Part shown: piece after piece, positions 1 through 64,000 of the stretch
Numbering within the stretch: the stretch's first letter is position 1
Layout: each line of letters starts with the position of its first letter
From: Callorhinchus milii
Taxonomy: Eukaryota
Assembly: GCF_018977255.1 (NCBI RefSeq)
Contig: NW_024704742.1
Span: 17,548,001 to 17,612,000, forward strand
Reading direction: 5' to 3'
Length of the DNA stretch: 64,000 bases
Notes under the pieces: generated by a model
What the model was told of the DNA's origin: nothing
Databases searched by the model: none
Seen by the model: the letters and a program-made list of their open reading frames with translations, nothing else
Position numbers and translations under genes: made by a program

Positions 1-85
1 ACTTCCAGGTTTGTTCGTGTTGTCTGTCCCTGCAGGGCTGCTGGAGACCACTAAATCCTCCCCCTTTATTAATAAACCTTTTGGT

Positions 86-457
86 GGAGTCCTGTGTTGT
101 ATTGTTTAGAGCACTTGCCTCACAAGCGAGAGGACCTGGGTTTGATTTCCGGCAGATTGAATCATTGGGCAGGTTTCCTTACTCCACACTCCTCTGTTTA
201 CCTAGCAGTAAGCAGGAACTTGGTTTTTAGTCAATTGGCGGATTGCTTTTCCTGGGGTAATAATCACTTCAAAAAATAATAATAATAATTTGGTCACTCA
301 ATCCAAGACTGTTTGTGGGACACTGCTGTGCGCAATTAGCAGCCGCTTTGCACCCACAAAGTATACAGTCAATTCACTTTACAGTATAATCTGTCATGCG
401 CTTTGAGACGTCTCAAAGACATGATAAGGCGCTATGTCAAATGAAGGATTATTATTA
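86..457 (+). mobile_element. tRNA(Ala-like)-derived SINE, family A, long form
   Basis: GGAGTCCTGT head with degenerate A/B boxes, body shared with other copies (gactgtttgtgggacactgctgtgcgcaatt), L2-like tail ending in (TTA)n. Confidence 0.9.
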
Positions 458-1018
458 GGTTATCATTACTTAATCCGTGAACCCAATCTGCCTCCGCGAG
501 TGTTCAGTACCTCCTTCGCTAGGTGGTCCGTCACGCACAGTCCAATTTACAATAATTACATGCACACAAAAAAGTGCGAGGCTCAATTAAATGTTATATC
601 CTGCGGGTTGAGATAATAATTGTCTGAAATTTGTCGTTATTGAAATTTGTTGGAAACAGGAGTTATCTTAAGACGCCGCCTTCTCCTATGCCACTTACAT
701 TACATTTGAGGAGCAGTAATTATACCCATTAGAGTGGCCGGCTGGCTTTGCTATTTAAAGAGCATTGGGTCCTCACGATAAATCAGTGCTGAGTGCTTGA
801 GGCAGAGTCTCAATTCCAAACTGTTTTCTATTCCTTGTCATTCCCAATTGGATATTTCCTGGACCCCGGCCATAGGGAAAACTCTTATTCCTAGACGACA
901 GCCCTTTAGGCAACACTACAGTGAACTGCAAGAAATTGAAAGAGAAGGAATGAAGTGAAATTTGTTCTTTAACCCATTCATTGTCTTAATTAGCACATGG
1001 AGCAGTTTAAGGAACATT

Positions 1019-1412
1019 GGAAATTTGTTCCTTATTTATCACTCTTCTCACTCACCTTAGTGATGAGGTGCTACATTCGGTATTTAATCTACACAGCTCC
1101 TCCTCCAGATCAGCTAGCTGTCAGCCGCACAGGAAACCGACTGTAAAGTCAATTTCCAGATCTGGGTTGTGGGAATGCCAATCAAACTCCATTTTAGGAG
1201 TGTAAACCCAATGTTTAACTTTTTATATGGAGCTGGAACCGGCATTTCTGGGTTAGGAAAGTGACTTTAGGTTTTCTGTGTGTATCTTCTACATTGGGCT
1301 GCTGGCAGCTATCTGGATCAGCAGCTGTGACGATCAAAGGCTGAGGGCAAAGCCTCATTACTGAGGTAAGTCAGGGGGCTTAACAGAAAATCTAATTGGG
1401 GAATTCATTTGC
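1019..1412. mobile_element. Long imperfect fold-back (MITE-like) element
   Basis: Nested inverted matches: ctcaccttagtgatgagg (1051) / cctcattactgaggtaag (1353), cacagct/agctgtg, taaagtcaatttcc/ggaaagtgacttta, aatgcc/ggcatt, ctccat/atggag. Confidence 0.7.
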
Positions 1413-2216
1413 GGTATTCCTTAATGCTTGCCTTGTGCTAATCAAAATGAGTAACGGGTTAAGGGATACTCCAGTTTTCTCCTGTTTCCTGGAGCTTAGT
1501 TCCTTGGGCTTTTCAATCTGTGGACTTCATCCTAAAATGCTGAGATCACTATGTTCCCTTTCATCTACACTAAATGCAGTTAAGCACAATTACTATGCTG
1601 AACCTCCAAACACATCCATTCCCTTGAATATTGGTAAAACAAGTGAAATCCATTGATCGTTCAGTCAGTAATGGAGAAATGTCTTGTCTGGTGCATCAGA
1701 CTGGGAGAGTCAATTATTTTAAGGCCATGAAAGGCTTTCATGCATTTGATATTTTTTCCATATCACAACAAGTTACTGGTTTTGAACATCTTTTTCAGAA
1801 GCTTTTCGGCGATGCAAGTGATCGACTGAGAAGAGATGCAGTGGCAAAGTCAATGTTACATTCATTACTGATACTTATTGGCGTGTTATGTTTAGGGCTT
1901 TCAGTGGCAAAAAAAGTTACGCTAAAGTAGGACCCTAGCAAATGGGCGTATTTATTTCTGTTATTCTAATATTGAGCTCCCATTGCAGCCCATTTCCCAT
2001 CTGGGCTCTCTTTTGGGGACTTACTAGAGACCACTTTATTATGCAACATACATCATGACTTTGCATGTGCTTCAGCACCTTGGGACGTCTTTCCGATGTA
2101 GTCAATCTCCCTATTAGATTGACTACAAGTAAATTGGGTTGGTTCAATGTTTGTTTTAGGTTTCTTAATCAAGAACTACCACAAGTTAGATCCAGCAAGG
2201 CCAATGTGCCACCTCA

Positions 2217-2377
2217 TAATCCAAAACTGTTTGTGGGACGCTGCTGTACACAGTTGGCTGCTGTGATTCACCACAAAATATACAGTTAATTCACTTTACA
2301 GTATAATCTGTGAAGCATTTTGAGATATCTCGAAGACATGATCAGGCGCTATATCAAATCCAAGGATTATTATTATA
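2217..2377 (+). mobile_element. SINE family A, 3' half
   Basis: Matches the body and tail of the full copies; ends caaggattattattat. Confidence 0.85.
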
Positions 2378-3262
2378 AGCTGTAAACCAAAATATCATTT
2401 CTCCTCTCCACCCCCAGCCCCCTCAATGTTAACCCTTTTTCCTTGGAAATCATCACTTAGCTTGGAATTTAGTTCACTGGGCACTGGGGGTCTAAGGGAT
2501 CTTGACCAAGGTGATGGCATGCTTTTGTGTGTATACGGTGTGGGAGTGATTCTCCAATAGTTACTGACCTTGGCCAGTGAGGGAACCTTATTATCCTCTT
2601 GCCTTATAAATTTACCAATGACAGGAGGATCATTCCTATATTCTTACAATTAGATTTGATTTTGGGTTGCAAATAAATACTGGATTTGGAGGGAAGTTGA
2701 ATGCTTTATTTTGGCAAATGTATTGGGATTAGGTGGAGTTTATCAAATCTGATGCTCTTTTCTCCACACTCGATTAGTGGGGTATTCATGGAATGCGTTT
2801 GAAGCAGACTGTCACAAGTTGGGTACTGGAGCATAAGAACAGACTGTCAACTCTCTGACAGACATTTGTCCATTCCAGCCAGGAGGCCACTAAAGAAAAG
2901 CTTGTCCTGGAAACATACAGATCACACTGATGTAACTGGGTGTTCTTCGGAAGTTGAGATTGGAAGCACAATGAAATGAATTTTGGTGCTCGAAGCGACA
3001 GGCAGTAATCTTACTTTGTAGTGATTTTTACAAGCCATATCAAAATCAGCGAGGGGCAGATTTCTGATCTCCTATTATACTAGCAGTGTCCCTGAAGGGA
3101 TCAGGGATAAAAAAAAGGCCGACTTATCAAGGTGTTGTTCAGCCTAAATACTGGTCTGTCACCTGATGTGTTAGGTTTTAGTTCTTAAGGCACTTATACA
3201 ACAGAGGTGGGACTATTAATAGACTGACTACATATTCAGGATTGATGCTTTTTTTAAGGACA

Positions 3263-3420
3263 GTAGAATCTTACAGCACAGAAGGAGGCAATTCTGTCCA
3301 TCGTGCCTATGCTAATTCTTTGAAAGAACTATCCAATTATCCCCTGCCTTTTACCCATAGCTTTGCAACTTTTCAAGCATTTATCCAATTCCTTTTTAAA
3401 AGTTATTGTTGAAACTTCTT
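3263..3420 (-). mobile_element. CR1 LINE 3' end fragment
   Basis: Reverse complement of the CR1 3' end at 46880-46966 (tagaatcttacagcacagaaggaggc…ctttgaaagaactatccaat). Confidence 0.75.
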
Positions 3421-3889
3421 CCTTTTGATGGTACATGTGGTTTTCTCCACTACTTTCCATTTTACATCAAGTTTTTATATAGGTATTTAATTTGAACAGT
3501 TCAAATTCAGAACATTCAGAACGGGGTGGGAGGTATAAGGCCTGACTCTGTGTAACATATTCAATGTGGACAGTTGTCAAGATGTCTCAAACGGCCTCAC
3601 AGGATTTTACTGTGAAGTGTAGTGGCTATCTATTTTATATGTATTTTGAAGATATTAAAGATATTTCATATACTGATTACTTGTGGTGATATAACACATT
3701 GGTGTTGTTCCATCCCCCATCCTCTAAATTCAAGATTCTCATCCTCACTTTCAAGTGTTTCCATGGCCTTACCATACCCTACCTCTGTGACCGTCTGTGA
3801 TCCTACTGCCCTACACACTGGAGGAGCCTGAGGAGCACTGGAAAGGAAACTCAAGAAAAGGCATAAATCATGTCCCCTCCATTTTTCTC

Positions 3890-4110
3890 CCCTTATTTCC
3901 TGAAGGCACTAGGATTTGGTTCCATTAGTGCAGGGTACCTTCTGGTTTCTCACTTATATGGTGAGCCTACACCACAGTGAGTTTGTTAGGAGGCATTGCA
4001 ACCGAGCTTGATCCTATCCATACTTAATGTCAAAGTACACACTTTCATAGTAGTCAGGAGAGGGAATTTTGCCTGATTTATCTTCTCCCTAATGAAGCCA
4101 ATTCCATCTC
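3890..4110 (-). mobile_element. Old diverged SINE, family D (possibly AmnSINE2/MamSINE1-like)
   Basis: Reverse-strand similarity to 37000-37320 and 61605-61780; the family name is from memory and tentative. Confidence 0.45.
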
Positions 4111-4674
4111 CCCTTACTTCCCTTATAATACAAAAAAGTAAATAAACAGGCACAAGATAAGATGTTGGCTGAGACTAAACAGAGCTATAACTAATGGGAA
4201 TGTCTTTGTAGTGTTTGCTCACCGAGTAGCCTTGAGCATTTGTTCCCTCCTTCAGCGGTGTTGCAAACCCATTAGTTTTGTACTTTGAAACCTCAAAGCA
4301 GCGTCTCCGCATTCTCTGGCTTTGACTTCAGACCAGAACACTGCTGCAGGGACACTTTTATTTTCTCTGACTTTTGCCGTACATCTTGTCATATATCTGA
4401 ACATTTACCGTTAACTGTAGAAGCATGAGACACTTCCAGTCTTCCTGGTTCTACAGCTGTTCCTGGACTTTGAAGTAAAAATCGCAGGCTACTTGGAAAA
4501 TAAGAGGGATACCAAAATAAAAAGGAAGTTTTCCATATCCATTTATGATGTGAAATGCGAGCACTTTTGAATCGGTCTGAATAAAATGTTCTGGAAGTTG
4601 AATGTTTTTCAGTAACACAATATTTGGCAAGATGTGAAGCTAGTTTCATGGTTTCTGTTCTTTTTCTGGGGTAG

Positions 4675-4835
4675 GGTGTCTGTTTGGTTCAGTTAGTGGC
4701 GCTCTCACTTCAAGGCCAGCGGCTTGTGGGTTCAAACCCCACATTGGAGTTTTAATCTCACAATCAAAGTTGACACTCCAGTGCAGTGCTGGAGGAGGAC
4801 TGTAATTTCAGTCTTTTGGATGACACAATAAACCA
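4675..4835 (+). mobile_element. SINE family B (SacSINE1/DeuSINE-like), 5' part
   Basis: tRNA-like head (ggttcagttagtggcgctctc…tgtgggttcaaacccc) followed by tgacactccagtgcagtgctg, as at 58383. Confidence 0.7.
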
Positions 4836-6452
4836 AAAACTGCAGAAAGTCACTCCATCGACCTGGGGTGGGGGGGAGAGTGGTTTCATTTTGGTCTATT
4901 TATTTCTATTCTATTATTTGTATCTATTTTCTCTATTGATTTGTACCTTTAAACTTGTGAAATATTGAAACCAAAGGATTAAAAAATTACAATAATGTGA
5001 TAATTGACACTGATGTGAATTATCACATTGTTGTAAACTGTGGCCAGTGTTAATTAAAGGCATTGACGGCTCTCCAACTTCAATATGGTTGGACCCAAAG
5101 CTGACCGTGTTGTCAATTGAACTATTAACTCCCGGTTAGCACTATAGTGACTTAAACTCTGACCTCCTGGTTGAGTTAAGATAGTGTCCCACAAAGTGGA
5201 ACTCCCTTATTGGGATTCCTGAGCTGGCAGAACAGAAGACCATATTGAGGTGAAAAACCTAATAAACCAGTGGTGAGTTATCAAGAATCATGTGGAGAAC
5301 AATATCAAAGATATTTTAAGTTAAGCAGCGAGTGAATAAGAGAAGTGTCCAGTCCTGGCTCCAGCGACAAAGTGGCTATGACTCCAGTCTGGCTACAGCT
5401 CAGACCCAGGAGTCATTTATTTCTTTGGCCCAATGTCCATACTAGCAGCAGGAGCAGATTACTATGGTCAAGGTAACCTGATGGTCTGCTCTAAATACTG
5501 TAGGTGATACATGTAACATGCCACAGGGCTGGCTAGCTCATTTTGTTTTCCTAAAGGTCACTGAAACAGCTGGTCACACAAAAAAAATTACGCCTGAGTG
5601 GCGGATGTGATAGAGTGTTATCGCGTAGAGGTATAGAGGTTGTCAAGCAACCTGATGGAGTGCATCAGTTGTAAGGGATCCGATTTCTTCAACATGCAAG
5701 TGTTGTGCAGTGTGCAGAAAGTGACCCGAATGATTATGGTGCAATAGTCAAGGGTCAGCACAGGGCTCTAACCCTCTTAAACATTCCTCAATACCACGTT
5801 TGTTTGACTGGGAAAACCAAAGGTAAGGTTTACTTGAAACCATGGCTTTTTTCATTCAGTTTATTATAGCTAATCGGCAGCCTGATACCATTATCTGAGA
5901 AGTAGGAATCGCATGTTTAAATTGTCTGGATCAGGGGGTGGTGGAGGGGAGCATCCATAACTCCTGGGGACTAGTCAGTGTGTTAAATATCATAAGGTCA
6001 CTAAATCGAGTGGTATGTGTTAGCCACTTAGGTGTAAATTAACATATCGCAACATCACAAGATTTACTGCCAAGTGCGATTGGCAAGTGTGGCACAGAGG
6101 GAGCGGAGTGAAAGTCTGTCGAGGACTTGTACCCGTATGTGACTGGAATGAGACCAATAAACATTAATTTCAATGATGTGGTGGTACCTTCAAAAACAAC
6201 AGCACTAATATAGTGCTCCTCACATAGGGTAGCATCCCAGAGCACTTCAATGACTATCATAGACACAGGAGTCTCTTGTCCACCTGGATTCAAACACATA
6301 CTCCAAAGGATAATGGTCATGAGTCTAATCCATTGACTCAACTAGTTTCCCCAAAACCAAAGTGTTGAGGCAATGAGCAACATTAATACGAGTGAAATGT
6401 ATATGTATCAGCCTGGTAGCACTCTCCCCTCCAAGTCAGAAGGTTGTCACCT

Positions 6453-6850
6453 CAGTGCTTGCCAGGCTCCACTGGCTCCCTATTGCAGAAAGGATCAATT
6501 CCAAGATACTCACATTCACTTACATTGTGGCAAGCCATACCTCACTGACCTGCTCATCCCCACTCATCTACCCGCCCCTTTGCTCAGCCAGTTCCAGCTT
6601 TCTTCAAGTTCTTTGTCCCCTTTGCTCCACCAACAGAAGCCGTGCTTTTAGACTCTACGAAACTATGGAACGCTCTGCCTCCATCCCTCTGCCTTGCCTC
6701 CTCCTTGCACATCTTCAGATCACACTTGAAGACCTTCCTGTTCAACTCTGCCTACGGTGACCTCTCTCCTCCTCGGTGTCAAACTCTGCCACTGTTAAAT
6801 GCTCTGAGACACTACCCCATGTGAACACTGTAAGTTATTGTTGTTGTTGG
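6453..6850 (+). mobile_element. L2 LINE 3' fragment
   Basis: Encodes VLARLHWLPIAERINSKIL and KLWNALPPSL…FRSHLKTFLF (L2 ORF2 C-terminus); (TTG)n tail. Confidence 0.85.
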
Positions 6851-6864
6851 GGGTTCAAGCATCA

Positions 6865-7090
6865 TAATAATAATAATAATAATCCTTGCATTTGATATAG
6901 AGCTTTTCACGTCGGGAGGACGTCCCAAAGCGCTTGTCAGCAACTTTGAGCTCACAGTCTAGGTTGACACACCAATGCAATGCTGGGAGACAACTGCATT
7001 GTTCTAGATACCATCCTTCGGATGAAACATTAAACCAAGGTTTGTCTGCCTGTTCAAGTGGACAATAAAGATCCCATGGCACTTCTTAAT
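6865..7090 (-). mobile_element. SINE tail plus family B central domain
   Basis: (TAA)n followed by ccttgcatttgatatag, then gatgaaacattaaaccaagg…aaagatcccatggcact (this part reads in the + sense); composite of two pieces. Confidence 0.65.
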
Positions 7091-7101
7091 GAAAGTTTCT
7101 T

Positions 7102-7477
7102 CTGACATCCTGACCAACAATCCCCTAGATGGACATTGCTCTGGCTCCGGTCTGCTCCACATCCCCCACCCTAACCGCCCTACCATTAGTGGCTGGGCTT
7201 TCAGCCTCTCAGCCCCTAGGCTCTGGAACTCCATCCCCCAGTGCCTTCGCCTTGCCTCCTCCCTTTCCTCCTTCAAGGCTGGTCTCAAGACCTTTCTCTT
7301 CAACCGTGCCTTCAGCTCCCCTCTCGACTCTCTACCCCCTCCTCGCTCCCTCTCTTCCCTTCCCTTACCCTGACCATTTCCCCCTGCTCGGGTCCCGACC
7401 CAACTGTCCAGCGCCTTGGGACGTCCTCCTGACGTGAAAGGCGCTCTATAAATGCAATCTTGTTGTTGTTGTTGTTG
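7102..7477 (+). mobile_element. L2 LINE 3' fragment with intact 3' end
   Basis: AFSLSAPRLWNSIPQCLRLASSLSSFKAGLKTFLF, then ccagcgccttgggacgtcctcctgacgtgaaaggcgc and (TTG)n. Confidence 0.9.
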
Positions 7478-9049
7478 CGGTGCATAAAATTGGCTCCCGT
7501 GTTCACTTCATCTGCATAGTGTCTACACGTTAATGTGAAGCTTATTGAGACATTTCAAAGGCTAGGATTATTATTATTATAAACTCACAATTCTCTCAGG
7601 AGAGGAAAGCTATCGTGTATCAATCGGTTTGGTTTTGTGGACGTAGTGTGTTCAAAGTGAAACGTGTAATTGATCCTAAAAAGTGGGGAGGACAGCTGTG
7701 TCCAATGACCCAGTGCCTCGTGGCCGTATAGTAAAAAATCTCTCTTGAATCCATCTATTCAGGAAGTGTTCTAGAATTTTTTTGAGGACAAGCTCTGTCT
7801 GTCCATGAGGGTATAGTCGAGTTGCTCATTTTCATTGCTTGTTTTCAATGTCTCCGTTAGAAAGGAAGCTCTCCCTGGCAATCAGAAAACTGTTTAATCA
7901 CTTTGCCAAATGCATGTGATGTTCATTACTGCCAACTGTATTGGTCTCATTGATCCTCACACAAGAGGAGTGCAGGCTGAAGGGAAGCTGGAACCCTGGG
8001 GGCAGTAAACAACGGCTCTGTGAGGAAGGAATTCAGCCGCTTAATCAGTGGAGCTGAGCAAGTTCAAAGACAATGCACATCAGTCACAATGGAAATCGGG
8101 CTTTTCTGAGACATTTGGCTCTTTTGCACGGCTGGTACCATGACATCACTGAACCTGGCCCAGGACCAAATGTTGAGCTCTGGATCTGTTATAAGAACTT
8201 CCTATTTGTATTTAAATGGAAAATTTGGTAACTGGAGAATTCGCCCCTTGTCTTCAATAAGCCGTTCAACAAGAACAACACTTAGTTTTAAACCACGCAG
8301 CTCAACTGGCTAAATACACGGCACTCACTGCTTAAATGTGACTACCCCTGGTGGGTCCCTGCATGTCACAAGACCTCCCTATCTTGCCCTCCCCTCTGCC
8401 AGTTCCTGTAGCAGTCACTACCTCAGCGCCACCTGCTCAGCTTTGGTATTTCATCTGAACCTTTACCATCTGGGCCCCATCGCTCCCACTTTCAGAGCAT
8501 TTGGATTGATGGCATTATTTCTGCCATCATAAAAGTGTTCTATTACTCTATTGGGATTATTCCTCAGTTCTTCAGTGTCCTCTCACCTAACACCCATTAT
8601 CCTCCTTGCACATTTACCTGCAAATGCATTCAGCCTGTTCTTGTCAACCTCCAGCAGCTCTGAACACCATGGAAGTAACTGCGCATCCTATTACCTACCT
8701 CTCTCACTTTTGCCCGGCCTTTCATAGTTATAAACACCTAAGAAGAGTAGCTTGATCCTTCACCTCTTTTACATCCCCCTTGGCTTGACATTCATCTTCT
8801 GAGGAATAAAAAACACATTTCCGCCTTCTCACCATCGACATTCACTTTCCACAGTCTTCCTTCATCGTTCTGTGGTGCTCTTCGCTGGAGGAGGGGAAGG
8901 GTTGCTGGAGGGGAAGTGGGTGCGTAGGGAGTGCACCTATTAGTCTTGGGATTGAAGACTCCCAAACACAGCTCTGACACAGTAAGGGTGAGAATTGCAA
9001 GTGTTGATGTGTTATTTAATACAGCCTGTATAAAATTAAAAACAAAACG

Positions 9050-9421
9050 ATAATAATCTTTGCATTTGGTATAGTTGCTTTTGCTTCGGGAGGACGTCTT
9101 AAACGTTTCACCGCCCAGCTGCCCACAGCACTGTCCCACAAACAGCCATGAAACAAATGACCAATTTTATTTGGGGGATTGTTAGCCAGCACAGCAGGAG
9201 AAACAGTCTTCCTTCTTCAAGTACTGCCATGGGATCTTTGGTGTCCTCCTGAACAGGCCTCAGTTTAATGTCTTATCTGAAGGATAGAACCTCAGACAAT
9301 GCATCATCCCCAGCCCTACATTGGAGTGTTAACCTACACTATGTGAGTTCAACTTCCAATGTGGTGCTTGAACCCACCACATTTGACTCAGAGATTAGAG
9401 TGCACTGAGCCAGCTGTGACA
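9050..9421 (-). mobile_element. SINE family B, near full length
   Basis: Tail, central tgccatgggatcttt…tttaatgtcttatctgaagga and head (cttgaacccacc…actgagccag) in reverse order. Confidence 0.8.
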
Positions 9422-9959
9422 GTCAAGGACGTAGACTGGTCTGCAGGTGTGACCCTCCCTATAATTATATTCTTTAGTGGATACCGGCTGGGATACACCA
9501 GCTTAACTCTGATTTTAATGTTGAATTTAGTCGGTATCCTGCTCACCAATATTTCAATGCCACACTGATGTACAAGCAGGCAAGCCCAGTGGTGTTAATG
9601 TACCTGCCACAGGTTACAGTTTTCATCCTAATATTCTTCTATGCTGGACTATTCAGCAGCAGAGATAAAGTGTATCAGAAGACAGTGGAATCAAAATATA
9701 TAGTTTGTACCCTAGAAATGGCACAGTTCAACAGTCCCCAGAGGCTACTGACCTTTTTTAAACACTGATACACAGTCACAATCAATAAACCTTGCTGTAG
9801 GTCGAGACTAAAGTGACTTTATGACATTCAAAACTGAGGTTGTCAAGAAAAAGACTGAATCTGTCTGACTGTGCTAGTGAACCATGCATATTTACATAAT
9901 TTACCGTGGTTGGTTAGCTGTAGCTGAAATGTTTACTCTAGTAATAAGTAATAGTAATT

Positions 9960-10358
9960 TCGCCCACAAAATATAGTCAATCTAATTTATAATATATTAT
10001 AATAATAATAATCCTTGCATTTGATATAGCGCTTTTCACATCAGGAGGATGTCCCAAAGCGCTTCACAGAACACACTGTAAAGTGAATTGACTGTATATT
10101 TGTGGGCAAACGCGGCAGCCAATTGCGCACAGCAATGTCCCACAAACAGTCGTAGATTAAAAATGACCAATTTAATTAATTTAATTAATATTCTGCGAAG
10201 CGTTTTGAGATATCTCAACAACATGATAAGGCTCTATATCAAATGCAAGGATTATCATTATTATTTCAAATAGTGCCTTATCATGTTGTTGTGACGTCTA
10301 AAAGTGCTTCTCAAAATATATTGTAAAGTGAATTGACTGTGTATTTTGTGGACGAAAC
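9960..10358. mobile_element. Cluster of SINE family A 3' fragments in alternating orientation
   Basis: Minus fragment ~9998-10175, plus tail ~10190-10264, minus tail ~10270-10355. Confidence 0.8.
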
Positions 10359-10453
10359 TATAAAGTGTTCAGTGAAAATGTGCCTTTATTTTTTGGGGGG
10401 TGTGGGGCGAGCTGGGAGGGGTGGGAGACTGAAAGGTCTCATACAGGCATTGT

Positions 10454-10800
10454 AGAGTCCTGTAACACAGTAGTTAGAGCACTCACCTCGTAAGGGAGAG
10501 GACCTGGGTATGTTTCCTTACTCCACACGCCTCTGTTTACCTAGCAGTAAATAGGAACCTGTTTTTTAGTCGATTGGCGGATCGCTTTTGTGGATGGTAA
10601 TAATCTCTCCAAAAAAGTTCAAAAAATAATAATAATAATTTGGTCAACCAATCCACGACTGGTTGTAGGACACTGCTGTGCGCAATTGGCTGCCACAAAA
10701 CATACAGTCAATTCACTTTACAGTATATTCTGTGAAGAGCTTTGAGCCGTCTAGAAGACGTGATAAGGCGCTATATCAAATGCAAGGATTATTATTATTA
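10454..10800 (+). mobile_element. SINE family A, long form
   Basis: gagtcctgta head, ctgtttacctagcagtaa segment, (TTA)n tail. Confidence 0.9.
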
Positions 10801-11109
10801 TCACTAGTGGCAATGAATTCTAAATTTAGAGACTTATTCTGTCAAATATGCTGCCACTAATTGTTGGCCTGCCAAACCTATACTAGTGCTAATTTCTTGA
10901 ATATATCAGTACGTAATACAGTACTTGCTTACTATGCAAATTGGGCTGCTATGGAGGGAATTTATTTTTTGTTGTGTGTGGCAGGGATTCAGCATTGTAA
11001 TTTAAACGGGACACCTTTTACACACAAATCCCATTACTCTGCTCTTTCCCCATACCCTCTTATATTGTTTTTCTTCACGTACTTATCCTTAGTGTAACTG
11101 CGCATTAAA

Positions 11110-11340
11110 TAAAATAATCTTTGCATTTGCAGCACCTTATTACATTGAAACGTTTCACAGAGTTTTTCCATATAGTATTATGACAATTTACACTCTTTAA
11201 TACGAACATCCATAAAGTGAACAAATGTTTTTATCTGGAGGATTGTTGGCCAGGACAACGGGAGAAATTCACTTCTCTTTTCAATTAGTGCCTTAGGGTC
11301 TTCTAACGTCCACCTGAACAGGCAGATGGGACCTCGTATC
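11110..11340 (-). mobile_element. SINE family B fragment
   Basis: ttgttggccaggacaacgggagaa…taacgtccacctgaacaggcagatgggacctcg central domain. Confidence 0.7.
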
Positions 11341-12735
11341 CCTATCTTTGTTAAAAAAGATGTTTTAAAGTGGTACTTGAGCATTTTGACACTGGCCATG
11401 ATGTGTATTAGCAGCTTAGTATTATGTTTGATTTAATGTTGGTTACCAAGAATTGTGGAAATGCATAGTGGGAGGATATCCTGTTTGGAGGTGATAAGAG
11501 AATTTTTGGCAGTATCTGCATTAAACAGCAGATGTTCACATCTCTGCTCTAACCACAATGTTGTCCCCATTCCCACTTGGTACTTTACTGCTGACAGTAA
11601 ATGAATACAATAAAATTAAGACGATAAATCAAAAAACAGGCTGGAGAAATAATATTAATATGCTCAGCTAACAAGAATTAATTCCTTTGACCTCTGTCAG
11701 TCATCACCAGTTTGTGGCGCCCTGCGGTATTTTTAACTAGAGCTGCCTTAAAGACAAGAACAAGATGGACTGACTTCAGCACTCTGTATATTAGATGGTA
11801 AAATGGAGGGCGTCAATCTTGAGAACTATCAATTTTCCAAACAATTCAGAAAGTATTGGAAAGGATTGTTGTAGGGTGAGTGAGATTGAAGCACTGAAGG
11901 AGGCATTTTGACCCATCAAGAGTTTTGCTCGCTCCTCCACTGAAATTATTTACAGTAATCCCAATGCTGTTTCCCTGCACTCTTTTATACACCAACCAAT
12001 TTCCTGGGTATAGTAAGCAGAGGAGAATCAGTGTAGCATGTACAGTAGTGGGGAGGGGGTGGGCAAAAAATGAAGGGAGATCACACCAGCCTTATTAACT
12101 GTACCAAGTGAATGCAAGAGTCTGGAAAGGCCTGGAAAATATTGTCCGGAGGGAGAAAAGAGAGTGAGACTGAAAGGGCAGTAAGCCACAGTTGAATTGG
12201 GCCTTGCTATGCATGAGCTGGCATCCAGCTTCTTGAAGGAATAACATGGATTTGCAGCTAAAATATTACTGTATAATTGCCAGTGGTTGCTCTATGCTGT
12301 AAGGACAGCATGTGACAGCAGCTGAGCACCTGCCGCCAGATTTGTACAGCCATGTTGAGAGAGGGAGGAATTAGGTTGACAGTATTCTTTCTGGTATATA
12401 AAGGTCACTCATAGTTCAGTTATTTACATTTATCCCTTCATTATTAGCTTTAGAGGTTTCCCCTCAGGCGTATTGGACTGAGAGTTGCTTGTGACTAAAT
12501 GGTTTAGAATGTTAATGACCCTCTCTAAAGAAGATCACCACTGTTTTCCCCTTATATACACCGTAGTTCAATCACTTTACAAACTGACCTAAATTTAATT
12601 ATTTTATATACCCTACCATTATGTTTTATTATATCCCCCAGGGGCAGTTTTTGCATGCTGTATTGTGGTTGGATTCTGGTGGAGGATATGAAACAATGAA
12701 GCTGGATTTAAAGTATCTAAACTGTGAAATACTGT

Positions 12736-13063
12736 GGAGTCCTGTAGCTCAGTGGTTAGAGTACTCGCCTTCCAAGCGAGACACCAGGGTTCAATTCCTG
12801 GCAGGGCGAAACCTTGGGCAAGTTTCCTTACTCTACACGCCTAATAATAATCCCTCCAAAACAAAAAACAATAATAAATTGGTCATTTTCAATCCACGAC
12901 TGTTTGTGGGACACTGCTGTGCGCCATTGGCTGCCGCGTTTCGCCCACAAATATACGGTCAATTCACTTTACAGTCTATTCTGTGAAGCGCTTGAGATGT
13001 CGAGAAGACATGAAAAGCGCTATATCAATTTCAAGGATTATTATTATTTATTTATTATTATTA
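12736..13063 (+). mobile_element. SINE family A, short (internally deleted) form
   Basis: GGAGTCCTGTAGCTCAGTGGTTAGAG A-box and GGTTCAATTCC B-box; lacks the ctgtttacctagcag segment. Confidence 0.92.
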
Positions 13064-15227
13064 TACACAGTCATTTTTGCATTATTTCTTGAACGATTTT
13101 GTAATTGTGGATTTCTGACTCAATAGAATCCTCACTACGAAAATGTATTAAGTCTGAGCAGGGATCCTGCAGGTCTGGGTCATGGACTTCTGGATTTCTT
13201 AATTCAGAAATATTGCACAATCAATTCCATTGTATGTATATTAATCAAACTGCTGAATGGTACATAAAGTAGTTACAGTTGCTCGGGTCTGAGATGCTGT
13301 ACACTGTCCAGCGCCTTGGGACATCCTCCCGACGTGAAAGGCGCTATACAAATGTAATCTTGTTGTTGTTAGAATGCGGTGGTTTGGGGCCATAAAATCA
13401 GTTATAACAGCTCGCTAATAAAAATGGCCACGTCTGGCATCACTTCCTGTGCACGTGAACGTCCTGCACACTCCATGAAGGTATGCAGAAAACCCGGCAA
13501 TCAGTGTGAGAAGCCAGAAGGGAACTGTCCTGTACCCCCACTATAGACAGAGCTGTGCCAAAGTGAGGTGCTTTAGAACAGGGTTCGGCTGCATTCATCT
13601 GTAGTTTAAATGTATTTAAATCACTGTTTAATATACTGTACTGAGAAGGGTTTGACCCAGATGTTACTTTGAGGTCCCTGGAATACTGGAGTTACTTACT
13701 TTACGGTTGGCCATTCCTTTATATTCTCTTATCCTGAGGGCATTGGTTCGTGCACAAAATGTAATTTATGTTGCAAGGCGCTTTCTGTGGCTGCTTGGCG
13801 CCAGTCATGTTCCCACTTTATCAGAGAAGTGTTTTTTTCAACCTCAGTGACTGTGTTTCCACATGTGGCAAACTAAGGTTGTGTACATGCAAAACCCACG
13901 TGTTTGTTGCATCCTGAGGAAGATAACATATATATTTCGAAGTTATTTCAAAGATTATCTTTTATTTCATTTATATGTGTGTCGTGTTTCGTGTTTTTGG
14001 GTGTAAAGATTATCCTTCGTTCCATTTATGTTTGTGTGTTTGAATGTTTGATCCAGAAGAGCTTTATTCTCCTATATTCTTTGCAGATAAAACTACGAGC
14101 TCCCTGTCAAAAAAATATGACTTACAGCCACACTCCTGTAAGTTTGATTGTCAGGCTCCTGCCTCGGGATGTCATTTCAACCATAAAATGGATTACTAAC
14201 CTTTAGAAAATTTTATAAGTATCACATCATAGAGAAGGTTTCTGGTGCACAACCAGAGTTGAATCCTGATTAAGACACAAAACATATGACAATAAATGCC
14301 AGGTCGGAGCAGGATTATGCCTGGTTCAGGAATTGTGCAGCATAGTGTGTGGTGAAAGAGGATGGGAATACTAGGATGCAGGTAATTTAAAAAAAAAGTG
14401 TTTAGATATCTAAAGGTCAATGAAAGGCTCATTTTGTTGGTTAGGATATTACCACTATGACTTGGCTCTGCAAAATCAAGGTTACATAGAGTTACTTTCA
14501 GTGATATGACGCAGAAACAGGCCATTCATCCTAGCTAGTTTGTGCTAATGTTCATACGCCACACGAGGTTCTCCTCCTAATGTTCCCCCAACCCTCATGT
14601 CTGCACATCTTGACTTTATCTTGTCATACCACAATAATACCAAGACAAGGTATTTCACTATATTTTCTTGTGATTTCTAAGCCACGAGTTTTATAGCATT
14701 TGCCCCAGTGTCTTCAGGTCCTGGAGTGAAACTTACATGTACTGAAATTATAATTATCATCTTTGAACCTCTCCATCACATAAGTGTGTTAGATTTTTTT
14801 TGAAGTGTTCATATGTGGACACCTTTCGTTTCAGTCAATCACTCACGTTACCCCAAATTGCTGGAATAAAGGGAGTCGACTGGGAGAGCGAGACCAGACG
14901 ACAATCAAACCTATTTCACTGCTTGCCAGTCTGTGAATGTTAAGTTGTAACCTAGGAACTTAATTTTTTACTGCCTTTAATAAATTATGAACTGTGATGA
15001 AATACTGGGCTCATTTAATTAAAATAAATTAAAACTATCATGTAAACCATATTAGTCTATATTAAATATATGAGTCTGCAGTTCCTGATGCATAATCCTG
15101 ACCAATAACTTATAGATGTGAATTGCATCTTAAAAAGATGTTTCACTGAAGCATTCATTTGGGTCAGATGTTGGTTTAAGAATTTTAGAATATGGGCAAT
15201 ACTGTTGCTAACACTCCAGTCCAGTCC

Positions 15228-15602
15228 GGACGAAGCTTTGAAACGTCTCAAAGTGATTCACAGGATTTACTGCAGAGTGTATTGATTGTGCATGTGTTGG
15301 TGAATGCACAACTAACTTATGCACTGCAGTGTCCCACTAACAGCCATGATGTGAAAAAGCAATTTTAGTTGGTGATTGTTGTCCAGGGCACCAGAAGAAA
15401 CTTCCTTCTCGTTGCAAGTAGTGCTGTGGGATCTTTAACATTCATCTGAATAGGTAGACGGGACCTCTGACAATTCAGCGCTCCCACAACTCTGCATTGG
15501 AGACTCACAGCCTAGATTGTGAGTTCAAAGTCCTAATGTGGACTTGAACCCACGATTTTCTGACTCAAAGTTGAGAGTGCTACCAACTGAGCCAGGCTGA
15601 CA
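15228..15602 (-). mobile_element. SINE family B, near full length
   Basis: Ends in gagagtgctaccaactgagccaggctgac, the reverse complement of the tRNA-like head. Confidence 0.8.
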
Positions 15603-17473
15603 GCTTAAATCAAAACTCATTCATTTTTTTCCTATTCTAATTCTTTCTCAGGGTTTTCTTGACTCCTCAAGTCATCCCTTCCACTTAAATTTTACAAACT
15701 TTTAAAACCCAAGTTTGGTTTCACGTAACCCCTGCTTCATTTTTCTCATTCTTATCTTGATGGTGTTCTGCATCAAGTACTCTTACAATCATTCATCATT
15801 CATTTTTCAAGACATTTTAAAAAGATTTGAGTTTTGCTTATAGCATTAAAAGAAAATCAAACGTACTGTATAAGGCTTTGAGACACACTGCTCAACTCAG
15901 ACATATATTAGCATGTGTTTTGGTGTCAGGACTTTGATTTCCGATTCTTTTGATCTTTTAACTGCAAAGTTCTTGAATGAATTGTACGTAAAACAAGCAA
16001 CGCACAGCAAACAATTTCATTGTTGTAACTTGCAAAGTTGGGAAAGTAGCATTGGGAACAGATTGGAGAATAATAAGAAATAATAGTGTCTCTTGCATTT
16101 GTTGCATCGTCGAAACATCTCAAAGCACTTCATACAATTTAATATTCCTTTTTTAAATCTCTACATTTGATACAGCGCCTATAACATCAGGAGAACGTCT
16201 CAAGGAACTTTGCAGATATACTGTAAAGTGTACTGTAAAGTGTATTTTGTGGGCGATTTACACTAGAGTGTGCTGATTGTAGATTAGTAAGCTTAGCCTT
16301 CAACTGCAAATAAACCCCTGAAGACACATGGGGAAAAATACACAAACATTACGGAAACAAAATGGGAACAAAAAAAGTTGCATGAAGAAAACAGCAAAAT
16401 ATAACCAAATAGGGTTTAAGAGAGAAACAATAAAAGTTGAATCACTAAACAGTCAGTATTCAAACCTCTAATCTTTCTCACCATGCTCCAAATCTATCCC
16501 GATAATCAAAAAACAAATGTCAGTGCAATTATCTAGCAGCGTGTAATGAAACCTATTTAATTCCAAGTGTAAGAGAAGCTCTTATAGTATAAAATTCCAC
16601 TTGTGTCTAGATTTATTCTATTTTCTTCATAATTCAGAGTGTGCAGAAAGTGGCCAATTGTTGAATTTGTCCTTAAATTTTAAGTCGGTTTTCCGTAGTT
16701 CTTAAAAGAGGCATGCAGAAAAGCGGCTTCAAAATCCAGATTGTATTTAAGAATTTGTTAAATTCTGGGCACTCTGAAACTCTAATAAAATAAATCTAGA
16801 CCCAGGTTTAATTTCTTCACCCCTTTGAATTTGCCTGAAAATTCTAGCGTTTGTGGGCATGGCCTCTTTAAACATAGCTGAGGGTAAGTGCCCAGGAAAT
16901 AGAATGTAGAAATGCAAAATCTTTTTAGCCCTTTTCTCTCAGCAGCCGTCAGGTACTTTATTTTTCATCAAAGTGTTGATTATAAGTCAGTGAATAGCTT
17001 GCACATCCTGTGGCTTTTATTTCATTTTGTTTTCATTGCCCATTCTCTATCGCAGCTGGAGAGTTTTCAGAGAGTTTATAATCGTGCCTTCAGCTCCTTC
17101 TGTTTGTCTGGTAATTCACATAGACATTTAACAACCACGTTTCCATTTGCTTCTTGTCTAAGTGGCAATGGTTTCTACATCCAATGCAATTTATTAGGCG
17201 AACACAAAGTCCGTCATCAGACAATGGAAGTCACAGAGTGGAGGCCTAGGTGGAGTAATTGGGATGAGAGGTAACAATAATACTGGCAATCTGAGGTGAT
17301 GCTCCTGGACTCTATAAATTACTTCATTGGATGCTTTGAGAGAAAAAAATAGCTCCATTACACAGAAGTCAGCTTGTGGGATAGCAAGCAAACCTTTGTG
17401 TTACATGATTCAAAAGGAATGAAAGCAATTACGAGAGAAAATGTTTGTTCAAGTGGGCACAGGGCATGGCAAT

Positions 17474-17529
17474 GATAGATAGATAGACAGATAGACCGAC
17501 TGATTGACTAATCGGGAGGGAGGGAGGGA
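17474..17529. repeat. (GATA/GACA)n-(GGGA)n compound microsatellite
   Basis: gatagatagatagacagatagacc…gggagggagggaggga. Confidence 0.8.
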
Positions 17530-20409
17530 TCTGGTTGGGGAATGAAAAATACCTGTCAAATGTAGTAATTGCTTTGGAGGTACACATGGCAGCTCTTTTG
17601 CCCACAGCCCATTGACAGCCTGCAAATATAGTCACTATACTTGACAGGATTACTTGTGAATTGGTTTTAGAAGTAAAGAGACTTTCTAAAAATGAAAGCT
17701 TATCTTTATAATAATAGTAATAATAATCCTTGCATTTTATATAGCACCTTCTCACTTTGTCAGGACGTCTCTGTCTGTATATCTGTTTGTCTGTCTGTCT
17801 GTCATTGCGACTATATATGTCTAGGTTATACTGTAAATTAGAATGACTGTATTTTGTGGGCAAAACATATTATTTAAGTATCTGCAGACGTAATCTGTTA
17901 ACAGCAGAATAAACCATCGTTTGTAACACTGGAACTATCTAAAGTACAGAGTACTGGGGTGTCAATGGAAAGTAAATCATATTCTTTCAGTGAACTTTAT
18001 TGTGCTGAAAATTTGAGTAGTTCCACGACAAGACCTATTCGAACCAGTCGCTAGAAGAATATTTTACCACATCCTTCTTGCACAACTATCTCAAATCCCA
18101 CTGCTCTGATCAGGATTCAGCCCCCAACAAGAACAGCTGCACTTTGACAGAAGGCTACTTTAGAGATAGCTATGCGAGAAGGATGTTGGGTATCAACTGA
18201 GAGATGAGTGCCAAGTAATAAGGGAGCCTAGGTAATCTTACAATATATCATCGGAAGAATGGACAATGGGCAGGATGGTCTGTGACTTGTGGTTAAAACT
18301 CAGTTCTTTCAGGAGGCAATTGGATGAGTGATAATGGAGTATGGACCTTGTGGGAATTCAAAGCTGAGATGGTGGGAGTGTTTTCAAGAAGACCTGAATT
18401 GAAGAGAGACATTGGGCAGGGAGCTTCGCAGTTTGGCAGAGGGCAGCTTGTGATGTGAAGTTTTGTGCTATCTGTGGCCAGCTTGGGTCAAATAAACTGA
18501 CAACACAGAAAAAATTTACTTCAATTTTTCCATCATGCTGCATAACTTGAATAAAAACAAGATCGGCTCTAGAGTAAGTATCATTGAGAAGGGAGGCACT
18601 GCATTATACAATCTGAGACACTGTATTATACATGCTTCTAGCTCATTCCCAAGAGTGTTCCATGTAAATTGTTGATTTTTTTTCTGATGACTTTGGGGCA
18701 GAATTAATTTGTGGAGCTGACTTACAGCAGAGCAACTCCAGGGCAAGCATTGTTGGAGAAAAAAATTACTGTCCCAGTTAAATTCAGTTTGATTTATCTC
18801 AAATGCTACGGAAACTATATGAGTGACAGAGAAAGAGAGTGATTCACGGTTGTTGAATTGTTGCTTTCTTCAGGCACAGTAGTGCTTGGTGATACAACAG
18901 TAGGACTTTATTATATAACATGGCGATTTGGGTCCATAAAACCTAAGCTCCATTATAATGGAGTGTGCTGTAGTGTGGCTATAGATCAACACTTCTGAGT
19001 CTGTAGGTTGCAACTACATCGCTGTTGACATCACTGAACTGTGCTCTGTGCAAGTGTTTCCAGCAGTTCCAGGGATGTTGGTTGTACTTCTCCACTTGTG
19101 TGCTATTTGCTAGGTGTGTTCCGGTGTACCGTGTGTCCACTGTGCACTTTCGGTATATGGGAATCCACAAAGCAGAGGAAAGCAATATCAGTGGAGAAAA
19201 TGAAGCGCTTTGTATTCCAGGTCACACTGACCAGATCACCTTGAATTGATGATGTTTGGCCCATTCATTAGCAGGTGAAGTGCAATGACTCGCACCACAC
19301 TTGGATCCTGAACCTACGACCGTCTGGTTGGAAGGCCAGCATTGCACTTGCTCCTTGACCCGCCTGCTCTGCTAGCCAGCCTCTTCAGAGGCTTGTGCGT
19401 ATTCCTGGAAATCTGCTCCAAGAGATTACCTTCTTGTGAACATTTCAAAGTGACTTGATTCCAAGAATTCATTGCCCCTTCCCTCAGTTTCGCTTACGTT
19501 TTAAGGCTGGCAGTTGTTGCAGAATGATTTGCTTGCACTGTGGCTGGAAACTGAAGTGTTCTTCCCAGAGCAATCTGTGCTGAAGATATTGAACTGTCAC
19601 TGTGGAGATTAATTTGGTCCTGGATTCTCACTCGTCATTAAAGTACATCTTTTAACAAACCGCGTTTATTCCTGAAATTGACCAGCTGTGCGAAAACCTG
19701 AATATTGGAATAGTAAGGCGGACAAGGAACATCAGACTCTCTCTAGCCCTTCTATCCTGTGTCAGGAGCATTGTATTTCTTAATTAATTAAGGAATGGCC
19801 CCTTCCATTTCCTTCGGATTCAAAGAAAACCTGCTCTGAAAAGAGATAGAGTTAGAATGGCATTCAACAGATTTCCAGATTCTGAAATTTCATAAAATCT
19901 CTACCCGGTTTACACTAATCATCGGGACATTCATTGGGATGCAATGTCCTGAATCTGAGCCCCATGAACCACTGTCAATTAGTATCTGTTGTGAAAGCGT
20001 ATGCCATCTAATCTCAGGTGGGTCTTAAAGAGGCCACAACACTATTCAGAAGAGAAGGGAATGTCTACAAGAACCTAGATTTATTGTCTTATGGTTGTTG
20101 GTGGGACTTTGCTATCCACAAAAAGTCGCACCACATTGTCCAGTCATAATTACTGTAAAGTCCTTTGAATGCTTTCAGCTTGAAAAGGCGCTGTAAAAAT
20201 GCAACCTCCAGTTTTGTTTTTCACAAAATTGTGAGTGGGGGGGAGGGGGTTATGCAACAATCCAATGGTAGTCCAATGACATCATCAAGACAGAAATATG
20301 CACGTGATTTTGATTTTCTTGTTTCAATAAATATTTAAACTGGAAACTTTGGACGGGGGACAGTGATTCCCCGTTTCACAATAAATTAAGCTAATTTCCT
20401 TCAATATAT

Positions 20410-20812
20410 GGAGTCTCGTAATGTAGTCGTTAATACACTTGCCTTGCAAGCAAGAGGACCCGGGTTCAATTTCCGGGCAGGGTGAAACCTTCAGCAAAAT
20501 TCCTTCCTCCACATGCTCTGTTTACTTAGCAGTAAGTTGGAACCTGGTTGATAGTTGATTGGCGAATCGCTTTCTGGGGATAATAATCCCTCCAGAAAAA
20601 AAGTTTATTTTTCACTCAATCCATGACTGTTTGTGGGCCAATACTGTGCACAATTAACTGCCGCATTTCGCCCATGAAATATGAATTCCATCCACTTTAC
20701 AATAAATGCTGTGAAACGCTTTGAGACGACTTACAATATATATTCTGTGAAGTTCTTTGAGAAGTCTCAATGACGTGACAAGGCGCTATATCAAATGCAA
20801 GGTTATTATTAA
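20410..20812 (+). mobile_element. SINE family A, long form with a duplicated tail segment
   Basis: Head ggagtctcgtaatgtagtcg…gggttcaatttcc; the ttacaata…ctgtgaa…ctttgaga segment occurs twice. Confidence 0.88.
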
Positions 20813-20961
20813 TATTAAATCACTTTTATAATGTGACTTAGAATGAGATTTCTCAAGCAGCGTTTCCCTGATAACCAACAGATACAATCACATTGTCCGA
20901 ATAGGGCATTTGGAGCAGGCTTCTCCAGAAAATGAGCCTGCTTATTACTATTAATATAATA

Positions 20962-21420
20962 TAGTAATAATCCTCACATTTGATATAGTAACTTTCACAT
21001 CAGAAGAACGTCTGAAAGTGCTTAATAGGATATACTATACTGTAAAGTGTAGTGGCTGTGTATTTTTAGGCAGATAATTTAACCCAGTAGTGTCCCACAA
21101 ACAGCCATGAAGTGAATGACTAGTTTACCAAGAAACTGGAAGAAATTCCCTTCTTTTTTCGAGTAGTGCCCATATCGCTTTGTGAAGCCCCATGAGACAT
21201 CCCCCTGGCAAAAAAAGTACTATGTACCTCAGTTTAATACGATACAAATTACACTTGTATAGCGCCTTTCAAGTTGGGATAGTCAGGGATTTGGAAAAGG
21301 ATGGCACCTGCAACAATGCATTGGGGTGTCAGCCTAGACCAAGTGATTTCAAAGCCCCAAAGTGGGGCTTGAACCACAACCTTCCAGATCACAGGCAAGA
21401 ATGCTGCCAACTGAGCCAGG
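20962..21420 (-). mobile_element. SINE family B, diverged and interrupted
   Basis: Tail at ~20965, gtcccacaaacagccatgaa, head ggcttgaaccacaaccttc…aactgagccagg. Confidence 0.7.
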
Positions 21421-21874
21421 GTGAAAACCTAATTCCTGACCCTGGGAACAATGGAGTTGACTATGCAGAATTTTCAAACAGCCATAAAGCAAATAACCAA
21501 TGTTATCTGGAGGGACTTACAAGTGCAGCGTTTCAGTGCACAATCTGCATTATTCAGCAAAGTCCTCAGTTCTGTTTAAATTGTTCTTCCATGCATTGGC
21601 ACAATTCTTCTGCTCTCAGAGGTATGACATGATAAAAATACAACTCCTTTCCGGAGATCAACACAATTGTATGTCTGGACAATGCTTCCACCCCTCTGAG
21701 GGATCTTTTGCCTGCAGACTCCAGATGGCGTGTAGTGCGCTTAGGCTGTGTTACAGAGGAGATAGGTCATGTAGGATTTGCAACACGGGACTAATGAATA
21801 CCAAGTATATTCTGGAGTGGAGGAAGACCTGGAAAAAGGATTTGAATTCACTGGACATTGAGCTTAAACTCAGT

Positions 21875-22244
21875 AGACTCCTGTAGCTCAGTGGTTAGAG
21901 CGCTCGCCTCGCAAGAGAGAGACCTGGGTTTGATTCCCGGTAGGGCGAAATGTTGGGCACCCTTCCTTAAACAGAATCCACACGCCTCTGTCTACCTAGC
22001 AGTAAGTAGCAAACTGGTTGTTAGTCAATTGGTGGATCGCTTTTGCAGGGATAAATAATCCTTCAAAAAAAAATAATTTGGTCACTCAATCCACGACTGT
22101 TTGTGGGACACTGCTGTGCGCAATTGGCTGCCGCATTTCGCCCACAAATATAGTCAATTCACTTTACAGTATATTCTGTGAAGTGCTTTGAGACGTCTAG
22201 AAGACGTAAAAAACATTATATCAAGTGCAAGGTTTATTATTATT
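21875..22244 (+). mobile_element. SINE family A, long form
   Basis: ctcctgtagctcagtggttagagcgctcgcctcgcaagagag: anticodon arm with a CGC (Ala) loop; full body and tail. Confidence 0.92.
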
Positions 22245-22584
22245 GAATGCTTTGTGGATTCTGTTTACAGAACCACCGTCTTTTTTGGAAGCTAAAATGC
22301 TGCATTGGGTCTGATTGGTGTGATTTGTAACCTGGAAGAGTTGTTCTAATCGAGACTCGTGGCTTGTGAATATGAAAAGGTGTTTTTTTTGCCAGATATC
22401 CAAAAACACAAGTGGCGATTGCCAAAAGACAGCAAAGTCTGAATAAAGGTCAATTTGTTTTCTGGCCTTTTCTTAGACTTGACTTTACTGGATTTTGGGG
22501 TTGGCAATTATCCTTTTTACAAAGATCGGAAATCAAACAATTTATAACATTGCCAACTGCAAACTGTAATTTGCACATTTAACC

Positions 22585-23050
22585 CATTCTGGTCACCGCA
22601 ACATAAGGAGGCTGCCCAGACCTTAGAGGCAGTGCAGAGGAGAGCAAGAAAGATCATAAACAGTGTTAGAGGCATGAGCTATGAGCAACGACGAGACAAG
22701 CTGGGGCTCTTCATTTTTGAAAGAATACGACTCAGATGGGAGCTCGTTGGGATGTATAACATTTTAAATAGGATTCAAAAAGGAAAGCGAAAAGTAAAAG
22801 TACAACTTTAAGGTTCATCAAAACACTAGAACAAGAGGAGATTGGTTTAGAGTTGCAAAGGACAATTTCAGGACAGCTCCTAAAAAATGTTTCTTTACGC
22901 AGAGGGTATCAGTGACTGGAAATGGCTGCCAAGAAAGGTGGTAGAGGCCAGGACACTTAAAAAGCAACATGATGCAGTAATGGGAGGATGGTACAGTGGC
23001 GTCTGGAGGGAAGGGACTAAATGGGCTGAAGGGTCGTCCAATCTTGTGAT
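22585..23050 (+). mobile_element. Old CR1 LINE 3' fragment
   Basis: Translates to FWSP…LEAVQRRARKII…MSYEQRRDKLGLF and FFTQRV (CR1 ORF2 C-terminus), degraded. Confidence 0.8.
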
Positions 23051-24792
23051 CTAGGAAAATAACTTAAAACACTTTGCAGAGTCTGAGTGGGAGCCCATGC
23101 TGGGCAGGAGGTGACCAAAGATTAAATGAAAAAGATAGATTTTTAAGACAGCTTTTGAAAGCAGGGAGGGAAAGAGGGAGTTGGAGGGATTTAGAGAGAG
23201 AGTTTCGGAGAGTTGGCACAAAGTGGCAGAAAGCTCACCCATCTTCTCCCAGACCTGTGTCATTGTGGTTGGATAACTAGAAGCTGCTCTGAAGCACGTC
23301 TTTGTACTGCAATTTAGTTTGCTCTTCAGGCAGTAAGATGAACAATGAAAGAATAATAAGCTTCGCCAATTTGTTCTCAAGCGTTTATAAATAGCTCCAG
23401 TGATATTTATAGCTCTTAGCTCAAATCAACACAACCAAAACAACTTGCATATGTACATATAGCGCCATTCATGTAACACAAACTCTCAAAACACTTGCTT
23501 TAACAAATAGTTCACAGAAAGTGTGGGGCAGGATAACCCTGCAAACTGTGGTTTTCTCTCCTGCTGCAAATGTCAGCAAGTTGGCACCAGCTGTTTCTAC
23601 CAGCTTCCTGCAACTTTCCCAGATTTGTAGCCCAGTCAAGCTCTTTCCTCCTGCCTCTAATTAACAATGGGAGTAAATAATCCCTTTGCATTTAGACTTG
23701 ACCACATAGCGAGCAACTGGAAATTTGTAAAACAAAAGCAGAATAGCAGCTCAAGTGTAAATGGAGGTGCTAATTAATGGCTTGACAGTAACTTTTTATC
23801 AGGCTCTGACAGCTGTTGCCTGACTTTGTGCCAAGCCCTTTGGTTCAGAGATTTCCTCAATGCTGCTTCTCTCTTATTCAGATTACCAGTAGTTCAGGTA
23901 GACTATCTCTCAAGGCAACTGAAATTATAACTTGAAAAGGATTGCACAAGCAACAACAACTTGCATTTATATAGCGCCCTTCATGTAGGGTAGGCTCCTG
24001 CAGTGCTTACAAGCAATCTGGTTCTCATTTTATTTACCGTGGGTTTAGGTACAACACAACCATCACAAGTGCAGATATAGAACCATAGAACTTCAGAACA
24101 TAGAAGAAAGCCATTCGGCCCATCGTGTCCTTGTTGGCTCTTTCAGGGAACAATTCATTTAGCTGTATTTACCTGCCTTTTCAGATTTCTATTTTCCTCT
24201 TGAAAGCTATTATGGATCCTGCCTCAATTACCACTCCCGACAGGGCATTCCTCATCCTAACATCCCAACAAAATGGTAACGGTCAGAAAACCTGATCACT
24301 ACGGGACGGACGTGTACTTGTAAAAGGCAGTCAAAATATTAATTACATTTAGTGTAGCGCCTTTCTTGTTGGGAGGACATGTAAAACCACTTCACAAGAT
24401 TTACTATAAAGTATAGTGATTATGTATTTTGAACAAAAGGCAAAATACTGCAGATGCTGAAAATCTGAAACAAAACAGAAGTCGCCGGGAACACTCAGCA
24501 GGTCAGGTAGCATCTATGGAGAGAGGACAGTTTCAGGTCATTGACCTTTTATCAGAACTCTTCAATTAATGTTTCATTTCGTGTATTTTGAACATCCTGG
24601 CAGAGGTTCACGTTGGTCTCCCCTGACTTGCCAGATAGCACAATTTATTAGTTTTCAAACGTTTTGCCATTTGTTCTTTGTGTTTGAATATCTGATTCTG
24701 GCAATGACTTGAGTTGCAGCAGAAAACTTTCAGATTCTCGACCACTATAATGCCACTGTTAACCGTTTTATTCTCTCCCTTTGTCTTTCCAG

Positions 24793-24892
24793 GTCCTCGG
24801 ATTATGGAACCACTTATGTCAAACTGAACCTACAACCAGGCATCCCTAACATCATCACCAACTTCTACATCTGTCCTGCAAATAAGAAAAAG
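24793..24892 (+). CDS. SORCS2: Internal coding exon (exon 3 equivalent) of a VPS10 domain-containing receptor SorCS2
   Basis: Pyrimidine tract and acceptor (ctccctttgtctttccag|G) and donor (AAG|gtatgg). The exon is 100 nt, phase 2 to phase 0, and open: (R)SSDYGTTYVKLNLQPGIPNIITNFYICPANKKK. It contains an Asp-box/BNR motif (SxDxGxTY). From memory it resembles SorCS2 (RSSDFGTSYTKLTLQPGVTTVIDNFYICPTNKRK) more than SorCS1/3 (…EKLNDKVGLKT…). Confidence 0.93.
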
Positions 24893-25033
24893 GTATGGGG
24901 GAAAACTAGGGTGTTGAAAGGCCTTCAGACATTCTGTGGATCATTTTTCCTGAAGATTTAACTCTTTGGTCTCTGTGTAATTGGGAAGAAACTACATTTG
25001 TATTCATGAGGCATTTTAGAATGTCCACTATTT

Positions 25034-25141
25034 AGCAAACTGTTGAATTCAGTCTTATCTTTGAAGCAATTTTTTTGTAATTTCTTAAGAACTTACAGCA
25101 AACCAGCTTCAAAATTAATGCTGAATTTGAGAATTTGTCCA
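25034..25141. mobile_element. Short palindromic MITE-like element; related copy at ~16652-16760
   Basis: gaattcag/ctgaattt, tttgaagc/gcttcaaa and tgtaa/ttaca around a central cttaag. Confidence 0.6.
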
Positions 25142-27131
25142 ATTAAGGACGTTCCGAAATGTTACATAAATACATTAAATCTAAGTCCAGGTGGGTCTAC
25201 TCTACTGTATTTTCTCCCCGAATATCCCGATATATTTCTACTGCTAGATGTCACTACTGCGATTCACAGCGACTTTATAGTACGCTGGATTAACTATTGC
25301 CACAGCAGAAAGATCAGTTGGCAACAATGGAGCATTGGCACTACATTGCCTTTTAACAGCAATCCTTTTCTTGGGTTTCTGAATGTCTGTCTACTTATCT
25401 GGATTATGATGCATTGATTTGCTAGCTGCACACTACTCAAAGGAATGTAAATACTAAGATGCACATTGAGGAATTTATATTGGAGTGAACATTTTGCTAC
25501 AATGTTATGTTGGTGACAAATACTGGATCTCTTGCTGCTTCCATTCCTTGTCGACCAATGTGGCCTAACCCGAGCTTGTTCTCTGCCATAATGTGCCTGC
25601 CTTCTTTTTTAAATAAATGTTTACTGCAGAAAATAAAGTGTAAGTAGGACAAGGTATGAAACCACACAACTCCAAGTTTTTTTTCAATTTACAGAAACTC
25701 TGGTTGTTAATAAGACCCAAGTGGTCCGTTGTCATGGTACTATTGACCCTTATTAATCCAGAAGACTTGTCAAGACAGCACAGGTTCCCATTGACATGTT
25801 TGTAATTAGCAGAGAACTGGTAATAAGATTCTTTCTCTGATTACCCTTGAAATTGAAATTCAGATTTCTCTACCAGGTAGTTAAATTCTGTGTGAAATGG
25901 CACATCTTGTCTTGAATTTTGATTTTACACATAAAATTTATGAAAATTAGATGTGTGAAAAAAATGCCCAACCTTTTAGTGACTGAGTTCCTTTCTCCTC
26001 AACTGCACATGTTTATTCAGTGAACGATACTTCATTTTAACACAGCTTGACCCAGCGTTGAAATATCTGTCTGAAACAAGGATATCTTTGTGCCACGGCT
26101 ATTGTTAAATTGCATTTGTGAATTATCAGGGTGCCGTTTCACATTTCAGGGGAAAAAAAGACACCTTCTTGTTGACAAATGTTTGCAGTGCAAATTGCAA
26201 CTGTGCCCCTCCTGAGGAATGTGACAGTAGAAAAGCATCTCAGGTCCACGGTTACATCAGCTTGTCAGATTGTTGCAAAATAATTAGCTGCTGTGTATTC
26301 TGTGCTGCACATCTTCGTCAGTTTCTGTGGAGCTGGTCACCAATGCTCGAGGGGAGCTCCTGGGGGCATACAATACACACAATATTTTTAGAACTGGCTT
26401 TTACATCTGCCCTGTTCTCTCTCACAAATAAGTCGGAATAATCTGTGAATCTGTGTTTTTTGTGCATTGTTGTTCGTCTTAACTGTGTAGCTTTGAGCTA
26501 AATTTAAAGCTGGCACTAGGCCAGCACAGATCTAAGCAACTCAAATAAGAAAATTCAATATTCTTTTGCATTACGAGAGATACCGGGGATGTGGTTTAGC
26601 TGAAAATAAGCTTATGTCAATCAATATACAAGGAACCAGCGGAACAAAACACATTATTATATTGTGTGCTGCATTGTTTCCAACATGTACTGATTTGTTC
26701 CAACCTGTGTGATAGCAGCATTGTGAATAGTTTCTACAAGATACATTCCTCGTGATGGTCTGGCAGAATGCACAAAGGAGATTGTTGTCTGGTTGTTAAG
26801 TTTAGCGACCTCACCATTGTGAATCTGTTGCTGCTAAGGCTGGTAAATGTACCAAAGAATGAAGAGTCACCCGTCTATGCTCTGGTGTATTCTGTTACTT
26901 TATTTTTGCTTGTGGAAAAGCAAAATAAACGTTCGTATTAATCTTTTGGGAGATTTCAATAACTAGGGGGTCTAAATTCCTGCTGTCTGCACTCTCCAGC
27001 CTGGAGATCCACTTGAGCCCATCCATTGTCATTGAGTCAGGAGAGTTCATGCCCATGTTGGGATCTTTAGTTAATAATTGTCTCACCGCATTTGTATGCA
27101 ATAGTATACAAATTATCACGTGATTTGTTAT

Positions 27132-27292
27132 GTCACCCTGGGTGTCCGACACATGCAGAAACCCATCACCGTGCATAAGAGTATCGACACCAGACTGAGA
27201 GTTCCACGTATGCCACCTACATGTAGAAATTTCTCTTGTCTGAAATGGGATGTGCACTCTCTCCCTGGAGGGAGACACTCTGCTTATCTGTT
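27132..27292. mobile_element. Unclassified element C, truncated copy
   Basis: gggtgtccgacacatgcagaaacccatcacc…ctctctccctggaggga shared with 29660, 41007 and 56266. Confidence 0.85.
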
Positions 27293-29659
27293 TCTGGTGA
27301 GCAGGTGAAGGCCAAATAGGTCTGACAAGCCTGTCATTTTTTAAAAATTCTATCTCATCCTCAAGCTTTACGTTCTTTTAAGAAAAGAAAGTGAAAGAAA
27401 AAAAAAGGGTTAGGTTGAGACAAACAGGCATGTTATTTTGAGCTGTCTTTCAATCTAGCCTGGAGAACAAGGATGACAGTGCTGACTGCTCTGTCGTGCT
27501 GGAAATACTTACTGAGTGCACTGTGCACTCAGCACAAACCGAGCTTTAGGGCAAAGCACTTATAGAGTAACGTCCAATAGACTTTTCACAAATACCCATA
27601 ATATTTGTGGGGTTGAATAATACATTAATGGTTGCACAAGGAGTATCCCATTTTTATTTCTCTGTGCATGCTTTTAAGGGAGAAGGGATAAGAATCCTTA
27701 CAATTTGTATTTTCCTTCCACAAGAAACCATATTTTTATATTTGTTCACCTCTTGTACTTGTGTCAGTTCTATTGACTCACTTCTGAGCTTCACAGGTTA
27801 TATTGCCTATGTGTATTGATTTGGCTAAATGTATGTATAAATTGATGTATGTTTCAGAGTTAGATCGGTTGTGCTCCCACAGTTTCTGTGTTGAATATAG
27901 TGCCCAGGGCCGATTTGTATCCCTCCCGCAATCCTGAATTTAGTGGCTGCTATTTCATTTTGAATTACTACGATTAGTGGATTTTTTCCTTGATGTAATA
28001 TAGTAATACAGTACACAGCCAAGAATAGAAAACACAGCTTCGAGCTCCCCCCAATGGCTCAGCAAGTGTATCCAGTGATACTGATGCTGACACTGAGCTG
28101 TATCATGTAGACCAGAAAGTCTTATGTTAGCTCCTTAAGGTAATATCTGGAGCAGAATTAAGGGCTAAGGTTGGGCTCTGACAATGCTCCAAATTAGTGA
28201 AATACTAAAGAGTAAGAAGGAACTGTAGAACCTCACCTGTTAGAAGAAAGTTGAGAAGACAAAGCTGGAAGAATGTCATGATCCTAATGTCTTTGGAAAA
28301 GCAGTCATATATTTGGGGGGATAATATTCTTAATTATTGTTTAAGACATTTTGTTCTTTATTGTGGCCAGGGATAGTTAACTCAATGTGTTTCGGAATAA
28401 AACAATGTTGCCCCTTTGTCAATGAGCTTAATTCATTTTTATTTGGGTGGAAACTTTGCTGAGAGAGAGGCTAAATCAGGCAGATTTCGTATCCGTGAGA
28501 TCCCATCTTGTTGTGGAAGGGTCTTCCATAGATTTTCCCTATCAAAAGTGGATTTCATGGGTTGGCACCTTCATGATTGTCTGACCGACCCTTTCCCCAT
28601 TTAAGGACTCAGACTGGATATTCAGGGACTGATTTTTTCAGGCAGGCTGGGCTTTACAATGGAACTAAGGAGGATCCACTGTCTTAAGCGTAGTGACTCT
28701 GTAACTGTAGTGAACGCAGAAGTCAGTTTGTACACAGCAAAGTCCACAAACAGCCAGGAGGAGAATAACCAATTTATCTGGAGGAATGTTGGTCAGAACA
28801 TTGGGAAAAACTCTCTTCTCTTTCCAAATAGTGACAAGGGTTCTTTAAATGATCATCTGAACAGGCAGATAAGGCCTCGGTGCAACATCTCATCCAAAGA
28901 ATGGCAACTCCAACAATGTAATGATCTGGGAGTTGCAGGTGCAATACAGGCTAAACTTCTGTGACAAACTCGAGGGTAAGTGTCACACCCTTCGACAGTC
29001 TTTAGTTATCGACTGCCTCAATGAATGCTTTAATCAACAATGAGATAATTAACACCAGTGATAATTAACACATCACACAGGTCACTATTTTCAGCACGGG
29101 AATCAAAGTCTGCCTCATAACCCATTTTAGCACATTGTTTTAAAATAGCAGATATTCCTCATGAGTGCCCATTACCTTTTAACTGAAGCAACTGAAGACC
29201 ATAATAATATTAATTAATTTAAAAGTCCTTTGCCTGAAACTATTCCCATTTTTTATTAGAGGTTATTATTAGGTTATTGCTGGGAATTAATGATGTTCTG
29301 TGCATTGAAAGTATGATCTTTCACCTCTATAATCTTTAACAAGTTGCTTATAACTGAACCCAAAGGAGTTATTTATATAAGCTTGTTAACAGTTATGCTG
29401 CTAGTATTGTATGGGTGACTCTTACTCCAATTCTTTATCTGTGGCCACTTAAATAATCCTTGTCTTTTATTTAGTGCTTATAATGTCAAACACTTCAAGG
29501 AGATTCAACGGTAATTGCTGTCGAGTGTAATGACTGTGTATTTGTAGGCAAACAAGGTCACCCACTATGTGCACACCAATGCCCCACCAACAGCCATGAA
29601 TAGCCAATTTATTTAACGTTCACTGGGATACAAGGAGAAATTCCCTTCTCTTTTTTTTT

Positions 29660-30092
29660 GGTCAGCCAGGTGTCTGACACATGCAGAAACCCATCACCAC
29701 TCTTAAGAGTATCCAAACCGAACTGAGATTTCCATGTATCCCACTACACGTGGAAATCCCAGAGATAGCTTGTTGGAATGGAATGCACACTCTCTCCCTG
29801 GAGGGACACATCCTGCTTACCTAATTCCAGAAAGTATTAGGCGCAGGTTGGCAAAAGCCAAGGCTTGGTGACCCCAGAGTGTGTGTTGAGGTACAGCTGG
29901 AGTCTAACCCGCTAAAATCGTATTGACTCCTTGCCCCCAGTGCTTGGATGTACTGACATCAGCAGTGCCCTGGAATACTGTGGACCCGCCTGGCTTAGGA
30001 ATCTGACTACCGAGACAACCAGAGGGCTGGCTCGATTCCGACATTCCGTTGTCAGGCATGTCTTGGAGCCAGTTGAGCCCCAAGGAGACCCC
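29660..30092. mobile_element. Unclassified element C, internally deleted copy nested in a family B SINE
   Basis: Shares both ends with 41007-41566 and 56266-56800; the host SINE (ttcccttctc|…ttttgaatagtgcc) resumes after it. Confidence 0.88.
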
Positions 30093-31599
30093 TCTTAATT
30101 CACTTTTTGAATAGTGCCGTGGCGTTATTGACGTCCACCTGCATATATAGACGGAACCTCGTTTTAACATCTCCTCTGAACGATGACACCTCTAACAATG
30201 TGGCGCTCTCCCAGCTCTGCATTAGAGTTACATTCGGCCAGGACTTTGGAGCCCTTTAAACAGCACGCTCTGCTTGGATTAACCATGGAGACTATTACCT
30301 CAAATCTATTTCCTGAAGGTTTAATAACTGAGCAACTCTTTTGCAAGCACGAATACTTTTAGGTGTGTTAGCACCGTATTGTCAATCTCTAAAATGGCTA
30401 ACTGCTTTTCTTGTAGATCTTAAATGAATTGTTTTTCGTAACATATCTTGTTTAAACATATCTCATTTCTAAAACTAAAGCTGACTGATTATATTAATGC
30501 TGGTGTGAGGGCGGCTAATTGCAAGGCTCTAGTAATTCCTACTTGAATTGGAGGCACTGTGTTGGATTTAATTTGCCCAATCGATTTCAGCAGTGAAAGA
30601 ACATTTAAGCTGTGATGGCTCTCTGTGTTGTCATTAGCTAACAAATTGAAGCTGAAGATAAATGATTCTCTTGGTAATAACTCCAAGATTACTCGTCCCC
30701 GGTTCCGCTGGCTGCCAGCGAAGCTGCTATTGTTTGCAATGCTTTCGGTTCAGATAAATAACCAGCTTTGAGCCATGGAACAAGCAGCGATTGTTTCCAC
30801 ACTGGGGCTGATGTGCTGACAGGCAGAGCCGGGGCTGATAATTAATTGACCAGAGCGGGCCAGGCTGCCCTAACTAAATACATTTTCCCAGCCGCCCTTT
30901 CATCATGTGCTAGTTAAATTCTGGCTAGCGGGACATGTTGCCTCTTGTATCTTTTATTACCCCTCCCCCAACCCTTCCAACTCTGTGCCTGAAAGCCTTT
31001 GCTTAAATGATGAATTATCTGAGTTAGTTTGTGTGCATGGCAATGGAGGTCTCTTTTCATTCATGAGGATTCGCCATCCTGTTAGAATCACTGGAGTTGG
31101 AAGACGGTCACTGTCTTTTATCAGCTTGGTTACTAGTCGTGTGACACCGGTATCTCCGCCCAATCTCACCTGTCTATTCAAGTTCAGCGCAAGGCATGAA
31201 TAGTGGACAGGAAGCACTGCTTTCAGTTCTGTGCTCTTCAGGCTGTGGAGTCAACTGCTCAGAAGGCACAGCCAGACTGTAAACAGTGATAGTATTGACT
31301 CCCTGACCAATGACGTTCACTGTGGGAAAACAATTGAAAAGTGAAATAATCTTGTATTCAGGACCTCTGCCGCTGTACTTAGTTACAAGCCTGGATCATT
31401 ACAGATCCCAGCAATAGCAATAATAATTATTGCATTTGATATTGCACCTTATCACATAGTTGAATGAGAAGGCATGTGTCCGATTATAATAGATAATAAT
31501 CCATATGTTTGATATATCGTCTTTCACATCAGAAGGACATTGCAAAGCCATCACAGGGTTTACTATTATAGCGACTATGTATTTTGTAGCTGAACACAG

Positions 31600-33555
31600 T
31601 TTGAACGCAGCCGCCGACTGCACCTGGCTCAAATCTGATCTTATGGTCCACCGGCAGATCTGGATGGATCACATCACAACGTACTGCTCCACCCTTGCCT
31701 CCACCAAATCGTCCTTCTACTCCAAGGTGATCTGGAGGTGAACGTCAACCCCAGGTTCCTATTCTCTACCACCATCCGGCTCCTCCGTCCACCCTCCCAC
31801 TCCTCGCCCACTCTCTTCTCAAACTCTGACTGTGAGGAGATGCTGGATTTCCTCGAGTACAAAATCGAGGGGATCCATTCAGCTGCCTCCACCCTCCCAA
31901 CTGCCATTCCCTCCCCATCTCCCCCCGACACTCCAAACCCTATCCACCACTCCCTCCACATCGTCAAACCTGTCTCCCGCTCCTCCCTCATCACCACCAT
32001 ATCCAGCATGAAACACACCACCTGCTCCCTTGACCCCATCCCCACCCTTTTCCTTACTTCCCAGCTCCACTTCCTCTCCCCTCTACTCTCCAACACCATC
32101 AATCTCTACATATCATCCAGCATGGTTCCCACCCCCTAAAACAGCTATGATCACCCCCATCCTGAAGAAACCTTCCCTTGACCCATCCCTGCTTTCTAAC
32201 TACCAGCCCATCTCCAACCTCCGTTTTCTTTCCAAGGTCCTTGAAAGAGTCATTGCTTCCTAGCTTCACTGTTTCCTCTCCTACCACTCCCTTCATGATC
32301 CCCCTCCAATTGTGTTTCCATGCTGTTCCCTCTGCCTCCTCGACCTGTCTGCTGCCTTCGATACCGTGAACCACTCCATCCTCCTCCACCACCTCTCACC
32401 TCAACCTTCATAGTTCTGTCCTTGAATGGTTCAGGTCACTCACACCATCTCCAATTTGTCTCCCCCAACGGTTTCTCTTTTAGCCCCTGCACAGTCTTGT
32501 GTGGTGTTTCTCAGGGCACTATCCTCGGTCCCCTTCTCTTTAACCTCTATATGCTCCCACTTGGTGATATCATCCGCAGACATGGGGTCAACTTCCACAT
32601 GTACGCGGATGATGCCCAACTCTATCTCTGCCTCCACCCTCGATTCCAGGACAAATGACATCCTGACAGACTGTCTGTCAGACATCAAGTCCTGGAATTG
32701 TTTTCCTACAGCTGAATGTCAGCAAGACCGAGGCCTTTCTGATAGGCTTATGCCAGCGCCTCCGGACCTCAGGTACTGGCAACATCAGCATCCATGGATG
32801 CACACTCCACCTCACCAAGCCAGTCAGGAATCTGCGCATCTTGTTCGACCCTCAACTGTTCTTTCTCCCCTATCTCCGTGCCATGAGCCACTCTGCATTC
32901 CCCCAACTTCACAACATTGCCCAACTCACCCCTCAGGCCACCAAAACCCTCATAGATGCAATCGTCACCTCAAGGCTTGACTATGCAAACTTCCTCCGTG
33001 TCGGCTTCCCCAACTCTTCCCTCCACAAGCTGCAGATCATCCAGAATCCTGCAGCTCATGCCCTCTCCCGCACCAAACTCCATGACCCCATCATCCCCAC
33101 CCTCGCCCGACTCCACTGGTTCCCCATCCCTCAGAAGATAAAATTCAAAATCCTCGTCCTCACTTAAAAAACCCTCCATGGCCTTGCCCCCTCCTACCTC
33201 TCTGACCTGCTAACCCCCTATTAACCTCTCCGCTCCCTCCATTCAGCAAGCTCCGGCCTGCTCCAGATCTCCCGACCTGCCCTAACATCGGCGGCCGGAC
33301 TCTCAACCTCTCTTCCTCCACCCTTTGGAACTCCATCCCACAATCCCTTTGCTTTGCTCCCTCCCTTGTCTCCTTCAAGCCACGACTCAAGACCCTCCTT
33401 GTTGACTGTGCCTTCAGCCACCCTCCTACTTCTCTGCCCTCCCTCAACCCAACCCTGCCCCCTATGCTCGGGTCCTGATCCCTGACTGTTCAGAGCCTTG
33501 GGACATCCTCTCAACGTGAAAGGCGCTTTACAAATGTAATTTTGTTGTTGTTGTT
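31600..33555 (+). mobile_element. L2 LINE, ~2 kb 5'-truncated, degenerate reverse transcriptase
   Basis: [41 protein letters not shown] (32602-32613), SRLDYAN, LHWFPI; frameshifts and stops; (TTG)n tail. Confidence 0.95.
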
Positions 33556-35254
33556 ATGCTGGATCAAGATCCTGTTGTTTTGCCTTGACTCCCTGTGGGA
33601 AGCAAAGAGAAATTCCATCTGTTTGAAACTTTTAACTACATTTCTTCACCTTCCTCAGGAAATAAAATATTGGGGAGAGTCCACGAAACAGCAAATAACA
33701 CATGGTCTGTTGGAAGAATCAAGTGCTATGGCCCAAATTGACATTCCCCATTCCATACTTTCCTGTTCTAAGTGCCCCATGGAATTGGTTTCCGTTTAGC
33801 CCCTGCGTTTTTTTTCTCTCCACGATTAGGCACTAAAAATGAGCCTGTTATTGGGGGTGATTTTCCAGTCAGTGATAAATTTATGGATCTTGGCAGTGTG
33901 AGGTTTTAATGGGAGACTCCAGCAGACATTTATGGCAGCTGAGGTCTGTAAATTTACTGTTAGTCGAAAAACACAAATATCTCAGCACAGTGATAGTCTT
34001 TTCCCTACTTGGCAGAGGCTTGGCAAATAGAGACAAAATGTTGGACTAGCATTAAGACCACAATCTTTTGGACAGGTTGGGCTTAATGGCAGTATATAAT
34101 GGACGGATCTTAATTCTGGTTCACCTGCAAATTGGTAGCACTGTCGCAAATACAGTCACTACAGTGAGAGCAATTGCCTCTGAAGCCTTTGAGACCTTTC
34201 AATATTACTGGTGCTACATTAAATTTAAGCATCATTATTAATTTATTCAGTAGCATGGAAAGGAAAGAAACAAACTGAAAATCTGTAGCTGGGAAGTCCT
34301 GTTTAGTCAATTTGAACATATAGGATGGATGATGCTTTAACTGATATTCACAACCTTATTATTAAGGTTATATTCACTGCATTATTATTTACTGGAATGA
34401 TGAGACCTATCAAGCTTAAACAATCCATTGAATGTAATATATATTTTTCGATGAACCACAGTTAATTTTCTGCTTAAGACAAATATTAATCTTGGGTTTC
34501 TGTAAACAACTGTGAGTGTGCAACACTGGATCTGTTGTCTGACCAGTGTATAGCTGAATCTTAAACACATGCCTCAAAAAGATTTTCCGTCAAATGTAGT
34601 GCTGGACTCAGTTTATGTACTGGATATAAAGAGACTGAGTGATGTGCAACACTTGGCTCAGGCATGGGTTTCTACAGCTTGTTTATTGCACAATCTCAGA
34701 GCAGCTTTGGTTTTACATCTAGAGGAAAGCAAGATGTCAGCTTAGGTACAATGGGGGACATGGGGTGGCCAAGAAGGTGAGGGAGTGGGGTAGGAGGAGG
34801 TATCTGGAAACAGAAATTGGGAATAACTATAAATGCTACAAGTTTCGTCTGACATGCTGATTTCTTCGCAAGTCCAACCTCATCCCAGTAGCGATAGAGA
34901 TTTTAGTTGCACCTCTTAATGCGGCACAATCCTCATGAAAAAATACCCAGGTGTGCATCACACCAATTGTGATCTACTTCCAGAAAGGCCGGCATAGGAC
35001 TCAAATCTGCTTACCTTAAAGATTCCTTATCTGTGACTTTGTCTATGTTCAGAAGTGAAGTGAATCACACGTAATCAGACTTCATTCTCCCTTTTATGTT
35101 CATGATAGCCGTAAAGACCAAGTAATCTTTTGTATGATGTGTGTGTGTTTTATGTGTACATATTGACTTTAGAATGGTTAATATTTGAACATGCAGAGTG
35201 GAGGAAGCTTTAAATAATATTACTGCAGTTAATAAGGTAAACTATTAATAAGAA

Positions 35255-35638
35255 ATAACCATCCTTGCATTTAATATAGTGCCTTATCAAGTCTCAAACC
35301 ACTTCACAGGATTTTACTGTAAAGTGCCTGTATATTTTGGCTTAGAAACAGCCATGAAGTGAGTGGCTGATTATGTTTAGGGGGTTGTTGGCCAGGTCAC
35401 AGGGAGAAACTCCCTTCTCTTTTCGAATAGTGCCATAGGAATTTTAACATCCACCTGAATAGACAGATGGGATCTCCGTTAATGTCTCATCCAAAGGACA
35501 GCACCTCCAATAATACAGTGGTTGCCCAGCACTGCATTGGAGTGTCATCCTGGCATATGAGTTCAATGTCCCGATGTGGAGCTTGAACTCACAACCCTTT
35601 ATTCAGAGTCGAGAGTAATACCGACTGAGCCAGGTTGA
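35255..35638 (-). mobile_element. SINE family B, near full length
   Basis: Tail, central domain (tttcgaatagtgccatagga…aatgtctcatccaaaggacagcacctcc) and head in reverse order. Confidence 0.82.
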
Positions 35639-36729
35639 TATTAGATTATTTATTGGTTCTGAAACCAGTGCAATAGATATAAAATAGAGGATAATGGGAG
35701 AAGGAGTAGACTGGTATGCAAATGCACCAATCCAATTTATTTTGATGACATCTGCAATCCCATACTTAGAGTCCCAAAGGCATTTGTCAGACAGTAGAAC
35801 AATATATAGTTCTCTATTGGACTGCTGTAATTGGTAATAAATGATAGATACGATTGAGTCACTTGACTTCTTCATGCTGAGACTAATTTTCAGCAGTGTC
35901 ATCTGAAAGGATATATAAATCTCATTAATTACTCAAGGTCTTTCATGCATAGTTGGAACCTTCATCTCTTTTGATGCATTAGGGAGAAATGAAATATCTG
36001 GCTGTTCACTGCCATCATGGTGGGGGTCCTGGCCTAGAGGAGCTGTCTGAACCCAAATGCACCAGCTGCTTTAGACAGCGTGATGTGGGGTTTGAGGAGA
36101 ACATCACAGCCAGGTGGCTGTTGCCTCTCGATTGCTGTCTAATGATTATAGATATCATCTGTACAGGGTCCCGTTCACACAATGAAAGAAAAAAAGACTA
36201 GATTGGATGCTTACTATAGAAACAGAATCTTCAGAGCTGTAACTGCAGTGCATGCTTTGGTGTGCAAACCTGCCTTGGACGCTTCAAAGACACCTACTTT
36301 TGCAAACCAAAGCGTAAAATATTGTCAAATAGTTATTATTAACGTAGACTTCGGGACTCTAAGTATGGGATTGTAGATGTCATCAGCCTTACACACAGCT
36401 GTGAAATAATTCCAACATTTTTTACATTACACTGCATAGACTAGTTGGGCTGAATTGCCTGTTTGCATGCTGTATTACTCTATGTAACATACAATGGCTC
36501 CTATTCCTGCCATAGAGGTATAGGAGTTCCTTTCAGCAGATAGTTGAGGTCACACTGTCATGAGAAAGAAAGTTGATTCTGCCCCTTTTCAAGGAATCAA
36601 TTCTCATCTTGTTAATCGTTGACACAAACCATCTGGGTGAAAAGAATTGCTACAGCTCGGAAGGACATGGGTTGCATACATTTTTCATTTTGCCCTCTCA
36701 TTCTTAACCTCAAAGAGTAGAAGTGTAGA

Positions 36730-36999
36730 GCGTTCATAAGAAGCAACACCTTCTCAGTTGAAGGAAGCGCAATGCACTGAGAGGGCCATTCAGTGATTTT
36801 ACAATGTAACACCAGTGTCCTGGTCAACAATCCTAGATAAAATTGGTCATTCTGTGGGATATTGTTGTACACAAATTGGCTGCTACATTTGCCTACAAAT
36901 GCACAGTGATTACACTTTACAATAAATTCCTGTGAAGCACTTTGAGATGTTCCATTGATATAATAAAGTGCTATATCAAATGCTGGGATTATTTATTAT
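36730..36999 (+). mobile_element. SINE family B, diverged
   Basis: gtgtcctggtcaacaatcct, aaattggctgctacatttgcc, L2-like tail. Confidence 0.65.
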
Positions 37000-37320
37000 G
37001 AGTGGGTGAGTAAATTCACTACCTGACACAACTGAGCTATTACTGAGGTAGCTGATCACATCTAGGAGTGTTAGGGGCACTGGAATCGATTTCAGTGCTT
37101 CTGGGGAAAAGTCATCTAGAGTTCCCACGCCTGTTTACTGTGCAGTGACCGCTGCTGGAAACAGTATAAATATGCATGTGGACATCAGATAGTAAAAGCA
37201 TCATGGTCAGCTATAACCACCCCTGTGCCCTCTCTCCAATTTCTTGTTGTTGTTGCTGACTCCCACTGTGTCAGCTCATATACAAAGCACAGCACTTGCT
37301 CAAAGTATTGGATTCAACAC
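37000..37320 (+). mobile_element. Old diverged SINE, family D
   Basis: tagctgatc…cagtgaccgctgctggaa…gtggacatc; similar to 61605-61780 and 3890-4110. Confidence 0.5.
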
Positions 37321-40121
37321 CTGCTGAAGAGTACAGCAGGCTGTGAAAACTCAGCAGCCTGGACAAATGATAGTCACGCATTGGGCAGTAAAAGTCAATA
37401 GCCTGAATAACTGTCAAGGCCACGTATTGGAAGACTGCGTTCGGGAGGTTGATGGATGCAACGGGTGCTGAATGACATGTTTATGCTTTCATAGCCATCG
37501 AACAAGCCACACCTCATGAAATTCAACACTGGAAACATTCATTTTGTCACAATATTCTGTACTTTATTTGTTGTGAAAAAAACTAGACTCCAGATGACTT
37601 GACTGCAATCTCTTGAGGTGAAAGAGTTTGTAAAGCTAGGCTGTCACACCATCCTGGATGGACCAATGTCTTCACCTCTGGTTGTGATATATTTAACCCT
37701 CCACAATATCCCAATTTCATAAAAGTAATAATAATAATATTGTTAATAAAAGTACAATTAAATGTTGTGGTTATCTTCATAACTTAATCCTGGAACAATC
37801 ACTGATTGATGCTCTTTTGTGGTCAAGATATTAACATTTAAATATCGGCTCAATTGAGTGGACCTTGCAAAAGAGAGTCTTTATGAAAAGCCTGAAAAAG
37901 TCAATTTTGCAGAGTACAGATAGCGAATATCTCCAGAATGGAGAGGGATACAATTGCAATTTTCAAAAGAAAATGGGGAGGATTAACTGCTTATGCTGAG
38001 TACTCATGCATTTCGTATCTATAAAAAAATGTAGGTTTTAGAGAAAATTCAGATTTCAAAAGTAATGAATAGACTTTAAAATTGTAATCTGTTTTTCTTT
38101 CCATTTCTAGTTCCATGCCTGCTTATAGTGATGCTGGTAATTTGATTTGCAGTTTAACCCATTAATGGTCACACAGTCTCTGTTTTTGCTTTGTGTATGA
38201 TGAAGCAGTTATGTTGCACTGTAAATGTACATGACTCAAAGACTATGACAGTCCATGGGGTAAATATTCCAATTTGCATAGAACCTTTGGCAATGTGAGA
38301 CAACAGGACATTGTCATTAAATTACAACAATAATAACTTGCATTTATTTAGTGCCTTTTATGCGGGGTAGTATCTCAGAGTCCATTATAACATTCCCACT
38401 ACATTTCTAATACATTTCCGATCTCTTACTTGTTGCAACACCATTTGCCATCTGAGAAGATAGACGGGCAGCTACCTGAGAGGCTACAGATGGAAAAAGG
38501 GGCAAAGGTGACGTAGATAGTCTCAACATCATAACTTTCCTTGTCTTTCACTGTAGGAGCTCCTCACTACAGCACAAGCCATCAGCAGTCAGGAGCTTAC
38601 TGTAAGGGAGGAAGCCACTGGTTTGGATTCATAGTTATGCGCAATATTAGCACTATCGAAGCAATGCTTAGCACATTTTCTTAAGTAGTTGAGAAATTGG
38701 GGGGCATATCTTTACAAATCTGAGTGAGAAAGTTTTTCAATCCCAATCTGACTTCAAATGTCTTTTAAATATGAACCTTGAAAAGCCAAACTGTCTTTGA
38801 TTTTACTTGTTTCGTTTTCAGTTTTATTGGGAGCACTTTGTGGGATCTCAAACCCAGTTAGCAGCTTCACGCCACCGAGGAGACTTTCATTAATTTTAAT
38901 AAGTTTGCACTGTCCTTCTACATCAGCGTATTGGAAATATATCATAGGGCTGGCGAGAAAAAAAGGAGAAAAAAATTTCATGATTGTGCGAAGGAAATCC
39001 AAAGGAAAAAACATTTTATTTAAAACACGATAAAGCTCCTGGCCAAGGTCTAGGTTATGGGTGAAAGACACTGGGACGCTGAAGGGCCCCTCGGCTGAAA
39101 TTGGAAACTGCACTGCAGTAATGGTATTAGGTATCTATGCATATTTGGGAATATGCACTGTAGTTACCAAACAGTGGATTTTCTATAGGTAATTTCATCT
39201 CTCGTTTTTAACAGCTTTTCTTTGTACAATACCTAGGTTCAATTATGCAGATCCTGCTGTGGTCTTGGTAGGGGACCCATGCAGTGTTAAGTAATTATCA
39301 ATGCTGTCAAGCATTAGTACTGCTGCAGGGGAAAATGTGCGTCTGTCGCGCTGGGGAGTGGGGGGGAAGAAAGAAACTGCAGGAAACTGAAGGTTTGTTA
39401 ACCCTAACCTTATGAGAAGGAAAAGAAGAGAGAGGTCCAAGTGTTGGTTTAACCCGCAGTTATGGGTCAGTGCCAGTCAGTGAAGTCTCTGAATCAAAAT
39501 GTATATCTTGCCATGTGAGTTTGCAAGAGTTAACAGCAGATAAGTGACCTCAAAGCTGCTCAGTGCACGCAGTTAGCACAAAATTGTTTTACGTTCACTT
39601 TCGGACAAAGAGGCTTTCTTCTCCTTCATTCTCACTTCCTGACACTCAGCGCTCTTTGTTAGGATCCTGGTTAGAGACTTCCGAGATTGTGAATTTCTGG
39701 CTGAGCAAAAATAAAATTCCTTTAGTGAACTCGATTCAGGGATTTAACTGTGTGAGAAATGATGACTTGTTAAACCAGTTGCACCAAGAATCCTGAAGGT
39801 CATGGTACAACTGTTATCTCACTGTCGAATTCATAGCAAAGACTGCTAAATTTATATATAGTTTTTCTTTGTAGCATTGCTGATAGAGGCTTAAATGAGT
39901 AATTAAGTATTTCTCTTGTCTTTTGATCCAAGTGGCATTCTTAAGGCCAGTTTGACCCAGTTGGATGGGAGCATCCTGTCTTATGTTGAAAGTCATGTGG
40001 AGGTAGAAGTTTACAAAGAATGTACAGCATGGAAACAGACTACGTGGTCCAACCAGTCTGTGCCGGTGTTTATACTCCACGAGAGTATTCATCGTTCCTT
40101 ACTCCCTCCCATACCCTTACA

Positions 40122-40586
40122 TCCAGGCTTCACCATGCCAATACCCTGCTTGTTGGCCTTCCCAACTTTTCCCTCCACAAGCTGCAGATCATCCAGAACT
40201 CTGCAGCTCATGTCTTCTCCCGCACCAGGCTCCGTGATACCATCCACACCTTCACCTGGCTCCACTGGCTCCCCATCCCTCAGAGGATCGAGTTCAAAAT
40301 CCTCGTCCTCACCTTCAAAATCCTCATCCTCACCTTCAAGGCCCACCATGGCTCCTCCTACCTGCTAACCCCTTATCAACCTGTCCACTCCCTCTGCATG
40401 GAGCCTGCTCCATGTCTCCCGCCCACCCCCCCCCACCATAGACGGTTGGGCCTTCAGGCTCACTGCCACCACCCTCTGAAACTCCATTCCACATTCCCTT
40501 TGCGTTGCTCCCTCCCTTACCTCCTTCAAGGCATGCCTCAAGAACCTGCTCTTCGACTGTGCCTTCGGCCACCCTCCTGCCTTCTC
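40122..40586 (+). mobile_element. L2 3' fragment inserted within a minus-strand CR1 remnant (~40000-40700)
   Basis: SRLHHANTLLVGLP…LHKLQIIQNSAA…LHWLPIPQRIEFKIL, with a 21-bp internal tandem duplication. CR1-like sequence lies on both flanks (tgtacagcatggaaacag; ccagaattgaacacaatactcc). Confidence 0.88.
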
Positions 40587-41006
40587 TGAGGGTGCATATA
40601 ATGTGGAGACCAGAATTGAACACAATACTCCAAATGTGGTCTATCCAAGTTTTTGTACAAATTCAACATCACCTCCTCACTTTTATATTCTCTCCCTCTG
40701 GACATAAACTTCTATGCAGTGCAGAGGGTGTGCTGTATTATGGAGGTGCCATCAACTTAAATCTGATGTTTCAACCGATGCATTAGTGTGCTAATTTTCA
40801 TATCAAATCTGTTGTAAAATGTCACTTTTTTCACCCCAATTTTGGATGTTGGGTCAAACGTGCTCTCAGTAACTGGCTCAGGCTGAAGCTCCGATGCTGA
40901 TGACATCTCATATATGGGACATAATAGCAATGGGAGCAAAACAAATCAACTGCTACCAATGCTGGATTATGTTTTAGGATATTCCAGAGCTGGTTATTTT
41001 GTTTCA

Positions 41007-41566
41007 TTAGCCAGGTTTCTGACACGTGCGGAAGCCCATCACCATATTTAAAAGTATTCATTTATCAGACCCATCTATGGAAACTCCCAAGGTATTTATT
41101 GGAATGAAATGCACACTTTCTTCCTGCAGGGAAACATCTTGCTTACCTAATTTCAGAAGATATGAGGCACAGGTTGGCAAGAGCCAAGGCTTGGGGACCC
41201 AGTTTTATCGCTAGGGTCTTGCTGGAGTCTAACCAGCTAAAACTGCATATTTTACCATTGAGAACACTGCCTAGCAAGCTTTCCCACTGTTTGTCCAGCT
41301 AGGAGCACCCCCCCACCCCCTTTAGGGCTTTGGCTTGCAGGTAATGATGGCTGAATTGGAAAAATTCCTGCCCCTAGTGACTTTCCAAGTTCTACCAATG
41401 AGCCAGCCTTAAAATGTGCTGTCATTTGTAATGCCCTGGAGAACTGTGGACTCGCTTGGCTCAGGAACTGGACTACCAAGACCGCCACAGGAGGCAGGAC
41501 TCATTTCTGACATTCTGTTGCTAAACATGTCATCTTAGAGCCAATTCAATTCCAAGGGGACCCCCC
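41007..41566. mobile_element. Unclassified element C, full-span diverged copy
   Basis: agccaggtttctgacacgtgcggaagcccatcacc … tggctcaggaactggactacc … tccaaggggacccc. Confidence 0.85.
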
Positions 41567-41689
41567 ACCAGGAGATAGTCACCAGTGGGTCAAGAGCTAA
41601 AAGCAGCTGTTGGTGTTCACATCCCACCTCAATCACTCTGTAGGACGATGTCCATAGCACAGGCAGGCAGCACTGAAGCAATGGTATCT

Positions 41690-42027
41690 CATTCAAATCT
41701 CTCTGTGGCCTTGCCCACCCTACCTCTGTGACTGCCTCGGAATCCAACTGCCCTGGCCGCTCTCTCCGCTCAGCAATCACCAGCCGCCTTCATGTTCCCC
41801 TGTCCGATTCATTTTGCCATCTGTAGAACTGCATTCCAGAGTCCTTCCAACTCACCAACTCCCTCCCCACTTTTAGGACCTTAAGACTGCCTTAAGACCT
41901 ATAATTTTGATCACACTTTCAGTCACCTTCTCCCCCCACATCCTACACATGCTCAGATGTTGTGCAAAGTGCTTTGAACATCTTTCACACATGAAAGGCG
42001 CCATGTTATGTAAATTGTTGTTGTTGT
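41690..42027 (+). mobile_element. L2 3' fragment, old
   Basis: tggccttgcccaccctacctctgtgac…cttaagactgccttaagacc; tail tgaaaggcgcc…(TTG)n. Confidence 0.75.
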
Positions 42028-43029
42028 AAAAACGGGATAACCACAGAGGCAGGATTCTTCCCAAATCGCAGGTCACGTCATTTCTAGCCACAGACCTTTC
42101 CCAATCTCCGAAGATGTTTTTAGAGGACAGAAGCCCTGATACCATGCCTCATTTCCAGCCAGGAAAGCATAACAGCTGGTCAGTACAGCCAAAGGTTGCA
42201 GGACAGAACATTACTATTTCTGTACTTGCTGCTGTTAACTCCATCAGGGAAACATAGAAGCAGAAATGATGGCCCCCAGAAGAGGGCAGAGAGGAGGAAA
42301 ACCTAATTTTCTGTGGTCAAAGCCACAATGTTAATGCAGGTTGTTACAGAGAACTGTAAGAGTAAAACAGGATTACGTGGCCAGCCTGTCTATTCTTTAA
42401 AAGCTCTTATAAAAGATTTAGCTAGTCATTCTTTGAAAGCTCAGTGACCAGAGAGTGATGGCAGCCTGTTCTTGGGAATGCAGTGATCGAAATCAGGAAG
42501 TTAATTCTTCACTACTCCCATGCTCCAATGGTAGTAGGGCCAATTGAGGTGCCTCAATTGCTGTCTGAGATGAGCAAATTCAACACAGATGGACAATTGA
42601 ATCTGGGAGAGTCTGGTCTGCTTTGCCCATTTGGAATCCACAGATACAAAGCTTTATTGCCATTGCATTGTACCAATGAAACTGCACCTAAATCCTAATT
42701 TAATCCTACATTCCATGTTTATATTGCAAGGCTGGCCACAAAAATACAGTCATTAGACTTCACAGTAATTCCTGTGAAGCACTTTGAAACATCTTGACAG
42801 CATTATTAGGCACTATATCAAATGCAAGGATTATTATTACATGCAGCTACTGAAGTTTATAGCACCTATGGCAACACCAAATCAACAGCACATGCTTTTA
42901 AACTGCGAACCTAGACTTTTATTTCCTGATGTTCTGTGGAATCCCTGGAGTCCAGAGTGTGAAAACCATATCACTGCACAAGAAGGTGGAGCAGTCAGAT
43001 GATAATAATAATAATAATCCAATACAAAT

Positions 43030-43515
43030 ATAATAAAAACTACCTATTATTATGAAAATAAGATTTTGAAGGAAAACATTGATCTGAAATGCCAAATATG
43101 CCATCAAGCACTAGAAAAAGTAGAGCACATATTGTCATGTACAGTGGGGTACCTGAATCAACATAACAATGTGGCTAAATATATCCACTGGACAATCTGT
43201 AGACTCGTTGATACTCACGTAAAGACCAACTGGTATGAACATCAACCAAAATGACATTAAAAGATATCATTACAATAATCTGGGACTCACAAGTGCCTAT
43301 AGATAGAACAGTAATCTGTAATAAACCAGATATCATTATATAAAAAAAACTAGATTGTACTTGCGGTATCATTGATGTGACCATTCCAAGTCACTACAAT
43401 GTACAAAATAAGAAACTAGAAATGATCAGGAAAAATGTTGACCTATAATTTGAATGCAGACACATGGAGTACAAAACCAGTATAGTTCCTATAATAATTG
43501 ATGTAAGGAACATTA
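43030..43515 (+). mobile_element. R4/Dong-clade non-LTR retrotransposon relic (CCHC finger plus restriction-like endonuclease)
   Basis: KCQICHQALEKVEHILSC…QHNNVAKYIHWTIC…WYEHQPK; after a frameshift IIWDSQVPIDRTVICNKPDIII*KK…IIDVTIPSHYNVQNKKLEMIRKNVDL*…IVPIII. Flanked by TAA tracts. Confidence 0.85.
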
Positions 43516-43529
43516 ATAAAACAATAACA

Positions 43530-43810
43530 TAATAATATAATAATAATAATAAAAAGAAGTATAGGACCTTTCATGTTGGGAGATGTCCCAAAGCACTTCA
43601 CATGATATACTGTAAATTGTAGAGACCCACAGCAATGTCCCACAAACAGCCAAGAAATGAATGATCAATATTATTTGGAGGATTGTTAGCCAGGAGACCG
43701 GGAGAAATTCCCTTCTCTTTTTGAATGGTGCCATGGGATCTTTAGCATCCACCTGAATAGTCATGAGGGAGCTCGGTTTAACATGTCGTCTGAAGGACAG
43801 CACCTCCGAA
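43530..43810 (-). mobile_element. SINE family B, 3' and central part
   Basis: (TAA)n tail, gtcccacaaacagcc, gtgccatgggatcttt, ggtttaacatgtcgtctgaaggacagcacctcc. Confidence 0.8.
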
Positions 43811-45704
43811 CTCCAAACTCAAATTTGGACACAGTGGTCTGAGAAAAATAACAGTAGGTAAAGCCAAGAGCCCACCCCCTGACCCCACACTACAAGTTTC
43901 CAACTCTTCAATATCCAGGGAATAACTAGCCCAATGGTTTGGTGTATGCAGGTTTAATGTAGCATAAACCTAGCATAAAACGTGATATCTAATGTTGGGG
44001 AGGAGAGCTCAGACAGCAGTTTTAAATCAATGACTTGACTTTGCTCTTTGATTTATGATCGCTGTGAATCCTCTCCTTTTTTCTGTGATCGTATTACAGC
44101 CTTGAACTCCAGGCGTCTGACATACATTGTAAATACCAAGAATCTCGAGGAATTGCAATAAGCAGTACTCAAGTTGTCATTTCTCAAAATTCTTGGTTCT
44201 GTTGACACTGCGGGAGATTTAGCAAGGACAGAGCCAACTTATCTTGACTTATACCCTCCCAGTTTCATCCCACATTAATCAATGTTCACTTACAAAACGA
44301 ACTGTGATTTGACTTCACTTACAGTGAATCTTGTGAAGCTCTTTGAGACATCTTCTCAAACTGAAAAAAAATCACATTAATTTTACATTTGTACATCGCC
44401 TTTCACATCAGGAGGATTTCTCAAAAGTGCTGTGTTTCACAGAGCCAGTTTGGAACCTGAGATGAGGATGGGGGGAATTGAGGAAGAAGATATGTGTGTG
44501 GGGCAGGGTGGGGGGATGTGGCCAAAAGTATGGTCTAAAGGAAAGGAATTAAGGTGTAGTTTAAAGGTGGGGAGGGAGAGGGTGTGAGGTGTAAATGGCT
44601 GAAAGCTCACCCTGCAATGGTAGGGTCAATCAGAGGACATGAAGCAAGCCAATGTTTGCGGACCAGAGGGAGCACAATATCAAATACAAAGATTTTTTTC
44701 ATTATTATTGTTAATAATCATAACAATAATACAAGGTTCACTGCGCAATACACAACACAGGATGAAGATGTACTTATTGTTAAAGTGGAGATTACATCTC
44801 TAACATACTGTGCCGTGGTGCCGTGGTATTTTATCAATAATTAACAAGGATAGTTCAAAGTGAGGACAAAGGCATGTTTAACACCCCACAATGTGTTAAT
44901 GGATATTTCATATCCAATTAAAATTGTAGACTGGGTGAAATGGATGTGTTTTCTCTCCTCCCTCTATCAAATAAATGTCATCATTTAAAACAAAAGAAAT
45001 GAACTTCTGGCGCTAATTAAAATCTAAGAGAGTTGACAGTGAGAGCAACTGATGAGGTTGGGTAATGACCTTGTGCTGGGCACTATTCTATTCCAGGACA
45101 TTCTCCACTTCAGCAATACACACTAGGGTCTTTGCGGTGTCAATCAATCTACTTTAGCAGCCATTTAATACAATCTAGCACAAACCCCACTGGGGACCTG
45201 AATTGCCACTTTTCAGATAGTGCTGAAGAACTTGACCTGATCCCATCACTTTCATTTTAACATCACCAACACTGCATGGTGTCTGTTATTCTAACTTTTA
45301 ATGCTTTTTTTATATTAAAAAAAGAAAGATTTTCTTTATCTAAACTGTGTTTCAGGCCTGCTGCCAATCATTCCTTTATCCCTGTGAAATATTTATCCTT
45401 TCACTTTACTTTTGTAGATTTATCAGAAAGAATATTAAATTGTCGGGGGGGGGGGGGAACTGCAATATATAGCGGGATACAGATAAAATAATGCTTACAT
45501 TTGATATATAGAGCCTCATCATGCTGACACATCTCAAAGAACCTCATGGTAATCGATGTATTGAGGAAAAGGGTGATTCAAATCTGTCTCTTACAATTTG
45601 GGAGTGAACACTCCTCACCCCCACGACTTCAGCACACGGCTTGGCCCAAAGCTAACCAAGCCATCCATTCACTGCTTTTAGCTAATGTTCTTGTGGTTGA
45701 CATA

Positions 45705-45905
45705 GTAATAATAATCCTTGCATTCGATATAGCGCCTTATCATGTCTTCCAAACATCTCAAAGCGCTTCACAAAGAAGTGTAATGATGGTATATTTTGGG
45801 GGCAGGGCGAAGTGTGGCAGCCAATTGCAGACAGCAGTGTCCCACAAACAGTTGTGGACTGCGTGACCAAATTATTTTTATTTATTTTGAAGGAATTATT
45901 ACCCT
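45705..45905 (-). mobile_element. SINE family A, 3' half
   Basis: Reverse complement of the family A tail and body. Confidence 0.85.
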
Positions 45906-46050
45906 TGGAAAGTGAAGAAGGGAGCGAGGGAGCTGGAGGGCACCTGGATAAAGTTCCAAGTGTGGGAGCAAATGAGAAGATAAAATAATATCTGCTTAAA
46001 ATGAAGGTTACGATGATTGGAATAGCCACAGATTATCAATTGCTGGAAAG

Positions 46051-46966
46051 AGCTAAGCTAGGAAAAGTAGTAAACGGTGAGGCGGATAGTAGCAGACTGC
46101 AAGAGGACATAGACAGACTGGTAAAATGGGCAGACACGTGGCAGATGAAGTTTAATGGAAGAAATGCAAAGTGACGCATTTTGGGAGGAAGAATGAGGAG
46201 AGGCAATATAAGTTGATTGTACAATCTTAAAGGGGGTGAAGGAACAGAGAGACCTGGGGGTTCATATCAGTAAATCTTTGAAGGTGGCAGGACAGCTAGA
46301 TAAAGCTGTTAGAAAAACATACGGGATATCAGGCTTTAAAAATAGGGGGATAGAATACAAAAGTCAAGAAGTTATGATGAACCTTTATAAAACACTGGTT
46401 CGGCCTCAGCTACTAGAGTGCTCTGTTCAGTTCTGGGCACCACACTTTAGGAAGGATGTCAAGGCATTGGAGAGGGTGCAAAGGAGATTTACCAGGATGG
46501 TACCAGGAATGAGGGACTTCAGTTATCAGGAGAGAGTAGAGAAGCCAGGATTATTCTCCTTGGAGCTGAGAAGTTTAAGAGGAGACTTAGTAGAAGTTTT
46601 AAAGAGTATGAGCGGATTCGATGGAGTGAACAAGGAGAACCTATTTCCACTGGCGGGTGGGTCGGTAACCCGAGGGCACCGATTTAAAATAGTTGTTAAA
46701 AGAAACAGAGGGGAGGTGAGGAGAAATTTTTTCACACAGCGAGTTGTTTAGATCTGGAATGCATTGCCTGAAAGGGCGGTGGAAGCCGGTTCGACAACAA
46801 CTTTTAAAAGAGAAGTAGATAATTATTTGAGGAGGACAGGTTTGCAGGGCTATGGGGAGAGCGCGGGGAAGTGGGATTGATTTAGATGGCTCTTTTCAAA
46901 GAGCCGGCACAGACACGATGGGCCAAATGGCCTCCTTCTATGCTGTATAATTCTATAATTCTATGA
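46051..46966 (+). mobile_element. CR1 LINE 3' fragment (~0.9 kb)
   Basis: RLQEDIDRLVKWADTWQMKFN, RDLGV, LYKTLVRPQL, VQFWAPHFRKDVKALERVQRRFTRM, FFTQRVV; ends in (ATTCTATA/G) repeats. Confidence 0.95.
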
Positions 46967-48589
46967 AGAACACAATTTCTCCTAAGTTGGAAGTAGCGTA
47001 GATGCTCCACCTGAGACAGGTCAGACTTGAATTGTGTGAGCTGTACAGTTGAATTAATGTTCAGGGGTTTCTTGAAGGTTTGCCGGTGGTTGATTATCTC
47101 CCTTAGTTGATGGAAGGTGTTGAGTAGCATCTATGAATGGGGAAAGCATACAAGATCTGTGGAGGGATCAGTTTTGTGGCTCATGTTTTTTTTCTCATGT
47201 CATGTGTTACAATAATTGCAAAGCGATCATTTTCCAGAAAACATAAACAATCCCCATATGGGGTGGCCCGACTATACAGCTAAGTGCTCACCATTGGTAT
47301 TAATGTCTAATAACCAGCACTTCTGAGATTATCCTGCAGGCAGAATTTGTTATAACCTTGCATTCTCTCATACTTCTCTTTTATTATTTGAACAGCTAAA
47401 AACAAGGTTAATATTTCATGAGAATACTAAAACAAACTCTTTGGAAAAGCTGACAATAAATTATCTTGACACGCATTGCTGCTCCTGAAAGCTCTACTCA
47501 CCTATTTGACTGTTGCCACTGGAGAAGGCAATTTTTGCATGTCCTATATACCCATGGTAAAGAAAGAATTCAGGAGCCAAAGCTGACATTCATTTTTATG
47601 CAGCAACACTGAATTATGTCTCATAAGAGGATTTGTTTCCCTCTCAGATTGCTGTTATGGGGGACTGAAATATAAGAGGTGCATTTCGTAAAGTTCAAAT
47701 GTATTTTAAAAGTATTGCTTAAGGAAGATGGCAGAGTGCAGTGCTCCTGGCAAGTGTCTCAGTACAGCCTGGACTAATGGAATGAAGTCTGTAAGGGTTT
47801 TACATTAAATATGTTTCTAGAAATCTCAATTCCTAATGAGCATAGCTTATTTCATAAAAAATGCCAATAATTTGTCATTAAAAAATATGAAATTGGCAAT
47901 CTCAAACCTGTGCAAAACAAAAATTGGACTTTGGGGCATTGAGACTGCTATTCCAAGATTTGTTAGAAAATGTAGCACTTTACAACTACTCGTGAAATTA
48001 CAAACCATTTTCAACTGATCTTCGTATGTTACAAAGGCTGCAAACAAAAATCCATTACATTTATTTGTTCTGTAATTATCTTCAAATAAACGTCTGCCGC
48101 AAGTATATAAGACAACCATGTTTTTTCCAGGAGTATGACATGAAAAATGCAAGACTAGAGGCTGAATGTGGCTCATTTATCTTCCTGTTGTTTTTCGGAG
48201 GGTAATTTGGTGGCAGCGGCTGGTTTCTTCACTTTTCAGTAAACCAAGATCAGAGGATCTGTCCAATTTTGAAGCCTGGTGAAAAATTGGCCACCAGGAA
48301 TAATTGACTATCAACAAAGCAGCTTTTTCTGTTCCCCAAATGCTTGTAATCGGTCACTGAAGCAATTGTCTGACTAGGTTTGTAACGTGCATTCATTATT
48401 TGGATTTGTGGTTTCATAGGTACACAAAAAGGATGTTTCTCCGCTGATCGGTAGTTTTGCTGACCTCGGCAGCGTGAGTTTGTGTGATTATTCGATTAAG
48501 AAATTCACACAGTCAAGTTTACTACAATTAGCCAGCAGAGGAGTATAGGGGCCCGAGAGGAGATGCTCTTACCTACTAAGATTAGACTA

Positions 48590-50028
48590 CTAACCTACCA
48601 AACTACCGCTCCATCTCCAACCTCCCTTTCCTCTCCAAGGTCTTGGATGAGTTGTCACTTCCCAGCTTCGTTGCATCCTCTCCCGCCACTCCCTTCACAA
48701 ACCTCTCCAATCGGGTTTCCGTGCTGCCCAAAGTGTCAAAGTGACAAATGACATTCTGTCCATCTGCGACCAGGGCTCCCTCTGCCTCCTCGTCCTCCTT
48801 GACCTCTCTGCTGCCTTCGGCACTGTCAACCATTCTATCCTCATCCACCGCCTCTCCTCTCACCTCAACCTTCATGGTTCTGTCCTTCACTGGTTCACAC
48901 CATGCCTCTCACTCCGCCTCCACTTCATCTCCACAAACGGTTTCTCCTCTAGCCCCCGCACCGACTCGTGTGGCTTTCCTCAGGGCTCTGTTCTTGCTCC
49001 CCTCCTCTTCAATATCTATATGCTCCCTCTTGGTAACATCATCCGCAGACATGGGGTTAACTTCCACATGTATGCGGATGACACCCAACTCTACCTCTCT
49101 GCCTCCACCCTTGACTCCAGGACCACTGCTGTCCTGACAGAATATCTGTCAAATATCAAGTCCTGGATGAGAGCTAACTTTCTTCAGTTGAACATCAACA
49201 AGACCGAGGCTCTCTTCATTGGCTCCCATCAGTGCCTCCTCACCTTAGGCACTGACAGCATCACCATCCATGGTTGCACACTCCACCTCACTGAGCTAGT
49301 CCGGAACCTTGGGGTCTTGTTTGACCCTCAACTATCCTTTATACCCATGCCATGACCATCTATGCCTTCCCCCACCTCCGCAACATTGCCCGACTCCCCT
49401 CTGTCTCACACCTCAGGCCCCCGAAACCCTCATACATGCATTCATTACATTGAGGCTTGACTATCAAATACGTTGCTTGTCGGCCTCCCCAACACCTCCC
49501 TCCAGAGGCTGTAGACCATCCAGAACTCTGCAGCCCGTGTCCTCTCCTGCACCAAGTTCCGTGACCCTATCATCCTTATCCTCGCCACCAGACTCCACTG
49601 GTTTCCCATCACACAGAGGATACAGTTCAAATTCCTGGTCCTTACCTTCAAAGCCCTCCATGGTCTTGCTCCCCCCTACTTCTGCGACCTCCTAAACCCC
49701 TACCATTTTGCCCACTTCCTCTGCTCAGCAGGCTCCGGCCTGCTTCACGTCCCCCGCCTCACCCGCCCCACCATTGGCGGGCGCACCTTCTGCCACTCTG
49801 GCCCCACCCTGTGGAACTCCATCCCTCAGTCCCTCCGCCTTGCCTCCTTCAAGACCCATCTCAAGACCCTCCTCTTCGACCGTGCCTTCGATCACCCTGC
49901 TTCCCCCCCGGCCTCCATTCTCTCCAAACCCGACTCCCAGCTCGGGTCCGAAACTCTGACTTTCCAGCACCTTGGGATGTCCTTCCGATGTGAAAGCCGC
50001 TAAAGAAATTTAATTTTGTTGTCGTTGT
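48590..50028 (+). mobile_element. L2 LINE, ~1.4 kb 5'-truncated, reverse transcriptase core
   Basis: [33 protein letters not shown] (49071-49082), WMRANFLQLNINKTE, RNLGVLFD; L2 3' tail. Confidence 0.95.
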
Positions 50029-51869
50029 AAGATTGGCAGATATATTGATAATTGAAAAATGTACCCTCCCAGATGTTGGAAAATCTCAGAACTACAGTTC
50101 TGACCCAATCATCAGCTCATAGTTTGCTGATAAATTATCAGATGGAAATAAATGAGGTGGAATAACTGGTTGACTGGAATTTTCTCTCACTGGTTGACAA
50201 GTTTCATTCTAATTGATATCATCAACTGCATCCAAGTAGAGCCACTTAGTGTGAAGTCAATGACATGCCACCTTTTGACTTGGAGGCGGGAGCGCTACCA
50301 ACTGAGCCAGGCAATAGAAAAAGCTATGGGAACAAGGCAGAAAATTGGGACTAAGCAGAAGGTCATGATTCTAGGACAGTGACCCGAATGGCCTCCTTCA
50401 GTGCTATAACATTTTATGGTTTTAAGCCATATCTGTGTTCCTTAGCCTCAAGAAACATTTACTCAAAATCAAAACATTTCGATTTAGATAACTGATACCA
50501 TTGGGTTCATTTTCTCCAGGAATCTGTCAGTATCTAAGTCTGAACCCTGCCATAATCATCCTTCATGTCCTTGCTTCTCATATTTAACATGTTTGGGTCA
50601 AACCCAACAGTGGTTCATAGCAGACCCATTTCTACCGGATGGTGCCTGCTTACATATCGCCAATGACGCAGTGCATGACAATAGGAAAAATTAACCTTTG
50701 AGCAGGACAATGTTTTGCTTTCAAAACAAGATCAGAATACATTACTGTACTAACAGAGGCTTCCTCCTTTTCTGATTCATCAATGAATAAATCATTTTGG
50801 ACAATAGTAGCTTCAAAATGTTTCTAATCAATAAAAGTGAGATGAGTTTGGTGACCTTGGGTGGCATCTGTTTTCTGCCTCTGGTCACCAAAATACCCAA
50901 TAGTCCTGTAATGGAAATGCCAGCAGGATCTTGGAATATCTCTTTTTAAAAACTGAAGTGGCACCACTCAAAGCGCACTTTATTTTCAATTAATATCTTT
51001 GACGTTTGAGTGCTTTCATAATCCAGATTCCACTCAAGAGACCCTTTCAGCTGGATGAGGAAGCTGTCATTGGTACATTGTAAACAGCGGGATCTTGTGA
51101 TGCAGTGAAGTGTATATTGGTTCATTGCATTGTCAGCTCCAGGGGGGGGTTCTCTGAGTTACTTACATTTGGCAGTCATCTATGAATGTTTAAAATAATA
51201 AACCTAAGAATGAAATTGCTTAATCTGCCCCTTGTGTTACTGGTGCAATTGGTGTTGTGGGCGCTCCGAGATGCTAACTTCCTTCCATTCTTTAATGAAC
51301 AAACATCTTATTGAGTGGTCACAACCCTAGTTATGAATTGAATACTCGCTGTCTTCGGGAGAATGGATTGTCCCTCAACTTCCTCAGACTGGAAATGTTT
51401 CTTATTTTTGTTTTCATTTTAGTAAGGACCAGCTTATTTATTCATACCCTCCCAGGGCATATTTGAATTTATATATGATTACATCTAATATTATGTTAAG
51501 GCCAGCATCTGACAAAGAAGAGTGAAATCCATATCTGATTAAAAGCTTTCATGATCCTTCTCCTGTTTTCTCATTTTTAATCACATTTTTTGAAATACCT
51601 TATCTTATCAACTGTCCATAATGTTTTGAGCAAATTAAGGTATTTCCCTCCACCAGAATCAACTGCTGTACAATAAAACTCGTATGAATCTTATCTTTAT
51701 AAATCCTGTAATGGCCTAAGTTGTATATCCACCAGAGTCCAACTGAGTTTCCATCAAGACCACATAGTGTTCTTTTCAATAGTTGTATTAATCACCTACT
51801 AACTTGTAACCACTACCCTATCCTCCATTACTCATGCACTTAGCTGCATAGAATCATTGGAAAAGTAGT

Positions 51870-51997
51870 CTTGACACGTCAAAGATTGAGCAGAAGAACT
51901 TCATTTCCTGCAATTCAGTGTAATTCCAGTGCTTGACTCGTCAAAGATTGAGCAGAAGAACTTCATTTCCCGCGATTCAGTGTAATTCAGGTGCTTG
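51870..51997. repeat. 62-bp tandem duplication
   Basis: cttgac(a/t)cgtcaaagattgagcagaagaacttcatttcc…attcagtgtaattc starts at 51870 and again at 51932. Confidence 0.92.
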
Positions 51998-52919
51998 CTG
52001 GTAAATCGCGTGCGGAGACTTGTCAAGGCGCATTAATTGAGGGAAACTTAGTTTTGGCTTGTCACTGAGTGCGCACTTACGGGCTGCAGTGACAGACCAC
52101 CGCATGCCCACTTACCAGCTGCATTGAATTACGCATACGCAGTCTGGATTGTTGATTAAGTAGGATTTTGTACGACTTGTACAAGTTTGCCTGCAACTCA
52201 GACTTCATGTGTGTCATATTGAATGGTATGGTCCTGACTGATATGACTTGTATGAGTTTTACTGTACTTATAAATAAATCCCAAGAACCAAACACTATAT
52301 TCCAGTTTTTTTCACCTCAAGACATATGGATGTGGTTTCTTTCACATGCAACTTCTGCAACTGCACTCAAATGGCCATGATTGGTGTATGAGCATGTTGG
52401 AGCCAACTTGATTGGAGAGGATCACAGATCAGCCCATCCCTGGTCCTCTGCCGTTTTCCTCGCTACATCTTCCAGCAATGGGTTGTCTGGACAGCCTGAG
52501 GGTATGTATGTATGTGACTCAGGACAGCTGTCAGGAACTTGCACCCGGATTGATTTCTTCTCCCTAAAACAGATGTTGCTGAGGTATACTGTTCAATGAC
52601 AATCTAAACTGGAGCCAAAATACCAACGTAGTTCGTTCAGAAGTTAACACGGCTGCTTTCATTTCTCTGTTTTTATGGAAATCTGCCAGTTGTGCAGGCA
52701 GATTCCTTACTGCCCATCCGAATCCCCAGACGCCCCTTTTCATCTAAATGTTATGTGATAAACTCAGATGTTACAGTGAGCCTCTCATTTTCTTTTTTAA
52801 TGAATGTAAGAATTATTTGGTTATAAATTATTGAGCCTCTTCTGAATGGTTTCCATTTGACAGGGCAGACCAGTAGAGTGTGATATTATTGTATGTGATT
52901 GTTTGTCACCACACACTGG

Positions 52920-52989
52920 GACAGAGAGAGACGGAGTGATTCACTGAGACAGATAGAGAGGGAGTGACTCAGAGAGAGAGAGAGATAGA
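52920..52989. repeat. (GA)n-rich simple repeat
   Basis: gacagagagagacggagtga…gagagagagagagatagac. Confidence 0.75.
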
Positions 52990-53884
52990 CCATAGATTGA
53001 CTCTAGGTATGATCTATGGGTGTCATGAATCAGATTAGGGGAGATCTTGAAATGTACCCTGTTTTATCCACTGTTTATAATATTGGGTGGAAATAATTCT
53101 TTGGGTTCAAGTTTGTTGGGATAAACATTTGAAGGATAGTGATTGGTCTGAATCACAAACAGGGCTTCTTTGATTTCAGCAGTCTTCAACTTTTTCTTAT
53201 TGTTCTGGTCGATAAAAGTGCCTCCTTTCTCCTTGAAAACACTGATTAGGTGGAGTGTTGACAGAACATCAGGTAAATAATTCATTCTTCTCTCGTTGAA
53301 GTGCCAGATTTTCATTTTTCTCGTGTGACTTGGAGGTGAATTGAAGGCTGAAAGTAATGCACTGTGACACACACAGCAGTCTTAAAGGTGTTTGTGGCAT
53401 TATTATTACAGGCTTACAGTGAAATAACCTGCAGTTCACAATAGAAAATCACTCGATCCAGTGTACATACAATGAGGGATACCAGGGAGTAAATAAAAGC
53501 ACCCAACTCATTGAATTTCCTCCACGAAAACTGGGAATAATGATACAGTTTATAATTCCAAACTAATAAGAAAATAATAATTCTTGCATTTTATGTTGCA
53601 CTTATCACATCACAACATCTCAAAGTGAGTCACACAAGGAGTTTTTTTCAAGTTACATTTGATGTTAAATTTCTCATGGCACTATTAGAAATAGGACTGG
53701 ACTTTCTCCTGGTGTTTTGGTCAACCCTTCAGATAAATTGATCATTCACTTCATAACTGTTTGTGAGTCTTTACTTTGTGCAGATTGACTGCCGGATTTC
53801 CCGAGTATTTAGCTGTTGCACTTGATGGCAATACTATGTGAAGCTCTTTGAGATGTATAAAGTGCAAGATCAAATGCAAGGATG

Positions 53885-54180
53885 CTCAATGTCAAGAAGC
53901 CCGAGACTCTCCTGCTTGGCTCCCGTCAACGCCTTCTCAGCTCACTGATCACTTCGACCTGCATGGATGCTTTTATTCCATCTCACGAAGTTGATGTGTA
54001 ACTTTGATATCTTGTTCAACCTCCAAATTTCCATTCAAATCCTACATTTAGGCTCTCACTCGCTCGGCTTTCTCTCACCTCTATAACATCACCCACCTCC
54101 GTCACTACCTTTCCCCCAGGTTGCTCCCAATAAGCTGTGTGAAGAACTTTAAGATGTCCTCCCATTGTGAAAGGCACTAT
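53885..54180 (+). mobile_element. Old L2 fragment
   Basis: ctcaatgtcaagaagcccgagactctcctgcttggctccc, homologous to 49187-49230; L2-like tail at the end. Confidence 0.65.
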
Positions 54181-54584
54181 CAATGTGCACATTGCAAAAA
54201 TAACAACTTGCAGGGATTGGAAAACAAGTGAGAGGATCTTGAAGTAATTGGTAGCCAGTGGAGCCTGGCAAGCACTGGTATGATGGAGGTACAGAGTTTT
54301 GTGCAGGTAAGTATCCAGGCGCCGGAGTTATTAATTAATTGAATTTTGTATATGGTGGAGCTGGAGAGATCAGCGAGGAGGGCATTGAACTAGTCCAGCC
54401 GACAGAAATGGAAAATAGATGTTTCCGCGATGATGGGTGAGGTTGGGGGTGGGGAGATTGTTAGCCTGGGAAATTGGGGGACAAAAGATTTAATATTCAT
54501 CCTCTCTAAAACTGTGGTACAGTGTGCTGCATCTCCAAAATCCACTGATATTATATATATTTATATGTATATATAATGCTGGGT

Positions 54585-54905
54585 TAATAATAATAATAAT
54601 AATCCTTGCATTTGTTATAGCGCTTTTCACATCTTCTAGATGTCTCAAAGCACTTCACAGAATAGACTGTAAAGTGAATTGACTGTATATTTGTGGGTGA
54701 AATGTGGCAGCCAATTGCGCACAGCAGTGAGTGTCCCACAAACAGTCGTGGATTGAAATAATCAATTTATTATTTTTTTCTCTGGAGGGATTATTATCAG
54801 GTGTGTGAAGCAAGTAAAGTTACCCAAGGTTTCACCCTGCCAGGAATCGGACCCAGGTCTCTCGCTTACAAAGCGAGTGCTCTAACCACTGAGCTACAGG
54901 ACTCC
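54585..54905 (-). mobile_element. SINE family A, short form
   Basis: (TAA)n … tctaaccactgagctacaggactcc (reverse-complemented head); lacks the internal segment. Confidence 0.92.
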
Positions 54906-56265
54906 ACATACCACCTGAACCTCTTTTGTTATGTGAACATCCATTGGTTTCAATGCTCCCTATTAACCAATGTTAGCAGCAGAAGACTAGGAGCAGGATG
55001 CCTGTTTACACTCTTGAAGGGAAGTATAGAATGTGGGATGTCATTGTTAGTACCAAAGGTGGAGATAAAGTGGAAGATAGAAAATAAATGCAAACAAAGC
55101 ACAAAAGAAAGAAAGATTCTATTGTCTGCATTACAAGCATGGAACTTGTTTAGGAGCATGGCCTTTTCTACTACTGTACTCAGTTTGCTGTTTTACACCA
55201 TCACGATGAAGAACACGCACCTTGACTATTGATTCTGCTCAGAATTCTGTTTCTTTCTCCTTACCTTCTCCTGTGCTCATTAATGCAGTTGCACCAACAC
55301 TGAGATCAATAATGTTCTGCCAGATTTGCAGACTACACCACGCTGCTCTTGAGGGCCTGGATGTCTACAAATTATCCTGTGATTTAGATTCTTAGAAATT
55401 GGAACGTAAAAGGAGGTTGTATGCCCATCAAACCTAGATTGATGCAAGCTCCTACACTGTAGTTACCTACTCATATCCCAATTCCCAACTCTTTCCCCAT
55501 ATTCTTCTATATTGCTTCTATTCAAGTACTCAGCTAGTACCCTTTTACATTTTGTTGTGGTATTAGCTTCAGTGGCCACTTGTGGCAACGTAATCCTCCA
55601 TGTTTAATACTCTTACTGCGTATGTAAATCTTCTGACCTCCATATGGATTGTTTTTAAATTCTTCTGATATAATAGTTGTCAAGTGTCTCTGCCAGCCCT
55701 GTACAACTCCACTTGTGCAGAGATTATTGGAGGCTTTAAAAGTAACCACTATACCAAGCAGTCAGCTGTTGTACCAAATGCCATTCTCCTTTCAAACAGT
55801 GTTCATATGTTGGTTCTTTTGTTGGTTCATTGTAAGGAAACACAGCATGGGGGTAGTTAAAATTGTAATAACTATTTAATATTAAACAGTAGGGATGTGA
55901 GGCTCATTGGGTTTTTAATGTGCTGATGCAACCATTTACAGGTATAGCACAAGAACATAATGTGTTCATGTATGAGTATGTGAGAGATGTAATATAAATC
56001 ATCACTTGTGACAGTTCTGACATCCAGAACTACAGCAGGTTATTGAAGCTGAAAGATGCATCATAATTTATCAATCGCTGTGACTTTGCCCTGTTGGGTC
56101 AGATGTAGAGTTGCAATTTAGCCTTTCTCAGCCCCTGAAGTGTCAAAGGCCAGGTGCGCAAAACCTTCTCTCTGCTTCTTGTGTGTCACTTCAGTGGTGA
56201 AGAGTCTCTGAAATTCTTGAAAATGAATATATTAATGTGCAACTGAAAAAAATCTCCAGATTTTC

Positions 56266-56800
56266 GGTCAGCCGGGTGTCTGACACATCACCATGCTGAA
56301 GAGTATCCAAACCGAACTGAAAATTCCATGCATCCCACCTACACATAGAAATCCCGAAGATAGATAGTTGGAATGCAAAGTGCGCTCTCTCCCTGGAGGG
56401 ACACATCCTGCTTACTTAATTCCGAAAGTATTAAATGCAGTATGGGGAGCCCAGGTTGTGTGTTGGGGTACTGTTGGAGTCTAACTAGCTAAAAATGTAT
56501 AGCTTGCCATTGATAGCACTGTCTGGCAAGATTTCCCAGCGAGGACCATCCCACCCGTTAGGGCTTTGGCTTGCACGATTAGCAGGATCTGAGTGGGCAG
56601 ATTCCCTGCCCCCAGTGACTGGTCTGCCCTTCCAAGTCTTACGGAAGAGCTAGGCTGTCATCAGCTGTTCCCTGGAATACTGTGGATCCGCCTGGCTCAG
56701 GAACTGGACTACCGAGACCGCCACAGAGGGCTGGTTTGATTCCGACATTCCATTGTCTAAACATGTTGCCTTGGAGCCGGTTCAGCTCCAAGGAGACCTC
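56266..56800. mobile_element. Unclassified element C, full-span copy
   Basis: ggtcagccgggtgtctgacac … ccttggagccggttcagctccaaggagacc; abuts an L2 3' tail at 56801-56942. Confidence 0.88.
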
Positions 56801-58382
56801 ATTTTTGGTCACCTTTACGTCTCCCCCCACTTCCCTTAGCTCCCCAACCCCAGCTCGGGCTCCCGATCGCCTCTTTGAAGCACTTTGAGACATCCTCCTG
56901 ACATGAAAGGTAAACGTAAAACCATTATTGTTGTTATTGTTGAGAAGCGAGTTTTTCTCCCTGGTTTCGTAGCCGAAAATCATCCAAATAAAACTCACTT
57001 GGTGGTTGTCTGTGAGACAGTGCTGAGTACGAGGTGTTTGCCTATAAATACACAGTCATTAGGTGAGCACAATTGCACCCTTTAATAACTGTTTGGAAAG
57101 CAAATCCTTATCCTCTTACCCTTTAGTTGCTGTTTACAGAAAGGCAGGTTACCATGGACACGGGAATCCCTTTGTGAACTCTGGAGCTTGGTTGAGATGA
57201 GACTCCTCTTCCCTTAAGAGCCGGAGGAAACTTTGAATATTAAACCAACGGGTTTGCGATGGGAAGAAAAAAAATCAGGAGAGGCTCGGATTATTTTCTA
57301 CGTTGGTGTTCAGAGGTCTCAGGCCTGATTCCTTCAGCCGGCCCCCTCCATGTTGTTCAGAATGAACGGACGTGAAGCGGGGGAGGGAGTTTTGCGTTGA
57401 TTGCGGTGACACCACAGTGCATGTTGGTGCAACAGCCAGTTATAAAGAGTGCACCTCGGTCCAAGCTGTGTTTCGTGGCAAATCAGTGCTAATTGTTTGG
57501 CATTTTGCCAGCTGTCAGCTCGCAAATTTGAGCCTCATTTTAACAAAGTAAGCCTTGAAGTGTTGGAACATTTGAACTCTACATCCGTTCACTTTCATAA
57601 AGGCAAACCATGCAGAAAGCCTGACCTTCTGAGAGAAAGCCTGCGGTTCATTTGTTATAAAAATGTTTTGCTTTTCACTCAGTGGGTGCACTCAATTGGA
57701 AAAAAGGACTGACAGGCACCTCTTGGCTTCTGTTTGGTGCTGTAGCCTTTCCTTTCATTGCTTGAGCGCTGGCTCCCTCATGCACTCAAGTCTGTTGTGC
57801 TGCTGGTTTGCTGCATTCCTGGTCCTGGCTGGTGTGAGTGTGTGAGTGAGTGCGAGTTTGGATTGAAAACACTGAATGTGTGTGCATCACCGTACTTTTA
57901 GGCTACATCTGAGGCATTGGTCCAATCAGGCCTTGATGGCCCAACGTAAAATGATTCCCCCACCCCCACCTCTCAGTTGAACTCAATGGGATGTTACTAT
58001 TTTCATCATCACATCGTAAGAGTGTGAAAAGCGCCAGAGATTGGTCAGCATCGAATGAGGTCGCTGTTTTTAAAATTTAATCTTTTAGCAATTTTTGTGT
58101 ATGAGAATGTGTATGTGTGTGTCTGCAGAGGGAGTGGGTTTCATTGAAAAGATCATGGACCCACTTTGCTCAATTCTAAAGGGATATAGACTAAAAGGAA
58201 ACAGCTATTTGGCAATAAAAATAAGTGGTGTGAGAGATTGGTTAGTGTACTGTAGCTTATATAATATATTTTGTCACAACATTCAAAAGATATGCTTCTA
58301 CTTTCTGAGACCAAAGCAAAAACAACTTGCATTTAGATAGTGCCCTCCACGTAGGGTAACATCTTGGAGTACTAAATTCCAT

Positions 58383-58545
58383 GTCAGCCTGGCCCAGTTG
58401 ATAACACTCACCTCTGAGTCAAAAGGTTGTGGGTTCAAGACCCACATCAAGACATTGAGTTCATAATCTAGACTGACACTCAAGTGCAGTGCTGCAAAGA
58501 CTGCTGCATTGTGAGAGTTGCCGTCCTTCAGATGAGACGTTAATC
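58383..58545 (+). mobile_element. SINE family B, 5' part
   Basis: gtcagcctggcccagttgataacactcacctctgagtcaaaaggttgtgggttcaagacccac tRNA-like head. Confidence 0.8.
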
Positions 58546-58636
58546 CGGAGTGTAAATACAGGGTGAACTTCTAGGACCTGAAATTTCACAAGTTGATAGG
58601 TTTATGATCATTGTATTAAGATTTGAGATTGGTGAA

Positions 58637-58897
58637 ATAATAACAATCCTTGCATTTGATAATCTTGCACCTCATTACGGATTTAAAATGTCTGACACAT
58701 TAAGCTTCATAAGATTTACTTAAACTGTGTGACTAGGTATTTTGTACGTGAATGTGGCAGCCAATTTTGTACACGCCAATCTCGCAGAAACAGCCAGCAA
58801 GTGAATTATCAGTTTTATTTGAGGATTGTTGGTCGTGACACTGTGAAGAACTCTTTCTCTTTTCAAGTAGTTCAATGGGATCTTTAACATCACCTGA
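58637..58897 (-). mobile_element. SINE family B, 3' and central part
   Basis: Tail atccttgcatttgata, tggcagccaattt, atgggatctttaacatcacctga. Confidence 0.7.
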
Positions 58898-60406
58898 TGA
58901 CCAAATCATTGGCTGCAGTGACCAGCTTTTGGACAAAGCCTTCCATTTCAATGTAGTTATTGGGAAGGGGTAAGAGGAGAATTCCCCAGTGGCCGTCATC
59001 ACTAGAACATCCACAGGAGCAGAGGAATATCCCAGGATATAATGCTGTTGCATCACATACCTCATTTTTTCCCCCATGGAGAAGCAAACTTCAATCAACT
59101 TATTGGTCATCTGACACCCCCTCTCACTGCATGAAACCTTTCGCCACCCATTCATTATTCATCATTCTGTTGTTTCCTTTTCACCCCCTTTTTATGTTAA
59201 ACAATGTTTTGCTAGTGGTGCTGTCATACGGTTTAGCTCAGGGCAGTGTTTGGAGACACAGTCCAGCCCGGGTGATGACATAGGAACTCTGGAAATCCTC
59301 TAGGAGCTCGTTGACTTTCAGCCCATGTTGCGAGATTCATCGTGTTATTTCTCATTGTGGTTTCCAAAGGAATCATTTATGCTCCAAATAATAAATAATA
59401 ATATTGGAAGGCAGCTACACCGGATGCTGCAGCCTAAACTATTATTGATCATGGCTCCTGGCACAAATTAACTTTCCCAGAACTGAATTAATTCGAATGG
59501 TTTTGTTAAAAAGGAGTTACTGTATGAAATTGGATGAGTGATGTGCTGAATTACATTGCAGAATTTCCTTAGTGCTGAGAACACTTATGTCACTGCATCA
59601 CTCAATTTCAGACATAGTCTCTCAGCTGTTTCTTATTCCTGTTGCTGTGAATCTGTCTTGTTTTCACCATGGAGGTGAAACATCACCCCCCCCACCCCCC
59701 TGAAACTATTGCAATAATAAACATTACTGAACGTCAGGATGAGCTTTGTCAATGTAATATTAACCTAAACCCACTACAATTTATTTAATCTCCCATCCAC
59801 CCCTCATATTTAGATAAAAACATAAAAGGTAAAACTAGTCCTGTTAACAATAGAAGCAAATTAAATCAGGCTACTCTTCCTGTGTTGCATTTCCTGGCCC
59901 AACAGATGCACATTGGCAGAGTTCAAGGCTCAAGATACTTGTGAGCATTAGAATTATGCTGAGTCGGGCTTCTTTTTTTCTGTTTTCTCTCTCTCTTTCT
60001 GTCCCACTGTTAATGTTCTTCTTTTCCTGTTTCTTTTACTCTTCACCCTCTTTTTTTAAGCAACTTTAAAATGTTGGCTTTCTTCTCACCGGCCGCTCAT
60101 CCACTCTTACAATCCAATTTGGATCGGGAGCAATGATTTACCTCAATGGCTCAAACACCGGATTAACATTTGATATTTGGAATCAAAGGGAAAAACTCCT
60201 GTTTGTGAATAATAATGATAATAATCCTTACATTTTGTAAAGTGCCTTTTGCGTCAAAAGGACGCCCAGACAGACAGGCAGGGGACTTGATTTAAAGTCT
60301 CATCTGAAGGCCAGCACCTCCCAACAATGCAGCACACCCCCCTGCACTGCACTGGAGCATCAGCCTTGCTTATATGAATTCCAAGTACTGACACGAGACA
60401 CAACTT

Positions 60407-60743
60407 GGAGTCCTGTAGCTTAGTGGTTAGAGCACTCGCTTTGCAAGTGAGAGACCTGAGTTCAATTCCAGGCAGGGCGAAACCTTGGGCAAGTTTCCTT
60501 ACTCCACACGCCTAATAATAATAATCCCTCCAAAAAACCCCAAAACAATAATTAAATTGGTCATTTTCAATCTACGACTGTTTGTGGGACATTGCTGTGC
60601 GCAATTGGCTGCCGCGTTCGCCCACAAATATACAGTCAATTCACTTTACAGTGTGCTCTGTGAAGCGCTTTGGGACGTCCTCCTGACGTGAAAAGCGCTA
60701 TATCAAATGCAAGGATTATTATTATTATTATTATTATTATTAT
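60407..60743 (+). mobile_element. SINE family A, short form, nested in a minus-strand family B SINE (~60210-60791)
   Basis: Intact A/B boxes, long pure (TTA)n tail, aactt on both sides (60402-60406 and 60744-60748). Confidence 0.95.
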
Positions 60744-61604
60744 AACTTTCTGACTCTAAGGCGAGAGTGCTACCAACTGAGCCAGGCTGACACACAGCCA
60801 CAAGCTGTTGCACCAGTAAGTGTATTCAGTGGCTCCAGTAACCCCACAGCACGCATATGAGCAAGCACACCTGAGACTCTAAGGCAGCGGGTGGGAGGAA
60901 ACCTGAGGTGCCATGGTCATGTCTGCTCAGAATCATCGGTAAGTAATGTGATCCCACATTTCATTACTTAAATGAGAAATAGTAAATCATTTCATGTGAC
61001 AGGTGCAACGACGCAAATAATTTACACTTTTTTTTAAGCAGGAATCTAGGAGACCTAAATAAGTGACCAGCGGTTGCACTGGGCAATGGAATAAAAAGAG
61101 AGATTTTTAAAAAAAAGCACATTAATTAAGTAAACTGGAAATGTCAGTCATATAATGAAAGGAATTACTTCACAACTGGAGGTTGGTTGCCCTTTAAGGA
61201 AGATAGCACTTGCGTGATGACATCGAGTTAATGAGAGCTTGCTGACTACTCCTTTCTAATTTTGTTTTACATGTTCTCTCTGTAGGAGGACTGATGTTCA
61301 ACGAAAAACGCCTTACATTACAATTTTAGGGTCAGAACAAGGTGATATTTTGTTTAATCCAAAACCCATCAGTTGCGGCTGATTTCTAGGCAGTTGATTG
61401 TTTAATGCAATTTGTCTGCAATGAACTTGATGACCTGCAATATCACCTTTCTTCGGAAAAATGAAGCAGAGCTGCCATTCCTTTTTGTTGAAAAAAATGT
61501 ACGTGTAAAAAAAGTGGAAATTACTCGGACTCCAACTATCTCAGTAATATCTGATGATTTTCATTTCCTCCACCTTTCCATGCATAATTTATGTGATAAA
61601 TAAT

Positions 61605-61780
61605 AATGTGGGTAAAGGCACTGCTCAGGGCTGCACTGTGTCTTCTGGGATCCAGGCTTGAATACCTGGCTATGCTGACTTAGTTGAATTTAGCTGGTGC
61701 AGTGGTTTGTCACATTATCATCATCCTTGGATTAGGGTTCCTGCTTCCTGATCTCTATGCAATGACCTTCTGCTAGAAGC
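61605..61780 (+). mobile_element. Old diverged SINE, family D
   Basis: gtgggtaaaggcactg…tgctgacttagttgaatttagc…agggttcctgcttcctgatctctatgcaatgaccttctgctagaa. Confidence 0.5.
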
Positions 61781-61849
61781 TTTGCTTTTAACAAAAAGTG
61801 AAGACAGGAATGTGGCATTGTGCCACTCTGCTCCCTCCCTCTGGAACTC

Positions 61850-62115
61850 TGAGAGAGAGACTCTGAGTAGGGTGGCAGATGAGGAAAGAGAGGGGGGGTA
61901 GAAGGGAGTAGAAAGGAGTATTCACTTGATAGTGAAGAGGGAGTGTGTGAGCTGGAGGGATTGAGGAGAGAGTTCCAGAGAGAGAGGCATAGTGTCTGAA
62001 TCCTTGGACAAAGGAGGTGTGGGATGTGAAGGAGGCCTGAAATGGCAAAGAAGAGGGAGTGGGTAGGGGAATAGGATCACAGATCACAGAGGACATGTGG
62101 GGCAAGGGCATGTGA
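61850..62115 (-). mobile_element. Old L2 3' fragment
   Basis: Purine-rich; reverse complement of the L2 3' region (gagagttccagag; aggatcacagatcacagagg…ggggcaagggcatg). Confidence 0.6.
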
Positions 62116-63410
62116 GGAGCAACCTACTTGTGTGTTTTGTATAGATTTTATATGGCTTCTTGTTAATAGTGAATATTTCCATTGAATGGAGTTGAATCTA
62201 ACAGTGACAGCTCTAAATGTGTCGGGGTTTATGAAGTCTACGTTAGCCAGTTGTTAATACTTCACCAGTGAACAAATGAAAAAAAATTAATGGTGAAGTT
62301 GAACGTTTAATGCTCTCAAACAACAAATAAAAAAACATTGAGTCGTCAACATGAAATCCAGAGGTTTACTAAAGCCTTAATGTGGAGCAGATGCCCCTGG
62401 GGCCCCTAAAAGTATGTGACTAAAAATAAGTGCTCTGGGAAGCTACCCTGTGTGAGGGGTGCTATATAGATGCAAATTGTTGTTGTTGTTTCCTTCCCAG
62501 CTACAGGTATCCATTCCCTGAGCTGGCTGTATAAGATGGGCATTCATATTAGATAGTTTTACATCCAGCTGCATAGAATCATATGGACTGCACAACATAC
62601 AACCTTAGCTGTAGAGCACTTTCAGAGTTTTTCACTGCATTTGTGATATATGCTACATTCCTCATGCCTTGCCCCTTATTTTGTAACCAAAATGAGTGAT
62701 GTTTAATAGGGGTAAGATCTACCACACGTTTTAAAGAGGTTGCCCCGAAGCTTTGTTTGCCTGAGGTCTTAAGATGTTCACTAACCTGAATAGAGAACAC
62801 AATTGCTTGGAAACAAATTGCTGTGAGTTCCAGGAATGTGGCAATACTGTATTTACTGTCTCTGCCCCTGTCTGTCTGCTTTGGATCACTGTGGGAAAAT
62901 AGGAAAGCTTTGCTCTCTGTAGATGCAGTATCTATATACTTGGCTGGTGTTGATTGTTGGTCTTGGATTTAGAACTGTTGTGTATTTAAAATGTTTTGAT
63001 AATATGTGATATGGTGAATGGTATGGTCATTTGGTAGCACATGTGCTTGTTTTTGTCACTTTATGCATTGAAAGACGTCCAGGAAGAGTGATGCGCTTGT
63101 TGGTTCTGATGCTGAGTGTAATCGTAATGGATTCATTAGATCAAGGGGATTTGCAATGGCAAATTGTATCAAAATCATGCAAAAACTAGTCAAATGCAAA
63201 CTGACATTTGCAGGAACTAGGAAGATTCCTCATGACCGGAACTGCTGGAATCTAGTTTTAATTTTCTTTCATTTCAGTGTTAAACTAAAGCCTTAATGAG
63301 TCTCAGTAATTTCCAAAATAAAAGTCCCCTATGGATACAGAGGAACAAACTGTACTGGGTGCTTCAGAAATAAGTGTTATTCACCCATAAGTCCATCCAG
63401 TCCCTGGCTT

Positions 63411-64000
63411 AGCGAGGAGGATAGTAGCAGACTGCAAGAGGACATAGACAGACTGGTAAAATGGGCAGACACGTGACAAATGGTGTTTAATGTAGAGAAA
63501 TGCGAAATGATGGATTTTGGGAGGAAGAATGAGGAGAGGCAATATAAGCTGATGGTAAAATGTTAAAGGGGGTGAAGGAACAGAGACCTGGGGGTTCATA
63601 TAAGTTAATTTTTTGAAGGTGGCAGGACAGGTGGATAAAGATTTAAAGAAAAACATACGGGATACTAGGCTTTATAAATAGGAGCATAGAATACAAAAGT
63701 CAGAAACTCATGATGAACCTTTATAAAATACTGATTAGGCCTCAGCTAGAGTGTTGTGTTCAGTTCTGGGCACCACATTTTAGGAAGCATGTCAAGGCAT
63801 TGGATAAGGTGCAAAGGAGATTTACCAGGATGATAGCAGGAATGAGGGACTTCAGTTATCAGGAGAGGCTAGAGAAGCTAGGATTATTCTCCTTGGAGCA
63901 GAAAAGGTTAAGAGGAGACTTAATAGAATTTTTCAAAAATTATGAGGGGATGGGGTGAACAAGGAGAAACTATTTCCACTGGTGGGTGGGTCGGTAACTC
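63411..64000 (+). mobile_element. CR1 LINE 3' fragment running off the window end
   Basis: MMNLYKILIRPQLECCVQFWAPHFRKHVKALDKVQRRFTRM…LEKLGLFSLE; closely similar to 46078-46670. Confidence 0.95.

Follow-up and report, generated by a model that had tools for sequence, protein, structure and literature searches.

A family of four related copies in a repeat-rich window

The element at 56 kb (c56) is one of four homologous copies of an interspersed repeat in the window, by which we mean the whole 64,000-nt stretch of DNA analysed; the others are named c41, c29 and c27 after their positions (Table 1). All four lie in one orientation, for which the chance expectation is 1 in 8. An earlier reading of this DNA (the sequence-only reading) had proposed these four same-orientation copies, a left end common to all of them and a right end common to three. 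We confirmed each of these points, with coordinates differing by 2-3 nt at most, and a profile search found no fifth copy in the 64-kb window. The full unit is ~590 bp long. Pairwise identity among the copies is 0.65-0.84 over aligned columns, and together they occupy 1,687 of the 64,000 bases (2.6%). The gap of ~110 nt in c29 lies mid-element (29923-29953 region) and includes a 9-bp internal stem, while c56 has lost 17 nt and 12 nt at other places.

The surrounding vertebrate DNA is rich in repeats: the window contains fragments of L2 and CR1-like elements as well as two sorts of tRNA-head SINE, which we took to be CORE-SINE and SacSINE1-like. Five tRNA-like heads of the common SINE (12738-12809, 21877-21948, 54832-54903, 60409-60480 and 20419-20476) scored above the Rfam tRNA cut-off, and three common-SINE heads were called as tRNA genes (Gly, Thr and Ala) by ARAGORN, which are false tRNA calls. 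The heads of the older tRNA-SINE (A boxes at 58390, 21418, 15594 and 9412) start with a GTCAGCC-like motif, whose resemblance to the plus-strand left end of the family is probably due to chance. Two CR1-like fragments, at 46079-46751 (with a 179-aa open frame lacking a Pfam match) and 63414-63998, are 88% identical over 595 bp, and another small interspersed repeat occurs at 3264-3422, 46781-46964 and 24077-24143 with 69-79% identity. Directly to the right of c56, and outside the family, lies a short L2-type 3' tail on the plus strand (56848-56945); the intervening 56803-56847 may also be decayed L2. Beside c41, ~120 nt (41564-41685) separate the 5' end of the copy from an L2 3' fragment (about 41685-42027) and could be either an upstream extension of c41 or unrelated host DNA. 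One of the two tRNA-head SINEs, with an alanine-like head, an L2-type end and an ATT tail, fits the Callorhinchus SINEs of PMC5499810, compared by description only.

Table 1. Copies of the family and associated sequence features (5' and 3' refer to the inferred minus-strand RNA)
Feature	Position	Strand	Remarks
Copy c56	56266..56798	-	Full-length, small internal deletions
Copy c41	41005..41563 (about)	-	Most diverged of the three long copies
Copy c29	29660..30090	-	Both ends kept, one internal deletion of ~110 nt; host is an older tRNA-head SINE
Copy c27	27132..27295	-	3' part of the minus-strand RNA only (160-185 nt); 5' truncation or deletion
Left 11-bp direct repeat of c56	56260..56270		One mismatch; overlaps element 3' end
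Right 11-bp direct repeat of c56	56801..56811		
Left 10-bp target repeat of c29 with four extra T	29646..29659		Extra T taken as a minus-strand A-tail
Right 10-bp target repeat of c29	30099..30108		One mismatch; 8 nt from element 5' end
A-rich tail or target of c41	40995..41004	-	8/10 T on the plus strand
5'-terminal hairpin of inferred RNA	56765..56797	-	9 perfect pairs, 56769-56777/56785-56793
Internal stem	56501..56532	-	7 bp in c56; 9 bp with majority letter at 56531
Internal stem near 3' end	56321..56353	-	Two broken pairs mended by majority letters at 56321 and 56347
3'-terminal stem-loop	56267..56284	-	5 bp, 8-nt loop, directly before A-rich tail
A-box-like motif of c56	56693..56707	+	Antisense to inferred RNA
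B-box-like motif of c56	56733..56743	+	1 mismatch; 40 nt after A box
A+B pair of c29	29991..30039	+	A box at 29991, B box at 30029, 38 nt apart

Abundance and age

At 80% likeness, positions 56050-57010 were matched by 25,342 contigs in run X1 and by 15,008 in run X13, which comes from another organism; both counts take in contigs on the adjoining L2 tail. Depth in X1, summed over contigs and so no measure of copy number, was 6.9 in the left flank, 9.7e3-2.5e5 within c56 and 147 in the bin past the right end, with a fall from ~1e4 to 147 across position 56808. The family is plainly present in high copy number, with sharp ends at the 56-kb locus. We rejected the depth gradient inside the element as a truncation curve, because these are summed contig depths that dip where c56 has diverged. 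Also rejected was a plus-strand SINE ending in the L2 tail: this tail adjoins c56 only, and depth falls ~90-fold from element to tail.

One X13 contig bridges the right junction (56557-56900, with 46 other letters and 23 gaps) and one covers the left flank with 13 differences in 156. These two matches, of which the bridging one is loosely aligned, suggest that the c56 insertion is probably older than the split of the X1 and X13 organisms. A single X22 contig at 56282 runs to the element end and continues into its own reverse complement and an A7 run, and is either a fold-back artefact or an inverted junction. Contigs of a presumed-RNA run matched the stretch 379 times and those of another run 0 times, which has no bearing on expression or on absence. 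Exact-pattern scans returned 0 matches in viral contigs, 0 in prokaryote genomes and 0 and 1 in metagenome contigs; the one match (L001) was rejected as a chance match within a GC-rich bacterial coding region.

Strand polarity and traces of insertion

The sequence-only reading had seen T-rich sequence ahead of the left end, and it is on this side alone that the flanks are T-rich. T accounts for 27 of the 40 bases in the ten positions left of the four copies (empirical P = 1e-5) but for only 11 of 30 to the right of the three long copies (P = 0.28), including 0 of 10 at c41. Individual left flanks vary, with 4 of 10 T at c56 and nine T at c29. On the minus strand the T-rich side corresponds to an A-rich flank at the 3' end of the element, and it is this end that the short copy c27, one of the four, has kept.

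Target-duplication-like repeats flank two copies. The 11-bp direct repeat of c56 had a score reached by a fraction of 0.006 of 2,000 random right flanks; it takes in the last five bases of the element and may be a target duplication with 3' microhomology, in which the target would have annealed to the 3' end of the RNA. The 10-bp repeat of c29 is of low complexity, and 0.035 of 2,000 random flanks scored as high. Its empty site could be compared in seven other copies of the host SINE, which have a single T-run where c29 has one on both sides. No target duplication was found for c41, where the best score was 4 and 0.93 of random flanks were as good. The sites of c56 and c29 read, on the minus strand, as a pyrimidine followed by an A-run, which we take to be the signature of an L1-type endonuclease (Y/AAAAA).

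Two alternatives had been offered before for the origin of the family, a retroposed minus-strand RNA and a non-autonomous Helitron/Helentron-type element. The former is supported by A-richness on one flank only, by the duplication-like repeats at c56 and c29 and by the end that c27 has kept; these features argue for target-primed reverse transcription (TPRT) of a minus-strand RNA and against a Helentron. Overall, we are confident, if short of certain, that this is an old and abundant retroposon family moved by A-tail-primed TPRT.

Folding of the element and of its reconstructed ancestor

Although c56 had been described as hairpin-dense, it did not stand out from dinucleotide shuffles (fold z of -0.33 on the minus strand and -0.80 on the plus strand). 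Stems of at least 4, 5 and 6 bp numbered 38, 14 and 4, compared with 47.8, 12.2 and 3.1 in shuffles, and only the longest were exceptional, at a borderline level (at least 7 bp in 0.06 of shuffles, 9 bp in 0.045). The perfect 9-bp stem ccttggagc/gctccaagg is present at 56769-56793 as described. Several shorter stems from the same description fared less well: as written, gtgtc/gacac and ccct/aggg have loops of 1 nt and 2 nt, and the family-majority letter breaks one pair in gggcag/ctgccc (56598 C>A) and one in cttcc/ggaag (56646 A>T).

A table of differences between c56 and the family-majority letters shows 40 of 129 differences, 25 of those inside c56 and 8 of the 25 in listed stems. Majority letters restore or extend a pair at 56321, 56347, 56531 and 56767, replace a G-C by a G.U pair at 56779 (on the minus strand only) and have no effect at 56768. 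The terminal hairpin at 56765..56797, written with majority letters, has two G.U closing pairs and three outer pairs, and the fact that both G.U pairs form on the minus strand only favours a minus-strand RNA. All three long copies start at the base of this hairpin, with starts ~2 nt apart. An additional 10-bp stem at ~56635-56668, with its two arms taken from different records, is suggested by two X13 contigs and by the majority letter at 56666.

The majority sequence of the window copies gave a fold z of -2.5 to -3.0 by one recipe and of -1.7 to -2.0 by a stricter one; by the stricter recipe, the controls scored -3.9 (body and tail of the common SINE), -1.6 (L2) and +0.8 (older SINE). These values indicate a moderately structured family ancestor, about like an ordinary SINE, and the earlier description of a structured RNA holds, to a moderate degree, for this reconstructed ancestor but not for c56 itself. 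Six of 127 pairs change on both sides, against 2 of 500 shuffles, a covariation count to which we gave no weight because the structure was predicted from the same three sequences, making the test circular, and because these are decaying copies.

Searches for coding sequence and for a known RNA

No Pfam match below E 0.05 was obtained in the 12 frames scanned, in agreement with the earlier statement that the element has no coding homology; the L2 used as a control gave RVT_1 at 1e-25. The open minus-strand frame found no relative among 755 candidate proteins. A search of a representative protein library returned six matches, each with 3-10 short repeated stretches, and the two inspected were repetitive and unrelated. 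LINE coding sequence joined to a copy was not detected anywhere in the window by Pfam or protein searches. For c41 together with its 5' flank, 0 of 3 frames matched Pfam, and none of 31 candidate proteins scored against one frame of this flank. We had likened that frame to the zinc-knuckle end of a LINE, an assumption that the searches did not support.

Searches for RNA families were similarly negative. At gathering scores, Rfam reported five tRNA-like SINE heads over the window and none within the family; by E-value, c56, c29 and c41 with its flank gave one, one and three matches, all far under gathering scores. ARAGORN made no call inside the family. No match was found to the L2, CR1 or SINE tails of the window, which agrees with the sequence-only reading that an L2 or CR1 tail is absent. 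Our own descriptors for HDV-like and hammerhead ribozymes found nothing conserved across copies or in the majority sequence, with copy-specific matches only (HDV-like in c41 and c27, a hammerhead core in c56), and no conserved AATAAA precedes the A-tail. An ordinary Pol III SINE transcript is an unlikely identity for the minus-strand RNA, since T4 runs are conserved on that strand (in c56, c41, c29 and the majority sequence) and no copy carries an A+B box pair there. Since the element is not coding and showed no Rfam family, no L2 or CR1 tail, no conserved ribozyme and no sense A+B box pair, the searches point to a Pol II-type RNA, either a LINE tail or a derivative of one.

Antisense Pol III boxes

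A scan with the Pol III A/B-box consensus found 10 A+B pairs in the window on both strands (B box 30-55 nt after the A box), of which 8 are the heads of the two tRNA-SINE families. The other two lie on the plus strand of c56 and c29, antisense to the inferred RNA and near its 5' end. The pair is therefore held by two of the three copies that contain this region, while c41 keeps the A box without a B box. The B box of c29 has one mismatch, at a different position than that of c56. An A+B pair arose in 16 of 3,000 shuffles of c56, a figure that concerns one of several motifs scanned and two copies that are homologous and hence dependent. No tRNA fold forms in this region, and outside the boxes it has little in common with the SINE heads of the window (2 of 16 alignments scored 0.01 or less). 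We regard the antisense pair as suggestive.

The first downstream T4 lies at 56802 in c56 and at 30104 in c29, that is, 59 and 65 nt past the B box and inside the right target repeats, where it would end an RNA of ~120 nt; in c41 the first T4 is about 300 nt away. Candidate identities for the pair are a SINE head that was captured, a functional antisense promoter and a terminal-repeat promoter as in Helenus.

A LINE 3' tail as the preferred explanation, and its rivals

The reading we prefer, with a probability of roughly one half, is an old and very abundant non-LTR retroposon family of a holocephalan-type genome, whose RNA was most likely the folded 3' tail of a LINE, with a preferred stop at a hairpin. 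A minus-strand RNA of ~590 nt, with a small stem-loop followed by an A-rich tail at its end, would have been copied by TPRT, with an L1/Tx1-like protein presumably nicking at Y/AAAAA, priming on the A-tail and leaving duplications of 10-11 bp. The RNA most likely originated as the folded 3' untranslated tail of an APE-type LINE, or else as a non-autonomous derivative; the preferred copy end at the hairpin base might then reflect a reverse-transcription stop, RNA trimming or takeover by a derivative consisting of the tail only, and the antisense A and B boxes might be the relic of a tRNA-derived promoter caught in the tail. According to PMC3747384, L1-type proteins prime on 3' poly(A) and homology of the tail is not needed, and the elephant shark is listed in PMC4350176 among genomes whose mobile DNA is almost all retroelements. 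Against a LINE tail stands the shared 5' start of three of the four copies, which is not expected from random 5' truncation. The failure to find a conserved AATAAA, LINE coding sequence joined to a copy or a duplication at c41 also counts against it, as do the low complexity of the c29 repeat and its distance of 8 nt from the element, and the plus-strand A+B boxes are left unexplained by the TPRT model. These points draw on the only four copies readable in full.

A first rival is a SINE-like unit that stands alone and has a defined 5' end. Its RNA would be a Pol II product or would be released from longer RNAs by a cut at the 5' hairpin, its A-tail would allow mobilisation in trans, and the box pair in a master copy would yield an antisense RNA of ~120 nt. 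We consider this rather unlikely. In its favour are the 5' end at the hairpin base in three of four copies, the lack of adjoining coding sequence and an A+B pair that is present in two of three copies, is otherwise confined to tRNA-SINE heads (the other 8 pairs of the window), arises in few shuffles and is followed by T4 at a short distance in c56 and c29. On the other hand, no minus-strand promoter was identified, and the 5' end has no conserved HDV-like or hammerhead motif to explain it. The box pair is open to the reservations given above (several motifs scanned, dependent copies, no tRNA fold, little SINE-head likeness), and c41 has no B box and a distant T4. In its most specific form, such a retroposon would have an inverted layout, with a fixed 5' hairpin, no sense Pol III promoter and a Pol III promoter opposed inside its 5' end, so that each insertion would found an antisense small-RNA gene of ~120 nt ended by the T-run of its own target duplication; this we think improbable. 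Read on the plus strand, the same boxes fall within the last 110 nt and recall a solo terminal repeat, with a 420-nt upstream part and, towards the 3' end, a Pol III promoter of tRNA type like that of Helenus TRIM LTRs, or else a direct repeat of a tyrosine-recombinase retroelement integrated through short T-rich homology. Helenus LTRs hold tRNA-like boxes and are known from coelacanth, sturgeon and zebrafish (PMC10886601). The element also has 4-bp inverted ends (GGTC/GACC), the direct repeat of c56 takes in the element's own left end, and c56, c29 and the majority sequence contain no plus-strand T4, although this absence is common by chance (0.25 and 0.53 of shuffles) and c41 has two. The Helenus-type reading fails on termini (GG...CC, not TG...CA), on duplication length (10-11 bp compared with 4 bp for animal Helenus) and on size (~590 bp compared with 323 bp for the longest Helenus LTR). 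No two of the four copies surround an internal region, and the one-sided A-rich flank would require another cause, leaving a solo terminal repeat of either kind a decidedly improbable origin.

The last rival is a plus-strand DNA element of the non-autonomous Helentron/Helitron2 type, targeting T-rich sequence and having a 3' subterminal hairpin and a captured SINE head. The 9-bp hairpin indeed stops 5 nt short of the right end, T predominates in the left flank and T-runs occur near the right end in two of three copies. These features leave the Helitron/Helentron alternative of the sequence-only reading weakly supported at best: two copies have duplication-like repeats, in one case compared with the empty site in the host SINE, T is not enriched in the right flanks as a whole (least of all in c41) and the terminus is not CTRR. 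No asymmetric terminal inverted repeat was found beyond chance, the sole candidate for a subterminal inverted repeat being an 8-of-9 match found by eye and, by our estimate, expected by chance. The elephant-shark mobilome is, moreover, reported to be poor in DNA transposons (PMC4350176), and we rate this origin very unlikely.

Catalogue status and significance

No description of such a family in chimaeras was found in the literature searched, which is not proof that it is unpublished, most subscription papers and Repbase Reports lying outside the search. De novo repeat libraries exist for the elephant shark and the silver chimaera (PMC4350176, PMC12952989). Given its high abundance, the family is very likely to be present in such libraries of this genome, and it is probably catalogued at least as an unclassified repeat.

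Our findings on the family are mostly ordinary, the oddities being the shared 5' end and the antisense boxes. If the family is a LINE tail, it is ordinary genomic debris that, at 2.6% of the window, merits a library entry and can serve, through insertions held in common, to date lineages of chimaeras. Should a genome-wide consensus bear out both the fixed 5' end and the antisense boxes, the family would be a non-coding retroposon that sets its 5' end with neither a sense Pol III promoter nor a ribozyme, and a possible source of many small antisense RNAs. The inverted layout, if true, would make it a SINE-like class producing its own antisense RNA.

Comparison with known systems

L1-clade elements follow a Y/AAAAA target rule and leave target-site duplications of variable length, roughly 7-20 bp. 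The family resembles 3' UTR fragments of L1/Tx1 LINEs in its A-rich 3' end, Y/AAAAA-type site, duplication-like repeats of 10-11 bp in two copies, one apparently 5'-truncated copy and lack of homology to L2 or CR1 tails. It differs from them in that no attached ORF2 was found and in having no conserved AATAAA, one 5' end in three copies and antisense A+B boxes. With LINEs that carry a 5' HDV-like ribozyme (R2, RTE, Ingi/L1Tc and Vingi), it shares a sharp 5' end starting with G, but no complete pseudoknot is conserved across copies or in the majority sequence; what we take to be a loose resemblance to the P3-L3-P1 core of an HDV-like ribozyme lies at nt 65-90 of the family. Non-autonomous Helentron/Helitron2 elements such as DINE-1 have a subterminal hairpin and a T-rich flank. 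Unlike these, the family has duplication-like repeats in two copies, a T-rich flank on one side only and no clear asymmetric terminal inverted repeat.

The remaining comparisons involve Pol III promoters. Helenus (PMC10886601) is a TRIMp3, a kind of TRIM whose LTR contains a tRNA-like Pol III promoter. On a plus-strand reading, the family likewise has its boxes inside the repeat unit and not at its 5' start, but it has no TG...CA ends and no 4-bp duplication, shows no PBS or PPT among the four copies and is nearly twice as long as the longest LTR reported there. The tRNA-derived SINEs of Callorhinchus milii include SINE2-1_CM, SINE2-1B_CM and SacSINE1-CM (PMC5499810). In contrast to these SINEs, the boxes of the family face away from the A-tail, and it has no cloverleaf and no L2 tail; nor is it similar to the SINE bodies of the window itself. 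The C. milii SINEs are, like the family, short, non-coding and present at very high copy number in the same kind of genome, with an A+B spacing of 38-44 nt compared with 38-40 nt in the family.
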